Of a DNA stretch of 64,000 bases, positions 1 through 64,000 are shown in pieces (within the stretch, counting starts at the first letter, position 1; every line of letters begins with the position of its first letter). The stretch comes from Acidimicrobiales bacterium (GTDB lineage Bacteria > Actinomycetota > Acidimicrobiia > Acidimicrobiales > Bin134). The translations under genes were made by a program, and so were the position numbers. The stretch covers positions 2,765,103-2,829,102 of the forward strand of contig OY760141.1 in the NCBI GenBank assembly GCA_963663255.1. The letters run 5' to 3'. Below the pieces are notes generated by a model. It made no database searches and was not told the origin of the DNA. It saw nothing but the letters and a program-made list of their open reading frames with translations.

Positions 1-827
1 AACGACCAGCTGTACCGCTGGCCCACCAGGAACCAGCGGTTCCCACCGGTCTCGCGCTCCACGATCCGCGACAGCGTTCCCATTTGAGCCTCGGGACGCT
101 CCCCGAACCGGATCACCCTCTTGGCCTCCATGCCACCCTCGTTGATCACCGGATGCACCATGAGCACGTCGTAGGCCTCGGCGGCCGCGGCCGCCGCCCC
201 GAAGCTGGCCGAGGTGACGCAGGCGAAGATGGCCTGGCAGCCAGCTTCGATGAGCCTGACGGTCTCCCTCCGGGCCTGGAGGTGGTCTGTGGCGTCATCG
301 GCGATCAGTAGCTCGACCGGGCGATGGTCCACTCCCCCGCTGGCGTTGGCCTGCTCAACGGCGAGCTGGGCCATGTACTCGGCGGCCATAGAGTAGACGG
401 CTCCCGACCCCGACTTGCTGGTCAAAAGCCCCACCCGGCGGGCCCCCGTGGGCGCCGGCGTGGGCAGCGACGCCCCCCGATGACGGGCCAACCACTCGAT
501 GCCCTCAGACGGCACCTGCGCCCGGAACCGGACACGTGTTTGGGCCATGCCCGTTCGCTCGAACTTGATTCGAAGCTGCCCCCGCCAAGGCTGATCGTGC
601 TCTATCACGATCTCGCGCCCGGGCAGAACGACCCTCAAGCGGCCCAAAACTTGGGCATCGCATCCCCCCGGCAAATCGATGGCCACCGCATAGCCGGGCG
701 CCACCCGGTGACACCGTGCCCTGAACATCCACCCCGCGTCGTCCCGTCTCCCGAAGCGCCCGAATGCCTCTGCTGGCGTCAGGTTGACGTCAGCCTCGCT
801 CGACAGCGTGACCGTCGCGGAGTTCAC
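1..827 (-). CDS. Partial CDS (C-terminus beyond left edge): cytoplasmic AmiC/LivJ-type ligand-binding protein (Peripla_BP_6-like) with an extra ~100-aa N-terminal domain of unclear fold
   Basis: Absent from the ORF track because no stop lies in the window. My reverse-complement translation is open from GTG 827-825 to base 1: VNSATVTLSSEADVNLTPAEAF...IKFERTGMAQTRVRFRAQVPSEGIEWL...ARRVGLLTSKSGSGAVYSMAAEYMAQLAVEQANASGGVDHRPVELLIADDATD...NRWFLVGQRYSWS. The GLLTSKSG / LAVEQANASGGV / ELLIADD / WFLVGQRYSW strings are typical of the AmiC / Leu-Ile-Val-binding fold. No signal peptide or lipobox. GTG overlaps the arsR stop (GTGA 827-824). Alternative start ATG 548-546. Confidence 0.55.
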   Translation of the reverse strand, partial: MNSATVTLSSEADVNLTPAEAFGRFGRRDDAGWMFRARCHRVAPGYAVAIDLPGGCDAQVLGRLRVVLPGREIVIEHDQPWRGQLRIKFERTGMAQTRVRFRAQVPSEGIEWLARHRGASLPTPAPTGARRVGLLTSKSGSGAVYSMAAEYMAQLAVEQANASGGVDHRPVELLIADDATDHLQARRETVRLIEAGCQAIFACVTSASFGAAAAAAEAYDVLMVHPVINEGGMEAKRVIRFGERPEAQMGTLSRIVERETGGNRWFLVGQRYSWS

Positions 828-1183
828 CCCACCGCCAGTGTCTCCTCAAACGACTCCTGGGGCTCAGCTGTTACGGCGGAAGCGCTCAATTCGTCTGCTG
901 CCTGCGTCATGATCCGCTGAAGAAAGTCGAGCGCCTCTCGCACCGAGCCATCGGCGTCAAGCCGGACATACCGATAACGGCCCACTTTGCGCTCCTGAAC
1001 CACGCCGGATGTGCGGAGAACCCGCAGATGCGACGAGACCGTCGTCCTCCCGACCGAATCAATCCGCTCCGTGATCTCCGACACGGTGCACTCCCCGTGG
1101 TCGCTCAATATCGCCAGGATTTGCCGACGGACTCCGTCCGACAGGGCATCGAAGGCGAGACTCTCAGTTGATGGGCGCACCAT
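824..1183 (-). CDS. ArsR/SmtB-family winged-helix transcriptional regulator
   Basis: 119 aa; LSDGVRRQILAILSDHGECTVSEITERIDSVGRTTVSSHLRVLRTSGVVQERKVGRYRYVRL matches the ArsR HTH core. Confidence 0.85.
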   Translation of the reverse strand: MVRPSTESLAFDALSDGVRRQILAILSDHGECTVSEITERIDSVGRTTVSSHLRVLRTSGVVQERKVGRYRYVRLDADGSVREALDFLQRIMTQAADELSASAVTAEPQESFEETLAVG

Positions 1184-1251
1184 GAGATCCTACCCCTCGA
1201 CCTATCTCTCCAGGCACATCACTGTGCTACAGCAAACCACGGGCAACCTCC

Positions 1252-2286
1252 TCACTTGACCAGATTCTGCATGCGTCCTCGATCGATTGTGACCAGCACG
1301 GCGAGGATCACGACGAGGCCTCTGAGGATGTCCTGGGTAAAGATCGACACGCCGGTGACGTTCAGCCCATTGCTCAGCACCGTCAAAAGCGCGACCCCCA
1401 GAAGCGTCCGGGGCATGCCGCCCACTCCCCCGGTGAGCGCCGTGCCCCCGATCACGATGGCGGCGATCGAGTCGAGGAGGTATTGGTTGCCCAGGCTCGG
1501 GGTGGCCGATCCTAGCTGGAGAAGCAGGATCGCTCCGCCAAAGCCGGCCGTGGCCCCAGACACGACGAACGCCATCGTCTTGTACCGTCGCACGGGCACC
1601 CCGCTCAACCCGGCCACGGGCTCGCCCGCGCCGATGGCCACCAGATACCGCCCGAATCGGGTGTAGCGGTTGATGAACACCAGCAACACCCAAACGATGA
1701 TGGCAGCCAGGAAGGTGTTGGGAACATCTGGTATCAACTCGCCCCGGGCCAACCACTCGAAGGGCAGCTCATCGACGAAGACGGCCCTTCCCGACAAGAT
1801 GTGCAGGGTGATCCCGGTGAAGATGGAAAGCGTTCCCAAAGTCACGATGAACGATGGGAGCCTCAGCAAGATCGAGCAGAACGCATTGACGCCGCCGAGG
1901 GCCATCCCAATGAAGATGGTGAGGATGAACCCCGCCGTTCCCAGTCCATGATCGGAGATCAAAACGGCAGCCGCGGCGGCGGAGAGGGCCGCGATCGCAC
2001 CCACGGACAGGTCGATCGATCCCATCAGTACGACCAGCGTTGCTCCCAACGAGATCATCAACAGCGGTCCGGCCTGGGTGAGCATCACGTTGAGATTGGT
2101 GATGGAGATAAAGCGCGATTCGAAGGCGGTGAACAGCCCGATTAGCACCGGCAGCACCAGCACGGGTACCAGCGGTCGCCCCCATCGCTGGATGAACTCC
2201 ATCACGTCGAGCATGACGGCGGCAGGCCGGGTAGCGTCCTCCCCGGCACTGGATGGCTCGGTGTCGAGGGTCTCGTTGTCTGCCAT
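1252..2286 (-). CDS. Sugar ABC transporter permease (RbsC/AraH, BPD_transp_2 family)
   Basis: 344 aa, multi-TM. Motifs: GSIDLSVGAI, RFGRYLVAIGAGEPVAGLSGVPV, IAAIVIGGTALTGGVGG. Lies 11 nt downstream of the dual-NBD ATPase gene. Confidence 0.85.
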   Translation of the reverse strand: MADNETLDTEPSSAGEDATRPAAVMLDVMEFIQRWGRPLVPVLVLPVLIGLFTAFESRFISITNLNVMLTQAGPLLMISLGATLVVLMGSIDLSVGAIAALSAAAAAVLISDHGLGTAGFILTIFIGMALGGVNAFCSILLRLPSFIVTLGTLSIFTGITLHILSGRAVFVDELPFEWLARGELIPDVPNTFLAAIIVWVLLVFINRYTRFGRYLVAIGAGEPVAGLSGVPVRRYKTMAFVVSGATAGFGGAILLLQLGSATPSLGNQYLLDSIAAIVIGGTALTGGVGGMPRTLLGVALLTVLSNGLNVTGVSIFTQDILRGLVVILAVLVTIDRGRMQNLVK

Positions 2287-2297
2287 CGGTGTCTTCC

Positions 2298-3857
2298 TTA
2301 TGTCATGAGCCCGATGACGTAGGCCTCATCGGGCTTGTTGTCACGTGATGCGTCGATGGTCTCCACCAAGCGGCCACTCCTCATGACGAGGATGCGATCG
2401 CTCAAACCGATCAGCTCGGGCAAGTCGTCGCTAACGATGATGATGCCGGCGTGGGTCTCGGCCAGGTCGCGCAAGATGCCGTAGATCTCTCCCTTGGCGC
2501 CCACGTCCACGCCGGCGGTGGGGTTCTCAAGGATGAGTACCCCCGGCTCTCGTCGGATCCACTTGGCCAGCGCCACTTTCTGCTGGTTGCCGCCGCTTAC
2601 TTGCGAGATCTTCTGGCCGTCGGTTGCCCTGATATCGAACTTGCGGATGGCGACCTCAGTCTCGCTTCGCTCTAAGCGGTTCTTCCAGATGCCTCCCCAG
2701 TGCACGAATCCGTATTCATCACGGTCACCGCTGGGCAGCGAGAGGTTGAACCTCACAGAATCGGTCTGGATGAGGCTGTCGGTGTGGCGATCGGGAGACA
2801 GGTAGCCCAGTCCCTTGCGCTTCATCCGCACGGTGGACGCGCGGGGCACAGCGGTATCAAGGAGGGTCACCTGGCCTTCATCCATGCGGTCGGCGCCGGC
2901 CAAGCTGCGAGCTAGTGACGACTTCCCGGAGCCCAGGAGGCCGGCAATGCCCAGAATCTCGCCTTGGCGCAGATCGAAGGTGACGTCTCGGAACAGGAAT
3001 TTCTGCGCGTCGGCCCGGTTGTACTGCGCCCGATCGCGGCAGCTGGCGCTGCGCACCGACAGCACAATGCGTTCTCGCAGTCCGCTGCCCTGGCGGTCCT
3101 CGGCGTGGAAGTCGGCATGGCGGACTCGACCGACCATGAATTCGTGCAGCGTGGCCTCGTCGGTGTCGGTGGCGGTGGTCTGCGCCACTTTCTCGCCGTC
3201 TTTGAGCACCACGATGTCCTGGCAGACCTCGAGCACTTCCTTCAGCCGGTGGGAGACAAACGCCACTCCAAGTCCGCGGGTGGCCAACTCGGTGACGAGG
3301 CCGAGCAGGTGGGGCACCTCCTCATGGCTAAGCGCGGCAGTGGGCTCATCGAAGAGCACGAAGGTGCGTGGCAGGCCGAGAACGTCGGGCACGGCAGTGG
3401 CTTTCACTGCTTCGGCGGCTTGGCGAATCGAATAGTTGAACTCGCTGGTGAGGCGGGTGACGTCCACATGGATGCCGAACTCGTCCACGACCCGCTGGGC
3501 TTCTCGGATCATGCGGGTGCGACTCAAGATTCCCCGATTGGTAAACGCGATCTCATGGCCCAAGAAGAGGTTCTCGTAGAGCGGGATGCCTGCGATCAGC
3601 GCCGGCTCCTGGAACACCCGCCAGATGCCCAGCGTGTTGGCCGCCTTGTAGGAATGGGGATCGAACCGTTCGCCGTTGAGCTGCATCGCCCCCCTGTCCG
3701 GCCTGGTGATGCCGCAGACGATGTTCAAGAGCGTCGACTTTCCCGCACCGTTCTCGCCTACGAGGCCGGTGACCTTTCCAGGCTCAATTGACAGGGTGAC
3801 ATTGTCAAGCGCCAATTGAGCGTCGTAGCGCTTCGTGACGCCCTCGATCCGTAGCAT
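2298..3857 (-). CDS. Sugar ABC transporter ATP-binding protein with duplicated NBD (RbsA/MglA type)
   Basis: 519 aa. Walker A GENGAGKST in the first half; second half has the signature VSGGNQQK and Walker B LILENPTAGVD. Confidence 0.9.
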   Translation of the reverse strand: MLRIEGVTKRYDAQLALDNVTLSIEPGKVTGLVGENGAGKSTLLNIVCGITRPDRGAMQLNGERFDPHSYKAANTLGIWRVFQEPALIAGIPLYENLFLGHEIAFTNRGILSRTRMIREAQRVVDEFGIHVDVTRLTSEFNYSIRQAAEAVKATAVPDVLGLPRTFVLFDEPTAALSHEEVPHLLGLVTELATRGLGVAFVSHRLKEVLEVCQDIVVLKDGEKVAQTTATDTDEATLHEFMVGRVRHADFHAEDRQGSGLRERIVLSVRSASCRDRAQYNRADAQKFLFRDVTFDLRQGEILGIAGLLGSGKSSLARSLAGADRMDEGQVTLLDTAVPRASTVRMKRKGLGYLSPDRHTDSLIQTDSVRFNLSLPSGDRDEYGFVHWGGIWKNRLERSETEVAIRKFDIRATDGQKISQVSGGNQQKVALAKWIRREPGVLILENPTAGVDVGAKGEIYGILRDLAETHAGIIIVSDDLPELIGLSDRILVMRSGRLVETIDASRDNKPDEAYVIGLMT

Positions 3858-3901
3858 CGCTACGCTCTTTCCCCCCTCACCTCGGGTCGCGGAATGGTGG
3901 A

Positions 3902-3942
3902 ACCTTACGCGTGAAGCACCGACACGTCAACCATGATCGACG
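3902..3942 (-). promoter_or_regulatory. Putative sigma-70-type promoter plus overlapping inverted-repeat operator upstream of the ABC ATPase gene
   Basis: Minus-strand reading: CGTCGATCATGGTTGACG-TGTCGGTGCTTCACGCG-TAAGGT. -35 TTGACG (3930-3925), 17-nt spacer, -10 TAAGGT (3907-3902). The imperfect palindrome CGTCGAT-n4-GTTGACG (3942-3925) overlaps the -35. A near-identical copy lies at 5520-5560. Confidence 0.45.
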
Positions 3943-4002
3943 TATCGAATGGGCCGGTTCAGCCCCCAAGAGGCTGGTGAGCGGGCTGGTGAGAAGCTTG
4001 GG

Positions 4003-5421
4003 TTAGAGCTGTACTCCGGTGAAGTCGAAGTTGTCCATCTTGATCTTGTAGTGGCTTTCGTAGAGCGCATCGGTCTCTGCAATTCCCCCCGCCGCTGCGG
4101 CCTCGGACCAGTCAGAGGGGAGCTGGTAGCCCGAGGGCGGTTCGGCAATCCCCACCCAGTACTCCTCGAGGTGGATCGAAGCCAAGCTGGTCTGCGGGTC
4201 CCAGTCATCCGGGTTGTGAACCCGCGACGCGAGAATGGGATCGAACGGGAGCCGGTTCTCAGCGCCGTAGTAGCGACTGATCAGACCGTCCACATTCTCC
4301 TGTGTGACGTGAATGCCGTTGACCCACATCTGCCGCTCGATCGGACCGAACTCCACGCCTTGCAGCGTGTCGTACATGCGGGTGATCGGATGGACCGCAA
4401 AGGAGTGCGGTCCGTGGAAGTTAGTCGAGAACACCTCCCCACTCTGGATGTTCTCCAGGATGTCGGGGTTACCGTCCTGCCCACAGAACAGGACATCGTC
4501 GCCCGGGGTATAACCCAACCCTTCCGCGGCGGGAAGGACGCCGGTGAGCATGGCATCGTTCGAGCAGGCCACGCCATCGGGCTTGCCATGCCGTCCGACG
4601 AGATCCTGGAACGCCTGCTGGGCCAGCACCGGATCCCAGCTGCCGGGCAGTTCTCCGACAATACTGAGCGTGGGGAACTCATCCACGGCCTGGTGCACAC
4701 CGGCTGTGCGACGGAAGGCGAGAGACCCCCCGGGGAAGCCTGCGATATGGAAGATCTTGCCTTCGGCCGAACCCAGCCGGTTCACGATCTCCTGGCACAT
4801 GAGTTTGGTCGACCCGTAGATGTTGGGCGGGTCGTGCAGGTCCCAGAACGCGGTGTAGAACTCGTTGGTGTCCACGGGCATGAACCACGGTCCGGCAGCC
4901 CACATCTGTGAGTGGTAGGCGCCGGCCGGGGTGGCCGCCTGGTTGATCGGGCGAACCTCGGAGCCGTCAATACCCGATACCCAGATCATGTTGTGCCCGC
5001 TGCCGATGTACTGGCGAGCGAGGTTGACGGATTCCACTGGGTCGAGATTGGTGTTGCCCTCGGTGTAGGCCGAGAGGCCCAGGACCTCGACGGTCTGGCG
5101 ACCGGCGTCGGCCATGGTGCGCGTGTACTGGTTCGGCGTCAAGATGAGGTGGGCCAGTCGCCCCTCTTTGCGAGAGACAACGGCCACCGTCTGCGTGGGA
5201 GCCGCCGTAGCGGTCGCCGGAGTGCCGCCTCCGTTACCGTTGCCGCACCCGGCCAACCCGACCCCGGCGAGAGCGACGCCGACAGCCGACATTCGCAGGA
5301 CATCCCTGCGGGACATGCCGACTGTGTCGAGTTGCTCGAGAATCGGATCGATGGTGCTGTTGTCGCCGGGAGTCGGAATCGATGTGGCACGAACGGAATT
5401 GGACTTTGAAGAACCTCTCAT
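4003..5421 (-). CDS. Sugar ABC transporter substrate-binding lipoprotein (Peripla_BP_4/RbsB-like), Tat-type signal
   Basis: Start chosen at ATG 5421 (RBS GAGAGGGGAAG upstream), not the track start 5532. N-terminus has SRRDVLRM followed by lipobox LAGCG. The body carries RbsB-like strings (ACSNDAMLTGVLPAAEGLG, FCGQDGNPDILENIQSGEV). Confidence 0.75.
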   Translation of the reverse strand: MRGSSKSNSVRATSIPTPGDNSTIDPILEQLDTVGMSRRDVLRMSAVGVALAGVGLAGCGNGNGGGTPATATAAPTQTVAVVSRKEGRLAHLILTPNQYTRTMADAGRQTVEVLGLSAYTEGNTNLDPVESVNLARQYIGSGHNMIWVSGIDGSEVRPINQAATPAGAYHSQMWAAGPWFMPVDTNEFYTAFWDLHDPPNIYGSTKLMCQEIVNRLGSAEGKIFHIAGFPGGSLAFRRTAGVHQAVDEFPTLSIVGELPGSWDPVLAQQAFQDLVGRHGKPDGVACSNDAMLTGVLPAAEGLGYTPGDDVLFCGQDGNPDILENIQSGEVFSTNFHGPHSFAVHPITRMYDTLQGVEFGPIERQMWVNGIHVTQENVDGLISRYYGAENRLPFDPILASRVHNPDDWDPQTSLASIHLEEYWVGIAEPPSGYQLPSDWSEAAAAGGIAETDALYESHYKIKMDNFDFTGVQL

Positions 5422-5519
5422 GGTGGCTTCCCCTCTCTCTATTTCTCTGCCCCCCACAAGTGCCCCTGAACCACGGGTTTCCGGCGGCTCACCTGATATA
5501 GCGGACCAGATTTGGGGGA

Positions 5520-5560
5520 ACCTTACGCCCAATCTGCCAACACGTCAACAGCTATCGACG
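5520..5560 (-). promoter_or_regulatory. Second copy of the promoter/operator module, upstream of the substrate-binding protein gene
   Basis: Minus-strand reading: CGTCGATAGCTGTTGACG-TGTTGGCAGATTGGGCG-TAAGGT. -35 TTGACG (5548-5543), 17-nt spacer, -10 TAAGGT (5525-5520). Palindrome at 5560-5543. The flanking GGAACCTTACGC string is also shared with the 3902-3942 copy. Confidence 0.45.
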
Positions 5561-5717
5561 CATTATGCCTCCTCGCCTAACCCGTCGATATCCATTGACC
5601 TATCGGGCTTGCTGTGCTTGACTTGTCGCCACCGCAAAAGGCCATCGACGCAGTGCTGACGGGTCGGACTCGGTCCGGCTTGCGCAGCCCGATGATCATC
5701 GAAGGAGAGGCGAGGCT

Positions 5718-5921
5718 ATGAGCTCACCCACCACCCAAGTCTTAGGTCCTTCACCCGGTGGCCTGCTGGCGTTGGCCGAGTGGTCGCTCGTGGCCCTGGC
5801 GCTGTTCGCCGTGCACATCCTGCTGCAAGAGAACGGATTCTTGTTCTCCGACCAGATTGCCCACTATCTGCACGAGTTCGCCCACGACGCCCGGCACTCC
5901 CTCGGCGCTCCCTGTCACTAA
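5718..5921 (+). CDS. cbtB: Cobalt transporter subunit CbtB
   Basis: 67 aa, one TM helix, C-terminal HEFAHDARHSLGAPCH metal-ligand motif characteristic of CbtB. RBS GAAGGAGAGG. Confidence 0.8.
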   Translation: MSSPTTQVLGPSPGGLLALAEWSLVALALFAVHILLQENGFLFSDQIAHYLHEFAHDARHSLGAPCH

Positions 5922-5936
5922 TCGCCGCGTATAGCA

Positions 5937-6755
5937 ATGGGCGGCGAGAAATGGGCCCAGCGGCTCACCCGCGGCGCGATCGCGGGCTTCGCGGGCGGTG
6001 CCGCGTCTGCACTGATCATGTGGATCGCAGTGGAGCCCTCGATCACGCAGGCCATCAACCTAGAGAATGCCGCTGGTGCCGACCACTCGCACGGCAGCGC
6101 CGGCGCTGGCGAGAACGGCGATGGCGAACTCCTTTCGCGAACAACGCAGATGATCGGTGGGACGATCACCGCAATCGTGGTGGGCGTGTTTTTCGGAGTC
6201 ATATTCACCGTTGTCTACTACCGAATCAGGCACCGTCTGTCGGGCAGGACCGATCTCGGGCGATCATTGAGTCTGGCCGCCTTAGCGTTTGCCGTGATCG
6301 GATTGCTCCCCGCCCTGAAGGTGCCCGCCAACCCTCCGGGCGTCGGAGATCCGGGCACGGTCGACGACCGAACGCTCACCTATCTGGCGATCATCCTCTG
6401 TGGGCTATTCCTCGTTTGGGCAAGCTTCGCCGCTTCGCTAGCCGTACACCAGCGGACCGACCGCGCCGAGCTGAGGTGGATCACCGCCGCCGGGGTAGCC
6501 GTGGTCGGCGGGGCCGCGATCCTCTTATTGGCCCCAAGCGGCACCGTGGAGATCCCGGCGGCCATTCCGGCGTCGCTGGTGTGGGAATTCCGGATCGGCT
6601 CACTCGGCCAGATCGCCGGTCAGTGGCTCGGTATCGGGCTGACCTGCGGCGTCCTGGCCCACCGCAGGTCCCTGGGATTGGAGGCCCGCCCCTCACCACC
6701 CTGGACACCCGATCAAGACCCGTCGCTGACTAATTCCGCAGTGGGTGAAGACTGA
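5937..6755 (+). CDS. cbtA: Cobalt transporter subunit CbtA
   Basis: 272 aa, multi-TM, His-rich loop (ADHSHGSAG) after the first TM. Immediately downstream of cbtB. Confidence 0.75.
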   Translation: MGGEKWAQRLTRGAIAGFAGGAASALIMWIAVEPSITQAINLENAAGADHSHGSAGAGENGDGELLSRTTQMIGGTITAIVVGVFFGVIFTVVYYRIRHRLSGRTDLGRSLSLAALAFAVIGLLPALKVPANPPGVGDPGTVDDRTLTYLAIILCGLFLVWASFAASLAVHQRTDRAELRWITAAGVAVVGGAAILLLAPSGTVEIPAAIPASLVWEFRIGSLGQIAGQWLGIGLTCGVLAHRRSLGLEARPSPPWTPDQDPSLTNSAVGED

Positions 6756-6798
6756 TCGACCGGTATCATGGCGGGGCACCTTGACAAGAAGTGCACAC

Positions 6799-7187
6799 GG
6801 GGCTGATCGGTTTCGACGTTGGGACCGGGGGCTGCGCTGTGCGACCCGAGTTGCTCAGACTCGCAAAACGGGGCAACCAACTAAGCGGCAACGACCGTGA
6901 ACTTCTCGCAGCCTGATCTTTCTGGCTTAGAGAAGCACCGCGACCGGTAACGGCACGCGGGGCCGGTCCACCGCAGCCCGGCAACAGAAGCGGTGGAGAC
7001 AGTAGGGACAGACCACTGACGGCGGGAAAGACCGCTGACCCCGGGGAACAGACCCGGTGGCGGGCCCCCTAGCGGGGGCCAATCGACCCGGCGACGCAGT
7101 AGCCATCGACGCCGCACACCGGGAATGGTCGTATCACAGACAGGCACCGCCCAGCGGACGGGGGTTCGATTCCCCCCAGCTCCACTC
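6799..7187 (+). ncRNA. ssrA: tmRNA (SsrA)
   Basis: The 5' GGGGCTGATCGGTTTCGAC start (6799-6805 GGGGCTG) pairs with 3' CAGCTCC (7177-7183), giving the G3:U alanine identity pair. T-arm GGGGG-TTCGATT-CCCCC, discriminator A7184; CCA is not fully encoded. Internal tag frame 6863-6916 reads GCA AAA CGG ... CTT CTC GCA GCC TGA = (A)KRGNQLSGNDRELLAA*. The exact resume codon is not determined. Confidence 0.9.
7165..7185. repeat. Left copy of 21-bp direct repeat (putative attL) within the ssrA 3' end
   Basis: TTCGATTCCCCCCAGCTCCAC; an identical 21-mer recurs at 18023-18043. Confidence 0.75.
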
Positions 7188-7190
7188 CGA

Positions 7191-7224
7191 TTACGCTATT
7201 GAGTAATTTTACTCAATAGCGTAA
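7191..7224. repeat. Perfect AT-rich palindrome (16-bp arms, 2-nt centre) at the island's left border
   Basis: TTACGCTATTGAGTAA-tt-TTACTCAATAGCGTAA. Lies 6 nt after the left direct repeat and 10 nt upstream of a TATACT -10-like hexamer (7235-7240). Confidence 0.9.
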
Positions 7225-7231
7225 TTCAACC

Positions 7232-8503
7232 GTGTATACTGCGGATATGGCCGAATTTCGGCGTTCGCAAGTCGACACCCTCATCAGCCGACTGTCGGAG
7301 CCTCCGCAGCGGCTCATCGCTATCTTCGGCCCACGCCAGACCGGGAAGACCACCGCAGCACGCCAAGCGCTCGCGCTCACCGAACAAGGGCACCGCTACG
7401 AAGCGATCGACGCAGCTGAGCACAGCACAGAGCCATGGCCAGCCTCCTCGGAGACCGACTATGCAACTTTCGGACCTGTTCGCAGAGATGACCGGTGGCT
7501 GGTGGAGGTCTGGGAGCACAGCAGGCACCAGGCCTGGACCTCGCAGCAGGGATTCGTCTTGGTCCTCGACGAGATCCAGAAGATCGATCAGTGGTCGGAA
7601 GTGGTCAAAGGCCTCTGGGACGCCGACCGCGCCAGCGGCTGTCCCCTGCATGTGGTGATTCTCGGCTCGGCGCCGCTCTTGATGCAGGCGGGACTAAGCG
7701 AGAGTCTCGCTGGCCGGTTCGAGCCGATCCATATCACGCACTGGTCCTATCCGGAGATGGCCGACGCCTTCGGCTTCAGCCTGGACGACTATGTGTATTT
7801 CGGGGGATATCCGGGGGCTGTTCCGCTAACCGATGATCTGGAGCGTTGGAGCTCCTATATCCGCAGCGCCCTAGTCGAGCCCAACATCGAACGTGATGTC
7901 CTGTCAATGACCAGAGTCGACAAGCCTGCCCTGCTCAAGCGGCTCTTCGAAGTCGGAGCGCTCTATTCCGGCCAAATCCTGTCGTTCAACAAGATGCTCG
8001 GCCAACTGCAAGACGCAGGCAACACCACAACCTTGACGAGGTATCTCGACTTGCTTTCCCAGGCGGGGCTGCTAATAGGACTCACCAAGCACACCGAGCG
8101 TCCGGTATCAGCCAGGGCCTCGATACCAAAGCTGAATGTGCTCAACACCGCTTTGATGTCGGCCGCCTCCGGCTACTCCCTCGAACAGGCCCGAGACGAC
8201 CGCGCGTTCTGGGGCCGACTGGTCGAGAGCGCAGTTGGGGCGCACCTGGTCAACACAGCCTCGCCGAGCACCACGGTCAAGTACTGGAGAGACGGCAACC
8301 ACGAAGTGGACTTCGTCCTCCAGAGGGGCCCGCACACAGTGGGAGTCGAGGTCAAAAGCGGCCAGGCCCTGACCAGCCACAGGGGTCTCATGGAATTCGA
8401 GCGCCGGTTCCAACCCCGGGCAACCGTCATCGTCGGCGACGCTGGCGTGCCCCTCCCCGAGTTCTTGTCCGAACCCGCCGACTACTGGTTCGAGCCAACA
8501 TGA
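7232..8503 (+). CDS. AAA+ ATPase of the AAA_14 + DUF4143 (COG1373) type with C-terminal PD-(D/E)xK-like motif
   Basis: 423 aa. Walker A FGPRQTGKTT, Walker B VLVLDEIQ, SESLAGRFEPIHITHWSYPEM (family-typical), C-terminal HEVDFVLQ...VGVEVKSG. Alternative start ATG 7247. The stop overlaps the next start (ATGA 8500-8503). Confidence 0.8.
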   Translation: MYTADMAEFRRSQVDTLISRLSEPPQRLIAIFGPRQTGKTTAARQALALTEQGHRYEAIDAAEHSTEPWPASSETDYATFGPVRRDDRWLVEVWEHSRHQAWTSQQGFVLVLDEIQKIDQWSEVVKGLWDADRASGCPLHVVILGSAPLLMQAGLSESLAGRFEPIHITHWSYPEMADAFGFSLDDYVYFGGYPGAVPLTDDLERWSSYIRSALVEPNIERDVLSMTRVDKPALLKRLFEVGALYSGQILSFNKMLGQLQDAGNTTTLTRYLDLLSQAGLLIGLTKHTERPVSARASIPKLNVLNTALMSAASGYSLEQARDDRAFWGRLVESAVGAHLVNTASPSTTVKYWRDGNHEVDFVLQRGPHTVGVEVKSGQALTSHRGLMEFERRFQPRATVIVGDAGVPLPEFLSEPADYWFEPT

Positions 8504-11500
8504 CCAGCCCGGTTGCCCGCACCTGCACCGAACTGGTTGTAGATCAGGACAGTGGCCTCATCCTTACCGGGTCGCAGCCGATGAACGCATTCGATCTTAG
8601 GCGCGCATACGTGCTCCTGGGCGACGCCGGTTCTGGAAAGACAACTGAATTCAAACGGGAGGCGGAAGCACTCGGCGATGCTGCGGAACTCTTGAGCGCC
8701 CGGAATTTCATCACTCTGGATGTGGACTCCCATGCGAAGTGGCAAGAGAAGATCCTCTTTATTGACGGCCTTGACGAGATGCGGGCAGGCACATCCGATT
8801 CGCTAACACCACTAGATCAGATCCGTAATCGGCTCGACCGGCTCGGTCAACCCTGGTTCCGGATTTCATGCCGAGAGGCAGACTGGCTCGGCAACAACGA
8901 CCGCCAGAGCCTGGCCGAAGTTTCTCCCGATTCACAGATCACCGTACTGCGGCTCGACCCCCTCGATGACGATGGAATCAGAGCACTGTTGACCTCACTT
9001 GATCTCCCCGGCGATGTGGGGAAATTCATCGACCAGGCGAGACAACAAGGCCTCGGAGCCATACTGCACAACCCGCAAACACTGAAGCTGCTCGCCCAAG
9101 CAGTGGAACAGGGAGGCAAGTGGCCCGACAGCCGGCAGGAGACCTTCGAGTTGGCCTGCCAAAAGATGGCATCAGAAAGGAACGAGGACCACCTGGAGAG
9201 AGCTGATGACATTTCTGCGGATGCCGTCATGGATGCCGCCGGCTATCTGTGTGTGTTGCAGTTGTTTGCCGGCACAGAGGGGTACTCGTTGAGCCGCCTA
9301 CTCGACAGCGCCTCGTTCCCATCAGTTGAAGAGATACAGAATCCACCGACCCAACTTCCTGACAGCAGTCTGAGGCAAGCACTGTCCACCAGGCTGTTCA
9401 CCGGAGTGGTTGAGCGACGAGTCAGCCCAATCCACCGTCACATCGCCGAGTTCCTGGCCGGCCGGTACCTGGCCAAGCTGATCGAGAACGGGCTGCCCGT
9501 CGAGAGAGTCATGGCGTTGATGACCAGCCCCAGCGACCAAAAGGTTGTGACAGTCCTCCGGGGTCTGTCTGCTTGGCTAGCCGTGCACTCCCCCACCGCC
9601 CGTCGACGACTGATTGATCTTGATCCCGTCGGTGTCGGCCTGTACGGCGATATCAAGGACCTACGGCCCGACGACAAGAGACTGATCTTGGAGTCGCTGG
9701 CCGCGTTCGCCGAGCAGGGGCCCCTCTTCGGCCATGAGAGAACTGATGATCGCGGCGGTTGGCATATGGGTTCCACCGCCCAAGCATTTCGTTCCCTCGC
9801 CTCGGCCGAAATGGTTCCCGCCATCAACGAATTGATCGCCAAGCCAGTCGCCGGGTCCTGCGACAGCCGGGTTTTGGAGTTCCTCCTCGACGTGCTGTCC
9901 GTAGCTGAAGACCCAGAATTGGACTCGTTGCGCGGATTGGCATCTGACTTGGAGCCAATCGTCCGCGACCCTACCCGCCCGGAAAAGATCAAAACGCCAG
10001 CTTTGGATGCATTCCTTCGGATCGCCCCATCGGGCGAGGCTACGACGAACACACTGATTCGACTTCTTGATGACATCAAGTCTGGTGTGGTGCTCGATCC
10101 TGATGATCAGCTTCGTGGGACTCTGCTAAGGAACCTCTACCCACCTTCGCTGAGCCCTGTGGAGCTATGGCATTACGCCATGCCTCGCAATCAGCACAAC
10201 CTCTACGGCCGCTATGACAGTTTCTTGGACTACGACCTGTTGACAAGAACCTCAAGCCAACAGATAGCCGGATTGCTGGATGCCCTAGGGGACAATGACA
10301 CCGACCTGCGCACCGAACTCCGGGAGTCCATGCTCTATGACTTGCCGCTCAAACTGCTGGCCCGAGGCTTGGAGGAATGCGGGGAAGAGATCGATCTGCC
10401 CCGCCTTTATGGCTGGCTCAGCATTGTCGCTGATCCCCTCGACAGTTTTCATTGGGAAGGCCGAGACATTCGCCCTGTCCAAACATGGCTAGAGGACCAT
10501 CCCGACATCCAGGAGGCCATTTTCTTGGCTTGGCTCAGACACTGTGATCAAACCGACTCCGATTCGCTCAATTCGATTGAGTTCTGCGATGTGCTCCTGC
10601 GAAGCTCGCCTCCCTCAGACTTCGGGCTGTGGTGCCTCGAAGCAGCGGCTGAGCTCGCAGACGCTGAACCGTCTGTAGCGCAGGACCTCTTGACACAGTC
10701 CTACCGCCTGTTGCAAGGCCACAGGATCAACGAGGGCCTCTCACTAGACATCCTGCGATCCCGAACGCGTGGGCACGGCGGCCTTGAGCAGCGACTTGAA
10801 GAACTCTGCACACCACGCCCCAAACCCGAACTGAGCGAAGCTCAGCAGCGACGACATGCCCTTCTAGAAGAGCGAAGGGAAAAAGAGCGCGGACAGCAAC
10901 TGGAGCGTGAGTCAGACCTCCGGTCGCAAGTGGCCGAACTGAGAGAGAACCGATTTTTCCCTCGTGGATTGCACTCCCTAGCTCAGGTGTATTTCGGCAA
11001 GATTGGGGGAACCAGCCAGGACGCTACTCCCGACCAGCGAATTAGCGAGTTCATTGGTGGCGACCCCGATCTAGCTGAGGCGGTCATGACGGCGTTGCGG
11101 CGAGCGGTCTATCGGGACGATTTACCCGAGGCCGACGAGACGATCTCCTTGAATTTGGACTCCAAATTCTCATTCCTGGCCTTCCCTGTGTTGGCCAGCT
11201 TGGAACTGCTCTACAACGACGACCCGGCACAATTGGACGAACTCGACGACACGCTCAAGAGCAACGCCCTCGCCACCCACTACTGCGTCTCGCCTGTCTT
11301 AAACGCCTATCCCGGTCGCCCGACGCCTTGGTTCGCACGAATGCTGGAACATGACCATGAATTGGTAGTTGAAGTCCTATTCGGGTGCGCCCACTCCGCA
11401 ATGAGAGACGGAGGCGCATTCCCACCAGGCCTCAGAGATCTAGACAACATCGAACATACCCACCCCGCCCTGGCATTCGAGCTGACTACAAGGCTTCTCG

Positions 11501-12666
11501 CCTCATTCCCCGTCCGCGCTCGGCAAGCACAAATCCCTCTACTCGACCGACTGCTGGAGAAGTTGCTCAAGGCAGGCAAGCCGGAACTTGAAGAACTGGT
11601 CGAAGAAAAACTGGCCATGAAGAGCATGGACATCGCTCAGCAGATTCGGTGGCTTACGGTCGGAGCGCTGCTGTCGCCTGAGCGGCATTTGTCGGCGCTT
11701 GAAGAAAACGCCGACAAGAGCCAAACGAGGGTGCGGCATTTCGCCGGGTTCATCTGCGGTCTCTCTCGCAAGGAGTGGTTCTCCGATTCACTACTGGTCA
11801 AGAACCTATGTCCCCAAGCAGTCGCCGCGTTCATAAGGCTCATGGGAAGTTCCTTTGCCCCCATTGAGATCGTAGGCAGGGGGCCCGTGTCCGGGGGCCC
11901 CGAGCTGAGTGCTTCCTGGCGGATAGAAGACCTGATCTTGCTTCTCAGCTCCAATTCCAGCCCTGAGGCCAATAGGGCACTACGGGACCTAATCAACGAT
12001 CCCCCACTCCAACTGTGGAAAGACCAACTCAGATGGGCAGAAGAGCGACAGCGCGTACTGCTTCGCGACGCCACCTATAGCCACCCCAGCGTTGAACAGG
12101 TCCAACGCACACTCGATAACGGCTTGCCGGCCAACGCGACTGACTTGGCTGCGTTACTGAACGATCACCTCGATTACATCTCACGAGACATCCGGGGTAG
12201 CAACAGCAACATCTGGCGTCAGTTCTGGATGGATGACCGAGATAGCGAACCGAGAGAACCAAAGCACGAAGAATCCTGCCGAGATGCACTTCTTACCCTT
12301 CTGAAGGAGCGACTACCCACAGCAGTCGACTCAGCTCCGGAGCGCCGCTATGCCTCCGATACGAGAGCGGACATCTGCGTGAGCTATGGCGGGTTCAATG
12401 TACCTATTGAGATCAAGAAGGACTGCCACCGCGACCTTTGGAGCGCCCTCCAGGAGCAGCTCGTCGAGCAATACACCACCGACCCTGCAACCTCCGGGCA
12501 CGGCATATACCTCGTGCTTTGGACCGGCGGCGACGAGATCAGTCGAAGGCCGGACGGCAATCGTCCAACTACCCCTGATGAGTTGAGAGAGCTGCTGGAA
12601 GGCGATCTGACCCCGGAACAAACTGGAAAAATCTCCGTCAGGGTCCTCGACGTCACCAAACCCTAA
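8500..12666 (+). CDS. STAND/NACHT-like P-loop NTPase with long helical C-terminal region and terminal PD-(D/E)xK-like nuclease motif
   Basis: 1388 aa. Walker A LLGDAGSGKTT (nt 8620-8646) and Walker B ILFIDGLDEM (nt 8752-8778) lie within the first 95 aa. These are followed by NACHT-like VLRLDPLDDDGIRALL, then ~1100 aa with no motif I recognise. The last ~140 aa read ESCRDALLTLLKERL...RADICVSYGGFNVPIEIKKD (D1291, E1304, K1306; nt 12370-12417). Confidence 0.6.
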   Translation: MTSPVARTCTELVVDQDSGLILTGSQPMNAFDLRRAYVLLGDAGSGKTTEFKREAEALGDAAELLSARNFITLDVDSHAKWQEKILFIDGLDEMRAGTSDSLTPLDQIRNRLDRLGQPWFRISCREADWLGNNDRQSLAEVSPDSQITVLRLDPLDDDGIRALLTSLDLPGDVGKFIDQARQQGLGAILHNPQTLKLLAQAVEQGGKWPDSRQETFELACQKMASERNEDHLERADDISADAVMDAAGYLCVLQLFAGTEGYSLSRLLDSASFPSVEEIQNPPTQLPDSSLRQALSTRLFTGVVERRVSPIHRHIAEFLAGRYLAKLIENGLPVERVMALMTSPSDQKVVTVLRGLSAWLAVHSPTARRRLIDLDPVGVGLYGDIKDLRPDDKRLILESLAAFAEQGPLFGHERTDDRGGWHMGSTAQAFRSLASAEMVPAINELIAKPVAGSCDSRVLEFLLDVLSVAEDPELDSLRGLASDLEPIVRDPTRPEKIKTPALDAFLRIAPSGEATTNTLIRLLDDIKSGVVLDPDDQLRGTLLRNLYPPSLSPVELWHYAMPRNQHNLYGRYDSFLDYDLLTRTSSQQIAGLLDALGDNDTDLRTELRESMLYDLPLKLLARGLEECGEEIDLPRLYGWLSIVADPLDSFHWEGRDIRPVQTWLEDHPDIQEAIFLAWLRHCDQTDSDSLNSIEFCDVLLRSSPPSDFGLWCLEAAAELADAEPSVAQDLLTQSYRLLQGHRINEGLSLDILRSRTRGHGGLEQRLEELCTPRPKPELSEAQQRRHALLEERREKERGQQLERESDLRSQVAELRENRFFPRGLHSLAQVYFGKIGGTSQDATPDQRISEFIGGDPDLAEAVMTALRRAVYRDDLPEADETISLNLDSKFSFLAFPVLASLELLYNDDPAQLDELDDTLKSNALATHYCVSPVLNAYPGRPTPWFARMLEHDHELVVEVLFGCAHSAMRDGGAFPPGLRDLDNIEHTHPALAFELTTRLLASFPVRARQAQIPLLDRLLEKLLKAGKPELEELVEEKLAMKSMDIAQQIRWLTVGALLSPERHLSALEENADKSQTRVRHFAGFICGLSRKEWFSDSLLVKNLCPQAVAAFIRLMGSSFAPIEIVGRGPVSGGPELSASWRIEDLILLLSSNSSPEANRALRDLINDPPLQLWKDQLRWAEERQRVLLRDATYSHPSVEQVQRTLDNGLPANATDLAALLNDHLDYISRDIRGSNSNIWRQFWMDDRDSEPREPKHEESCRDALLTLLKERLPTAVDSAPERRYASDTRADICVSYGGFNVPIEIKKDCHRDLWSALQEQLVEQYTTDPATSGHGIYLVLWTGGDEISRRPDGNRPTTPDELRELLEGDLTPEQTGKISVRVLDVTKP

Positions 12667-12748
12667 GCAAGGCCCTGGCAAGAGAGGGCACGAGTCTCCT
12701 GGTCGCCGACTCTGACTTCTTTTTGGCAGAGCATCTAGCATCCCCACC

Positions 12749-15700
12749 GTGCCGGATGCCGCTCCCCCAGGAGGCGTAAGAGACCAACGCCTCTTGGAGG
12801 GGTTGTCTCGCTGCGTCTCGGTTGACCTCGAAGTGTCAAAAGTGACGGAGCGCATCCACTCTTTCGCGGGAGTGCGCCTCGACACCGAAGAGTCTTTCGT
12901 CTACCCGTCGGCGGGCCTTGACCGTCCTCAGGCGTTGGCTGAGCTGGATGCTCTCGCCGATGGCACAGACTTCCTGGTGGGCCACAACTTCATCGAATTC
13001 GATATGCGCCATTTGCAAGCCGCCAATCCTGGTTTGCGCTTGCTGGAGATGCCGGTGGTGGACACTCTTTGGCTGAATCCCCTGGCCTTTCCCCGGAACC
13101 CGTATCACCATCTCGTCAAGCACTATCAGGAGGGCCAGCTCATTACCGGGCGCAAGAACGACCCGGAGCAAGACGCAAAGATCGCTCTGGAGGTTTTCGC
13201 CGACCAACAGAAGAGTCTGCTGGAGGCACCCTCAGACTTGCTTGTCGCCTGGCACTGGCTGACTGGAGGGCAGCACGGCTCCGGTTTTGATCTGGTCTTC
13301 CGGTGTTTGCGCGGTTCGCCTAGGCCTTCGGATGTCGAGGCCTGTGAGGCGATCTACGCTCGTGTTGACGGCATCTGCTGTCGTACTCACGCGCGCCAGG
13401 CCGCTGATTCCGCTGGCGAGCATGGCTGGTCGCTTGCCTATGCGTTGGCGTGGCTGTGGGTGTCGGGGGGCAATTCGGTTATGCCGCCTTGGGTTCGGCA
13501 TCAATTTCCCGACGCCGGAAAGTTGGTGCGGCGCCTGCGTGACAGCCGGTGCGAAGACCGAGGTTGCCCTTGGTGCCAAGAGCGCCACAACGCACGCAAA
13601 GAGCTGAAGCGCCTGTTCGGCTTCGACGAATTCAGGCCGGAGCCGGCCGGCGAAGATGGGCGCCCGTTGCAGCAGGCCATCGTTGAGGCGGCGATGGGGG
13701 GCGACCATGTCTTGGGGATCTTGCCGACGGGTACGGGCAAGTCGCTGTGCTACCAGATACCGGCGCTGTCGCGATACGACAAGACCGGGGCGGTGACCGT
13801 GGTCATCTCGCCGTTGGTGGCTCTGATGGCCGACCAGGTGACCGGGCTCGAGGCCCACGGCATCACCTCCTGCGTCACTATCAACGGCTTGTTGTCGATG
13901 CCCGAGCGCTCCGAGGCGTTGGAGAAGCTGAGGCTTGGTGACGCCGCTATCGTGTTGGTCTCCCCTGAGCAGCTTCGCAGTGTTTCGTTTCGACGTTCCT
14001 TGGATCAGCGTGAGATCGGTTCCTGGGTGCTGGACGAGGCCCACTGCTTGTCAAAGTGGGGCCACGACTTCCGCCCTGATTATCGCTATGTGGGGCGCTA
14101 CATCCGCGAGCGCGCAGAAGGCGGTGTGGTGCCCCCGGTGATGTGCTTGACGGCGACGGCCAAGCCCGGGGTCAAAGAGGAGATAGTCGAGTACTTCGCC
14201 GAACAACTCGGCGTCGAGATGCGGGTGTTCGACGGAGGCAGCGAGCGCGCCAACCTCGAGTTCGTGGTGGTGGAGACAACCACTTCCAAGAAGTACAGCG
14301 ACATCTACGAGATCTTGTCCAACCATCTTCCGCCAGACGGGAACGGCGGCGCGATTGTGTACTGCGCGACTCAACGGCGGACCGAGGAGATCGCGAACTT
14401 CCTCAGGGAATTAGGGTTCTCCGCTGATCGCTTCCATGCCGGGTTGCAGCCGGAGGACAAGAAGACGGTCCAGCGCCGCTTCATCGAAGGTGAGCTGAGG
14501 GCGATTGCGGCCACCAACGCTTTTGGAATGGGCATCGACAAGCCCGATGTGCGACTGGTGATACACGCCGACATTCCATCGTCGCTGGAGAACTATCTGC
14601 AAGAGGCGGGTCGGGCCGGCCGGGACCAGAAACAGGCTCACTGTGTGCTGCTGTTCACGAGAAACGACGTGGAGCGGCAGTTCGGCATGTCGGCACGGTC
14701 CCGGCTCACTCGACGCGAGATCAATGGGGTGCTGAAGGCCCTGCGCCGGCTGAGCAGACGCAACAATAACGACGAAGTCGTTGCCACCATGGGCGAGATC
14801 CTGGTCAACGACGAAGACACCGACTTCAGGCGGGATTCTGCCACCGACGACACGCGGGGGCGCACGGCGCTGGCCTGGCTTGAGGAGGCAGAGCTGCTCA
14901 GCCGGGAGGAGAACCGCGTCAATATCTTCCCGTCGTCGTTGCGGGTGAGCTCGGTGGAGGAGGCAAAGGAGAAGCTGGAGTCCAAAGGGCTTGACGAACT
15001 GGCGCGCGGCCGGCTGCTGGCCGTCGTGGAGGCGCTGATCGGTGCCGACCCCGACGAGGGGATCTCCACCGACATGCTCATGGCCACCGCCGGCCTCAGC
15101 TCCGACCAAGTTAGGGGCGCGCTCTACGACTTGGAGAGATGCGGTATCGCCAGCAACGACACCGCGCTGACCGCCTTCGTCCACCTGGGCGTTGCCAACA
15201 GCTCGAAGCGGCGGCTGGTCGAGGCAGCGGGGGCAGAAGAGGAGCTCTTAAGCCTCATGCGGGAGATGGCCCCAGATATGGGAATCGGCGATGAGGCGCC
15301 GCTGAATCTGCGGGTTGCCTGCCAGCGGATCAAAGACGCCGGCCACAACCATGTCCGGCCCGAGTACATGGCCCGTCTTCTGCAAGGGATCGCCGGCGAC
15401 GGCCGCGGCGAGGGCATTGGAGGCGGCAGCATCACAGTGAGAAAGCTCGATGCCGAAAGCGTTCGAATAACACTGAAGCGCGAATGGCATTCCGTAGTGG
15501 GGATGGCGCAGCGTCGGCGAGCCGGCGCCGCCCGCCTCCTCGATCACCTTCTGTCATGTGCGCCGAAGGGCAAGCGCGGCACCGACCTGCTGGCGGAAAC
15601 CACCTTGGGAAAGCTGACCGAGGCCGTGGAGGGAGACTTGACTCTCGCCGGGGAGGCCAAGGACTTGCGCAGGCTGGTGGACCGCTCGCTGGTGTGGCTG

Positions 15701-23069: not shown

Positions 23070-24647
23070 TCACTCAGCGGCGGCTTGCTCGCGCAGCACG
23101 TACTTCAGCACTTTGCCGGAGGCGTTGAGCGGGAGAGCATCGGTGAATCGCACTCGGCGAGGCACCTTGTAGTTGGCCATTTGGTCGCGGCACCAACCGA
23201 TGATCTCTGCATCCGAGGGGTCGGCCCCGGGGGCGGGCACCACGGTGGCCACCGCCACCTCTCCAAGCCGATCGTCGGGTACCCCGATCACGGCCACCTG
23301 CCCGATTTGGGGGTGGGTCAGCATGATGTTCTCGATCTCAGCTGGATAGGCGTTGAAGCCGCCCACGATGAACATGTCCTTCTTGCGGTCGGTAATGTCG
23401 ATGTTTCCCCGCTCGTCCATCACCCCGATGTCGCCGGTGTGCAGCCAGCCGTCGGCGTCGATGGCCTCGGCGGTCTGCTCCGGATCGTCTAGATAACCGA
23501 GCATGACGTTATAGCCCCGCACAACGATCTCGCCGGGCTCGCCCCGGGGCAGCTCATTTCCGTCGTTGTCGGTGATCTGCACCTCCACGTCGGGAATGGT
23601 TCGGCCCGAAGTGTTGGCGATGGTCTCGGGGTCGTCGTCGTGGCGACACATGGTGGCGATCCCCGATGCCTCAGTGAGCCCGTAGCCGGTGACGATGGTT
23701 TCGAACCCCAGCCGGGACCGCATCTGGAGGATCATCTCTACGGGGATGGCTGCCGCGCCGGTGACCGCAAGGCGCAGCGTGGACATGTCGAAGCTGTCGA
23801 GGTCGGGGTGATTGAGGATGGTCTGGTAGACGGCCGGCGGGCCGGGAAGCATGGAGATGCGCTCCTCGGGTACCCGGGCCATTACCGCGGGCACGTCGAA
23901 CACCGGATGGGGGATATTGGTGGCCCCGGTCATGAGGCAGGCCAAAATGCCCGAGTTGAGACCAAAGGCGTGGAAGAAGGGATTGATGATGAGATACCGG
24001 TCTCCGGCCCGCAGGCCGATCACCTCGCACCACGACTGGAAACCCCGACAAATGGCCGAGTGGATGAGCATGGCCCCCTTGGGCAGCCCGGTGGTACCCG
24101 AGGTGAACATGATGTGGCAGAGATCGTCGCCGCGCACCGCAGCGGCCCGGGCGTCGCCGTCGGCCTCGTCCACCTGGTCGGCCCGACTCAAGAAGTCGGC
24201 AAAGCCGGTTGTCCCCTCAGGCACGGTGCCACGCAGAACCACGATCTCGTCGAGGCTGTGGCCGCCGTTGGCATCGCGCAGCAGAGCCACATAGTCGGTG
24301 TCAAGGAAGTCGGTGACGGTGAACAGGATGCGGGCCCCAGATTTCTGGAGGATGAATTCGGCCTCCCGCCCCTTGAATCGGGTGTTCACCGGCACCAGCA
24401 CGCCGCCGGCCAAGTGGATTCCCAGCCCGGCCACCACCCATTCCCAGATGTTGGGGGCCCATACTGCCACCCGGTCGCCGGACTCAATTCCCGAGGCCAT
24501 CAGAGCCCGAGCCGAGGCTCGAATGTGGTCGCGCAGTTCGGGGAAGGTCCAGCGCACATCGCCGTCAACCAGGGCTTCCAGATCAGGAAACCGCCGGGCC
24601 GCGTCATCGACTAGCTCGCAGATGGTGCCATAAGCGCCCTCGGACAT
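23070..24647 (-). CDS. Acyl-CoA synthetase / AMP-dependent ligase (FadD-like)
   Basis: 525 aa; FTSGTTGLPKGAM, GYGLTE, TGDIGVMDERG, DRKKDMFIVGGFNAYP. Confidence 0.85.
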   Translation of the reverse strand: MSEGAYGTICELVDDAARRFPDLEALVDGDVRWTFPELRDHIRASARALMASGIESGDRVAVWAPNIWEWVVAGLGIHLAGGVLVPVNTRFKGREAEFILQKSGARILFTVTDFLDTDYVALLRDANGGHSLDEIVVLRGTVPEGTTGFADFLSRADQVDEADGDARAAAVRGDDLCHIMFTSGTTGLPKGAMLIHSAICRGFQSWCEVIGLRAGDRYLIINPFFHAFGLNSGILACLMTGATNIPHPVFDVPAVMARVPEERISMLPGPPAVYQTILNHPDLDSFDMSTLRLAVTGAAAIPVEMILQMRSRLGFETIVTGYGLTEASGIATMCRHDDDPETIANTSGRTIPDVEVQITDNDGNELPRGEPGEIVVRGYNVMLGYLDDPEQTAEAIDADGWLHTGDIGVMDERGNIDITDRKKDMFIVGGFNAYPAEIENIMLTHPQIGQVAVIGVPDDRLGEVAVATVVPAPGADPSDAEIIGWCRDQMANYKVPRRVRFTDALPLNASGKVLKYVLREQAAAE

Positions 24648-24693
24648 GGCTGCGACCCTAATTCACTGCCTTTGGCTTGAAGATGTTGGCCGA

Positions 24694-25851
24694 CTAGTCA
24701 AAGGCTTGGACTACTCCCCGTTGGACTAACTCGTCGATCTCGTCGCTGCTCAGGCCGAGGTCGTCGGCCAAGATGGAACGGGTGTCCTCGCCAAGGCGGG
24801 CTGATCGGAGGGTGGCCCCGACGGCGGCGTCGCCCATAGCGAACGGCTTGGCTGGTACGGGCACGCCGGAGCGGATTTCGGCGATCAGGCCCCGGTCCTG
24901 CGCCCACTCGGTAGCGGCCAGCTCGGCCGCCGATCGGATGCGGGCCGCGGGAAGCGGCTGGCCTTCCACCGCTTTGGCCAGATCCTCAAAGGTGGCGAAC
25001 CCGGCGGCCAGCTCCTGAAGGGCGGTGACGGCCTCTTTTTGGGTGGGATTTTCCGGGCAGTCGGCGGGATCACCGCCCAAAGCCGCAGTCCATGCCGGCA
25101 GCAGGCGCTGCGGATTGCCGATTAGCGACACCGCCTGGCCGTCGGCGGTATGAGCGACGGCGTAGTTCCAGGTATCGAATTCCCTCTCCCCCTCATAGCC
25201 CGATAGGTCGTTGCCGACTTGGTCGTTGGCGTAGACCAGAGCCTCGGCCATGGCGATGTCAAGGTGCTGTCCGCTTCGGGTGTGCTCGCGCTGGTAGAGG
25301 GCGGCCAGCACCGCCGATACCGACAGAAACCCGGCGTACAGATCGCCGTGCTGGTGTATCTCCTGGAGCGGCTCGGCTCCCCTGAGGCGGGCGGCCAGCT
25401 CAATGGTACCCGCTTCAGCGTGCATCAAAGGAGCGTGGGCCTTGCGGTGCGACCACGGGCCAGTCTGGCCGAATCCGGTGATGGAGCAGAACACCAGCCG
25501 GGCGTTGCGGGCTGACAGCTCCTCATAACTCAGGCCGTAGCGGGCCATCACGCCGGGGCGGTAGTTCTCCAGCAGGACATCGGCTCGGTCGGCCAGCGCG
25601 GCGATCACCTCGGGGGCGCCGTCGGCTTTGAGGTCGACGCAGATGTTCCGCTTGCCCGCGTTCATGTGGCTGAACGTGGGGGCGATGCCATCGTCGCCCA
25701 CGGGGGGAACTGCCCGGGTGTAGTCGCCGGAGGGGGGTTCGATCTTGATCACATCGGCGCCCAGGTCGGCCAGTACTCGTCCGCAGATCGGCCCGGAAAA
25801 GATCCGGGTGAGGTCCACCACTCGGATGCCGTCCAGCGGCCCGTTAGTCAT
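24694..25851 (-). CDS. CaiB/BaiF family (class III) CoA-transferase
   Basis: 385 aa; LDGIRVVDLTRIFSGPICGRVLADLGADVIKIEPP. Confidence 0.85.
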   Translation of the reverse strand: MTNGPLDGIRVVDLTRIFSGPICGRVLADLGADVIKIEPPSGDYTRAVPPVGDDGIAPTFSHMNAGKRNICVDLKADGAPEVIAALADRADVLLENYRPGVMARYGLSYEELSARNARLVFCSITGFGQTGPWSHRKAHAPLMHAEAGTIELAARLRGAEPLQEIHQHGDLYAGFLSVSAVLAALYQREHTRSGQHLDIAMAEALVYANDQVGNDLSGYEGEREFDTWNYAVAHTADGQAVSLIGNPQRLLPAWTAALGGDPADCPENPTQKEAVTALQELAAGFATFEDLAKAVEGQPLPAARIRSAAELAATEWAQDRGLIAEIRSGVPVPAKPFAMGDAAVGATLRSARLGEDTRSILADDLGLSSDEIDELVQRGVVQAFD

Positions 25852-25944
25852 CGCCGACTAGCAGCCGCAGACGCGGCCGTGCCCGACCCGCCGCCGGTGG
25901 GGCAGCCGATCGGACACGGCACAGTCTCTATTGACTCAGATGGT

Positions 25945-27411
25945 TTAGCGGCCGGGGTCGCCGTAGCAGACGAACGGGTAAGCCACCACGTAGTCGGCAT
26001 CCACCACTTGCACCATACCGGTGCAGTCAGGAGCGATAACGTGGTCGGCTGGCCACTTCACCGGGCCGAGGGCGCCGGACTGCTGGGTGGTCTCGAAGCC
26101 GTCGATGTTGACTGCCTGGTAGAAGCTGGCGGTGTTCAGATCTTCACCGGCAGCGGCGATCAGCTGAATCAACAGGTCAGCCGACCAGTAGCCGACCAGG
26201 CTGCCGAAGCCGGGGAAGGCCCCGACTTCTTCATAGTCGGCCAGAAGCTGCTGGATGGCAGGCTCGGAGTCGTCCAGCGGGGGCACCTGGGTCACGGCGT
26301 AGCCGCCCTCCAGGGCCTGGCCCAAGTCGGGACTGGACCCGGGGAGGCCGGGAACATAGGTCAGGTAGTCGGCCACTGGGCCCTCATATCCCGAAGCGGC
26401 GATAGTTGCCTTGAGGGTGATGGCACCGGCGAAGTCGGTGGACAAAATCACCAAGTCGGGGTCGTGCTCTAGCACCGTGTTGACGAATCGGGTGGGATCG
26501 GTGATGCCCCCGGCAGTCTGGGTGGGCACGAAATCGTTGAAGGCCAGCTTGCCGGCCCACAGATTCTCGTACAGCGCATGGCCGGCGCGCCCGGCGTCGT
26601 CATCGCTGTTGAAGATGCCGACCACGATGTCCTCGGTGCCGAAGAAGTCGTACCAGATGTTCTGGACCGACACGAGGGGATCAGCACCCTCGACTCCGAA
26701 GGCAAAGCCGCTCAGGCAGCCGTTGAACCCGAAGCCCCAGTCGTTGGGAGCGCAGAATCCGGGCATGAACCCCCAGCCGGTGAACGGCACCTGGTTCTCG
26801 TCCAGGTAGTCGGTGGTCTGGGGAAGCGAGACCGCCGAGGTCACCATGATCCCGAAGACCTCGTCGTTCTCCACCATGCTGCGGGCACCTTCAAAGTTGG
26901 CCTGCGGGTCGCTGCCGTCGTCCACGTATTGGACCAGCTCAACCGACCGACCGCCGGGCAGTTCACCGTCGCGGTTGGCCCGCCCGAGGCGGGCTTCGAT
27001 GCCGTCGGTGAATCCGCCATACAGCGCATCCTGGGTCATTGCACCGAGACGCACAGTGTCGTCGGTGACACCCCGGGTGGAGGGCTCGAAGTCTATCTCG
27101 TAGGTGTAGGCGCCCCACGTGCGGGAGGTTGCCATCTCCCCGTCGTCCATGGGCTCCTCGTCATCCATGGGCTCCTCGTCATCCATGGGCTCGGCGTCGT
27201 CCATGGGCGCTTCTTCATCGTCCATAGGCTCCTCGTCGTCCATGGGCTCTTCGTCGTCGTCCATGGGCTCGGCGTCGTCCATAGGCGCTTCGGTGGCCTC
27301 AGGCGCAGGCGCGGCTGCTCCGTCGTCATCGTCGTCGTTGCCACAGGCGACAGCCAGCAGCGTCAACGCGGCCATGAGCGCGAGAAGCTTGTACAACAGT
27401 GATTTCTTCAT
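25945..27411 (-). CDS. LIV-type (Peripla_BP_6) ABC substrate-binding lipoprotein with acidic PMDDEE repeat tether
   Basis: Start chosen at ATG 27411 (RBS CGGAGGGGGA). MKKSLLYKLLALMAALTLLAVACGNDDDDD lipobox, then (E)PMDD(E/A)E x ~8, then a LivJ-like body (RLGRANRDGELPGGRSVELVQYVDDGSDP). Confidence 0.8.
   Translation of the reverse strand: MKKSLLYKLLALMAALTLLAVACGNDDDDDGAAAPAPEATEAPMDDAEPMDDDEEPMDDEEPMDDEEAPMDDAEPMDDEEPMDDEEPMDDGEMATSRTWGAYTYEIDFEPSTRGVTDDTVRLGAMTQDALYGGFTDGIEARLGRANRDGELPGGRSVELVQYVDDGSDPQANFEGARSMVENDEVFGIMVTSAVSLPQTTDYLDENQVPFTGWGFMPGFCAPNDWGFGFNGCLSGFAFGVEGADPLVSVQNIWYDFFGTEDIVVGIFNSDDDAGRAGHALYENLWAGKLAFNDFVPTQTAGGITDPTRFVNTVLEHDPDLVILSTDFAGAITLKATIAASGYEGPVADYLTYVPGLPGSSPDLGQALEGGYAVTQVPPLDDSEPAIQQLLADYEEVGAFPGFGSLVGYWSADLLIQLIAAAGEDLNTASFYQAVNIDGFETTQQSGALGPVKWPADHVIAPDCTGMVQVVDADYVVAYPFVCYGDPGR
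27142..27285 (-). repeat. In-frame tandem repeat (18-21-nt units) encoding PMDD(E/A)E repeats
   Basis: Plus strand shows reiterated ccatgggctcctcgtcat / ccatgggctcggcgtcgt units. Coding, inside the 25945-27411 CDS. Confidence 0.85.
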
Positions 27412-27479
27412 GTCCCCCTCCGAGATTTGGGCTGCCGTCATAGTAGGACAGCGATCATCGACTGTCATCCTCAGGATGG

Positions 27480-30400
27480 TCAGTCTGACGCAGAGGTGGC
27501 TTCCCCGAGGTAGGCAGCGTCGAGCTGGTCGTGGTCCACCTCAGATCGGGGGCCGTGCCAGGTGATGTGGCCCAAGCTGATGAACGCCACCGAGTCGGCG
27601 ATCTCCAACACGTCGCGGGCCTTCTCCTCCACCAACAACAGGGCCACGCCCCGCTCCTTGAATTCGATGAACAGCTCGAGTATCTGGTTCACGATGAGCG
27701 GAGCCAAGCCCAGCGACGGCTCGTCGGCAATCAGCACCTCGGGCGGGTGGGCCAACAGCGGGGCCAGGGTAAGGATCTGCTGCTCGCCCCCCGAGAGGTT
27801 GCCAGCCAACTGGTTCTGACGCTCTCCCAAGATGGGGAACCGCTCGCAGCACAGTTCGCGGTCCTCCGGGTTGGGCAGCCAGAGCTGCATGTTCTCCCGC
27901 ACGGTGAGACCGCTGAAGATGCCTCGGGCCTCGGGGGCCAGCACAACTCCTCTACGGGCTCGGCGGTGGCTGCGCAACCCCGTGACGTTCTCCCCGTCCA
28001 ATCGAATTTGGCCGTGGGTGGCTGTCAGGAGCCCGGAGGCCACCGCACAGGTGGTGGACTTGCCCGCGCCGTTGGGTCCCAGCAGCGCAGTGATCTCGCC
28101 CCGAGGCACCGACAGGTCGATCCCGTGAAGGGCCTCCACCAGCCCATAGCTGGCCCGCACGTTGACCAGTTCCAACGCCGGCGGATGATCGCCTACGTAC
28201 TGGTCGCCTGCTTCCTCGGCGGCCTCCGGCCGGTCAGACTTGCCTGGCTCGACCGAAGGGGCAGCCGCAATGCGCTCCGGTACCGGACTCGCATCATCAG
28301 TCCAGACCTCCCCCTGCCATACGGCCAACCGCCGTCGCCAGGCGTCGCGGCGGACTCGGTTTTGGGCCGCGGTGAACGCCAAGATTCCATCGGGCTCGCG
28401 AGCCAACTGCATGGCACCGATACCGAACATGAAGGCGGTGATGTTGCGAGCTTCGTCGTATTGGTCGAACCCGTCCCAGTCGATGGGGTACCAGGAGTAC
28501 ACCCGGGCCAGGCAGATGTAAGCCAGCACCGCCAGCACGCCGACTATGGGCGGCGAGAACGGCAACCCGACTTGGCGGTCCCGGAAGGCGGTGGCCACCG
28601 CTGCCGCCCCGAAAACCGACGCCACCAGCACCACGTGCCACGACTCCATCCACTCCCAGTGCCAGCCGGTGCCGAATGTGTGGCCGCTGGCCGCCACCAT
28701 GATGCCGGCCATGACCGCGGCGCCGGGCCGGCGGATTCCGACCAAAACCACCACCGCCAACCAGAACAGGCCGGCTTGAGTCGTCGCGGTGAACGGAGTC
28801 ACATTGCCGATGAATGTGGCGAAGAACACCCCGCCGAACCCGGCCAACAGCGCGGAGAGGGCAAACACAGCCAGCTTGGTGCGGACAATTGAGTGGCCTG
28901 AGGTGGCCGCGGCAGGCTCGGAGTTGCGCACCGCGATGATGGCCCGGCCGGTGACCGAGCGCTGGAGGTTCCGCACCAGCCAGGCCGCGGCCAACACCAG
29001 GATTACCAAAAGCACGGCAAGGGATTTCTCGTCCTCGAAGTCGAAGGGGCCCAGCTTGGGGCGAGGTATGTCCCACCCTTTGGTGCCTTGGCCGTTCTTG
29101 AACCAGCTCCACTCAAACAGCACTCGCTCGCTCATGAAGGCCAGCGCCAGGGTGGCCAGGGCCAGCGGCAAACCGCCCAACCGCAGAGCGGGAAGGGCCA
29201 CGATGACGCCCAGCACTCCGGCGACTATCACACCCACGATCAGCGCGGGAATGAATGGCAGTCCGGTCTTGTCCAAGATCAGACCGGCGGTCATGGCGGC
29301 CATGGTCACGAATGCGGCTTGGGCCAGGCTGACCATGCCGCCAAGGCCAGTGAGCAGCACCCAGGACATAAATACCAAGCCAAAGGCCAGGCCCGTGACC
29401 CACAGCCCTAACCAGAACTGATCGGCGAAGACGAATACCTGAAGCACGATGAAGGCCGCGCCCAGGATCCAGGGCAGGCGGACTCGCCATGCGGGGAGGT
29501 CGCTGGTGTAGTCGGTTGCCGGAGGAGCATCGGCCACCACTCCACTGCGGCGGGTGCGCTCCCGGGCCATGAACAGCAGTCCGACCAACAACACCACGAA
29601 CGGCACCGAGCTTTCGAACCCTCGAATGTCCTGGGCAAAGGTGGCATACCGGCCCACCCAGCTGGTGACCACTCCCAAGGCCACGCCACCGGCAAACGCC
29701 AGCGGTATGGAGCGAAGTCCGCCCACCACCGCGGCCGCGGTGGCGATGAACATGAACACGTTGTACTGATTGGACTCGAGCGAGTTGAACACCGGGGCGC
29801 CGACCACTCCAGCCAAACCGGCCAGCATGGTGCCGATGATCCAGGCGGCCGACGAGGTGAACGACTCGCTGACCCCCCGCAACCCGGCCAAATCGGGGCG
29901 GTCCACCACTGCCCGCATTTGGAGTCCAATACGGGTGTGGCGCATCAGCGCCCACAGCGCCACTGCGACAATCACCGCCACCACCAGCACCGCCCACTGG
30001 TTGCTGCTGATGCGCAGGTCGAAACTGCCGAGATCGTAGGTCCAAGTCTCGCTGGGCACCTTCCACACCCCGGGAGTGAGGAACACGTAGTCGGTGCTCT
30101 GGAGACCCCAATCCCACGTCTTGGTGCCCAAGTCGACGAGCAAGTCGGTGAGCGCGGGCAAAGCCACCAGAATTCCGATCGTGGCCATGACTTTGGCCGC
30201 GTCGTTGGCCCGGGCCAGAGGGCGGAACACCGCCACGTTCAGGAGCTGGCCCAGCAATGGGCAGAACACCACCACCACGAGGAAGAACGACAACAGCCTC
30301 ATTCCCAGGCTCTCGATGCCCAGTGCATTGATCAGCTGGAAGTAGAGCATTGCCGAGGTGTAGGCGATGCCCCCGTAGGCCAGGTTGAATATGCCGGTGG

Positions 30401-30491
30401 ACGTGTAGCTGAGCGTGAGCCCAGCGGCTATCAGCGAATAGATGGAGCCGGCGATGGCCCCGCTCACTAGCAATTGGATGAACTCGCCCAC
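27480..30491 (-). CDS. Single-polypeptide LivH-LivM-LivF fusion (two LIV permease domains + extra TM segment + one LivF-type NBD)
   Basis: Start chosen at GTG 30491 (RBS GGGGGGA; VGEFIQLLVSGAIAGSIYSLIAAGLTLSY = LivH N-terminus).
LivM-like part: LLTGLGGMVSLAQAAFVTMAAM.
C-terminal NBD: LELVNVRASYGLVEALHGIDLSVPRGEITALLGPNGAGKST, LSGGEQQ, LIADEPSLGL (LivF-type YG...AL signature). Confidence 0.75.
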   Translation of the reverse strand: MGEFIQLLVSGAIAGSIYSLIAAGLTLSYTSTGIFNLAYGGIAYTSAMLYFQLINALGIESLGMRLLSFFLVVVVFCPLLGQLLNVAVFRPLARANDAAKVMATIGILVALPALTDLLVDLGTKTWDWGLQSTDYVFLTPGVWKVPSETWTYDLGSFDLRISSNQWAVLVVAVIVAVALWALMRHTRIGLQMRAVVDRPDLAGLRGVSESFTSSAAWIIGTMLAGLAGVVGAPVFNSLESNQYNVFMFIATAAAVVGGLRSIPLAFAGGVALGVVTSWVGRYATFAQDIRGFESSVPFVVLLVGLLFMARERTRRSGVVADAPPATDYTSDLPAWRVRLPWILGAAFIVLQVFVFADQFWLGLWVTGLAFGLVFMSWVLLTGLGGMVSLAQAAFVTMAAMTAGLILDKTGLPFIPALIVGVIVAGVLGVIVALPALRLGGLPLALATLALAFMSERVLFEWSWFKNGQGTKGWDIPRPKLGPFDFEDEKSLAVLLVILVLAAAWLVRNLQRSVTGRAIIAVRNSEPAAATSGHSIVRTKLAVFALSALLAGFGGVFFATFIGNVTPFTATTQAGLFWLAVVVLVGIRRPGAAVMAGIMVAASGHTFGTGWHWEWMESWHVVLVASVFGAAAVATAFRDRQVGLPFSPPIVGVLAVLAYICLARVYSWYPIDWDGFDQYDEARNITAFMFGIGAMQLAREPDGILAFTAAQNRVRRDAWRRRLAVWQGEVWTDDASPVPERIAAAPSVEPGKSDRPEAAEEAGDQYVGDHPPALELVNVRASYGLVEALHGIDLSVPRGEITALLGPNGAGKSTTCAVASGLLTATHGQIRLDGENVTGLRSHRRARRGVVLAPEARGIFSGLTVRENMQLWLPNPEDRELCCERFPILGERQNQLAGNLSGGEQQILTLAPLLAHPPEVLIADEPSLGLAPLIVNQILELFIEFKERGVALLLVEEKARDVLEIADSVAFISLGHITWHGPRSEVDHDQLDAAYLGEATSASD

Positions 30492-30562
30492 CCGATTATT
30501 CCCCCCTGGACTATTCGACCTGCGCCACTCTAGTGGCCTTCTCCAGTCAGTACATTCGTTGC

Positions 30563-31303
30563 ATGGACGATGTGCTGTTGGACGACCTCTCCGCCGAGCA
30601 TCGGGTGTTGGACGACCTGGTGGCCCCGATCCCTGCGGAAGTGTGGTCCACGCCGTCTCCATCGCCGGGATGGACGCTGGCCCACCAGATCCACCATCTC
30701 GACGTAAGCGAGGGCGCGGCCCTTCTGGCCCTCACCGGCCACAGCGATCAAGTGTTCTCCCCCACCGGCCGCTGGCCCGACCGCCCCTTGCCCGACGATC
30801 CCAACGAGGTGCTGGACAACTGGCGGACTTCGAGGGCCGCCAGCTTGGAGGCAATGGCCACGCTAGACGCCAAGGCCCCCGTGATCTGGGGCAACGGCCC
30901 CATGACCTGCCGCTCCTTCGCAACCGCCCGGCTCATGGAAACCTGGGCCCACGGCCTCGACTGCTTCACCACCGTAGGCGTCGAACCCACCGACACCGAC
31001 CGGCTCCGCCACGTAGCCCACATTGGCTACCGAGCCCTCCCCTACGCCTTCCAAAGCCAAGGAGTAACCCCGCCCACCCCGCTGTCAGAACTCCGCCTAA
31101 ACTTGACGTCGCCCTCCGGCGAACGCTGGACCTACGGCAAACCCAACGCCCCCCAAACCATCACCGGCTCAGCCAGCCACTGGTGCCGAGTAGCCACCCG
31201 CCGCATGAACGCCGCCGACTCCGACCTCGTAGCCGATGGCCCCCTAGCCCAGTCAGTCCTAACCATCGCCCGCGCTTACCTATCCGACGGAGCAACCCCC
31301 TAA
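30563..31303 (+). CDS. Mycothiol-dependent maleylpyruvate isomerase family / TIGR03084-like DinB-fold metal-binding protein
   Basis: Start chosen at ATG 30563 (MDDVLLDDLSAEHRVLDDLV...PSPSPGWTLAHQIHHL). Confidence 0.6.
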   Translation: MDDVLLDDLSAEHRVLDDLVAPIPAEVWSTPSPSPGWTLAHQIHHLDVSEGAALLALTGHSDQVFSPTGRWPDRPLPDDPNEVLDNWRTSRAASLEAMATLDAKAPVIWGNGPMTCRSFATARLMETWAHGLDCFTTVGVEPTDTDRLRHVAHIGYRALPYAFQSQGVTPPTPLSELRLNLTSPSGERWTYGKPNAPQTITGSASHWCRVATRRMNAADSDLVADGPLAQSVLTIARAYLSDGATP

Positions 31304-31553
31304 CCAACAACAACCAGTCGATTGCTCGGGCTATGCCGGTAGGCGGGGCGGCGGGCCAAACATATGGGTCGTGGTGGTGGGTGGCCCGGCTCAGGGCGCC
31401 CGCCGCCCGCAGCTCTGCGAGGACGGCGGGCTGGGCCGGGACAGGCCCCGCCACCACGACCCCCTCAAGAACAGCCCACCGCCCCGCCGGTTCGCTTCAA
31501 AAGACAGAAGCCGCCACCAAGCCAAACCACAGAAAATCGTGCCAAAATAAGCC

Positions 31554-32720
31554 ATGACCGCAACCCGAGATCAGCTCCGAGTAATCGACGTCGACACCCA
31601 CATCACCGAGCCCCACGACCTGTGGAGCAGCCGGGCTCCGGCGGCCTATGCCGATCGGCTGCCGAGGGTGGCCGATGTGGACGGACGGCCCCACTGGATC
31701 CTCGACGGCGAGCCGCTGGGCGCGGCCTCTTCCAGCGGAGTGGTGCGGCCCGACGGCAGCAAGGCCATGGGCACCGACTTCTTCACCTGGACAATCGAAG
31801 ACATTCACCCCGCGGCCTACGACATGGAGGCCCGGGTGGAGCTCATGGACCAGCTCAATGTCCACGCCCAGATCATCTACCCCAACTTGGCCGGCTTCGG
31901 CAGCCAGAAGTTCGGCCAGATCGAAGACGTGGAACTCAAGCGGCTGTGTGTGTCGGTGTACAACGACGCCATGGCCGAGATCCAGGAAAATTCCGGAGAG
32001 CGGCTGTTCCCCATGGGGCTGATCCCGTGGTGGGACATAGAAGGTTCGCTAGCCGAGGCCGAGCGCATCGTCAGTCTGGGCCTGCGGGGCATCGTCATGT
32101 GCAGCGATCCGCAACTGCGGGGACTGCCTGACCTGGGCGAAGACCCATGGCGGCCTCTTTGGGAGTTCTGCTGCGACCACGAACTGCCGGTCAACTTCCA
32201 CATCGGGGCCAGCGAGAGCTCGATGGGCTGGTTCGGGACATCGCCGTGGCCTTCGCAGGGCGACGACCAGAAGCTGGCCATCGGCTCGGCCATGATGTAT
32301 TTGACCAACGCCCGGGTGCTGGCCAACCTGATCTTCTCCGGCGTGCTGGAGCGGCACCCGACGCTCAAGATCGTGTCGGTGGAGTCGGGAATCGGCTGGA
32401 TCCCGTTCGTGCTGGAGTCGCTGGACTACCAGATGGACCAGCTCCGCACCGATGTGCAGGCCCAGTTCAGCCTGCGGCCCAGCGACTACTTCCGCCGCCA
32501 GATGTTCGGCTGCTACTGGTTCGAGGACGTGGCACCCGAGGTGCTCATCAACCAGTTGGGCCCCGACTGCGTGCTGTTCGAGACCGACTTCCCCCACCCC
32601 ACCTGCCTCTACCCCTACGGCCTCGACCAGGCGACCAACGCCCTCAGCGGCGTGGACGACGACGTAGCCCGCAAGGTGCTCCAGGACAACGCCGCCGAGC
32701 TGTACAAGATCGCGGTCTAG
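31554..32720 (+). CDS. Amidohydrolase-2 family metal-dependent hydrolase/decarboxylase
   Basis: 388 aa; VIDVDTHITEP, FETDFPHP. Confidence 0.8.
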   Translation: MTATRDQLRVIDVDTHITEPHDLWSSRAPAAYADRLPRVADVDGRPHWILDGEPLGAASSSGVVRPDGSKAMGTDFFTWTIEDIHPAAYDMEARVELMDQLNVHAQIIYPNLAGFGSQKFGQIEDVELKRLCVSVYNDAMAEIQENSGERLFPMGLIPWWDIEGSLAEAERIVSLGLRGIVMCSDPQLRGLPDLGEDPWRPLWEFCCDHELPVNFHIGASESSMGWFGTSPWPSQGDDQKLAIGSAMMYLTNARVLANLIFSGVLERHPTLKIVSVESGIGWIPFVLESLDYQMDQLRTDVQAQFSLRPSDYFRRQMFGCYWFEDVAPEVLINQLGPDCVLFETDFPHPTCLYPYGLDQATNALSGVDDDVARKVLQDNAAELYKIAV

Positions 32721-32772
32721 AGATCCTCGTAGTCGAGCGCCAACTGATCTACCTACAGATCCTCGTAGTCGA
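32717..32772. repeat. Short tandem duplication (36-nt period) at a convergent gene junction
   Basis: CTAgAGATCCTCGTAGTCGA (32717-32736) and CTAcAGATCCTCGTAGTCGA (32753-32772); the 16-nt core is identical. Confidence 0.85.
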
Positions 32773-33493
32773 TCCGGTCGCTTCGGTGGGGTTGGCGGCC
32801 GGTGCGGAACGGGCTGAGCGGGGCGTCTACCAGCAGGAACCGGTGCCAGCCCACCACTAGGTGGTCGACAGCGGACCGCCACCGGACAATCCCCTGGTCG
32901 GTGCGCTTGTTCTTTTCGAAGTCGGCCCACGCCTCCCAGGTGGGAATGGCCCACAGCAAAAAGGCCTCGTCGTCGGCCACCATGGCGGTTTCCCACGCTC
33001 CGGCCAGCTGCCAGCCATGAGGCTCGTAAGCCGGGCGGGCGTCGGTGCTTACCCGCTCCAAGAACTCGGCTGACGCGCCCCGCCTGAGGCTCACCTGCTC
33101 GTGGGCGTAGCACTCGCCGGTCACGCCGTCGGCGCACAACTCTTGGATGGTACGGGTCCACGGCGCGGGCACCAGCAGCCGGTCGGTGCCCGAGCGGCGG
33201 TAGTTGGCCGCCTGGGCCCACCACTTGGCCAACTTGGGGTCCTGCATGCCGGCGCCCTGGCACTCATGGCGGAACGAGGTGGCCATGCCGTCCCAGCCGT
33301 CTTCCTCCCACAGGTTCAGCACCTGCGGCCATCCCCGGGTGGTGCCGACGATGCCCCACACCCCGTAGCAGAGCTGGTCGCGCTCGTCTTGGGCGATGGG
33401 CGACCAATTGGCCGTCATGTGGTGCATGTATTTGGCCCGGTTCTGGCCGATGATGTCGATGTACTCGTGGATGTAGAGCTTGTCGTTGGCCAC
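32753..33493 (-). CDS. Conserved hypothetical protein, possibly NIPSNAP-like dimeric alpha/beta-barrel
   Basis: 246 aa, clean ORF with coding-like composition. The fold assignment is a guess from the two-repeat layout; there is no catalytic motif I can name. Confidence 0.35.
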   Translation of the reverse strand: MANDKLYIHEYIDIIGQNRAKYMHHMTANWSPIAQDERDQLCYGVWGIVGTTRGWPQVLNLWEEDGWDGMATSFRHECQGAGMQDPKLAKWWAQAANYRRSGTDRLLVPAPWTRTIQELCADGVTGECYAHEQVSLRRGASAEFLERVSTDARPAYEPHGWQLAGAWETAMVADDEAFLLWAIPTWEAWADFEKNKRTDQGIVRWRSAVDHLVVGWHRFLLVDAPLSPFRTGRQPHRSDRIDYEDL

Positions 33494-33495
33494 GG

Positions 33496-34311
33496 TCAGC
33501 CTTTCGCCCCGTCGCCGAAGTTCGGAGTGCGCTTGTTCAAGAATGCGTCTACGGCCTCGCGGTGGTCGTCGGTGTCGAAGGTGATGGCCTCGAGGGCAAA
33601 TGCCAGGTCGTAGAGGCGGTTCACCCGGTCATCCAGCTCTTTGTTGCACAGCCGCTTGTTGAACTCGATGGCGTGGCGGGGACCAGAGGCCAACCGCTGG
33701 GCCATGGCGACCGCCGACGCCAGCACCTCATCGGCAGGCACCACGTGGTTGACCAGGCCGAAGCGCTCCGCCTGGGCGGCGTCGAGCAGGTCGCCGGTCA
33801 TGAGCAGCTCTTTCGCCCGATTGAGCCCCACCAGAAGCGGCCACAGCACCGCTCCCCCGTCGCCGGCCACCAACCCCGCGTTCACATGAGGGTCGCCGAT
33901 CCGAGCGGCGTCGCTCAGGTAGACGATGTCGCAGAACAGCGCCAGCGACGCTCCCAGACCGATTGCGTGCCCGTTGACCGCGGCCACCATCGGCTGGCGC
34001 ACCCGCAGCGCCCCCCGGGCGATGTCGATACCGTCGTCGAGCAAGTCGGGGCGGCCCTCGGGATAGCCGGTTTCCAGGTTCTCCTCCATGACCGCGAAGT
34101 CGGCGCCCACGCAGAACGAGCGGCCTGCGCCGGTGAGCACCACCGCCCGCACATCGACATCCTCAGCGATGCGGCGGTAGAGATCCCTAAGGTCAAGGTG
34201 CATCTGCTTGTTGAGCCCGTTGCCCCGATCAGGCCGATTCAGCGTGGCGGTGAGCACCGCAGACGAGTCGATCTCGGTGGTGATGGTTTCCAATCCGTAC
34301 CGGTCAGCCAT
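33496..34311 (-). CDS. Enoyl-CoA hydratase/isomerase (crotonase) family
   Basis: Start chosen at ATG 34311 (MADRYGLETITTEIDSSAVLTATLNRPDRGNGLN); VVLTGAGRSFCVGADF. Confidence 0.85.
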   Translation of the reverse strand: MADRYGLETITTEIDSSAVLTATLNRPDRGNGLNKQMHLDLRDLYRRIAEDVDVRAVVLTGAGRSFCVGADFAVMEENLETGYPEGRPDLLDDGIDIARGALRVRQPMVAAVNGHAIGLGASLALFCDIVYLSDAARIGDPHVNAGLVAGDGGAVLWPLLVGLNRAKELLMTGDLLDAAQAERFGLVNHVVPADEVLASAVAMAQRLASGPRHAIEFNKRLCNKELDDRVNRLYDLAFALEAITFDTDDHREAVDAFLNKRTPNFGDGAKG

Positions 34312-34357
34312 GGCGTTAGCTTCGCACTTGGCTGGCCGGATGGGGAAAGCTAGGCAA

Positions 34358-35347
34358 ATGCGAGCTTGGGTGGTTGAAGGGTCGGGGGCACCGGGAGAGG
34401 TGCTGCGCTTGACGGACAGGGACGCACCCGATCCTCGGGAGGGAACGTTCCAAATGAAGGTGGGCGCGGTGGGCGTGGGCCTGCCTGACGTGTTCATGTG
34501 CCGAGGGGTGTACCCGCTGGGACCGTCGGAAGGATCGTTCACCCCCGGCCAGGAGGTGTGCGGGACGGTGGTGGAAGCCAGTGAGGGCGTCGCTCTCGAC
34601 GCTGGCCAGCGGGTGATGGCGGTGACCTCGTTTCAGACCGGCCACGGCGGATTCGCCGAGCTGTGCCTCGGGCTGGGGGGCTCGGCGTTCACCGTGCCCG
34701 ACTCCATGGACGACGCCGCCGCGGCGGGATTCTTGATCCCGTACCACACTGCATGGATCGGCCTGGTGCGCCGAGGAGGGCTGAAGGCGGCAGAGACGCT
34801 GCTAGTGCTGGGCGCGGCTGGGGGCACCGGGGCAGCAGCCTGTTCGCTGGGCGCGGCATTGGGGGCCCGGGTTATCGGGGTGGCCGGCGGACCGGAGCGC
34901 TGCGAGGTGGCGGCCTCTTTCGGCGCCCACCAAACCGTGGACCACCGCGATGGCGACATCGCCGCCGCGGTCATGGATCTGACCGACGGCCGGGGGGTGG
35001 ATGTGGTGTACGACCCCGTGGGGGGCGACGCCTATACCGCCGCATCCCGGTGCGTGGCCCGCGACGCCCGCATCGTGCTCATCGGGTTCGCCAGTGGCGA
35101 GTGGGCTCCCGTGAACGTCCGCCACGTGGTACAGCGCAACTACTCGGTGGTGGGGGCCATTCCAGCCCGCTACAGCCGAGAAGAGCGGCTGGCCGATCAC
35201 CGCGAGCTCAGCGCGCTGTGGGATGCGGGCAGCATCGCTTCGGTAGTCACGGCCTCTTATCCTTTCGAAGAGCTTCCCGAGGCCATGAGGGCCTTGGAAT
35301 CACGCGAGGTGATCGGCCGGGTGGTTCTGGACCTCTCGTCGGGCTGA
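34358..35347 (+). CDS. NADPH:quinone oxidoreductase / MDR zinc-type alcohol dehydrogenase family
   Basis: Start chosen at ATG 34358 (MRAWVVEG...); LVLGAAGGTGAAA nucleotide-binding motif. Confidence 0.8.
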   Translation: MRAWVVEGSGAPGEVLRLTDRDAPDPREGTFQMKVGAVGVGLPDVFMCRGVYPLGPSEGSFTPGQEVCGTVVEASEGVALDAGQRVMAVTSFQTGHGGFAELCLGLGGSAFTVPDSMDDAAAAGFLIPYHTAWIGLVRRGGLKAAETLLVLGAAGGTGAAACSLGAALGARVIGVAGGPERCEVAASFGAHQTVDHRDGDIAAAVMDLTDGRGVDVVYDPVGGDAYTAASRCVARDARIVLIGFASGEWAPVNVRHVVQRNYSVVGAIPARYSREERLADHRELSALWDAGSIASVVTASYPFEELPEAMRALESREVIGRVVLDLSSG

Positions 35348-35404
35348 GCCTCCCCAGAAACCGGAGAGTATTCTGCGGGCCGCAGCCATATAGGGAGGAA
35401 CACC

Positions 35405-36598
35405 GTGGAGTTCGCCATTTTCTTGCAGGGATCGCCCCGTCGGGGCGGGGCCCGCAGCCCCTACTGGGAGCATCAGTCCTTCGAGAACGAATTGGAGATC
35501 GTACGGGTCGCCGACCAGCACAACTGGAAGTACATCTGGGTTAGCGAGCACCACTTCCTAGAGGACTACTCCCACACCTCGGCCAGCGAGGTGTTCATGG
35601 CCTACTCCTTCGCCCAGACCTCCCAAATCCACATGGGGTCGGGCATCTTCAACCTGAACCCCATCGTGAACCACCCAATCAAGCTGGCCGAGCGGGTGGC
35701 CATGCTCGACCACATGAGCAAGGGCCGGTTCGAGTTCGGCACCGGCCGAGGGGCGGGCAGCCATGAGATCGGCGGCTTCGGCCTTGACCCGTCGGATACC
35801 AAGGCCAACTGGGACGAGGCGATCTGGGAGTTCAAGAAGATCTGGGGCAGCACCGCCTACTCCCATCCCGACGGCACCGCCTTCCAGACCCCCGAGACCG
35901 GCACCTGGGGCACCTTCAACGTGCTCCCCAAGCCTTACTGTCACTCGCATCCGCCCATGTGGGTGGCCGCGGGCAACACGCCCACCTATGAGAAGGCCGC
36001 CCGTCACGGCCTCGGGGTCCTGGGGTTCAACGTGTCGGCCATCTACGACATGGCCCCCCACGTTGAGGCCTACAAGAACGCCATCCCCTCTGCCGAACCC
36101 GCCGGCGAATACGTGAACGACAACGTGATGATCGCCAACGGCCTGGTTTGCTTGGAAGACGGCCAGGAGGCCCGCCGGGTGGTGGTCGAGCAGATGCAGC
36201 TCAGCTACCTCCAGTCGCTGGTGTTCAAATACCACGACACCTTCCCCAAGCCCGAGGGATTGCCCGTGTACCCCGAGCTGGTCCCCGAGCCCACCATCGA
36301 AGATGTGGAGGAGCGCATTGAGGCCGGATTCCTGCTGTGCGGCGATCCCGACGAGGTTTTGGAACAGGTGAAGCGCTACGACGAAATCGGCTGCGACCAG
36401 GTGTCGTTCGGCCTCCCCATCCAGCTCGACCATGAGGTATGCCTTGAGACCATCCGGCTGTTCGGCACCCATGTGATCCCCAAGCTGGACAAAGACCCGC
36501 TACACCGCAGCACCCGCCAGCGGATCGAGTACGGCGGCCCGCTGGAGATGACCCCCGACCCGCTGTATGAGGTTCCCCGGGCCGAGGAATACAAATAG
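35405..36598 (+). CDS. LLM-class (luciferase-like) flavin/F420-dependent oxidoreductase
   Basis: 397 aa, GTG start behind RBS GGGAGGA; WVSEHHF, GRFEFGTGRG. Confidence 0.8.
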   Translation: MEFAIFLQGSPRRGGARSPYWEHQSFENELEIVRVADQHNWKYIWVSEHHFLEDYSHTSASEVFMAYSFAQTSQIHMGSGIFNLNPIVNHPIKLAERVAMLDHMSKGRFEFGTGRGAGSHEIGGFGLDPSDTKANWDEAIWEFKKIWGSTAYSHPDGTAFQTPETGTWGTFNVLPKPYCHSHPPMWVAAGNTPTYEKAARHGLGVLGFNVSAIYDMAPHVEAYKNAIPSAEPAGEYVNDNVMIANGLVCLEDGQEARRVVVEQMQLSYLQSLVFKYHDTFPKPEGLPVYPELVPEPTIEDVEERIEAGFLLCGDPDEVLEQVKRYDEIGCDQVSFGLPIQLDHEVCLETIRLFGTHVIPKLDKDPLHRSTRQRIEYGGPLEMTPDPLYEVPRAEEYK

Positions 36599-36605
36599 TC
36601 GAACT

Positions 36606-37709
36606 ATGAGCGATTCCGGCCCGGACATCCTGGGATTGAGGACCGACCGATCTGAGCTGAGAGAACCGATGGCCGGGTGGCTGGCCGACCGGCTGGGTGC
36701 TTCCAGCGTGGACGTCGGCCCCTTCGAGGTTCCCTCGGGCGGCTATTCGGCGGAGACCCTGCTGTTCGACGCGGCCATTGTTCGGGGTTCCAGCTCGACT
36801 GTCGAGCGGTTTGTTGTCCGCCGAGAACTGCCCGAACCGCCGGTGTACCCCCAGCAAGCGCCGGGTGAGCTGGACGTCGAGGTGGACATCCAATTCCGGG
36901 TGATGTCGGCGGTGGCCGACCACAGCGACGCCCCCATCGCCCCGCTGATCGGCTACGAAGCCGACGACACCGTGCTCGGCGGGCCGTTCTTCGTGATGGG
37001 GTTCGTGGACGGCGACGTCCCCCGAGAAGATCCCATCTACACCAGCGCGGGCTTCTTCGTCGACGCCCGGCCCGAACAGCGCCGCCAGCTGGTGGACCGG
37101 GGTCTGCGGACCATGGCCCAAATCCACTCCATCGACTGGCGGGCCGCCGGACTCGACTGGTTGGTGGCCACCGGCGACCGGCCGGGCACCGATACACAGG
37201 TGAGGATTTGGCGGGACTACTCCGACCGCGAACTCGACGGTCGAGACCACCCGGTGCTCGAGGCCGGATTCGCCTATCTGTACGACAACATGCCCTCCGA
37301 CGACGGGCTGTGCCTGAACTGGGGCGACGGACGGCCCGGCAACATCATCTGGCAAGACTTCGAGCCGGCCTGCGTCACCGACTTCGAGGCGGCCTGTATC
37401 GCATCGCCGCTGGTGGACCTGGGGTGGTGGCTCATGTTCGACCGGTGGTCGCACGAGCACATGGGCAACCTGCCCCGCCTAGAGGGCGAGCCCACCCGGG
37501 CCGAGCAGCGCGATCTGTACGCCGCCCACGCGGGTCGAGATGCGGGAGACACCACTTGGTACGAAGTATTCGCCGCGGCGCGCTACACCGCCATCGTGGT
37601 CCGGGTGATGAACCGCACCGTGCTGCGGGGCGAGATGCCCGCCGACAACCCCTTCTGGCTGGAGAACCCCTCCAGCGACTGTCTCCGGGCCCTGCTAGAC
37701 GAACTCTGA
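36606..37709 (+). CDS. Phosphotransferase (APH/ChoK-like kinase) family protein
   Basis: Start chosen at ATG 36606; LNWGDGRPGNIIW and VTDFEAA resemble the APH catalytic/Mg loops. Confidence 0.7.
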   Translation: MSDSGPDILGLRTDRSELREPMAGWLADRLGASSVDVGPFEVPSGGYSAETLLFDAAIVRGSSSTVERFVVRRELPEPPVYPQQAPGELDVEVDIQFRVMSAVADHSDAPIAPLIGYEADDTVLGGPFFVMGFVDGDVPREDPIYTSAGFFVDARPEQRRQLVDRGLRTMAQIHSIDWRAAGLDWLVATGDRPGTDTQVRIWRDYSDRELDGRDHPVLEAGFAYLYDNMPSDDGLCLNWGDGRPGNIIWQDFEPACVTDFEAACIASPLVDLGWWLMFDRWSHEHMGNLPRLEGEPTRAEQRDLYAAHAGRDAGDTTWYEVFAAARYTAIVVRVMNRTVLRGEMPADNPFWLENPSSDCLRALLDEL

Positions 37710-37730
37710 TCGCGGCTAGCGACCTGTGGG

Positions 37731-38111
37731 CTAGCTGCCGACCACCCGGTCGGTCTGCTCGCGGTATTCGTAGATGAGGCGGACCAGCCAATAGCGCATG
37801 AAGCGCTTAAAAGAGCTGATCGTGATCATCACCAAACCGATGAGGGTGAGGCTGAGGCCGAATATGGCGGAAACCACCAGGTCGACGTGGTTGCCTATGT
37901 GTTGGGATCCACTCTCGGCGTCGTAGGGCTTGCCAGTCAGGAAGTAGGAAACCACGGTAAAGGCCAAGCCGACAATGGTGAGGATCAACCCGATGCGGAA
38001 CACCCAGCGGTCGGGATTGGCCCGGCCGCCGGAAGCCCGGAGCTTGCCCACCTCTTGGTGGAACTCCTCCAGCCGGCCGCTGTCGCCCGCGGCGTCGGTT
38101 GCGTCACTCAT
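37731..38111 (-). CDS. Small membrane protein (two predicted TM helices), function unknown
   Basis: 126 aa; hydrophobic stretches IGLILTIVGLAFTVVSYFL and VVSAIFGLSLTLIGLVMITI. Confidence 0.5.
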   Translation of the reverse strand: MSDATDAAGDSGRLEEFHQEVGKLRASGGRANPDRWVFRIGLILTIVGLAFTVVSYFLTGKPYDAESGSQHIGNHVDLVVSAIFGLSLTLIGLVMITISSFKRFMRYWLVRLIYEYREQTDRVVGS

Positions 38112-38121
38112 GGTTTTCTCC

Positions 38122-38838
38122 TCACGACATGCCCAGATAGGCGGCGGTCAATTCTTCAGCGATTTCTTCGGGCGGCCCAGTGCGGGTGACGCGGCCGTGG
38201 AGCATGATGGCGGCCTCATTGGCCACTCCCAATACCGCCTGGGCGAACTGCTCGACGATCAGGATGGAGAGCCCCGCCTCAGCCAGAGTGGCCACCTGCT
38301 CGTACAATTCCTCCACGATGATGGGCGCCAGCCCCATGGACAGCTCATCGAGCATCAAGATGGCCGGGTCGGTGGACAGCGCCCGGGACATGGCCAGCAT
38401 CTGCTGCTCGCCCCCCGACAATGTGCCCGCCATCTGCGTGCGGCGTTCCTGCAAGCGGGGGAACTGGGCGAAGGCCCGCTCCTGCACCTGCTTGTAGGAC
38501 ACGCCGGCATAGGTACACATGCGCAGGTTCTCGGCCACGGAGAGGTTGGGGAAGATGCCCCGGCCCTCGGGGATCAGGCACACCCCGGCCCGGGCCAGGC
38601 GGTCGGGAGAAACCCCGTTCACCTCGTGGCCGTCGAGCAGCACGGAACCCGCGTGGGGCTGGATCTGCCCGCTGGCGACTCCCAGGGTGGTGGTCTTGCC
38701 CGCGCCGTTGGGTCCCAAAAGGGCGTAAACCGTGCCGGGCATGACTCGGAGGTCCACTCCGTGCAGCACGTCGATGGTGCCGTAGCCGGCTCGGATGCCG
38801 ACCAGCTCCAGAAGCGGGGTTGCCGTCTCGGCACTCAT
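38122..38838 (-). CDS. livF: LIV-type ABC transporter ATP-binding protein (LivF-like)
   Basis: 238 aa; GYGTIDVLHGVDL, GPNGAGKTT, LSGGEQQ. Confidence 0.85.
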   Translation of the reverse strand: MSAETATPLLELVGIRAGYGTIDVLHGVDLRVMPGTVYALLGPNGAGKTTTLGVASGQIQPHAGSVLLDGHEVNGVSPDRLARAGVCLIPEGRGIFPNLSVAENLRMCTYAGVSYKQVQERAFAQFPRLQERRTQMAGTLSGGEQQMLAMSRALSTDPAILMLDELSMGLAPIIVEELYEQVATLAEAGLSILIVEQFAQAVLGVANEAAIMLHGRVTRTGPPEEIAEELTAAYLGMS

Positions 38839-39599
38839 TCGTCGACCCCCACGTATGCCCCCCGAAATTCGTCGCCTCCCAGGTAGGCAGCCCGCACAGC
38901 CTCGTTGGCCTGCACCTCAATAGAGGTGCCCACGGCGATGATCTTGCCGAAGTCCAGCACATGGATGCGGGCGCACACCCCCATAACGAAGCTCATATCG
39001 TGCTCCACCAGCAACACCGCCAGATCGTTGTCCTTGTCGGCCACCAACTCCAACAACAACTGGCCAATGGACGAGGTCTCGTCTTCGTTGAGGCCCGAAG
39101 ACGGTTCGTCCAGCAGCAGCACACGGGGTCGACAGGCCAAAGCCCGGGCCAGCTCAACCAGCCGGGCGCTGCCGGTGGGCAGCGTGCCCACGGTGACGTC
39201 GGCCACCTCGTCGAGGCCCACTTTGCCCAGCATCTCGTGGGCCACTTCGTTGACCCGCCGGTGCTTCCACTTGGCGCGATGGTTCTTCTCCACCGCCACC
39301 CGCACGTTGTCGAATGCGCTCAGCGTGTTGAATGCCTCCAGCTTCTGAAAGGTGCGGGCGATGCCCATCTGCGAGCGCCGCGCCACACCAGCCCGGGTGA
39401 TGTCGACTCCGTCGAATTTCACCCTGCCGCTGGTGGGGGGCAGCAAACCGGTGATCACGTTGAACAAGGTGGTCTTGCCCGCGCCGTTGGGACCGATGAG
39501 GCCGGTGACCAGACCAGGGTCGACGTCCACCGAGGCGTCGTCGAGGGCCACCACGCCGCCGAAGCGCATGACCACTTGCTCAGCTTCGAGAAGCGCCAT
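38835..39599 (-). CDS. livG: LIV-type ABC transporter ATP-binding protein (LivG-like)
   Basis: Start chosen at ATG 39599 (RBS GAAGGAGGG); RFGGVVALDDASV, GPNGAGKTTLFNVITG. Confidence 0.85.
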   Translation of the reverse strand: MALLEAEQVVMRFGGVVALDDASVDVDPGLVTGLIGPNGAGKTTLFNVITGLLPPTSGRVKFDGVDITRAGVARRSQMGIARTFQKLEAFNTLSAFDNVRVAVEKNHRAKWKHRRVNEVAHEMLGKVGLDEVADVTVGTLPTGSARLVELARALACRPRVLLLDEPSSGLNEDETSSIGQLLLELVADKDNDLAVLLVEHDMSFVMGVCARIHVLDFGKIIAVGTSIEVQANEAVRAAYLGGDEFRGAYVGVDE

Positions 39600-41778
39600 A
39601 ACCCTCCTTCGGTACAACATCGTCCAAGATCTCCAGCCGCCGGTCGATGGCGATCACCTCTTCGGGAGTGAACGGCCGCTCAAGCCCCAGTTCGCCGATC
39701 TCCGGTTCGCGTTTCTGGGCGTTCTCCGCGGCGATCTCTGCTCGGGCATCCCCGCGCCACGGGAGAATGGGCGAGAACCCCCGGCCCATCTCAAAAATCG
39801 CCCCTCGGGGATTGAACACCATGCCGAGCACCAGCATCCCCGGCCCGTATGTGGTCAAGATGTCGAGCAGCGTGACCAGAAAATCGACGTTGCCGGCGTC
39901 CTCCAATCGAAGGCCAAACCCCTTGAACAGCGGGATGAAAATCAGGAATATGCCCGCCATGGGTATTGACACGCCGGCTGCGGCTACCAGCAGCACGATG
40001 TTGAATCCGAGGAGCAGGTCGAATCCCTGCACGCTGTCGACGTTGCCCGACACGGTGGCCCAGAACACCCCCGCGATTCCCGCCATCGAGGCCGACACGG
40101 CGTACACCACGACCTTGGTCCACACCACCGGCACCCCCAGGGTGGCCGCAGCCGCTTGCGAGTCGTTGATGGCCATCCATCTTCGGCCGTAGCGGGATCT
40201 TCGCAACAGCACCAACGCATACACGAAGATGGCGAAGACGCTCACCATCAGCATGAAGAAGCCCCGGCGGTCGTCGAAGGTGATGCCGAACAGCTCGATA
40301 TGGGGGAACTGCCGACCGGTTCCGATGATGGGCATGACCCACGGATGGGGGAAGAAGATCAGCGACATGGCCTGGGCGAACGCCATGGTCATGAGCGCCA
40401 GGTACAGCCCCCGCAGCCGGGCGGCGGGTAGGGCCACAAGGGCACCCAGCGGCGCGCACAGCAATCCCACCACGATGATCCAGTAGCCATTGCCGGTGTC
40501 CCCGGCCAGTTTCAGGTAGACGAACGCGCCGAATCCGGCAAAGGCCAAGGGCGCGAAGTTGATCTGGCCGGCCCAGCCGATCAATGGAACCAACGACAAA
40601 CCGATCAGGGCCAATGCCATGGCCTCATTGGCCGAGTTCAGCTCCCGGCTCCCCCAGGAACCCGGGTCCCAGCCGCCGAAGTCCAGCCAGCCGCCGGAGA
40701 ACGCCGCCGCCAAGAGGATGACCACCCCGCAGCCCAAGAGCCCCTCCCACCAGTTGGTGTAGCGCTCGTGGCGGCGGAGGTTGTGAGCCAGCCGGCCCAC
40801 CTCCAAGCGGGCCTGGGGCAGGGCGATGACCACGAACAGCAACAGCAGCGGGGCAATCGAGAGGTGGGCGAAGCGGAAATCAGGTCCGAAGTCGAGCCAG
40901 GCCCCGGTGTGGGCTCGCAACAGCCCGATCAGCATCGCCCCGAGCACCGCCATGGGCAGGTTCCTCAACGCGCCGAACGCAGCTGCGGCGAAGGCGATGA
41001 TCACCACGTTGTTCAGGGTGGCCGGATCAAGCCCCAGCTCGGGGGCTATGAGGATGCCTCCCAGCGCCCCCATCATGGAGCCCAGCGCCCAAGACGTGGA
41101 CGACACCACATTGGGGCGAGCCCCGTTGAGAGCGGCCAGCTCCCGGTTGTCAACCACCGCCCGCATGGCCGTGCCGATACGGGTGCGGCGCAGCAAGAAG
41201 CGCATGGACACGGCAATGGCAATAGCCACCACGAACACGATGAGCCGGTGCCAAGGAAGCTGGGAGGGCCCCAGGTCGATGCCGTTGTTGATTCCGAACA
41301 GGTAGGGCACCCGGCGGGGTGTGTCGGCCTCCCAGATGTCACCCACCACCGACAGGAGCAGCACCATGATGGCCACGGTGACCATGAGCTGCACCACCAG
41401 CGACGCCGTGCGCAGGCGCCTCATGATTATGATGTCCAGCACCACGCCCAGCGCAGGGGCGAACAAGCCCACCACGACGAACAGGGCGAGGATGGAGTGC
41501 CAGCCCCGGTTCACATGGAGCTCCCAGTACAGGAAGGCGGCGAACACGCCGATGGCACCCTGGGCGAAGTTGAACACCCCGGTGGTGGTGTACACCACCA
41601 CCAGTCCGGTGGCGTACATGGCCCATAGGGCGCCCAAGAAGAGTCCGATGTAGGTGGTGACCAGGAAGGTCTCGCTGGTGACCGGCGCGCCCTTCCAGGT
41701 GAGGACGGAGATGATCACCGCCGCCACTGTCCCCAGTGAGGCGGCGATCACTACCGATCGACGCAAGCCCAAGATCAC
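39580..41778 (-). CDS. Fused LivH-LivM LIV-type ABC permease
   Basis: 732 aa. N-half VVVYTTTGVFNFAQGAIGVF (LivH-like); C-half LIGWAGQINFAPLAFAGFGAF (LivM-like), plus a cytoplasmic tail. Confidence 0.8.
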   Translation of the reverse strand: MILGLRRSVVIAASLGTVAAVIISVLTWKGAPVTSETFLVTTYIGLFLGALWAMYATGLVVVYTTTGVFNFAQGAIGVFAAFLYWELHVNRGWHSILALFVVVGLFAPALGVVLDIIIMRRLRTASLVVQLMVTVAIMVLLLSVVGDIWEADTPRRVPYLFGINNGIDLGPSQLPWHRLIVFVVAIAIAVSMRFLLRRTRIGTAMRAVVDNRELAALNGARPNVVSSTSWALGSMMGALGGILIAPELGLDPATLNNVVIIAFAAAAFGALRNLPMAVLGAMLIGLLRAHTGAWLDFGPDFRFAHLSIAPLLLLFVVIALPQARLEVGRLAHNLRRHERYTNWWEGLLGCGVVILLAAAFSGGWLDFGGWDPGSWGSRELNSANEAMALALIGLSLVPLIGWAGQINFAPLAFAGFGAFVYLKLAGDTGNGYWIIVVGLLCAPLGALVALPAARLRGLYLALMTMAFAQAMSLIFFPHPWVMPIIGTGRQFPHIELFGITFDDRRGFFMLMVSVFAIFVYALVLLRRSRYGRRWMAINDSQAAAATLGVPVVWTKVVVYAVSASMAGIAGVFWATVSGNVDSVQGFDLLLGFNIVLLVAAAGVSIPMAGIFLIFIPLFKGFGLRLEDAGNVDFLVTLLDILTTYGPGMLVLGMVFNPRGAIFEMGRGFSPILPWRGDARAEIAAENAQKREPEIGELGLERPFTPEEVIAIDRRLEILDDVVPKEGYGASRS

Positions 41779-41818
41779 GAGAGCTCAGCCCTTCCTGGCC
41801 TGCTTATACCTATTCCGG

Positions 41819-43414
41819 CTAGCCGCCGAACTCAGCGCCCCAATCACTGGTCAGGGGAACCACGTTGTCGGCATTGCAATCCAGCTCGCCCCGCTCTGCG
41901 GGATGCACCCGGACGAATTCGTTGTTCTGCACCTGCATCAACATGAAGCAGGGCATGATGTTCTCAGTGGTGGAGTAGTCCGCTGCGCTCCACCAGCCGT
42001 TCACGTCGAACGACGTCAGGTTGCGGGCGCCGTCCAGCACCGTCTGGCGGGTGAGGGCGTTGGGGCCGCCTTCGGCCACGATTCCGTTCACAACCTGCTC
42101 GAAGAGCACCCCGTCGGCCCACGAGCCCGCAGCCCATGCCGGCGGGAATGGGTTATCGATGGCCTCCATAAAGTCGGCCAGCTCTTGGTTGGTGTCGGCC
42201 TCATCGAAGGGCAGGAACCAAATCCACATGTAGGTGTTCTCAACCACATCGCCGGCTTCGAGGAAGCTGGGGGTGTAGCAGGCCAACTGGCACACCCAGT
42301 GCACGCTGTCGACGTCGAGGCCCTGAGCTTCGGCCTCACTGCGCCACTTGATCATCGACTGATCGTCGGAGCCGGAGTAGGCGAAGTTGGAGTTCGAGTC
42401 CCGCATGATCTGGATGAAGGCGCCGTACTCCGACTGGGTGGTGAAACCGCTCACGCCGGGCTCCCCATCGATGACCACGCCGATCTCCTGGAAGGCTCGT
42501 ACCTGGGGCATAGACGTAGCGATGGTGGAGGGCAGGTCGGAGGGCACCAGGTACACGCCGTTGAGCTCCGAAGACACGTTCTCCAAGAGGTACTGGATGT
42601 GGCCAACCTGACTCTGCACGGCCCGGTCGCCAGTGCCGGCGTAGGGGCACTCGCTGTTGGGCCGACTAGTGGCGAACGTCACGATCGAGCACTGGTGCGG
42701 CGGCTCAGTGGTGATGTAGGCGAAGTCGGGTACTCCGATTTCGTTGCCCTGGGCATCGGGGCAGCTCTGGAGGTCGGTGGTGTCGAGGGCGAACAGCGCC
42801 GTCGTACCGACGAGGGCAAACGCGTCCTCGCAGGCCACCAGGAAACCGTTGGTGGTCTCAGTGGGGTTGATGGCCGAGTCGTGTTCGATCACCTCGATCT
42901 GCCGGCAGGCCAAGCCGCCTTCGGCGTTCACATGATTGGCCCAGGCCTTGACACCGTCGATGGAGCCCTGGAAAAGACCGGGAGCCAGAGGAGAGCCGAC
43001 ATCAGCCATCACCAGCACGGTGATGGTGTCCTCGGTGACTCCGATGTCTGTGGCCTCCAAGTCAACGGCCTCGCACGGATCGACTTCGGGTTCTTCGGTC
43101 GCAACCGGCTCAGCTTCGGAGTCGTCCATGTCATCGTCCATGTCATCGTCCATGTCATCGTCCATGTCATCGTCCATGGAGTCATCGCCCATGTCATCGT
43201 CCATGTCATCGTCCATGTCATCGTCCATGTCATCGTCCATGGAGTCATCGACCATGTCGTCATCCATGGAATCGTCCATGTCATCTGGAGCTTCGGTGGG
43301 CGCGGCAGTGGGCGCGGCAGCACCCGAGTCGTCATCATCATTGCCGCCGCCGCAAGCCACAGCTACCAGTGCAAGCACGGCCAAAAGGCCGATAATCCAA
43401 CGGAGATGCTTCAC
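41819..43414 (-). CDS. LIV-type (Peripla_BP_6) ABC substrate-binding lipoprotein with (MDDD)n repeat tether
   Basis: 531 aa. Lipobox LVAVACGGGNDDDD, then DDMDDSMDDDMVDDSMDDDMDDDMDDDMDDDMGDDSMDDDMDDDMDDDMDDDMDDSE, then a LivJ-like body (VNAEGGLACRQIEVIEHDSAINP). Confidence 0.8.
   Translation of the reverse strand: MKHLRWIIGLLAVLALVAVACGGGNDDDDSGAAAPTAAPTEAPDDMDDSMDDDMVDDSMDDDMDDDMDDDMDDDMGDDSMDDDMDDDMDDDMDDDMDDSEAEPVATEEPEVDPCEAVDLEATDIGVTEDTITVLVMADVGSPLAPGLFQGSIDGVKAWANHVNAEGGLACRQIEVIEHDSAINPTETTNGFLVACEDAFALVGTTALFALDTTDLQSCPDAQGNEIGVPDFAYITTEPPHQCSIVTFATSRPNSECPYAGTGDRAVQSQVGHIQYLLENVSSELNGVYLVPSDLPSTIATSMPQVRAFQEIGVVIDGEPGVSGFTTQSEYGAFIQIMRDSNSNFAYSGSDDQSMIKWRSEAEAQGLDVDSVHWVCQLACYTPSFLEAGDVVENTYMWIWFLPFDEADTNQELADFMEAIDNPFPPAWAAGSWADGVLFEQVVNGIVAEGGPNALTRQTVLDGARNLTSFDVNGWWSAADYSTTENIMPCFMLMQVQNNEFVRVHPAERGELDCNADNVVPLTSDWGAEFGG
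43118..43285 (-). repeat. In-frame 12-nt tandem repeat encoding (MDDD)n
   Basis: Plus strand has reiterated gtcatcgtccat units, e.g. four consecutive copies at 43131-43178 and again at 43191-43238. Coding. Confidence 0.9.
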
Positions 43415-43526
43415 GTTTCCCCCTTCAACGGACCGGCGCGCTTCTCTTAACGGCGTACCGGATATTCAACGCGGCAGACAGTCTTACCCATGCAATCGTC
43501 CTTGCGCCACCTGCGGAAGAATCAAG

Positions 43527-43598
43527 CTCGGGAGGGAGGACTCGAACCCCCAATATCGGGACCAGAACCCGGTGTGTTGCCTATTACACCACTCCCGA
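43527..43598 (-). tRNA. tRNA-Gln (anticodon CUG)
   Basis: 72-nt cloverleaf read on the minus strand: TCGGGAG-TG-GTGT-AATAGGCA-ACAC-A-CCGGG-TTCTGGT-CCCGA-TATT-GGGGG-TTCGAGT-CCTCC-CTCCCGA-G. U1:A72 and G73 as in bacterial tRNA-Gln. One C27:A43 mismatch. CCA not encoded. Confidence 0.85.
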
Positions 43599-43658
43599 GA
43601 GCAGCCGCCAGTGTACTCCCCCACCTCTGCTCAGAAACAACGCATTAGTAGAGGAGGA

Positions 43659-45011
43659 TCAGAGTTGGGAGCGGGCATTTCGCAATCGGCGGAGGACTTC
43701 TTCCCTGCTCAGGTGCTGCACCATCGGCTCGAACAGCGGGGGGCCTACTGAACGGCCGGTAACGGCTACTCGGACGGGGGCTTGGGATTTGGAGCGGTTT
43801 ACACCGTTGGACTCGCCCACGGCGAAGACGGCGTCCTTGACGGTGTCAGGGTCCCAGGGGCAGTCGGCTAGGGCTGCGATGGTGCCGTCGAGGATCTGGG
43901 CGGAGGCTTTGCCCCGCACGACCGACTTATCCCAGGACATTTCGTCCAGCGGGGGCTCGGGGCAGAACAGCCAGTCCAACTGGGGAACGATGCCTGCCAG
44001 GGTGCGCAGCTTCTCTTGCACTAGCGGGATCATCGAGGCGATCACTTCGGGGCGGTAGTGCTCGGGAGGCCACGGCACCTGGTCGGACTCCAGAAACGGG
44101 GCTAGCGCGGCCAGCAGCTCCTCCGGCCCGAGGTCCCGGATGTACACCCCGTTGAAGTGCTCCAGCTTGGCCAGGTCGAAGAAGGCCGGTGCCTTGTTCA
44201 CGTCCTCCAGCCGAAACTGCCCGATGATCTCAGCCATAGGACGGATCTCCACCCCATCACGGGGCCCCCAGCCCAGAAGAGCTAGGTAGTTGGCCATGGC
44301 CGGGGCCAGATAACCCCGTTGGCGATAGCTCTCCAGCGACACGTCGTCGCGGCGCTTGGACAGCTTCTTGCGCTGCTCGTTCACCAGCAAGGGTAGGTGG
44401 GCGTAGACCGGCGGAGTCGCCCCCAGCGCCTTGGCCACTAGGACCGCCCTCGGGGTGCTTGACAGCAAGTCCTCGCCCCGGATGGCATGGGTGATCGCCA
44501 TGTCGGCGTCGTCAACTGCGTTGGCCAGCACGAAGGTGGGCGAGCCGTCAGAGCGCCAGATCACAAAATTGCCCAGCTGGGCGTGGTCCACCGCGACTTC
44601 GCCCCGGATCACATCGTCGATCACCGTCGTCCCCTCAGGAGTCCGGAACCGCACCGCCCGGCCATCGGCCATTTCTGTACCAGGAATCTCGTTGTCGTCG
44701 GAGTCACACAAGTAGGCCCCGCCATCATTCAACAGTTGCTGGGCGGCCTCCCGATGACGGTCCCGGCGCTCCGACTGGTAGTACGGCCCCTCGTCGTAGT
44801 CGATGCCCAGCCACGCCAGGTATTCGAAAATAGCGTCGGTCAGCTCGGGTCGGTTGCGGCTCTCATCGGTGTCTTCAATCCGCAGAACCATGGTTCCGCC
44901 GGAAGAGCGGGCGAACAGCCAGTTGAACAGGGCCGTTCTAGCCGAGCCGACATGGAGATAGCCGGTGGGCGACGGCGCAAACCGTACCCGCGGCTTGCCA
45001 GCCGAACTCAC
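43659..45011 (-). CDS. gltX: Glutamate--tRNA ligase
   Basis: Start chosen at GTG 45011 (overlaps the upstream stop, GTGA). VRFAPSPTGYLHVGSART (HIGH) and KLSKR (KMSKS). Confidence 0.9.
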   Translation of the reverse strand: MSSAGKPRVRFAPSPTGYLHVGSARTALFNWLFARSSGGTMVLRIEDTDESRNRPELTDAIFEYLAWLGIDYDEGPYYQSERRDRHREAAQQLLNDGGAYLCDSDDNEIPGTEMADGRAVRFRTPEGTTVIDDVIRGEVAVDHAQLGNFVIWRSDGSPTFVLANAVDDADMAITHAIRGEDLLSSTPRAVLVAKALGATPPVYAHLPLLVNEQRKKLSKRRDDVSLESYRQRGYLAPAMANYLALLGWGPRDGVEIRPMAEIIGQFRLEDVNKAPAFFDLAKLEHFNGVYIRDLGPEELLAALAPFLESDQVPWPPEHYRPEVIASMIPLVQEKLRTLAGIVPQLDWLFCPEPPLDEMSWDKSVVRGKASAQILDGTIAALADCPWDPDTVKDAVFAVGESNGVNRSKSQAPVRVAVTGRSVGPPLFEPMVQHLSREEVLRRLRNARSQL

Positions 45012-45532
45012 TGGTGGATCAGCAACTTGGATCGGTCTGCGGCACAGGCGGCCTCGATCTCGCTGGGAGACATCCGCAGAACCGACTCTGGCACCAGGCC
45101 CACCAGGTGCCGGGCCTCGGCATAGTGGTGGGGGTTGCTGACACCGGTGAACAGCTCCTTGCGCCAAGCCACCAGCGACTCATCAGGGTCGGGGGGCAGG
45201 AACCCGAACACCCGGAAGGCCACCTCAAGATCGACGCCCACCGGAGCCCGACCAAAAGATGCCGCCCGCTTCAGGGCCACGCCGACACAGCCGGCGATCG
45301 CGTCCTCGGCACTTTCTCCGGGACCTAACAGCAGACGGCCCTCAAAGCGGCGGGCCAGCCGCAGGGCATATCCCTGGTCGGGTCCGGGTACACCCAGTCC
45401 GGCACCCGTGGGCTGACCCTCGATCAGCTCTGCCGGCCGGTCGGCCAGCCACGGCTGGGGCCGCCGCGGCGGCGAGACATAGTGACGGTCGGCCACTGCG
45501 GTGTCATTGGGCACATAATCAGGCGCGGCCAT
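45008..45532 (-). CDS. Conserved hypothetical protein translationally coupled to gltX
   Basis: Start chosen at ATG 45532 (MAAPDYVPND...), which avoids overlap with cimA. No motif I recognise. Confidence 0.45.
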   Translation of the reverse strand: MAAPDYVPNDTAVADRHYVSPPRRPQPWLADRPAELIEGQPTGAGLGVPGPDQGYALRLARRFEGRLLLGPGESAEDAIAGCVGVALKRAASFGRAPVGVDLEVAFRVFGFLPPDPDESLVAWRKELFTGVSNPHHYAEARHLVGLVPESVLRMSPSEIEAACAADRSKLLIHQ

Positions 45533-45540
45533 CGCTACCC

Positions 45541-47211
45541 TCAGCTTTCTTTGGAGTCGCCGTCGTCGCTGTGGAGAAGGCCGTAGACCAGGCTGTCGAC
45601 CAGGGCCTGCCAGCTGGCTTCCACGATATTGGTGGACACGCCGATGGTGGTCCAAACCCGGTCGCCGTTGGTGGAGTCGATGATCACCCGGGTCACTGCC
45701 GCAGTGCCCGCCGCGGTGTCAAGCACCCGCACCTTGTAGTCGATGAGGGAGATCGACCGGAATGCCGGATAGCGATCACCCAGGGCCAACATCAATGCGG
45801 CGTGCAGGGCGTTGACCGGGCCGTTGCCCTCGCCGGTGGCCACTTTGCGCTCGCCTCCCACGTGGAGCTTCACGGTGGCCTCTGTGTCCATTTCCACCGC
45901 CACCTCGTTCCAGGCCCGCGCCCCCGTACCCGACCGGTGCTCGGTGGCCACCTTGAACGACTCCAGTTCGAAGAACGGCTGCGTCCACCCCGAGGCCCCC
46001 CTCATCAGGAGTTCCAAAGAGGCGTCGGCCACCTCGAAGTGGTAGCCGGCGTGCTCCAGCCTCTTAAGGGTGTCCACAATCTCGCCGACTGCTTTGCCGT
46101 CGAGGTCGAGGCCCAGCTCCTCGGCTTTGAGCTCCACCGTCGAGCGCCCCGCCATCTCCGACACCACGAACCGGGTGCCATTGCCCACCGCGGCCGGGTT
46201 GATGTGCTCGTAGGCATCGGGGCGGCGGGATATGGCGCTGGTATGGAGGCCGGCCTTGTGGGCAAAGGCCGACGACCCCACATAGGCCTGTTGGGGGTCA
46301 GGTGTGAAGTTCACTAGCTCGGCTACATGGTGCGACACCGCGGTGAGACGCTCCAGCCGATCGGCGGGGACAGTCTCCACCCCCATCTTGAGGCTGAGGT
46401 TGGCGATTATCGGCACCAGGTTGCAGTTACCGGTGCGTTCGCCGTAGCCGTTGATTGTGCCCTGAACCTGGATGGCCCCGGCTCTTACTCCGGCCAATGC
46501 ATTGGCCACTCCGCACCCGGTGTCGTCGTGGAGGTGGACCCCTACCGGTGTGTCCAGGTAGTCGACCACCGCGCCCACAATGTCCTCGACCCGAGTCGGC
46601 AGCGAGCCCCCGTTGGTATCGCACAGCACCAACCGATCGGCCCCGGCCACCGCAGCGGCCTCCAGCACGGCAAGGCTGTACTCCTGGTTGTCCTGGTAGC
46701 CGTCAAAGAAGTGCTCGGCGTCGAAGAACACCCGTAAACCGCGGTCCTTCAAGAACCGCACCGAGTCGGCCACCATGGCCACTCCCTCGTCCAGTGTGGT
46801 GCGCAGGGCCTCGAGCACGTGGTAGTCCCAGCACTTCCCCACGATGCAGGCCACCTCGGTGCCTGAGGCCACCAAATTGGCCAGCGTGAGATCTTCGTCG
46901 GTTCGCCCTTTGGCTCGGCGAGTAGAACCGAATGCCACCAGTGTGCTGGTCTCCAGGACCAACTCATCACGGGCCCGGGCGAAGAACTCGTCGTCTTTGG
47001 GATTCGAGCCGGGCCAACCGCCTTCGATGAAGTGGACGCCGAGAGAGTCGAGTTGGCGGGCGATTCGGAGCTTGTCCTCAACCGTGAGTGAGATGCCCTC
47101 GAGCTGGCTCCCGTCGCGAAGCGTGGTGTCGTAGATCTCAACCGCGGCGGGCAGAGATATACCCCCTACCGGATCAGAAGGGCCTACTGACCCTGCCTCA
47201 ACAGTCGACAT
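45541..47211 (-). CDS. cimA: (R)-citramalate synthase / LeuA-family (CimA-like)
   Basis: 556 aa; IYDTTLRDGSQLEGISLTVEDKLRIARQLDSLGVHFIEGGWPGSNPKD, HLHDDTGCGVANAL, C-terminal LeuA_dimer-like region. Confidence 0.8.
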   Translation of the reverse strand: MSTVEAGSVGPSDPVGGISLPAAVEIYDTTLRDGSQLEGISLTVEDKLRIARQLDSLGVHFIEGGWPGSNPKDDEFFARARDELVLETSTLVAFGSTRRAKGRTDEDLTLANLVASGTEVACIVGKCWDYHVLEALRTTLDEGVAMVADSVRFLKDRGLRVFFDAEHFFDGYQDNQEYSLAVLEAAAVAGADRLVLCDTNGGSLPTRVEDIVGAVVDYLDTPVGVHLHDDTGCGVANALAGVRAGAIQVQGTINGYGERTGNCNLVPIIANLSLKMGVETVPADRLERLTAVSHHVAELVNFTPDPQQAYVGSSAFAHKAGLHTSAISRRPDAYEHINPAAVGNGTRFVVSEMAGRSTVELKAEELGLDLDGKAVGEIVDTLKRLEHAGYHFEVADASLELLMRGASGWTQPFFELESFKVATEHRSGTGARAWNEVAVEMDTEATVKLHVGGERKVATGEGNGPVNALHAALMLALGDRYPAFRSISLIDYKVRVLDTAAGTAAVTRVIIDSTNGDRVWTTIGVSTNIVEASWQALVDSLVYGLLHSDDGDSKES

Positions 47212-48118
47212 GCTCGTTCCAGTGCCGGTATTGGGCCTGTCGACCCCGCACCGCGTCTTGGAACACCTCTTGGATCTTGCGGGTGATCGGGCCGGGGTCG
47301 CCTATCTCGCGGTCGTCCACCGACCGGATGGGCACCACCTCGGCCGCAGTGCCCGACAAGAATGCTTCATCGGCCAGATAGAGATCGCTGCGCAGCAGGT
47401 TGTCGGCCACATAGGGGATGCCTAGATCGCTGGCCATCGTTCGGATGGCATCCTGGGTGATCCCCTCCAACGCCCCCACCGAGGTGGGCGGGGTAACGAT
47501 GGTGCCGTCGCGCACCACAAACAGGTTCTCGCCGGTGCACTCGCTGACGTAGCCCTGAGGCGACAGCAAGATGGCTTCGTCGTAGCCGGCCTTCACCGCC
47601 TGCACCTTGGCCAGCTGGCTGTTGATGTAGTGCCCGCAGCCTTTGGCCGCGGTGGGCATGGAATTGGGGTCGTGGCGCTGCCAGGAGCTGACCATCAGCC
47701 GCACCCCGTTCCTGATCCCCTCATCGCCTAGATATGCCCCCCAGGGCCACACCGCGATGGCCACGTTGACCTCGCACGGCAGCGGGTTCAGCCCCATCTC
47801 GCCGTAGCCCAGGTAGGCCAGCGGGCGGATATAGCCACTCGTCATGTTGTTGACCCGCACGGTCTCTTTGGTGGCGGCCACAAGCTCCTCCACCGTGTAG
47901 GGAATGTCGATCTGGAGGATCTTGGCGCTGGCAAACAGCCGGCGGATATGAGGGGTGAGCCGGAAGACCGCGGCCCCCTCGTCGGTCTCGTAGGCCCGAA
48001 TGCCCTCGAACACGCCATTGCCATAGTGGAGCGTGTGGGTGAGCACGTGCACGGTGGCGTCAGCCCAATCCACCAGCTCGCCATCCATCCACACCTTCTC
48101 CGTGGTCTCGATCGGCAT
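47198..48118 (-). CDS. ilvE: Branched-chain amino acid aminotransferase (class IV)
   Basis: 306 aa; HTLHYGNGVFEGIRAY, AKGCGHYINSQLA, ECTGENLF. Confidence 0.9.
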   Translation of the reverse strand: MPIETTEKVWMDGELVDWADATVHVLTHTLHYGNGVFEGIRAYETDEGAAVFRLTPHIRRLFASAKILQIDIPYTVEELVAATKETVRVNNMTSGYIRPLAYLGYGEMGLNPLPCEVNVAIAVWPWGAYLGDEGIRNGVRLMVSSWQRHDPNSMPTAAKGCGHYINSQLAKVQAVKAGYDEAILLSPQGYVSECTGENLFVVRDGTIVTPPTSVGALEGITQDAIRTMASDLGIPYVADNLLRSDLYLADEAFLSGTAAEVVPIRSVDDREIGDPGPITRKIQEVFQDAVRGRQAQYRHWNEHVDC

Positions 48119-48164
48119 CGTGCTCAGATCCCTTCTGGATTCACAGCTTTGCTATTCAACGGTC

Positions 48165-49145
48165 TTACACCCGCTCGGCGATGGCATCGCCGATCTCGGT
48201 TGTGGTCCCATATTGAGTTGTAGGGTCGGCACAGGCAGCCCGAATCCGGCTGGCGGCATCGGTCTCGCCCAAGAACTCAACCATCATCGCGGCCGACAAA
48301 ATCGCGGCGGTGGGGTTGGCCCGGCCGGTCCCCACAATATCGGGTGCGGAGCCGTGAACCGGCTCAAACATCGACGGCCCGGTGCGATCGGGGTTCAGAT
48401 TGGCCGAGGCGGCCAGCCCTATGCCTCCGGAGACCGCCCCGCCAAGATCGGTGAGGATGTCGCCGAACAGGTTGTCAGTCACGATCACGTCGTAGCTCTT
48501 GGGGTCTTCCACAAAGTAAATGCAGGCGGCGTCCACGTGGTTGTAGGCGGTAGCCACGTCGGGATACTCCTCGGCCACCACGTTGAACGTCCGCTCCCAG
48601 AGGTCGCCGGCGAAGGTCAAGACGTTGGTCTTGTGTACCAGGGTGAGGTGGCGACCCGGACGGCTGCGGGCCAACTCGAAGGCGTAGCGTACACAGCGCT
48701 CAACTCCGAAGCGGGTGTTGACCGATCCCTGGGTGGCCACTTCGTGAGGGGTGTAGCGGCGCAGAAACCCACCCTCGCCGGCGTAGGTGCCCTCAGTGTT
48801 CTCGCGGATCACCTCGAATTCGAAGGAGCCGCCGGGGTCCCGGAACGGACGGCGGTTCACGTACAGGTCGAGCTCGAAGCGCATCCGCAGCAAGAGCCCC
48901 CGCTCGATGACGCCAGGGGGAACGTCGGGAGTCCCCACCGCCCCCACGTAGAGGGCGTCCAGTCCCCGCCACTCCTCCATGATCTCGTCGGTAAGCACGG
49001 TGCCGTCCCGTAGGTAGCGGGCGCCTCCGAGGTCGTAAGTCACCGTGTCGAGCTCCACACCGGCCGCGGACAGCACCTTCAGGCCCTCGGCGACGACCTC
49101 AGGGCCTATTCCATCGCCGCCAACAACTCCAATAACGTGGGCCAT
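48165..49145 (-). CDS. leuB: 3-isopropylmalate dehydrogenase
   Basis: 326 aa; [18 protein letters not shown]-like [32 protein letters not shown]. Confidence 0.85.
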
Positions 49146-49201
49146 AGCTCATCAGAATACGAATACGGCGACTCCGAAAGCGAACACTAAACTGGTTGGC
49201 T

Positions 49202-49675
49202 ATGCCGGAAACCCATGAACTGTCGCAGAAGGCATACGACCGTTTGAATGCCGAGTTCGAGCAGCTCACCACGGTCGGGCGAGTGGACATCGCCCGCAAG
49301 ATCGAAGCGGCCCGCGAGCTGGGCGATCTGAGTGAGAATGGCGACTACCACGCAGCCAAAGACGAGCAAGGGAAAATGGAGACCCGTATCGCCCTGCTCG
49401 GCGCACTGCTGAGGAATTGCCAAATCGTTGAGGCGGGCGACGGTACCAAGGTTGCAGTGGGGTCGGTGGTTACCGTGGCCCACGACGGAGATCCCGATGA
49501 CGTTGAGACCTATCTGGTGGGATCGATCGAGGAGCGCCACGACGGCCTCGACGTGATCTCCCCCGCCTCTCCGATGGGGTCGGCCATCTTGGGGGCAGCA
49601 GTGGGTGACACCTTGTCCTATGAGAGCCCCGCTGGGGGCACGCTCACCGTGCAAATCGTGTCCCTTGAGCAGTAG
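49202..49675 (+). CDS. greA: Transcription elongation factor GreA
   Basis: Start chosen at ATG 49202; ARELGDLSENGDYHAAKDEQ. Confidence 0.9.
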   Translation: MPETHELSQKAYDRLNAEFEQLTTVGRVDIARKIEAARELGDLSENGDYHAAKDEQGKMETRIALLGALLRNCQIVEAGDGTKVAVGSVVTVAHDGDPDDVETYLVGSIEERHDGLDVISPASPMGSAILGAAVGDTLSYESPAGGTLTVQIVSLEQ

Positions 49676-49749
49676 CGGCGCCTTGATCAGAAGCGGCGAC
49701 GTCCCCCGGGAAGCAGGTCGGATGGTCTCCCTTGAGCAGTAGCGGCGCC
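49661..49749. repeat. 22-bp direct repeat pair duplicating the greA 3' end
   Basis: TCCCTTGAGCAGTAGCGGCGCC at 49661-49682 and 49728-49749. Confidence 0.9.
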
Positions 49750-50640
49750 CCGGTCGGCCCCAGCCTGCCGCCGGGAGAGTTCATCGATCTGCCCGATCGG
49801 GGTCGGGTGTTCGTCCGCCGTATCGAGGGACCGCCTGATTCGCCCACCGTCATGTTGCTCCACGGGTGGACGGTGACCGCGGACTTGAACTGGTACCCGG
49901 CATTCCAACCGCTTTCGCAACGGGCCTCAGTATTGGCGTTCGACCATCGGGGCCACGGCCTGGGCATTCCCACCAGGCGATTCCAGTTCTCTGACTGCGC
50001 CGACGACGTTTTGGCCGTGGCCGACGCTCTGGGTATCGACCGCTTCGTGTGCGTGGGGTATTCCATGGGCGGTGCCATCGCCCAATTGGCCGCCAGTGCC
50101 GCGCCCGACCGAATAGCCGGGCTGGTTTTGGGTGCCACCTCCACCAGCTTTCGTGGGCGAGGACTGCGGGCCATTCGGTTCTCGCTGCTCCCCGTTGTGG
50201 CCGCCGCCTCCCGATTGACTCCGATGAAGTTGCGGTACTGGGGCTGGGAGCAAACTGTATTCAACGTAATCGGCACCAATATCGGCCGATGGGCCCAGGC
50301 CGAGGTTCTCAAGGGCGATCCTCAGGCGATGCTCGATGCCGGAACCGAGCTGTTCAACTTCGACTCCTCGCCGTGGATTGCGGAGTTGCCCATGCCGATC
50401 GCCCAGATCCGCACGCTGGGCGACAAAGTGGTGCCCGACTATCTCCAACAAGAACTGGCCGACGGCGTCTCCGACATTCGGGTCTTCTCCTATCGGGGCG
50501 GCCATGCGTCGGTGGTCACCGACTTCGACAGCTTCTGGGGCTGCCTGAGCAAGGCCCTCGATTCGGTGGGGGTACCCGCCCGTACCCGGTCTGAGAGCAG
50601 TTCTTTTTCTGACCCTTCCGCGTCTGAGGCCAGCCGATAG
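49732..50640 (+). CDS. Alpha/beta-fold hydrolase
   Basis: 302 aa; LLHGWTV, nucleophile elbow GYSMGG. The only in-frame start is TTG 49732, inside the repeat copy. Confidence 0.75.
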
Positions 50641-50672
50641 CCTCACCCCCAACACAAGAAATCGGAGCACAA

Positions 50673-52073
50673 ATGGGCCGAACCCTCAGCGAGAAAATTT
50701 GGGACCGCCATGTGGTGCACCAAGCCGATGGCGAGCCCGACCTGCTGTACATCGATCTGCACCTCATCCACGAGGTGACCTCACCACAGGCCTTTGACGG
50801 CCTTCGCATGAACGGCCGTTCGGTGCGACGGCCCGACTTCACGGTGGCTACTGAGGATCACAATGTCCCCACCGACAACATCTCTTGGCCTATAGCCGAT
50901 CCCGTTTCCCGCCAGCAGGTGGAGACGCTGCGGGCCAACTGCGAGGAGTTCGGCATCACCCTCTATCCGATGGGAAGCCCCGGCCAGGGCATCGTGCACG
51001 TGATCGGCCCGGAGATGGGCCTTACCCAGCCGGGCATGACCATCGTGTGCGGCGACAGCCACACTTCCACCCACGGGGCGTTCGGAGCGCTGGCCTTCGG
51101 CATCGGCACCAGCGAGGTGGAGCATGTGCTGGCCACCCAGACCCTCCCCCAGCAGCGGCCCGGCACCATGTCGGTGACCGTGGAAGGCACCCTGCCGGTG
51201 ACCTGCACCGCAAAAGACGTGATCTTGGCCATCATCGGGCGCATCGGCACCGGCGGGGGCATCGGCTCGGTGATCGAGTACCGGGGATCGGCCATCCGGT
51301 CTTTGTCGATGGAGGGTCGCATGACGGTGTGCAACATGTCGATCGAGGCTGGGGCCCGGGCTGGGCTGATTGCCCCCGACGACACCACTTTCGGATACGT
51401 GGAAGGTCGGCCCCAAGCTCCTAAAGGAGCGGCGTGGGAGTCCGCCCTCGATGACTGGCGCAGCCTCTACAGCGATGGCGACGCCGACTTCGACAAAGAG
51501 GTGGTGATCGACGGGTCTGAGCTGGTGCCCTACGTGTCATGGGGCACAAATCCGGCTCAGGTCGCCCCGATCAACGGCACCGTGCCCGATCCCGACAGCT
51601 TCGCCGAGGGCAGCGGGCGAGAGTCAGCGGCCCGAGCACTCGACTACATGGGCCTGAAGCCGGGAACCCCGCTGAAGGAGGTTCCGGTGGACACCGTGTT
51701 CATCGGCTCCTGTACCAATAGCCGAATTGAAGACCTTCGGGTGGCAGCCGCGGTGGTGGAGGGCCGCCGGGTGCGGTCCGGCGTGCGCACCTTCGTGGTC
51801 CCCGGCTCCGGCGCGGTCAAGTCCCAAGCTGAAGCCGAGGGCCTTCACGAGGTATTCAAGGCCGCCGGGTTCGACTGGCGCGAGCCAGGCTGCTCGATGT
51901 GTTTGGCCATGAACCCCGACAAGCTGGCCCCCGGCGAGCGCTGCGCCAGCACCTCCAACCGGAACTTCGAAGGCCGCCAGGGCAAAGGCGGGCGCACGCA
52001 CCTGGTATCGCCCGCGGTGGCCGCTGCCACCGCGGTAGCCGGCACTTTCGCCACACCGGGAGATCTGTCATGA
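50673..52073 (+). CDS. leuC: 3-isopropylmalate dehydratase large subunit
   Basis: 466 aa; [46 protein letters not shown]. Confidence 0.95.
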
Positions 52074-52663
52074 AGCCGGTTCGGACCATCACCGCCACCG
52101 CCCTGCCCTTGGACCGCAGCGACGTGGACACCGACCAGATCATCCCCAGCGACTGGCTCAAGCGGGTGGAGCGCACCGGTTTCGAGCAGGGCCTATTCTC
52201 CGAGTGGCGCGAAGACCCCGATTTCGTGCTCAATGATCCCCGCTTCGCTGAAGCCCGCATCCTGGTGGCCGGCCCCAACTTCGGCACCGGCTCCTCCCGG
52301 GAGCACGCGGTGTGGGCCATACAGCAGTACGGCTTCGAGGCGGTGGTCTCCCCCCGCTTCGGCGACATCTTCCGCAACAACTCCACCAAGAACGGCCTCG
52401 TCCCGGTGCAGGTAAGCGACGAGATGGCCCGTACGCTGCTCGACGCGGCGGCCAATGACCCCTCTGTCGAGATAACTGTCGACGTGGAACAGCTCACTGT
52501 TTCGGCCCCCGCCGTCGGGGTCAGTGCGGCCTTCCCCCTGGACGGCTCCGTCCAGCACCGCCTGCTTGAGGGCCTTGACGATATCGGCCTCACCCTCTCC
52601 CACACCGGTGCCATCAGCACCTTCGAAGCCACCCGCCCCGATTGGATGCCATCTCTGGCGTAG
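52070..52663 (+). CDS. leuD: 3-isopropylmalate dehydratase small subunit
   Basis: Start ATG 52070 overlaps the leuC stop (ATGA); [22 protein letters not shown]. Confidence 0.9.
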
Positions 52664-52720
52664 CCTGACAACATAAATTCGCCGGGAACCAACTAGCGGG
52701 GGCGCGTCGTCATAGGGAGC

Positions 52721-55018
52721 ATGATGAAGCTGTCGAAAATCGCCCTCGTCGTCGTTGTCCTAGCATTGCTAGCTGGGGCCTGCTCGTCCGATACCGCTGA
52801 TTCGCCGGGAATCACTGGGGGAACTTCACGCCAACCAGCAGGAGAGTCCACCGGAGAGCCAAGCGGAGGGCCAGATGGCACGCCGGAGCCGACGGTGGTG
52901 CTGGAAGACATTGAGTTGTTGTCGGCGCTGCGGAGCTTCGGAGATTGCAGCACGTTGTTGGATTATCTGAGGACCGAGACCGTCAGCCGGGTTGGCCCCT
53001 ACGGGCTCGATGACGGACCTCGCTTCGGCATCCCCGAGCCATTCATGGTGGAAGAAGCCGAAATGATGGCCGACGACTCCGTGGCCCAGTCGGCCCCTGC
53101 CCCCGAAGCACCGACCGCCGGCTCCGACGGTGACTTCTCCAGCACCAACGTGCAGGTGGCGGGCGTGGACGAGCCTGACATCATCAAAACCGACGGCAAC
53201 CGCATCCTGGCCGTGGCCCAAGGCCGGCTGCATTATGTGGACGTCTCCGGCGACCAGCCCCAGTATCGGGGCAGCGTCGATTTGGTGGGCGAGTCGGGCT
53301 CAGGCTGGGGCCAGGAGATCTTCATCCGGGGCGATCGGGCCATGGTGTTCTCCACCAGCTACGCCGACTGGCTTGAACCGGTGGCGGCCAGCGACCTCGA
53401 GGGCGACCACGTGATCGCCGAAGACATCATGTTCCGGGGCAGCCCGGCGTCGCTGATCCAAGAGGTGGACCTGTCCAACCCAGCATCAATGGATGTGGTG
53501 TCGGAACTCCGGGTGGAGGGGAATTACCTCAGCGCTCGGGCGGTGGGCGACGTGGTGTGGATGTCCATGTCCAGCTACCCGGCGCAGTTCCAGTTCGTGT
53601 ACCCCAGCGGCCCCGCTGCCGAAGCCGCCGCCGAAGCGGCCAACAAGCAGATCGCGGCCACCGCCGACTTGGGGGCCTGGCTGCCGGCTTACCGCTTCGA
53701 CGGTCCCGACGGCACCCGAGCCGGACTCTTGCCGGAATGCGAGCAGCTCTACACCCCCGCCGAGTTCGATGGGTTCACCGTGCTGTCGGTACTGAGCTTC
53801 AACTTGGACGAGCCGCTGGGCACCGGCGACGCCGCCTCGGTGCTGGCTGATGGCCACACTCTCTACGGCTCAGGCCAGTCGATCTATCTGGCCTCCAGTG
53901 AGCCGGTGTGGGCCGAACCCGTCGTTGACGGAGACTCGGTCAGCATCTCGGCGCCGACGGAGTGGACCACGGTCGTACACAAGTTTTCGGTGTCAACCGA
54001 CGGCCCAGCCCGCTACGAGGCGTCCGGCACGGTGGAGGGCCACCTGCTCAACCAGTTCTCCATGGACGAATACAACAGCTATTTCCGGGTGGCCACCACC
54101 ATAGGCGAGCCCTGGGACACCGAGACTTCTGAGAGTCAAGTAGTGGTGCTTGAACAGCAGGGCCGACGGCTCGCCGAGGTGGGAAAGGTCGGCAACTTGG
54201 GCCGAGGCGAGCGCATCTTTTCGGTCCGCTTCGCCGGCGACACCGGCTATGTGGTCACCTTCCGCCAGGTCGACCCCCTCTACGTGCTCGATCTGTCTGA
54301 TCCCGTTGCGCCGACAGTGGCCGGCGAGCTGAAGATCCCCGGCTTCTCCACCTACCTGCACCCCATAGGCGATGGCCTGCTGATTGGCGTGGGCCAAGAC
54401 GCCGACGACACCGGCCGCACCCGCGGCACCAAGGTGTCGCTGTTCGACGTGAGCGACCCAGCCAACCCAACCGAGCTAGACGTGATCGTGTTCCCCAACG
54501 CCCACAGCGAAGCCGAATGGGACCACCGAGCATTCCTTTACTGGGCCCCCGAAGAAATGGTGGCCATCCCCCTCACCCGCTACGACTACGAAGACAACGA
54601 AGAGAGCTTCTTCGGCGCAGTTGCCGTACGGGTGAACCGCGACGGCATCGCCGAACTCGGCCGGGTGTCACACCGAGAACAGCAGATCACCTTCGAAGGC
54701 TGCCGCCCGGTGGACAACAACGAACTCGCCCGGACCTTCGGCGGCGAGAGCGAGGTCCGCATCTGCCCCCTCGACGCCCCCGACAGCTACAGCAACCAGG
54801 ACTGTGAGCCCATGAAGCCCGAATGGGCCCGAGAAGAATGGCCTTCCATCGACATCGCCGACGACGAGAAGCTGATCATCTGCTGGATCTGGACCCCGCC
54901 CATCCAACGCCTACTGATAATTGGCGAAACCCTCTGGACCATGAGCGAACAAGCCCTCCAAGCCAACGATCTAGGTACGTTCGCTTACCAAGAGCAATTC
55001 GCACTGAGCTCAAACTGA
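52721..55018 (+). CDS. Secreted lipoprotein with C-terminal beta-propeller domain (Beta_propel/COG4880-like)
   Basis: 765 aa; lipobox LLAGACSSD. STNVQVAGVDEPDIIKTDGNRILAV and RFAGDTGYVVTFRQVDPLYVLDLSDP are family-typical strings. Confidence 0.7.
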   Translation: MMKLSKIALVVVVLALLAGACSSDTADSPGITGGTSRQPAGESTGEPSGGPDGTPEPTVVLEDIELLSALRSFGDCSTLLDYLRTETVSRVGPYGLDDGPRFGIPEPFMVEEAEMMADDSVAQSAPAPEAPTAGSDGDFSSTNVQVAGVDEPDIIKTDGNRILAVAQGRLHYVDVSGDQPQYRGSVDLVGESGSGWGQEIFIRGDRAMVFSTSYADWLEPVAASDLEGDHVIAEDIMFRGSPASLIQEVDLSNPASMDVVSELRVEGNYLSARAVGDVVWMSMSSYPAQFQFVYPSGPAAEAAAEAANKQIAATADLGAWLPAYRFDGPDGTRAGLLPECEQLYTPAEFDGFTVLSVLSFNLDEPLGTGDAASVLADGHTLYGSGQSIYLASSEPVWAEPVVDGDSVSISAPTEWTTVVHKFSVSTDGPARYEASGTVEGHLLNQFSMDEYNSYFRVATTIGEPWDTETSESQVVVLEQQGRRLAEVGKVGNLGRGERIFSVRFAGDTGYVVTFRQVDPLYVLDLSDPVAPTVAGELKIPGFSTYLHPIGDGLLIGVGQDADDTGRTRGTKVSLFDVSDPANPTELDVIVFPNAHSEAEWDHRAFLYWAPEEMVAIPLTRYDYEDNEESFFGAVAVRVNRDGIAELGRVSHREQQITFEGCRPVDNNELARTFGGESEVRICPLDAPDSYSNQDCEPMKPEWAREEWPSIDIADDEKLIICWIWTPPIQRLLIIGETLWTMSEQALQANDLGTFAYQEQFALSSN

Positions 55019-55022
55019 GCAA

Positions 55023-56726
55023 TCACCCCAACCCCGCGCAAGCGCGGTTCAAGGCGCTCACGATGGCCCGCATAGAGGCTGTCGTTATGTCCGTGTGGAT
55101 ACCGCAACCCCAAAGCTCGCGGCCGTCCACCAGCAACTCGATGTAGGCCACGGCCTCGGCATCGGTGCCCCCGCCCCGGGCGTGCTCGCTGTAGTCCACC
55201 ACCTTGACCGGGCTGTCGATGATCTCGTTCAAGCCACTCACAAAGGCGTCCAGGGAACCAGCCCCCTCACCGTGAACCACCACCTGCTCGTTGCCGCTGG
55301 TCAGCCGGGCCGTCACCACGGTGCGGTCGGCCCCCCGGGCGTTCTGGGCCGACTCGTAGCCGTTCAGCCGGTAGGGCTCGTCCAGATCGAGGTACTCGGT
55401 GGCGAACTCGTTGTAGATCTGGTCGGCGGTGATCTCCTCGCCGGTTTCGTCGGCGATCTGCTGGATAACCCGGCTGAACTCGATCTGCATGCGCCGAGGC
55501 AGGTCGAGCTGCACCTCGGCATGGAGCAGGTATGACACTCCTCCCTTTCCCGACTGGCTGTTCACCCGCACCACGTCTTGGTAGGAGCGGCCTACATCCT
55601 TGGGATCGATGGGGATGTAGGGCACCTCGAACAGGGTCTGGCCGCTCTCTTCCATGGCCTCGAACCCCTTCTTGATGGCGTCTTGGTGCGACCCGGAAAA
55701 GGCGGTGTACACCAGATCGCCCACATAGGGATGGCGGGGGTGGATGGGAAGCTGGTTGCAGTCCTCGGCCACCCGGCGCAGCCAGTTGATGTCGGATATG
55801 TCCAACTCGGGGTCCACCCCCTGGCTGAACAGGTTCATGGCCAAATTCACCACATCCACATTGCCGGTGCGCTCCCCGTTGCCGAACAAGGTGCCCTCCA
55901 CCCGGTCGGCACCGGCCATGAGCCCGAACTCGGCCGCGGCCACCGCGGTGCCCCGATCGTTGTGAGGGTGCAGGCTCAACACGATGCGGTCGCGGCGGGC
56001 CAGGTTGCGGTGCATCCACTCGATCATGTCGCCGTAGATGTTGGCGGTGGACATCTCCACGGTGGCCGGCAGGTTGATGATGACCGGCTTGTCGTGGCCG
56101 TCGGCCAAAATCTCCACCACCTCGTCGCAAACCCGTTTGGCGAACAGCAGCTCGGTGCCGGTGAACGACTCGGGCGAGTACTCGTAGAACACCTCGGTGT
56201 TGGGCACTTGCGACTCCAGCGACCGGCACAACTCCGATGCCTGGGTGGCGATCTTGGTGATCCCGTCCATGTCGAGGCCGAAAACCACCCGGCGCTGGAC
56301 GGTGGACGTGGAGTTGTACAGATGGACTATGGCATCGGCTGCCCCGTCGATGGCTTCGTAGGTGCGCTCGATGAGCTCCTTGCGGGCCTGGGTGAGCACC
56401 TGGATGCGGACATCGGAGGGGATGGCCCTCTGCTCGATGATCTCCCGCACGAACCCGAAGTCGGTCTCCGATGCCGAGGGGAAGCCCACCTCGATCTCTT
56501 TGAACCCGGCCTCCACCAGCGCGGTGAACATCTTCCACTTCCGCTCGGAGTTCATGGGCTCGATGAGGGCCTGGTTGCCGTCCCGCAGGTCCACTGAGCA
56601 CCACCGGGGGGCCCCGGTGAGCACCGCGTTGGGCCACGTCCGGTCGACAAGCTCGATTGGCTCAAACGCCTGGTACTTGTGGATCGGCATTCCCGACGGC
56701 TGTTGGGGGTGTAATCCGGTTGTCAT
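55023..56726 (-). CDS. leuA: 2-isopropylmalate synthase (long actinobacterial form)
   Basis: 567 aa; WCSVDLRDGNQAL, LSLHPHNDRGTAVAAAE, C-terminal regulatory domain. Confidence 0.95.
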   Translation of the reverse strand: MTTGLHPQQPSGMPIHKYQAFEPIELVDRTWPNAVLTGAPRWCSVDLRDGNQALIEPMNSERKWKMFTALVEAGFKEIEVGFPSASETDFGFVREIIEQRAIPSDVRIQVLTQARKELIERTYEAIDGAADAIVHLYNSTSTVQRRVVFGLDMDGITKIATQASELCRSLESQVPNTEVFYEYSPESFTGTELLFAKRVCDEVVEILADGHDKPVIINLPATVEMSTANIYGDMIEWMHRNLARRDRIVLSLHPHNDRGTAVAAAEFGLMAGADRVEGTLFGNGERTGNVDVVNLAMNLFSQGVDPELDISDINWLRRVAEDCNQLPIHPRHPYVGDLVYTAFSGSHQDAIKKGFEAMEESGQTLFEVPYIPIDPKDVGRSYQDVVRVNSQSGKGGVSYLLHAEVQLDLPRRMQIEFSRVIQQIADETGEEITADQIYNEFATEYLDLDEPYRLNGYESAQNARGADRTVVTARLTSGNEQVVVHGEGAGSLDAFVSGLNEIIDSPVKVVDYSEHARGGGTDAEAVAYIELLVDGRELWGCGIHTDITTASMRAIVSALNRACAGLG

Positions 56727-56755
56727 GGCATGGCCTCTATTGGAATTGACTCACG

Positions 56756-56787
56756 AAAAAACCCCCTGCCCTTGCGGGATCAGGGGG
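56756..56787 (-). terminator. Intrinsic terminator of the leuA leader (attenuator terminator)
   Basis: Minus strand: CCCCCUG-AU-CCC-GCAA-GGG-CAGGGGG followed by UUUUUU (A-run 56756-61 on plus). Ends 30 nt upstream of the leuA ATG. Confidence 0.75.
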
Positions 56788-56790
56788 TCG

Positions 56791-56816
56791 GGGCGAGCAC
56801 CTCTGGGTGCTCGCCC
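56791..56816 (-). promoter_or_regulatory. Leader hairpin abutting the leader-peptide stop codon
   Basis: GGGCGAGCAC(C)-loop-(G)GTGCTCGCCC, a 10-11-bp stem. Its first G is the last base of the leader UAG. Confidence 0.65.
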
Positions 56817-56851
56817 TACAAGAGCAGCAAGTGGGTGCGGATGCGGCTCAT
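56816..56851 (-). CDS. leuA leader peptide MSRIRTHLLLL (four consecutive Leu codons)
   Basis: ATG AGC CGC ATC CGC ACC CAC TTG CTG CTC TTG TAG read on the minus strand. Followed by two hairpins, the second a U-tailed terminator. Confidence 0.7.
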   Translation of the reverse strand: MSRIRTHLLLL

Positions 56852-56914
56852 CGAGACAATCCTAGGCCAGCCCTCGGTGTTTTCCAAACACCTGGGTTGT
56901 TCGGCTGGGCTCGA

Positions 56915-58495
56915 TCAAGCCTGGGGAGGAGCTAGGCCCATGTAGCGGGCGGACTGCACTCCGTCGATGGCCACCAGGGCGTCGGCCACCTCCTTGGGCA
57001 CGGGATGGGGGGTTGCGATCACCATGGATGCCCCTTCCCCGGTAGGCGCCCGTCCCACGTTCATGTCGTTGATGTTGATGCCGGCGCTTCCCAGCAGAGT
57101 GCCCACTGCGCCGATCACCCCGGGGCGGTCATCGTTGGACAGCAGAATCATGTGGGCCGCCGGGGGCATGTGGATGGAGTGGTCATCAGCCAGTACCAGC
57201 ACCGGCTCTTGGCGGGCCCCGGTCACCCTCCCGCCGAGGCTGTGCCCCCCGCCCCGCACGGTGAGCAGGTTCACATGGTCTTTCGAGGTGGGCGTGCTGA
57301 TGGCCCGCACCTCCATCCCCCGCTCTTCGGCCATGGTCAGGGCGTTCACATAGCTGACCTGCATGTCCGACACCGCGCTCAGCAAGCCCTTGACCGCCGA
57401 CATGACCGCCACCGTGTTGTCGGGCTTGCCGATCTCGCCGATGAGTTCTACCTCCAGCACCTGGGGCAGCCGTTCGCACAGGTTCCCGAACAGGCGTCCG
57501 AGCTGCTCAGCCAGCGGCAGATAGGGCCGCAGCACGTCGGGAACGTTCTTGGCCGGAACGTTCACCGCGGCGGGCACGAACTCTCCGGCCAACGCCAGCA
57601 TCACCTGTTCGGCAATGGCGTCGCCCGCCTTGCTCTGGGCCTCTTCGGTGCTGGCCCCCAGATGGGGGGTGACCACCACCGAGTCGAGGTCGAACAGCGG
57701 CGACTCGGTGATGGGCTCGCCGTCGAACACGTCCAGGGCGGCCCCGGCGATGCGCCCCGATGCCACTGCCTCGGCCAGATCGGCCTCGTCCACGATCCCG
57801 CCGCGCGACACGTTGACGATCCTCAGATTGGGCTTGGCCAGCGCCAGCAACTCAGAGTTGATCAGCCCGATGGTCTCTGGCGTGCGGGCCACATGGATGG
57901 TGATGAAATCCGACTGGGCTATCAGCTCCTCCAGCGACACGAGATCCATCACGCTGCGGAGGGCCACCTCTTCGGACACGTAGGGGTCGCTGGCGATCAC
58001 CCGCATGGCGAAGCCCAGCGCCCGTTCGGCCACCAACCGCCCGATCCGGCCCAGCCCGAGGATGCCCAGCGTCTTGTCGCTCAGCTCGATCCCCTCCCAG
58101 CGACCGCGCTCCCACCGACCGTCGGTGAGCGCTGCATGGGCCTGGGGAATGTTCCGCGCTTGGGACAAGATCAACGCCATGGTGTGCTCGGCGGCCGAGA
58201 TGATGTTCGACAACGTGTCGTTCACCACCAGCACCCCGTGCTCGGTGGCGGCACCCACATCCACGTTGTCGAGGCCCACCCCGGCCCGGCCCACGATCAC
58301 CAGATCGCTTCCCGCGTCGAACACCTCGGCGGTCACCTGGGTGGCCGACCGGATGATCAGCCCATGAACCCCTGCAACTGCCTCCAGCAGCTCATCGGGA
58401 CTCATCCCGGTGCGGACCTCTACGTCATGCCCAGCATGGCGAAGCTTGGCCACCCCGATGTCGGCGATCTTCTCTGCTACAAGGACTTTGGCCAT
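56915..58495 (-). CDS. serA: D-3-phosphoglycerate dehydrogenase (long form with ASB/ACT domains)
   Basis: 526 aa; GILGLGRIGRLVA, RGGIVDE, C-terminal ACT-like region. Confidence 0.9.
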   Translation of the reverse strand: MAKVLVAEKIADIGVAKLRHAGHDVEVRTGMSPDELLEAVAGVHGLIIRSATQVTAEVFDAGSDLVIVGRAGVGLDNVDVGAATEHGVLVVNDTLSNIISAAEHTMALILSQARNIPQAHAALTDGRWERGRWEGIELSDKTLGILGLGRIGRLVAERALGFAMRVIASDPYVSEEVALRSVMDLVSLEELIAQSDFITIHVARTPETIGLINSELLALAKPNLRIVNVSRGGIVDEADLAEAVASGRIAGAALDVFDGEPITESPLFDLDSVVVTPHLGASTEEAQSKAGDAIAEQVMLALAGEFVPAAVNVPAKNVPDVLRPYLPLAEQLGRLFGNLCERLPQVLEVELIGEIGKPDNTVAVMSAVKGLLSAVSDMQVSYVNALTMAEERGMEVRAISTPTSKDHVNLLTVRGGGHSLGGRVTGARQEPVLVLADDHSIHMPPAAHMILLSNDDRPGVIGAVGTLLGSAGININDMNVGRAPTGEGASMVIATPHPVPKEVADALVAIDGVQSARYMGLAPPQA

Positions 58496-58564
58496 CGGCC
58501 CTCACGATAGACCGAGTTCTGTGACCCGCCGGGGACCAATTGGCAGCGGCGGAGCAAATTCCGG

Positions 58565-60478
58565 CTAGCGGCGGATTTCCACCGGCGGGATGTCGTCGGC
58601 CAAAGCGAATCCCAGAATCTGGGCGAAGAACGCTAACTCTGCTTCTAGGGCGGCCACGATGTTCTCGGCTTTGCGGAATCCGTGCTGTTCGCCTTCGAAC
58701 AGCAGGTAGGCCACGGGGATCGAACGCTGCTCCAGGGCGGCCACGATCATCTTGGCCTGGTTGGGGGGCACCACCACGTCTTCGGAGCCTTGGAGCACGA
58801 TCATGGGGGCCTCGAAATCGTCCACGAAGTGGATAGGCGAACGGGCCCTGTACACCTCTTCGCCTTCGGGGTACAGCCCCACCAGGCCGTCCATGTAGCG
58901 GGCCTCGAACTTGTGGGTGTCGATGGCCAGCGCGGCCAGATCGGCGATGCCGTAGCGGCTGGCCCCGGCGGCGAACACCTTGTGGAAGGCCAGCGCGCAC
59001 AGGGTGGTGTAGCCGCCGGCGCTGGAGCCCCGGATGATGAGCCGATCACCGTCCACCTCTCCGGTGCGCACCAGGTGGCGGGCCGCGGCCACGCAGTCGT
59101 CCACGTCGCTGACCCCCCAGAGCCCCTGGAGCGCCTCCCGGTAGGCAGTGCCGTAGCCGGTGCTACCCCGGTAGTTCACGTCCACCACCGCGATTCCCCG
59201 ACTGGTCCAGTACTGGATGCCGAGCTGGAGCTGGCTGCGGGCCGCACCGGTGGGACCGCTGTGGCCCAGCACCAGCAGCGGCGGGCGCTCACCGGCCGGT
59301 GCCCTCGCGCTCGGATTGGCGGGCGGGTAATAGAGCCCGTGGGCTTCGGCACTATCGGTTGTGGGAAAGGCGATGGGCCGGGGACTGGACAGATACGCCG
59401 GATCGACTGCGGCCCGCGCTGGCGGGCGGATGACATCGAACGACCCGTCGGCAACATCAATGCGCACCGCGGTGGGCTCTTGGGTCGGCGAGGCGGCAAT
59501 GGCAGTGACGGCATGGGGTCCGGCGGGGCGGACGCTCCCATACGAAGTCCAAGGCAGATCCAACTGCTGGGGATCCGATCCGTCGGGGGGAATAGCCCAA
59601 AGCTCGGCCAACGATCCCCGCATGGCCGCCACCACCACCGTGTTGTCGCCGCATACCGCGTAGCTGGGGTCGTCGAACACCCAGGCGGGGCGATGCATTT
59701 CTGCGTCGAACTCAAGGACCGGGTCGAGGTCGCTGCCCTCCAAGACGTACAGGTTCCACCAGCCGTTGTGATCGCTCACCACGTAGAGGCGGCCGTCGGG
59801 ACCCCACTGAGGCTCTACTACCGAGCCCATACCCGACACCGCGCACTGGCCGTCCACCCACAGCTCGGTTTGGTCCCAGGGCATATTGGGGTGGTTCCAC
59901 TGCACCCACGACAGCCGCTGCCCGTCGGGGCTGGGTCGGGGCCAGGCGTAGAAATCTGCCCCGGTGGCCACGATCTCGGGCTCGCCCGATCCGTCGCCGC
60001 TCAGTCGCACGATCTGATTGGCCTCTTCCAATTTGCGGCTCTCTTGTTGGGCCGCCCGGGCCGCGTGGTGGTCCTCCCGCACGCACACCGTGGCGTCGCC
60101 GAGGGCCCGACCGTCGGCGTAACGCCAACCGTGGGCGAAGGGAGGCTCGGGGGTTACCGGGCGGGCTGTGCCGACAGCCGACACATGCCAAAGGCGGCCG
60201 TCGGCGTCGTCGCAGGCATACACCCCGTCGGCACCGTCGGGCCACCATGCACCCCCGCCGTAGCTGTGCACCCGGGTCCGCACCGACGCCGAGGCCCACA
60301 GATCGGCGCCATCGCACACCAGGGCGTTGCGGCCCGACTCGGCCGGGCGCGACTCGGTCCACCACATTCGGCCTTTCTGGTTCCACACGCTCACCGGCAG
60401 CGCGGCGCCGGCCACCATCGATTGAGCCGAAATGGGCGACGGCCAACTGCCGTAGGGCAGCGTCTGAAGCTCGCTCAC
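58565..60478 (-). CDS. S9-family serine peptidase (prolyl oligopeptidase/acylaminoacyl-peptidase type)
   Basis: 637 aa; N-terminal propeller-like region, nucleophile GSSAGGYT, C-terminal D and H region (GEQHGF). Confidence 0.8.
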
Positions 60479-61656
60479 TGCAACAGATCAGCGATCCGGC
60501 CGATGCCCTCTCCCAAATCGTCGTCTCCCAGGGCAAACGACAGCCGGGCATAGCCCGGGCCGGCGAAGGCCTCTCCGGGCACGATGGCCACCTGCGCCTC
60601 GTCCAGGATCCACCCGGCCAGATCGGCGGTGTTGTCGGGCATGCCCGGTCGGCCCAACACTCCCTCAAAGGAGGGAAAGGCGTAGAACGCCCCTTGGGGT
60701 TCAAGGCAATGCACTCCGTCGATCCCGTTCAGCAACCGGTGCATGGCCTTGCGTCGGCGGTCGAAGGCGGCTCGCATCTCGGCCACTGCGTCCAGCGGAC
60801 CGCTGACCGCAGCCAGCGCGGCCCTCTGGGCCACGTTGGACACATTCGAGGTCTGGTGCGACTGGAGGCTCACCGCCGCGGACGCCGCGTCGGAGGGGCC
60901 GATCAGCCAGCCCACCCGCCAGCCGGTCATCGCGTAGGTCTTGGCCACCCCGTTGAGCACCAGGCAGCGGTCGGCCAATTCGGGAACCACCACTGGGATG
61001 GAGCTGAACTCATGGTCGTCGTAGGTCAGATGCTCGTAGATCTCATCGGTGATAACCCACACGTCGTTCTCAGCGGCCCATCGGCCGATGGCCTCCACCC
61101 GATCTCGGGGATAGACCGCCCCGGTGGGGTTCGACGGCGACACGAACACCAGCGCCTTGGTGCGATCGGTGCGAGCCGCCTCAAGTTGCTCAACGGTCAC
61201 CATGAACCCGTCCACCGACGTGGTGGGCACGTCGACGCTGACCCCGCCGGCCAGCGAGATGGCCTCGGGGTAGGTAGTCCAATAGGGAGCGGGCAAAAGC
61301 ACCTCGTCGCCGGGATCGAGCAGCACGGCGAAGGCGTTGTACACCGCGTGCTTGCCCCCGTTGGTGACCACCACCTGCGACGGCTCAACCTCATAGCCCG
61401 AATCGCGCCGGGTCTTGGCCACGATGGCCTCCCTCAGCTCGGGCAGGCCCCCGGCTGGGGAATAGCGATGGTTCTTCGGGTCGTCCACCGCGGCTCGAGC
61501 CGCGTCCAAGATGGCCGCCGGGGTGGGAAAGTCGGGCTCGCCGGCTCCAAAACTGATAACCGGCGCCCCCTGGGCCTTCAGTGCCTTGGCCTTGGCATCC
61601 ACCGCCAGGGTGGCCGAGGGAGCGATGGCGGAAATGCGCTGGGATATGCGAGCCAT
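60475..61656 (-). CDS. Class I pyridoxal-phosphate aminotransferase (aspartate aminotransferase-like)
   Basis: 393 aa; [26 protein letters not shown] (PLP lysine motif). Confidence 0.85.
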
Positions 61657-61755
61657 GAGCGCAGCTTTTCACACCGCAACCGGGATCTTGTTGCTCAATT
61701 CCTGGTTGGCCGAACACCACCGAAAGTGCGCTCTGCATAGATAACGTGGGGCCCC

Positions 61756-62880
61756 GTGAGCAGTGTTGCGCAGACCCCAACGATCACCATCCCTCCAGAC
61801 CTGTTGCCCGAAGACGGCCGCTTCGGCAGCGGCCCGTCTCGGGTGCGCCCAGATGCGGCCGCCGCACTGGCCGCAGCCGCCGACAACTTCCTCGGAACCA
61901 GCCATCGCAAGACCACCGTCAAGGATGTGGTCCATCGGCTCCGGGCCGGGGTGGCCGAGTTGTTCTGCCTGCCCGACGGCTACGAAGTGGTCCTGGGCAA
62001 CGGAGGCACAACCGGATTCTGGGACGCTGCCATCTTCAACCTGATCGAGAGCCGCAGCCAACATCTGAGCTTCGGGGCCTTTTCGGCCAAATTCGCTGCC
62101 GGTGTGGCCGGCGCCCCCCACCTACAAGAGCCCGTGATCATCAGCTCCGTACCCGGCACCCATCCCGAGGCCGTGGCCGACTCATCGGTGGACGCCTATG
62201 CCCTGACCCACAATGAGACATCCACCGGGGTTTCAATGGAGCTGCACCGCCCAAGTGAGGAGGGCCTCGTGTTGGTCGATGCCACGTCGGGCGCTGGCGG
62301 GCTGCGATTCGATCCCGCCGAGACCGACGTGTACTACTTCGCCCCCCAGAAGTGCCTAGCCGCCGATGGCGGACTATGGCTGGCCTGCTGCTCGCCTGCC
62401 GCGGTGGAGAGGATCAAGCGCATTGCGGCCTCCGACCGCTGGATCCCGCCATTCCTCGACTTGAGCATCGCAATCAACAGCTCCCGGAAGGACGAGACAT
62501 ACAACACTCCGGCGCTAGCCACCGTGTTTCTGGCCGTGCACCAAGTGGAGTGGATCAACAGCAACGGCGGACTGGAGTGGGCCGCCACGCGCTGCGACCG
62601 GTCTGCCGACGTCATATACACCTGGGCCGAGAACCGGGACTTCACCACGCCGTTCGTGGCCGACACCGCCGTTCGCAGCCACGTGGTGGCCACCATAGAC
62701 TTCGACAGCGTTTCGGCCGATGAGGTAGCCGCGGTGCTGAGAACCAACGGAGTAGTTGACGTGGAGTCGTACCGAGCGCTTGGCCGCAACCAACTCCGCG
62801 TGGCCCTGTTCCCCGCCATTCCCCCTTCCGACATCGCGGCGCTGTGCGGCTGCATCGACTACGTGGTCGAGAATCTGTAG
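61756..62880 (+). CDS. serC: Phosphoserine aminotransferase (actinobacterial type)
   Basis: 374 aa, GTG start; DGRFGSGPSRVRP, YFAPQKCLAADGGLW. Confidence 0.85.
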   Translation: MSSVAQTPTITIPPDLLPEDGRFGSGPSRVRPDAAAALAAAADNFLGTSHRKTTVKDVVHRLRAGVAELFCLPDGYEVVLGNGGTTGFWDAAIFNLIESRSQHLSFGAFSAKFAAGVAGAPHLQEPVIISSVPGTHPEAVADSSVDAYALTHNETSTGVSMELHRPSEEGLVLVDATSGAGGLRFDPAETDVYYFAPQKCLAADGGLWLACCSPAAVERIKRIAASDRWIPPFLDLSIAINSSRKDETYNTPALATVFLAVHQVEWINSNGGLEWAATRCDRSADVIYTWAENRDFTTPFVADTAVRSHVVATIDFDSVSADEVAAVLRTNGVVDVESYRALGRNQLRVALFPAIPPSDIAALCGCIDYVVENL

Positions 62881-62882
62881 CA

Positions 62883-63443
62883 ATGGACATGGGGCCCGAC
62901 ACCTCCGGCAAGCTGCTGGTGGCCACCCCGCTTATCGGCGACGGAAATTTTGAGCGCACCGTGGTGCTGATGCTGGCCCATCAAGAAGAGGGAGCCGCCG
63001 GTGTGGTACTCAACCGCCCTTCGGGCCTGCTGGTCAGCGATGCCCTCCCCCAGTGGGCACCGCACCTAGTCTCGCCGCCCACCATGTTCATCGGCGGACC
63101 GGTGTCCAACGAGTCGGTAGTGGCCCTGGCGCGAGTGCGCCAAGACCCCGACCAAGGGTGGTGGACCCCCGTGCTCGGCCTGGTGGGTACCCTCGATCTA
63201 GAGGCCGACGCCAACGAGGTGGCCAGCGCAGTAGACGGAGTCCGCCTGTTCGCCGGCTACGCCGGCTGGTCCCCCGGCCAGCTCGAGGGAGAGATCGAAT
63301 CCGGCGCCTGGTTCGTAGTCGAAGCCGACCCTGCCGACCTCCTCACCGAAGACCCTGGCGACCTGTGGCCCACCGTCCTCGCCCGCCAACCCTCTCCCAT
63401 CTCCTGGTTCACCCACTACCCCACCCACCCCAGCCACAACTGA
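62883..63443 (+). CDS. YqgE/AlgH-family (UPF0301) protein
   Basis: Start chosen at ATG 62883; GKLLVATPLIGDGNFERTVVLMLAHQEEGAAGVVLNRP, LFAGYAGWSPGQLEGEI. Confidence 0.8.
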   Translation: MDMGPDTSGKLLVATPLIGDGNFERTVVLMLAHQEEGAAGVVLNRPSGLLVSDALPQWAPHLVSPPTMFIGGPVSNESVVALARVRQDPDQGWWTPVLGLVGTLDLEADANEVASAVDGVRLFAGYAGWSPGQLEGEIESGAWFVVEADPADLLTEDPGDLWPTVLARQPSPISWFTHYPTHPSHN

Positions 63444-63449
63444 CCGGGA

Positions 63450-64000
63450 CTAGCCCAAGCGAGTGCGGAGATCGGCGGCGAGGCGCGCTATCTCAGGTGG
63501 GAGGTTGAGGGTGTCGAGGTGGTCGAGATCGGCGCGGGCTTGGTCGGGGTCGCCGAGGCCGATGGAGAGCCAAGCTCGCCAGAGACGGGCTTCGGGGTGC
63601 TTGGGAGCGGCTTCGACTGCTTGGTAGATGCGACGGACGCCTTCGGTGATCTGTTCCTCCAGGCCGGTCTGGATGAGGAGTACTCCGCTGAACGTCAGAG
63701 CCCCGGGATGATTGGGGTGGTCGGCTAGCACGGCCTGGTACACCCGGAGCGCAAGTGCTGGGTCGCCCTGGTCGGGAGTGGTTGGATCCCATAGAGCGCG
63801 GGCCGCGGCCACCGCGTCATCGGCGGCAAGTCCAAGGTCGGCCAGCGTCTCAAATTGCTCCTGGGCCTGCAAGACAATCTGGCAGAGGGCGATATTGGTC
63901 CGCAGGCCCTGGGTTTCCACTAGCTGGGAGATGAATTCGGGGGGATTGGTGGCATCAAAGGCGGCCAGTTCCCCCGCCGCGCCGAAACAGTCGCCGGTGC
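63450..64000 (-). CDS. Partial CDS (N-terminus beyond right edge): TPR-like helical repeat protein
   Basis: The frame stays open upstream of the track start (63920) to the window edge (my translation: ...GDCFGAAGELAAFDATNPPEFISQLVETQGL...). Helical-repeat-like composition (ALRVYQAVLADHPNHPGAL). Confidence 0.45.
   Translation of the reverse strand, partial: TGDCFGAAGELAAFDATNPPEFISQLVETQGLRTNIALCQIVLQAQEQFETLADLGLAADDAVAAARALWDPTTPDQGDPALALRVYQAVLADHPNHPGALTFSGVLLIQTGLEEQITEGVRRIYQAVEAAPKHPEARLWRAWLSIGLGDPDQARADLDHLDTLNLPPEIARLAADLRTRLG

Follow-up and report, generated by a model that had tools for sequence, protein, structure and literature searches.

Bacterial NLR/Avs proteins have, to our knowledge, been treated as single-protein sensor-effectors. 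The Erebus system is said to have been introduced by van den Berg and colleagues in 2024. The available text of the Avs10 study groups Erebus with Hypnos and bNACHT64 as the STAND family Avs10 (Lee et al., 2026, Nature 657:735; PMC13581612, PMC12803255), and in the same text the HK97-fold major capsid protein of phages is given as the trigger of effector-dependent cell death and phage protection for the enterobacterial representatives of Avs10 (PMC13581612, PMC12803255). We read the gene symbols EruA and HyoA used in NCBIfam as Erebus and Hypnos, respectively. Classical members of the Avs1-5/Avs7 and bNACHT groups (e.g. SeAvs3 and SeAvs7, whose N-terminal effector is a Cap4 nuclease) likewise combine a STAND NTPase, a helical repeat sensor and an effector of the PD-(D/E)xK superfamily, and are presumed to follow a common logic of target binding, oligomerisation and nuclease activation; their effector is N-terminal, whereas in the protein described below the nuclease comes behind the sensor, at the very C-terminus. 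A further defence candidate, PDC-S01, has been catalogued as a single-gene system composed of an ATPase and a PD-(D/E)xK domain (PMC12988326). It is reported to rank fourth in frequency among the defence candidates of prokaryotes and is so far unvalidated; the one PDC-S01 gene tried on its own in E. coli B was not one of the candidates that conferred protection.

The window analyzed here is a stretch of 64,000 nucleotides from an Acidimicrobiales bacterium (assembly GCA_963663255.1, contig OY760141.1), and all positions given below are those of the window. The gene at 8500..12666 (+ strand) probably encodes an antiphage receptor of the NLR type that belongs to the EruA(Erebus)/Avs10/DUF8371 group, with a NACHT module, a solenoid sensor and a C-terminal nuclease effector, which would form a two-component unit with a coupled DUF4143 ATPase and is located on a tmRNA-gene island of a sponge-associated member of the Acidimicrobiia.

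The receptor gene is one uninterrupted frame with an ATG start, encoding 1388 amino acids. It was matched collinearly over its full length by the NCBIfam model NF058535 (“NACHT domain-containing antiphage protein EruA”; E 4.6e-270, residues 28-1386 on model positions 18-1318 of 1318), and Pfam family PF28130 (DUF8371) was found in the precomputed annotation of the receptor and of almost all of its 120 best homologues. At 899.7 bits the score against NF058535 is under the curated NCBI equivalog cut-off of 1000; the receptor is EruA-like and, by the NCBI rule, not an equivalog. Its identity to proteins above the EruA cut-off, among them plasmid proteins of Burkholderia (1326 bits) and Bradyrhizobium (1190 bits), is 23-26%, and given this identity together with the score below the cut-off its trigger could differ from the capsid protein. 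Features shared with these proteins are a NACHT NTPase within ~40 residues of the N-terminus followed by a long helical sensor, a C-terminal domain with an E...D...ExK...Q motif, a similar size (~1300-1400 aa) and mobile or defence-island settings. The inverted layout singled out by the original prediction is real but not new, since EruA/DUF8371/Avs10 proteins are arranged alike: the order with the NTPase first and the nuclease last is standard in an antiphage family that has been named and validated by experiment, and is not peculiar to 8500-12666. Judged by architecture alone, the receptor adds to a family already named and tested no more than a distant representative, found in an uncultured symbiont of sponges. 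A further difference lies in the gene neighborhood, as the above-cut-off proteins are stand-alone whereas the clade of this receptor comes with a coupled DUF4143 ATPase. The HyoA model (NF058534) carries the same NACHT domain-containing antiphage name and its system is grouped with Erebus under Avs10; similarity to it was partial (aa 134-1369, E 2e-56), and with 191 bits vs. a cut-off of 1200 the receptor was ruled out as a HyoA orthologue.

More than 3900 database proteins matched the receptor at E<=1e-5, the best 120 of which were full-length with 46-89% identity, so the pattern is not due to chance. The NACHT-type NTPase module (aa ~34-420, 8599..9759, + strand), comprising the nucleotide-binding domain with helical and winged-helix subdomains, was delimited from Foldseek matches and invariant motifs. 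Walker A (GDAGSGKT, from residue 41, 8620-8643, + strand) and Walker B (ILFIDGLDE, from residue 85, 8752-8778, + strand) were located where the original prediction had placed them, and they fit the NACHT-clade patterns GxxGxGK[ST] and hhhhDGhDE with its extra acidic residues. Within Walker B, DGLDE is what we take to be the NACHT signature of Koonin and Aravind from 2000. A sensor-1-like motif (ISCRE) is located at aa 122. In the PDB search with Foldseek using a model of aa 1-1160, NLRC4 (3.6e-7), NOD2 (5.5e-7), NLRP14 (6.7e-6) and NLRP3 (3.6e-5) ranked first and no ABC or RecA ATPases were found, which supports the predicted STAND/NACHT-like nature of the NTPase. Eukaryotic NACHT NLRs such as NLRC4, NOD2 and NLRP3 are thus the best structural matches for the NTPase module; they differ in having N-terminal CARD/PYD domains, LRR sensors and no nuclease, and share ~12% sequence identity with the receptor. 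The Pfam NACHT HMM (PF05729) did not match the receptor at E<=1, the single hit being a weak one to nSTAND_NTPase5 (E 0.17), and no useful sequence relatives were retrieved from the PDB, whether the query was the complete protein, its C-terminal fragment or the family profile. As had been predicted, there is no space for an effector domain in front of the NTPase: the first P-loop strand comes after just ~35 residues, and the N-terminal 33 residues (8500..8598, + strand) form a short beta-hairpin in the AlphaFold2 model (strands 8-15 and 19-22). In the homologue alignment the columns R7-T8-C9-x-E11 of this hairpin are invariant. The motif was ruled out as diagnostic of the paired clade, because the Bradyrhizobium protein above the EruA cut-off, which is stand-alone, has a similar R-R-T-x-x-E.

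Residues ~160-1160 are all-alpha in the AlphaFold2 model (mean pLDDT 80.9), in agreement with the long helical middle expected from the sequence, which is ~1000 aa in length. Foldseek matches for the helical region included HEAT/ARM solenoids such as CAND1, CRM1 and importins, ranked after the NLRs, and an alpha-solenoid (HEAT/ARM/TPR-like) was accordingly delimited at aa ~421-1160 (9760..11979, + strand). Residues 421-1160 are the least conserved region of the protein; in two related loci (L006 and L002) their identity is 42-44%, where the DUF4143 partner is 86-92% identical. The solenoid is presumed to be the sensor and, as the fastest-evolving part of the receptor, to be under diversification.

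The predicted C-terminal PD-(D/E)xK nuclease domain (aa ~1251-1388, 12250..12663, + strand) was modeled with a pLDDT of 82.5 and shows the canonical alpha-beta-beta-beta-alpha-beta core, with elements H98-112, E118-124, E130-137, E140-148, H154-168 and E176-182 in the numbering of the modeled fragment, where D132 corresponds to D1291 and E145/K147 to E1304/K1306. In this model E1257 (12268-12270) is on helix 1, D1291 (12370-12372) starts strand 2 and E1304-x-K1306 (12409-12411 and 12415-12417) is on strand 3; Q1320 (12457-12459) completes the motif, all codons being on the + strand. Together with Walker A and Walker B these five residues are invariant in an alignment of 68 sequences. The top 50 Foldseek matches of the C-terminal model were mostly PD-(D/E)xK nucleases (probabilities to 0.97, best E 1e-2, TM-scores 0.32-0.37), with R.BspD6I small subunit, SfsA, Can2, Cdn1, Hjc, Mus81 and McrC reaching probabilities of up to 0.94-0.97. 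A restriction-endonuclease-type core carrying invariant catalytic residues thus supports the nuclease-like C-terminus that the original prediction had proposed, and the positions it gave for D1291, E1304 and K1306 were recovered exactly. No Pfam match to Cap4, Mrr, NERD or DUF4263 was obtained for the receptor, and the PADLOC models returned just a weak match to LmuA (PDLC03853, 2e-5, aa 1199-1324). Among the top 150 matching representative proteins the domain was always at the C-terminal end and occurred in no other architecture.

The gene upstream of the receptor (7247..8503, + strand) encodes an AAA_14/DUF4143 ATPase of the PADLOC PDC-S01 type. Its frame opens at a GTG at 7232, and homologues begin at the ATG at 7247. 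The product was matched by the Pfam families AAA_14 (1.5e-18) and DUF4143 (2.3e-24) and, full-length, by the PADLOC model PDLC04791 (PDC-S01; 1.9e-159, aa 9-420 on model positions 2-394 of 395), with which it shares the makeup of AAA_14, DUF4143 and PD-(D/E)xK. Across 32 homologues there is no variation in Walker A (GPRQTGKT), in Walker B (LDE) or in the ExD...ExK residues, which form a predicted C-terminal PD-(D/E)xK motif (E358-x-D360 ... E373-x-K375); the profile of the partner matched RecA P-loops alone in the PDB. With an invariant nuclease motif of its own, the partner could be imagined as the one that kills, with the C-terminal domain of the receptor serving in DNA binding, oligomerisation or auto-inhibition; the weak Foldseek E-values of that domain (>=1e-2) and the available text of the Avs10 paper, which does not state the effector position, are compatible with such a division of labor. 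We hold it to be quite improbable, because 68 homologues all carry the complete catalytic set (E, D, ExK, Q), which is rarely kept whole under a purely structural role, and because the same motif is retained in the stand-alone plasmid proteins of Burkholderia and Bradyrhizobium above the EruA cut-off, where there is no partner nuclease.

The pairing of the two genes was assessed in 83 related loci; these represent about ten phyla and come for the most part from MAGs associated with sponges. In 80 of them the receptor is directly preceded by a DUF4143/AAA_14 gene, with order and strand kept. The receptor start overlaps the partner stop at ATGA (8500..8503, + strand; sequence ...CCAACATGACC), and this 4-bp overlap recurs in 65 of the 80 paired loci. 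As read from the sequence, the overlap is a candidate translational coupling of partner and receptor, and the co-expression with the DUF4143 ATPase that had been proposed from the ATGA is strongly backed by its presence in so many loci and phyla. The partner is better conserved than the receptor in all 78 loci compared (78/78), and the identities of the two proteins correlate (r = 0.88). In the reciprocal scan all assessable DUF4143 relatives with at least 57% identity had an EruA-like gene next downstream, and relatives with ~50% identity often stood alone and shared no constant gene downstream.

A self-sufficient, single-gene Erebus/Avs10-type receptor, beside which an independent PDC-S01 ATPase merely co-travels in defence islands, would account for the stand-alone state of the above-cut-off EruA proteins and of other proteobacterial plasmid homologues as well as for that of the ~50%-identity DUF4143 relatives, and would agree with the single-gene entry of PDC-S01 in the catalogue (PMC12988326). 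Three loci of the same clade also have no partner, so the receptor may work alone. Against such independence, a stop/start overlap of exactly 4 bp, kept by 65 of the 80 paired loci in ~ten phyla, is not what independent neighbors would normally show, order and strand are constant in 80 of 83 loci, and every assessable DUF4143 relative at or above 57% identity is paired, which makes mere co-travel unlikely. The two-gene pairing of an EruA-like receptor with a DUF4143 ATPase-nuclease appears to be the undescribed part of the locus. Compared with PDC-S01 as catalogued, one subclade is here fixed in an operon with an NLR-type receptor. There is perhaps an even chance that a large, horizontally spread Erebus/Avs10-like clade has recruited a PDC-S01-type ATPase-nuclease as an obligate, coupled partner, with the slowly evolving partner regulating or executing the response of the fast-evolving sensor. 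If true, this would provide the first functional context for PDC-S01. The conserved overlapping operon suggests one of two things: an accessory ATPase-nuclease is required by certain bacterial NLRs, or PDC-S01 proteins serve other immune sensors as add-on modules.

By homology, the receptor of the two-component unit would be an auto-inhibited monomer in the resting cell. During infection the solenoid would bind a conserved phage protein, which for the Avs10 representatives is the HK97-fold major capsid protein, and binding would free the NACHT module for ATP binding and oligomerisation. The oligomers would then bring the C-terminal nucleases together, and DNA would be cut and the infection aborted. 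We infer that partner and receptor act as one unit in this response, in which the partner could be a co-effector or a regulator.

Downstream of the receptor a gene on the same strand (12749..17881, + strand) encodes a 1710-aa protein in which a RecQ-like (DpdF/PsyrT-like) helicase is fused to a UvrD-like (GajB-like) one, with an N-terminal extension of ~280 aa (Pfam DEAD, Helicase_C, UvrD-helicase and UvrD_C; PADLOC DpdF 7e-115 and GajB 1e-53), which we regard as accessory. A three-gene system that also requires this double helicase could be argued from its position 80 bp downstream within the same tmRNA-bounded island, from its matches to the defence helicases DpdF, PsyrT and GajB, and from its 86-89% identity beside the same pair in loci L001, L005 and L006. 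Such a requirement is nevertheless very improbable: of the 83 related loci just 3 have the helicase intact and another 3 have remnants of it; it is missing from about 77, and has decayed into fragments in L002, L009 and L004, where the pair is intact.

The left border of the island is formed by a tmRNA gene (ssrA; 6799..7187, + strand), identified by ARAGORN with the tag peptide GNDRELLAA and by Rfam model RF00023 (65.8 bits, E 4.2e-24). Its 3' end contains a 21-nt direct repeat (TTCGATTCCCCCCAGCTCCAC; 7165..7185, + strand), an attL-like boundary that is 100% identical to the attR-like right copy at 18023..18043 (+ strand), which closes an island of ~10.9 kb; 100 shuffles yielded no match to the 22-nt pattern. 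No integrase gene was found in the island, and a scan for sigma-70-like promoter sites, uninformative for an actinobacterial-type genome, found none. Searches for carriage by phages in IMG/VR returned 2 distant matches and no more, and a DNA search of E. coli genomes with a Pantoea homologue gave no match. In six other loci the receptor-partner pair also adjoins a tmRNA or tRNA gene, and plasmid homologues adjoin Ppl, Abi, SIR2, Schlafen and integrase genes. The locus shows how such modules move, as a small tmRNA-gene island whose gene pair is present in many phyla sharing the sponge habitat. Between the tmRNA and the DUF4143 gene there is a perfect 17-nt inverted repeat (ATTACGCTATTGAGTAA / TTACTCAATAGCGTAAT; 7190..7225) with 100% complementary arms 2 nt apart, which may be an operator or the tmRNA terminator.

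The receptor ORF (8500..12666, + strand) was confirmed as a real gene with a product of 1388 aa. More than 3900 database proteins matched this product at E<=1e-5 in the protein database search, the best 120 of them over the full length and with 46-89% identity, and the ORF is therefore not a chance reading frame of GC-rich DNA. The original prediction had placed a Walker A motif (GDAGSGKT) from residue 41, a Walker B motif (ILFIDGLDE) from residue 85 and putative nuclease residues at D1291, E1304 and K1306, and all of these were recovered at exactly these positions. The overlap that it had described with the partner gene directly upstream (7232/7247..8503, + strand; Pfam AAA_14 and DUF4143) was likewise present, the TGA of the DUF4143 ORF sharing bases with the receptor ATG.

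For structural analysis the receptor was modelled with AlphaFold2 from 68-sequence alignments in two parts, aa 1-1160 and aa 1160-1388. The model of aa 1-1160 (pLDDT 80.9) began with a short beta-hairpin, had its P-loop core at aa ~36-152 and was entirely helical from there on; its top Foldseek matches were the NACHT-clade NLRs NLRC4 (3.6e-7) and NOD2 (5.5e-7), then NLRP14 and NLRP3, with HEAT/ARM solenoids ranking after the NLRs. In the model of aa 1160-1388 (pLDDT 82.5) a helical linker led into an alpha-beta-beta-beta-alpha-beta core, with E1257, D1291, E1304, K1306 and Q1320 at the canonical PD-(D/E)xK positions; all five residues are invariant among 68 homologues. Foldseek matches of this model were almost all PD-(D/E)xK nucleases, with probabilities of up to 0.97 and E-values that were never below 1e-2. 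Two outcomes would have spoken against a STAND/NACHT protein with a C-terminal nuclease, namely a C-terminal segment without the restriction-endonuclease fold and an N-terminal P-loop closest to a non-STAND ATPase family; the AlphaFold2 and Foldseek results for the two parts showed neither, and the proposed structural interpretation is supported.

The receptor matched the NCBIfam model NF058535 ("NACHT domain-containing antiphage protein EruA") from end to end (E 4.6e-270), aa 28-1386 aligning with model positions 18-1318 of 1318, with a score of 899.7 bits that falls short of the curated cut-off of 1000 bits; the match to the HyoA model was far weaker. PF28130 (DUF8371) is the precomputed Pfam family of the receptor and its homologues, and a Pfam copy without this model gave no significant match for the receptor. 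We infer that the symbols EruA and HyoA stand for Erebus and Hypnos. Lee et al. (bioRxiv/Nature 2026; PMC13581612, PMC12803255) describe "Avs10 (Erebus/Hypnos/bNACHT64)" as a STAND family whose activator is the phage major capsid protein, with binding reported at the penton/hexon-forming interface in the A-domain of the capsid protein.

Plasmid-borne homologues from Vibrio, Pantoea, Agrobacterium, Ralstonia, Burkholderia and Bradyrhizobium were collinear with the receptor, and the proteins of Burkholderia ambifaria (1326 bits) and Bradyrhizobium CW1 (1190 bits) passed the EruA cut-off. All compared plasmid homologues kept both the NTPase-first start and the C-terminal E...D...ExK...Q motif. 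A phmmer search of 1.84 billion representative proteins with the C-terminal domain returned 1787 clusters, and in each of the best 150 it was the C-terminal domain of the protein. Judged from these sequence comparisons, the "inverted" layout is not peculiar to this gene; it is the known architecture of an antiphage family that has already been named and tested experimentally.

The conservation of the gene pair was determined in 83 related loci, three fetched by exact protein and 80 obtained from a GTDB-species scan, the majority of which were sponge-associated MAGs. They belonged to the Acidimicrobiia, Chloroflexota, Latescibacterota, Acidobacteriota, Verrucomicrobiota, Gammaproteobacteria, Nitrospinota, Gemmatimonadota, Rhodothermales and Tectimicrobiota. 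In 80 of the 83 loci the receptor gene was immediately preceded by a homologue of the DUF4143 partner in the same orientation, and in 65 of these 80 the partner stop and receptor start overlapped by exactly 4 bp (ATGA or GTGA). The partner was more conserved than the receptor in all 78 comparable loci (median identity 63% vs 41%), and the two identities were correlated (r = 0.88). The most divergent part of the receptor was the alpha-solenoid, with 42-44% identity in loci L006 and L002, where the partner was 86-92% and the nuclease domain 77-80% identical; such divergence would be expected for a sensor under diversifying pressure.

When metagenomes were scanned with a DUF4143 profile, the matching gene was followed immediately by an EruA-like gene in 20 of 61 assessable loci, including every one at least 57% identical to the partner in the window, and relatives of about 50% identity were often stand-alone. 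None of seven proteobacterial or actinobacterial plasmid loci, including the two with cut-off-passing EruA proteins, contained a DUF4143 gene, and the partner was lost from three loci of the paired clade. Two partner-less copies (L054 and L066) were present in one Dehalococcoidia MAG. In locus L053 the partner (5761-7001) was seemingly frameshifted, giving two tblastn pieces in different frames beside an intact receptor gene, and may be a pseudogene. In the contig scan (L004-L083) the paired module occurred in about ten bacterial phyla, nearly all of the loci being sponge-associated MAGs (including Poriferisocius, Poriferisodalis, Spongiisociaceae, Entotheonella and Latescibacterota), suggesting that the module has spread horizontally among bacteria of the sponge microbiome.

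The partner matched the PADLOC PDC-S01 model PDLC04791 over its full length (1.9e-159), and its Walker A/B and ExD...ExK motifs were invariant. PDC-S01 is described as a very common, experimentally unvalidated single-gene candidate with an ATPase and a PD-(D/E)xK domain (PMC12988326), and the sole representative tested alone was outside the set of protective candidates. Our literature search found no paper linking DUF4143 or PDC-S01 with Erebus or Avs10, and the conserved, translationally coupled partner is apparently an undescribed feature of the locus.

Beyond the domain composition, the conservation of catalytic residues and operon, the faster sensor divergence and the island boundaries established for this locus, comparison with homologous Avs proteins, Avs10 among them, suggests that the solenoid would bind a protein of the phage, perhaps its major capsid protein, that ATP-dependent NACHT oligomerisation would follow, and that the nuclease domains would then assemble and cut DNA, aborting the infection. 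Comparative genomics points to joint action of the DUF4143 ATPase-nuclease with the receptor, as a candidate co-effector, regulator or stabiliser.

The partner ATG lies 60 bp beyond the end of a tmRNA gene (6799-7187), the last 21 nt of which recur exactly at 18023-18043, 10.86 kb downstream; the three defence-like genes thus form a tmRNA-integrated island of about 10.9 kb, inside which no integrase gene was found. ABC-transporter genes and an SDR gene lie beyond the repeats. In L005, L006 and L024 the pair likewise followed the 3' end of a tmRNA directly, and in L002, L007 and L011 it had tRNA genes nearby. Sponge metagenomes were among the sequencing runs containing parts of the window. The interval from the tmRNA 3' end to the DUF4143 start codon contains a perfect inverted repeat (7190-7225; 17-nt arms, 2-nt spacer), which could act as operator, terminator or recombination site. 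A 317-aa ORF (5780-6733, + strand) that lies shortly before the tmRNA gene had no Pfam match and, given the GC-rich DNA, may not be a real gene.

The third island gene (12749-17881) encodes a double helicase, a single polypeptide of 1710 aa with RecQ-like (DpdF/PsyrT-like) and UvrD-like (GajB-like) parts. Its N-terminal extension of ~280 aa had no Pfam match; putative DnaQ-like exonuclease motifs (DLE..., HNFIEFD, H-x4-D) were seen there by eye. The helicase was 86-89% identical in L001, L005 and L006. Only three of the related loci had it intact, three others (L002, L009, L004) contained decayed fragments of it, and it is an accessory neighbour of the pair. On a Rhodococcus qingshengii plasmid (L170) a distant EruA-like gene and a second gene, whose annotation reads NACHT domain-containing protein, are arranged head-to-head (1033-4293, 4932-8921), and a DEAD/DEAH helicase comes next, making this another NLR-plus-helicase neighbourhood.

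Follow-up and report, generated by a model that had tools for sequence, protein, structure and literature searches.

The locus and its island

The window, that is the whole stretch of 64,000 nt of Acidimicrobiales DNA analysed here, carries an island of ~10.9 kb in the 3' end of the tmRNA gene, and the last gene of this island encodes an exonuclease-like domain and two different helicase motors in a single chain (Table 1). The arrangement is that of a tmRNA-targeted island: the insertion occupies the 3' end of the gene, a direct repeat bounds it, and housekeeping genes lie beyond. The same pair of 21-nt repeats recurs at two loci with homologues of the fusion gene (L007 and L030). The first island gene belongs to PDC-S01, a candidate single-gene defence family in PADLOC, and the second is related to the antiphage protein EruA through a match to NF058535 that stays below the cut-off of that model. 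No recombinase family matched any of the three island genes, and searches of metagenomes with two patterns did not find an empty tmRNA site. A scan for promoters and terminators around the fusion gene gave nothing above shuffled background.

The fusion gene is read in one frame with zero internal stops, as seen in the ORF listing and the translation. Its start codon is uncertain by 45 nt, as the database gene call (P0001, 1695 aa) begins 15 codons later, at the TTG. Residues are numbered throughout from the upstream GTG.

Table 1. Features of the tmRNA island and of the fusion gene, in positions of the window.
Feature	Position (nt)	Strand	Residues (aa)	Basis or remark
tmRNA gene (ssrA), integration target	6799..7187	+		ARAGORN; Rfam RF00023, 65.8 bits
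Left 21-nt direct repeat, TTCGATTCCCCCCAGCTCCAC	7165..7185	.		3' end of tmRNA gene; perfect repeat
AAA_14/DUF4143 ATPase, first island gene	7232..8503	+		PADLOC PDLC04791, 528.6 bits; Pfam
NACHT-type protein, second island gene	8500..12666	+	1388	NCBIfam NF058535, 899.7 bits, below cut-off 1000
Whole fusion ORF	12749..17881	+	1710 from GTG 12749, or 1695 from TTG 12794	
DnaQ-like DEDD exonuclease-like domain (predicted)	12806..13243	+	~20-165	AF2, Foldseek, profile vs PDB, hhalign vs DnaQ, column counts
All-helical region	13244..13549	+	~166-267	Model secondary structure, conservation; no family assignment
Cys3(-His) cluster	13550..13588	+	C268, C273, C276, H280	Directly before RecQ motif 0
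RecQ-family SF2 motor core	13601..14698	+	~285-650	Motifs 0, I-VI; Pfam, TIGR00614, PDB sequence matches
Family-specific linker	14699..16018	+	~651-1090	No Pfam family
UvrD/PcrA/Rep-like SF1 motor core	16019..17443	+	~1091-1565	Motifs Q, I-VI; Pfam, NCBIfam, PADLOC
Beta-rich C-terminal tail	17444..17878	+	~1566-1710	AF2, Foldseek; fold weakly HIRAN-like
Stop codon of fusion ORF	17879-17881	+		
Right 21-nt direct repeat	18023..18043	.		142 nt past fusion-ORF stop; right island end

Domain architecture

The initial annotation had read the motifs of three enzymes, a DEDD exonuclease, a RecQ core and a UvrD core, in one uninterrupted frame. The intact 1710-aa frame bears this out, and the gene is confirmed as a real, intact single gene that joins an exonuclease-like domain to two different motors. 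Profile matches and motif conservation in homologues exceed chance. All the motif strings quoted stand in the translation at the residues assigned to them: VDLE (D26, E28), HNFIEFD (H79-D85) and NDPEQDA (N137-D142) for the exonuclease; PTGTGKS, DEAH, CLTATA, GMGIDKPDVRLVIH and QEAGRAGRD for RecQ; and GPGSGKT, VDEYQD, GDDDQNIY, NYRS, TAHRAKGLEFD and VSMTRAR for UvrD. Every one of them is kept both in the 118 full-length homologues and in a more diverse set of 28 (34-61% identity), and the Walker A and Walker B sets of both motors are invariant in the diverse homologues. The RecQ and UvrD strings align to their families by curated profiles, and the DEDD strings by predicted fold and a diverse profile. 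The exonuclease, RecQ and UvrD architecture of the single chain is therefore practically certain. The domains follow one another in the order DEDD exonuclease-type domain, helical region with a zinc knuckle, RecQ motor, linker, UvrD motor and tail.

The N-terminal domain is invisible to curated family models. Pfam, RNase_T and its relatives included, has zero matches within aa 1-290 at E up to 10 and likewise zero, up to E 0.01, on the N-termini of the 28 diverse members; phmmer against PDB sequences returns zero matches, and a narrow profile of close homologues gives chance matches only. A homologue search with the N-terminus alone recovers close fragments, without distant architectures. The DEDD signal emerged only with the profile of diverse members, whose matches in the PDB at E <= 0.1 are DEDD exonucleases only (top matches E 5.5e-4 to 3.6e-3). 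The AlphaFold2 model (pLDDT 87.7) shows a DnaQ-type RNase H-like fold, and its best Foldseek matches in the PDB are S. aureus DinG (9ii8, 8zef), a Cas2-linked DnaQ domain, the TREX1-like Plex9.1 and Cap18, all with probability 1.0, E 1.6e-3 to 6e-2 and TM about 0.53 on target length. The four metal-site carboxylates D26, E28, D85 and D142 align to the motifs of DnaQ and DinG and are invariant in the 28 diverse homologues. By predicted fold and diverse profile, the N-terminus is a DnaQ-like DEDD exonuclease domain.

The fifth catalytic residue is different. In ExoIII, it is a His in DEDDh enzymes (H-x4-D), where it acts as the general base, and a Tyr in DEDDy enzymes (Y-x3-D). The third motif had been called atypical from the start, and N137 indeed aligns with the ExoIII His of both E. 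coli DnaQ and DinG, so that the protein has neither the DEDDh nor the DEDDy form; at position 137, 25 of the 28 diverse homologues have Asn and the others Gln, Pro or Ser, none of them His or Tyr. This change may render the nuclease inactive, and it is quite possible, if short of probable, that the domain lacks catalytic activity and only binds DNA, at the 3' end or in a metal-dependent manner. Invariance of all four carboxylates among members of 34-61% identity would however be unusual for a dead site, and a conserved PYHxLVKxY segment (aa 118-126) contains three near-invariant residues, H120, K124 and Y126, that could supply the missing base. A dead site would suit a role in defence, repair or mobility alike.

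Between this domain and RecQ motif 0 lie an all-helical region, in which C211 is invariant, and a cluster described initially as Cys3-His. No homologue, among 99 close and 28 diverse ones, departs from the three cysteines C268, C273 and C276, but H280 is kept in only 16 of the 28. The cluster is real and a putative zinc knuckle.

The first motor has the SF2 motifs 0 and I-VI of the RecQ type, with Walker A at K331 and DEAH at D429-H432. It matches Pfam DEAD (1.2e-31) and Helicase_C (4.9e-23) and exceeds the cut-off of the NCBIfam family recQ_fam (TIGR00614, 311 bits vs 219.8). Its top PDB sequence matches are RecQ, RECQ5, BLM, RECQ1 and WRN (E 1e-64 to 1e-51). The TIGR00614 alignment ends at model position 342 of 470, the match to the RecQ equivalog TIGR01389 falls short of its cut-off (336.5 vs 640.2 bits), Pfam RQC and HRDC have zero matches in the protein, and the tetracysteine that would follow motif VI is absent from the sequence. 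To judge from these profiles, the 'RecQ' part is the motor core only; the original RecQ reading holds for this core but does not extend to the zinc/winged-helix (RQC) and HRDC modules.

The second motor has the SF1 motifs Q, I, Ia and II-VI, with invariant motif residues, Walker A at K1121 and motif II at D1238-E1239. All its Pfam matches lie above their cut-offs: UvrD-helicase (132.8 bits, E 2.4e-38), AAA_19 (80.7 bits, 1.5e-22), UvrD_C (46.1 bits, 5.8e-12) and UvrD_C_2 (35.2 bits). The equivalogs of UvrD, PcrA, Rep and helicase IV stay below their cut-offs of 965, 911, 951 and 543 bits, with 168, 165, 130 and 122 bits at best, and the core does not appear to be an ortholog of any of the four.

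The remaining two parts match no described family. The linker between the motors, put at ~450 aa by the initial annotation, is about 440 aa long, specific to the family and without a Pfam match at E up to 10. It recurs in 876 representative clusters at 50% identity, and 46 of the best 150 clusters are proteins of 1670-1911 aa whose linker has an equivalent location. Its profile finds a weak DtxR-type winged-helix match in the PDB (E 0.025), and the linker probably has several winged-helix modules. The tail of ~145 aa, left unassigned before, stays so: Pfam, HIRAN included, has zero matches on it even at E = 10, the Pfam HIRAN model has zero matches in the 28 diverse members, and a narrow profile of close homologues gives chance matches only. 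The AF2 model of the tail (pLDDT 87.2) has weak Foldseek matches to 3k2y (E 0.07, probability 0.87), Rad5 HIRAN (E 0.12) and HLTF HIRAN (E 0.19); HIRAN-type scores are weak overall (E 0.07-0.5), and HamB is also among the best matches. A profile search of the tail for HIRAN was without match, and hhalign of the tail against HLTF HIRAN is not significant (E 0.14). The model gives a weak hint of a HIRAN-like fold.

Distribution and transfer of the family

The combination had been called very uncommon. This holds for the searchable literature, in which no DEDD-RecQ-UvrD fusion was found described (searches on EruA/HyoA and on sponge-symbiont helicases also found nothing relevant), but not for sequence space. 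The fusion gene is present in at least 508 of 185,579 species-level genomes and in 25 plasmid records, with plasmid carriers among the cultured bacteria Thiothrix, Cereibacter, Rhizobium and Paracoccus. The 118 full-length homologues share 66-94% identity, and searches with the linker show that the architecture persists down to about 30% identity. Many copies of the gene are truncated. None of 50,697 phage genomes contains a copy, and IMG/VR has the gene at only 4 loci.

Recurrence on this scale also settles whether the ORF could be an assembly chimera, or three adjacent genes fused by sequencing errors. Nothing was found in favour of this explanation, and its probability is negligible: the same uninterrupted architecture of ~1700 aa, with conserved junctions, is found in hundreds of independent assemblies, and the full-length gene occurs in complete long-read genomes and isolate plasmids. 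As the same gene recurs independently, misassembly, named at the outset as what would undo the reading, is excluded.

The gene also appears to move alone. Nucleotide homology to 82 related loci stops at the ends of the reading frame in every case except three, no gene family beside it recurs at more than 8 of 83 loci, and the immediate neighbours (n = 144) are spread over 128 Pfam families; no conserved partner gene was found around the homologues. What looked like a 1.1-kb insertion at two loci (L020 and L068) is a downstream gene for another RecQ-like protein. In 64 of 74 loci, the best match in another phylum is closer than the worst one in the same phylum. On the sequence evidence, this large family spreads between unrelated bacteria as a single horizontally transferred gene, and we consider it highly likely that the fusion gene is solitary, mobile and accessory. 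Identity between phyla reaches 89% and many carrier genomes are apparently those of sponge symbionts, which points to strong habitat-specific selection.

Neighbours are mostly metabolic or housekeeping genes, with MGMT, DnaG primase and canonical RecQ at some loci; about a dozen of the 144 are defence-like. Defence-type genes found beside homologues elsewhere comprise OLD/AriA/GajA-type ATPases, SoFic, a UG29 reverse transcriptase, MADS mad3, toxin-antitoxin pairs and CRISPR genes. Three classes of LexA box have 0 matches in 81 upstream regions, in which the gamma-proteobacterial LexA pattern has one match.

Comparison with known helicases and nucleases

Fusions of helicases with nucleases have precedents (WRN, DinG, RecBCD/AddAB, Cas3, Hna, Nhi). 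WRN, which matches the RecQ core at E about 6e-52 in the PDB sequence search, likewise has an N-terminal DEDD-superfamily 3'-5' exonuclease followed by a RecQ motor in the same chain. However, WRN has a canonical DEDDy exonuclease, RQC and HRDC modules and a single motor, whereas the fusion has Asn as the fifth catalytic residue, lacks RQC and HRDC, and carries a second motor. The union of exonuclease and RecQ motor is very probably independent of that in WRN. DinG of S. aureus and Bacillus subtilis is a bacterial case of an N-terminal DEDD exonuclease fused to an SF2 helicase, and is both the best fold match and the second-best profile match (E 9.3e-4) of the N-terminal domain. DinG differs in its XPD-like motor, of a 5'-3' family, in the retained ExoIII His, and in having one motor, no UvrD core and no tail. 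RecBCD and AddAB/AdnAB also combine two motors and a nuclease in a machine for DNA ends, but they are multi-subunit, with two SF1 motors and RecB-type PD-(D/E)xK nucleases. The motors of RecBCD are of opposite polarity, while the SF2 and SF1 motors of the fusion both come from 3'-5' families and share one chain with a DEDD domain.

Among defence proteins, no PADLOC system model spans the whole protein, and the matches are at the level of domains. The best matches of the RecQ core (aa 278-668) are DpdF (383 bits) and PsyrT (300 bits), which cover only the first 373 of 610 and the first 376 of 689 model positions, respectively. DpdF is part of the Dpd 7-deazaguanine DNA-modification defence cluster, and PsyrT/RqlH is the RecQ-like toxin of a toxin-antitoxin pair; the dpd genes and the PsyrA/RqlI partner are absent. 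RqlH differs further by a RecQ zinc domain and a ComF-like C-domain (PMC3378886), both missing from the fusion. The UvrD core resembles GajB of Gabija, also UvrD-like (180.7 bits with the PADLOC GajB model), a likeness confined to the generic SF1 core. GajB, which is reportedly responsive to DNA ends, has the OLD-family nuclease GajA as its partner; the fusion has no GajA as a conserved neighbour, the island in the window contains none, and GajA/AriA-type genes make up only 2-3 of the 144 neighbours of homologues. As to the tail, HIRAN domains bind 3'-OH DNA ends beside a motor, and the HIRAN-type beta-barrels of HLTF and Rad5 are the best, if weak, fold matches of its model; this likeness has no counterpart in Pfam, profile or significant hhalign matches.

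The union of two motors from different superfamilies, RecQ (SF2) and UvrD (SF1), in a single chain is an unexplored design. With it come a DEDD site systematically devoid of the catalytic His and two large modules without a match among described families. The design raises the question of how two motors of 3'-5' families cooperate in one polypeptide.

Possible functions

The best explanation of the whole, which we hold tentatively and at somewhat less than an even chance, is a solitary, mobile, multi-module enzyme with a surveillance or defence mode of action; we infer that it is most likely a stand-alone nucleic-acid surveillance or defence enzyme at DNA 3' ends. Acting alone, the protein would use its exonuclease-type domain, and perhaps the tail too, to catch a free 3' end or a fork in foreign or aberrant DNA. 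The captured DNA would be unwound or remodelled by both motors, whose families travel 3'->5' along single strands; at the DEDD site, the 3' end would be either trimmed or merely sensed. A role in defence proper is plausible rather than probable. The PDC-S01 gene and the gene for the EruA-like NACHT protein in the same island, the many truncated copies, the absence from phage genomes, the lack of LexA boxes of the three classes (with the single gamma-proteobacterial match) and the defence-type genes beside homologues elsewhere argue for it. Guilt by association is modest, because so few of the neighbours are defence-like, and a sequence so well conserved over the whole length is unusual in a defence gene. 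The lack of a PADLOC system model for the whole protein, the possible inactivity of the nuclease and the weakness of the HIRAN-like matches of the tail also count against this reading.

The main rival to defence is an accessory enzyme of DNA repair or of the replication fork, in which a WRN-like exonuclease and RecQ unit would be joined to a UvrD/Srs2-like anti-recombinase acting on the host chromosome at stalled forks, D-loops or R-loops; its horizontal spread would reflect a benefit in particular habitats, such as those of the apparent sponge symbionts. Classical members of both motor families work in repair and recombination, the order of exonuclease and RecQ motor mirrors that of exonuclease-helicases such as WRN and DinG, purifying selection is strong along the whole length, and the mostly housekeeping neighbours, with MGMT, primase and canonical RecQ among them, suit such a role. 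The patchy distribution, carriage on islands and plasmids, evident transfer across phyla, frequent truncation and an island shared with two antiphage-type genes speak against repair, as does the LexA result, and we regard it as rather unlikely. A factor for the maintenance or mobility of the carrier DNA, acting in replication, transfer, integration or stabilisation of plasmids or islands, is improbable. In its favour, the unit of homology is the gene itself, which is found on plasmids and in a tmRNA island without integrase, and the N-terminal RNase H-like fold is also used by integrases; at several loci (L001, L019, L075/L045, L016/L002), the gene lies between imperfect repeats of host-gene 3' ends with no recombinase between them. 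Yet the domain motifs and best matches are those of DnaQ-type exonucleases, not DDE transposases, and the host plasmids have replication and transfer genes of their own. Terminal inverted repeats do not exceed shuffled background, and the search for circular or stand-alone contigs found none. Direct repeats of any kind flank 10 of 64 loci, against 12 of 64 and 7 of 64 between non-spanning flanking blocks, which leave the gene out, and repeats of at least 40 nt flank 6, against 3 and 3; as a general signature of insertion, flanking repeats are not enriched over this control. In the extreme form, the gene would be a one-gene integrative element whose protein inserts its own gene at host-gene 3' ends, leaving duplications of 20-137 bp, through an RNase H-fold metal site, two opposed-strand motors and a 3'-end-binding domain in place of a classical integrase or transposase. 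This idea is prompted by the gene standing alone between diverged host-gene ends at the loci named above and by the integrase-less tmRNA island, and stays a very long shot because repeats are about as frequent in the non-spanning blocks. Short contigs considered as candidate circular elements proved to be ordinary chromosomal fragments.

A defence function, if true, would make the family one more single-gene system of wide occurrence; a repair function, if true, would make it a bacterial counterpart of WRN with an added activity of the Srs2/UvrD type. Both possibilities are directly testable, as the family is present in cultured Cereibacter sphaeroides, Rhizobium, Paracoccus and Thiothrix.

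Architecture and recurrence of the fusion helicase

The fusion helicase is encoded by a single open reading frame of 1710 codons, which starts with GTG and contains no internal stop. The exonuclease, RecQ and UvrD motifs are thus read in one uninterrupted frame, as the initial annotation had claimed; every motif string that it quoted is found in the translation where it had been placed, and its main reading, a DEDD exonuclease, a RecQ and a UvrD helicase in one chain, is right. A public gene call (P0001) has the identical sequence with a start at TTG 12794 (1695 aa), and the ambiguity affects the first 15 residues and nothing else. The sole Shine-Dalgarno-like sequence, AGGAGG at 12768-12773, lies 20 nt ahead of this TTG.

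The first homologue search returned 120 clusters with 66-94% identity and the same Pfam content, 116 of them 1650-1816 aa long and four shorter. Relatives were found in at least 508 species-level genomes of the genome collection and in 25 plasmid records of PLSDB, 17 of which cover at least 80% of the linker. The plasmid hosts include Thiothrix fructosivorans, Cereibacter sphaeroides and C. azotoformans, Rhizobium ruizarguesonis and R. leguminosarum, Paracoccus versutus, Sulfitobacter, Allochromatium vinosum, and Nostoc, and all annotated plasmid copies are labelled 'RecQ family ATP-dependent DNA helicase'. AXQ96069.1 is the homologue of C. sphaeroides and WSH61174.1 that of R. ruizarguesonis. 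The combination had been called very uncommon; it is instead a large family hidden under a generic RecQ-family annotation. Recurrence of the full-length architecture in clusters, species genomes and plasmids excludes a chimeric misassembly. Among 50,697 phage genomes the family has no member, and 4 contigs of the 2.9 million in IMG/VR carry it. Helicase-nuclease fusions are a known kind of protein, and no paper describing a DEDD-RecQ-UvrD family was found in the literature searched; the RqlH clade differs from the fusion helicase in its C-terminal half (Ordonez et al., PMC3378886). Many N-terminal family fragments of 260-480 aa occur on long contigs (proteins P0121-P0240), and the frame is broken in at least two loci (L006 and L022), meaning that either pseudogenisation is frequent or the long-read assemblies contain frameshift errors.

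Coordinates of protein domains, island features and repeats (L numbers denote loci holding homologues of the fusion helicase)
Feature	Location	Coordinates	Remarks
Fusion helicase ORF	window (+)	12749-17881	GTG start
Pfam DEAD	fusion helicase	aa 305-475	E 1.2e-31
Pfam Helicase_C	fusion helicase	aa 523-626	E 4.9e-23
Pfam UvrD-helicase and AAA_19	fusion helicase	aa 1095-1282	E 2.4e-38 and 1.5e-22
Pfam UvrD_C/UvrD_C_2	fusion helicase	aa 1509-1562	
tmRNA gene (ssrA)	window	6799-7187	
Left repeat	window	7165-7185	last 21 nt of tmRNA gene, TTCGATTCCCCCCAGCTCCAC
AT-rich palindrome	window	7190-7225	ATTACGCTATTGAGTAA tt TTACTCAATAGCGTAAT
NACHT-type protein	window	8500-12666	1388 aa
Right repeat	window	18023-18043	perfect copy; 142 nt past fusion helicase stop
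Direct repeats	L001	2579-2726, 8102-8249	copies of NHL-repeat gene 3' part
Direct repeats	L019	6514-6634, 7647-7751, 13196-13300	
Direct repeats	L075	7483-7556, 13166-13239	
Direct repeats	L045	6179-6294, 13156-13271	
Direct repeats	L016	7612-7709, 13741-13838	copies of O6-methylguanine methyltransferase gene 3' part
Direct repeats	L002	8715-8851, 15224-15360	
Gene for ~996-aa protein	L020	13206-16196	
Gene for ~996-aa protein	L068	7802-10792	

The two motor cores

The N-terminal motor scores 311 bits against the NCBIfam RecQ-family subfamily model TIGR00614 (cut-off 219.8), in an alignment that ends at model position 342 of 470, and falls below the cut-offs of the NCBIfam RecQ equivalog models. 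Since Pfam finds no RQC or HRDC match and the sequence has no tetracysteine after RecQ motif VI, this part is a RecQ-type motor core that lacks the accessory modules of RecQ. All SF1 motifs are present in the UvrD part. With 168, 165, 130 and 122 bits against the NCBIfam models for UvrD, PcrA, Rep and helicase IV, respectively (cut-offs 543-965), it is orthologous to none of them. Among PADLOC defence models, DpdF and PsyrT resemble the RecQ core and GajB the UvrD core, at the domain level only. Across 28 aligned family members of 34-61% identity, there is no variation in the Walker A lysines (K331 and K1121), in either Walker B box or in motifs III-VI of the two cores, from which both motors are predicted to be active.

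The exonuclease-like domain

Pfam gives no match for residues 1-290, even at E = 10, nor for the N-terminal region of any of the 28 diverse members. The AlphaFold2 model of residues 16-300, built from 99 sequences, is confident (mean pLDDT 87.7, pTM 0.85). Among PDB folds it comes closest to S. aureus DinG, the DnaQ domain fused to Cas2 in Streptococcus thermophilus, the TREX1 homologue Plex9.1 and Cap18, a CBASS exonuclease (probability 1.0, E 1.6e-3 to 6e-2, TM ~0.53 over targets of ~175 residues). Next, at lower probability, come retroviral integrase cores, in keeping with the RNase H-like fold that they share with these enzymes. Searching the PDB with a profile from close homologues gave nothing. 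With the profile of diverse members, every match at E <= 0.1 is a DEDD exonuclease (Plex9.1-type, 5.5e-4; DinG, 9.3e-4; Cas2-DEDDh, 3.6e-3; T7 and Pol II proofreading domains). These alignments place N137 at the position of the ExoIII His and D142 at that of the ExoIII Asp, as does a weak hhalign alignment (E 0.12) with an approximate E. coli DnaQ sequence.

The putative metal ligands D26, E28, D85 and D142 are invariant in the 28 diverse members, as are H79, D105 and K124; H120 is kept in 27 and Y126 in 25. Position 137 is Asn in 25 of the 28 and otherwise Q, P or S, never His or Tyr, so that the atypical third motif proposed earlier proves to be a family-wide His-to-Asn change. By fold and metal ligands, the domain thus belongs to the DEDD superfamily, and it falls outside both the DEDDh and the DEDDy class. 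Another residue of the conserved 'PYHxLVKxY' segment may serve as the base, or the site may only bind a 3' end.

Putative zinc cluster, linker and tail

The Cys3-His cluster suggested between the exonuclease and RecQ parts stands as far as its cysteines are concerned: C268, C273 and C276, together with C211, are invariant in both close and diverse sets, whereas H280 is kept in only 16 of 28 diverse members. The linker (residues 651-1090) matches no Pfam family, and its profile gives a weak DtxR-type winged-helix match in the PDB (E 0.025). An exhaustive search of 1.84 billion cluster representatives detects it in 876 clusters at E <= 1e-3. By our count from the result table, 46 of the best 150 matches have a length of 1670-1911 aa and carry the linker near residues 600-1130, and the remainder are shorter and look like fragments; judging from these lengths and placements, the linker marks the fusion architecture and essentially nothing else. 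The model of the tail (residues 1556-1710) is confident (pLDDT 87.2) and beta-rich. Its best fold matches, all weak, are HIRAN-type barrels (3k2y, E 0.07; Rad5; HLTF) and HamB, and sequence profiles give no support for a HIRAN identity; 'HIRAN-like' is a lead only.

The tmRNA island

The island consists of three genes between repeats 10.9 kb apart, the left of which is the 3' end of the tmRNA gene. The first encodes an AAA_14/DUF4143 ATPase (PADLOC single-gene candidate PDC-S01, 528.6 bits), the second the NACHT-type protein and the third the fusion helicase; none is a recombinase. The NACHT protein is related to the antiphage protein EruA, whose NCBIfam model it matches with 899.7 bits (cut-off 1000, not reached); its score against HyoA is 191 bits. 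At E <= 0.001 it has no Pfam domain, and neither EruA nor HyoA was found named as an antiphage protein in the literature searched. Because its start overlaps the PDC-S01 stop by 4 nt, the two genes probably form an operon. Beyond the right repeat lie the housekeeping genes for a short-chain dehydrogenase (SDR), CorC, YbeY and PhoH. The perfect 17+17-nt palindrome directly after the tmRNA gene, just ahead of the PDC-S01 start codon and in surroundings of 63% G+C, may act as operator, terminator or recombination site.

The whole arrangement, including the repeat, is shared by L007 (marine group Sva0996, Acidimicrobiia) and L030. At L003 (7446-7852), which comes from a related Acidimicrobiales genome, the fusion helicase directly adjoins the tmRNA gene without the PDC-S01 and NACHT genes, so the helicase and this pair are separable modules. 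There the tmRNA gene is followed, after two bases, by a second copy of its final 15 nt (CCTCCAGCTCCACCA), which looks like an attachment-site scar. Two search patterns for an empty tmRNA site found none in the metagenome collection.

Genomic context and possible function

The gene is solitary, patchily distributed and transferable. Clustering of all ORFs of 83 loci yields no flanking family common to more than eight, and when the window is compared with the 82 other loci, nucleotide homology ends where the ORF does (12797-12980 and 17415-17890) in all but three closely related genomes. The best 80 loci from genomes belong to Acidimicrobiia, Chloroflexota, Nitrospirota, Poribacteria, Latescibacterota, Gemmatimonadota, Acidobacteriota, Binatia, and Alpha- and Betaproteobacteria. 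The names of several records (Poriferisocius, Poriferisodalis, Poribacteria) suggest that many carriers are sponge symbionts, as many genomes of these bin series presumably are. Pairwise identity across phyla reaches 89.4% over more than 1400 residues (Latescibacterota L067 and Gemmatimonadota L071), and for 64 of 74 loci the closest match in another phylum is more similar than the most distant one in the same phylum. Such cross-phylum identity, with the closest relatives (loci L003-L082) spread over about ten phyla and many carriers apparently sponge symbionts, suggests transfer of the fusion gene within one habitat.

At six loci from unrelated genomes (L001, L019, L075, L045, L016 and L002), imperfect direct repeats of 74-137 nt, 87-98% identical, enclose the fusion helicase alone or with one or two small genes. 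They duplicate the 3' part of an adjacent host gene and enclose no recombinase, and the differences in L001 appear mostly synonymous. Several loci where only the fusion gene separates diverged copies of the 3' end of a host gene would fit a role in maintenance or mobility of the carrier DNA, but control flanking blocks not spanning the gene show similar repeat frequencies, and inverted repeats around it are absent; we regard such a role as improbable.

We tentatively favour a stand-alone surveillance or defence function, possibly exerted at forks or 3' ends of foreign DNA. Its location on islands and plasmids, the companion genes in the window, patchiness, truncated copies and the near-absence of SOS boxes argue for it. 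By a rough count from the family table, about 12 neighbours match defence models (AriA/GajA-type OLD ATPases, SoFic, PDC-S01, UG29 reverse transcriptase, MADS mad3 and a second DpdF-like RecQ); PIN, MNT/HEPN and an OLD-type ATPase adjoin the gene in L001 and L002, and annotated plasmid surroundings include HipA, Doc/MazE and YoeB/Phd toxin-antitoxin pairs, Cas6/WYL and H-NS. Against defence count the high conservation and the mostly ordinary neighbours. The 144 immediate neighbours of scanned loci fall into 128 Pfam families, the commonest being MGMT with five, which reflects synteny among related genomes, and the 25 commonest families listed include no integrase or transposase. An accessory role in repair or fork processing, WRN-like plus UvrD-like, is itself doubtful and nearly as likely as defence.

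In two Chloroflexota genomes (L020 and L068), a second gene directly downstream of the fusion helicase encodes a ~996-aa protein that shares 40% identity with the fusion helicase in the RecQ core. Two scanned neighbours, probably these genes, give strong PADLOC DpdF and Pfam RQC/HRDC matches.
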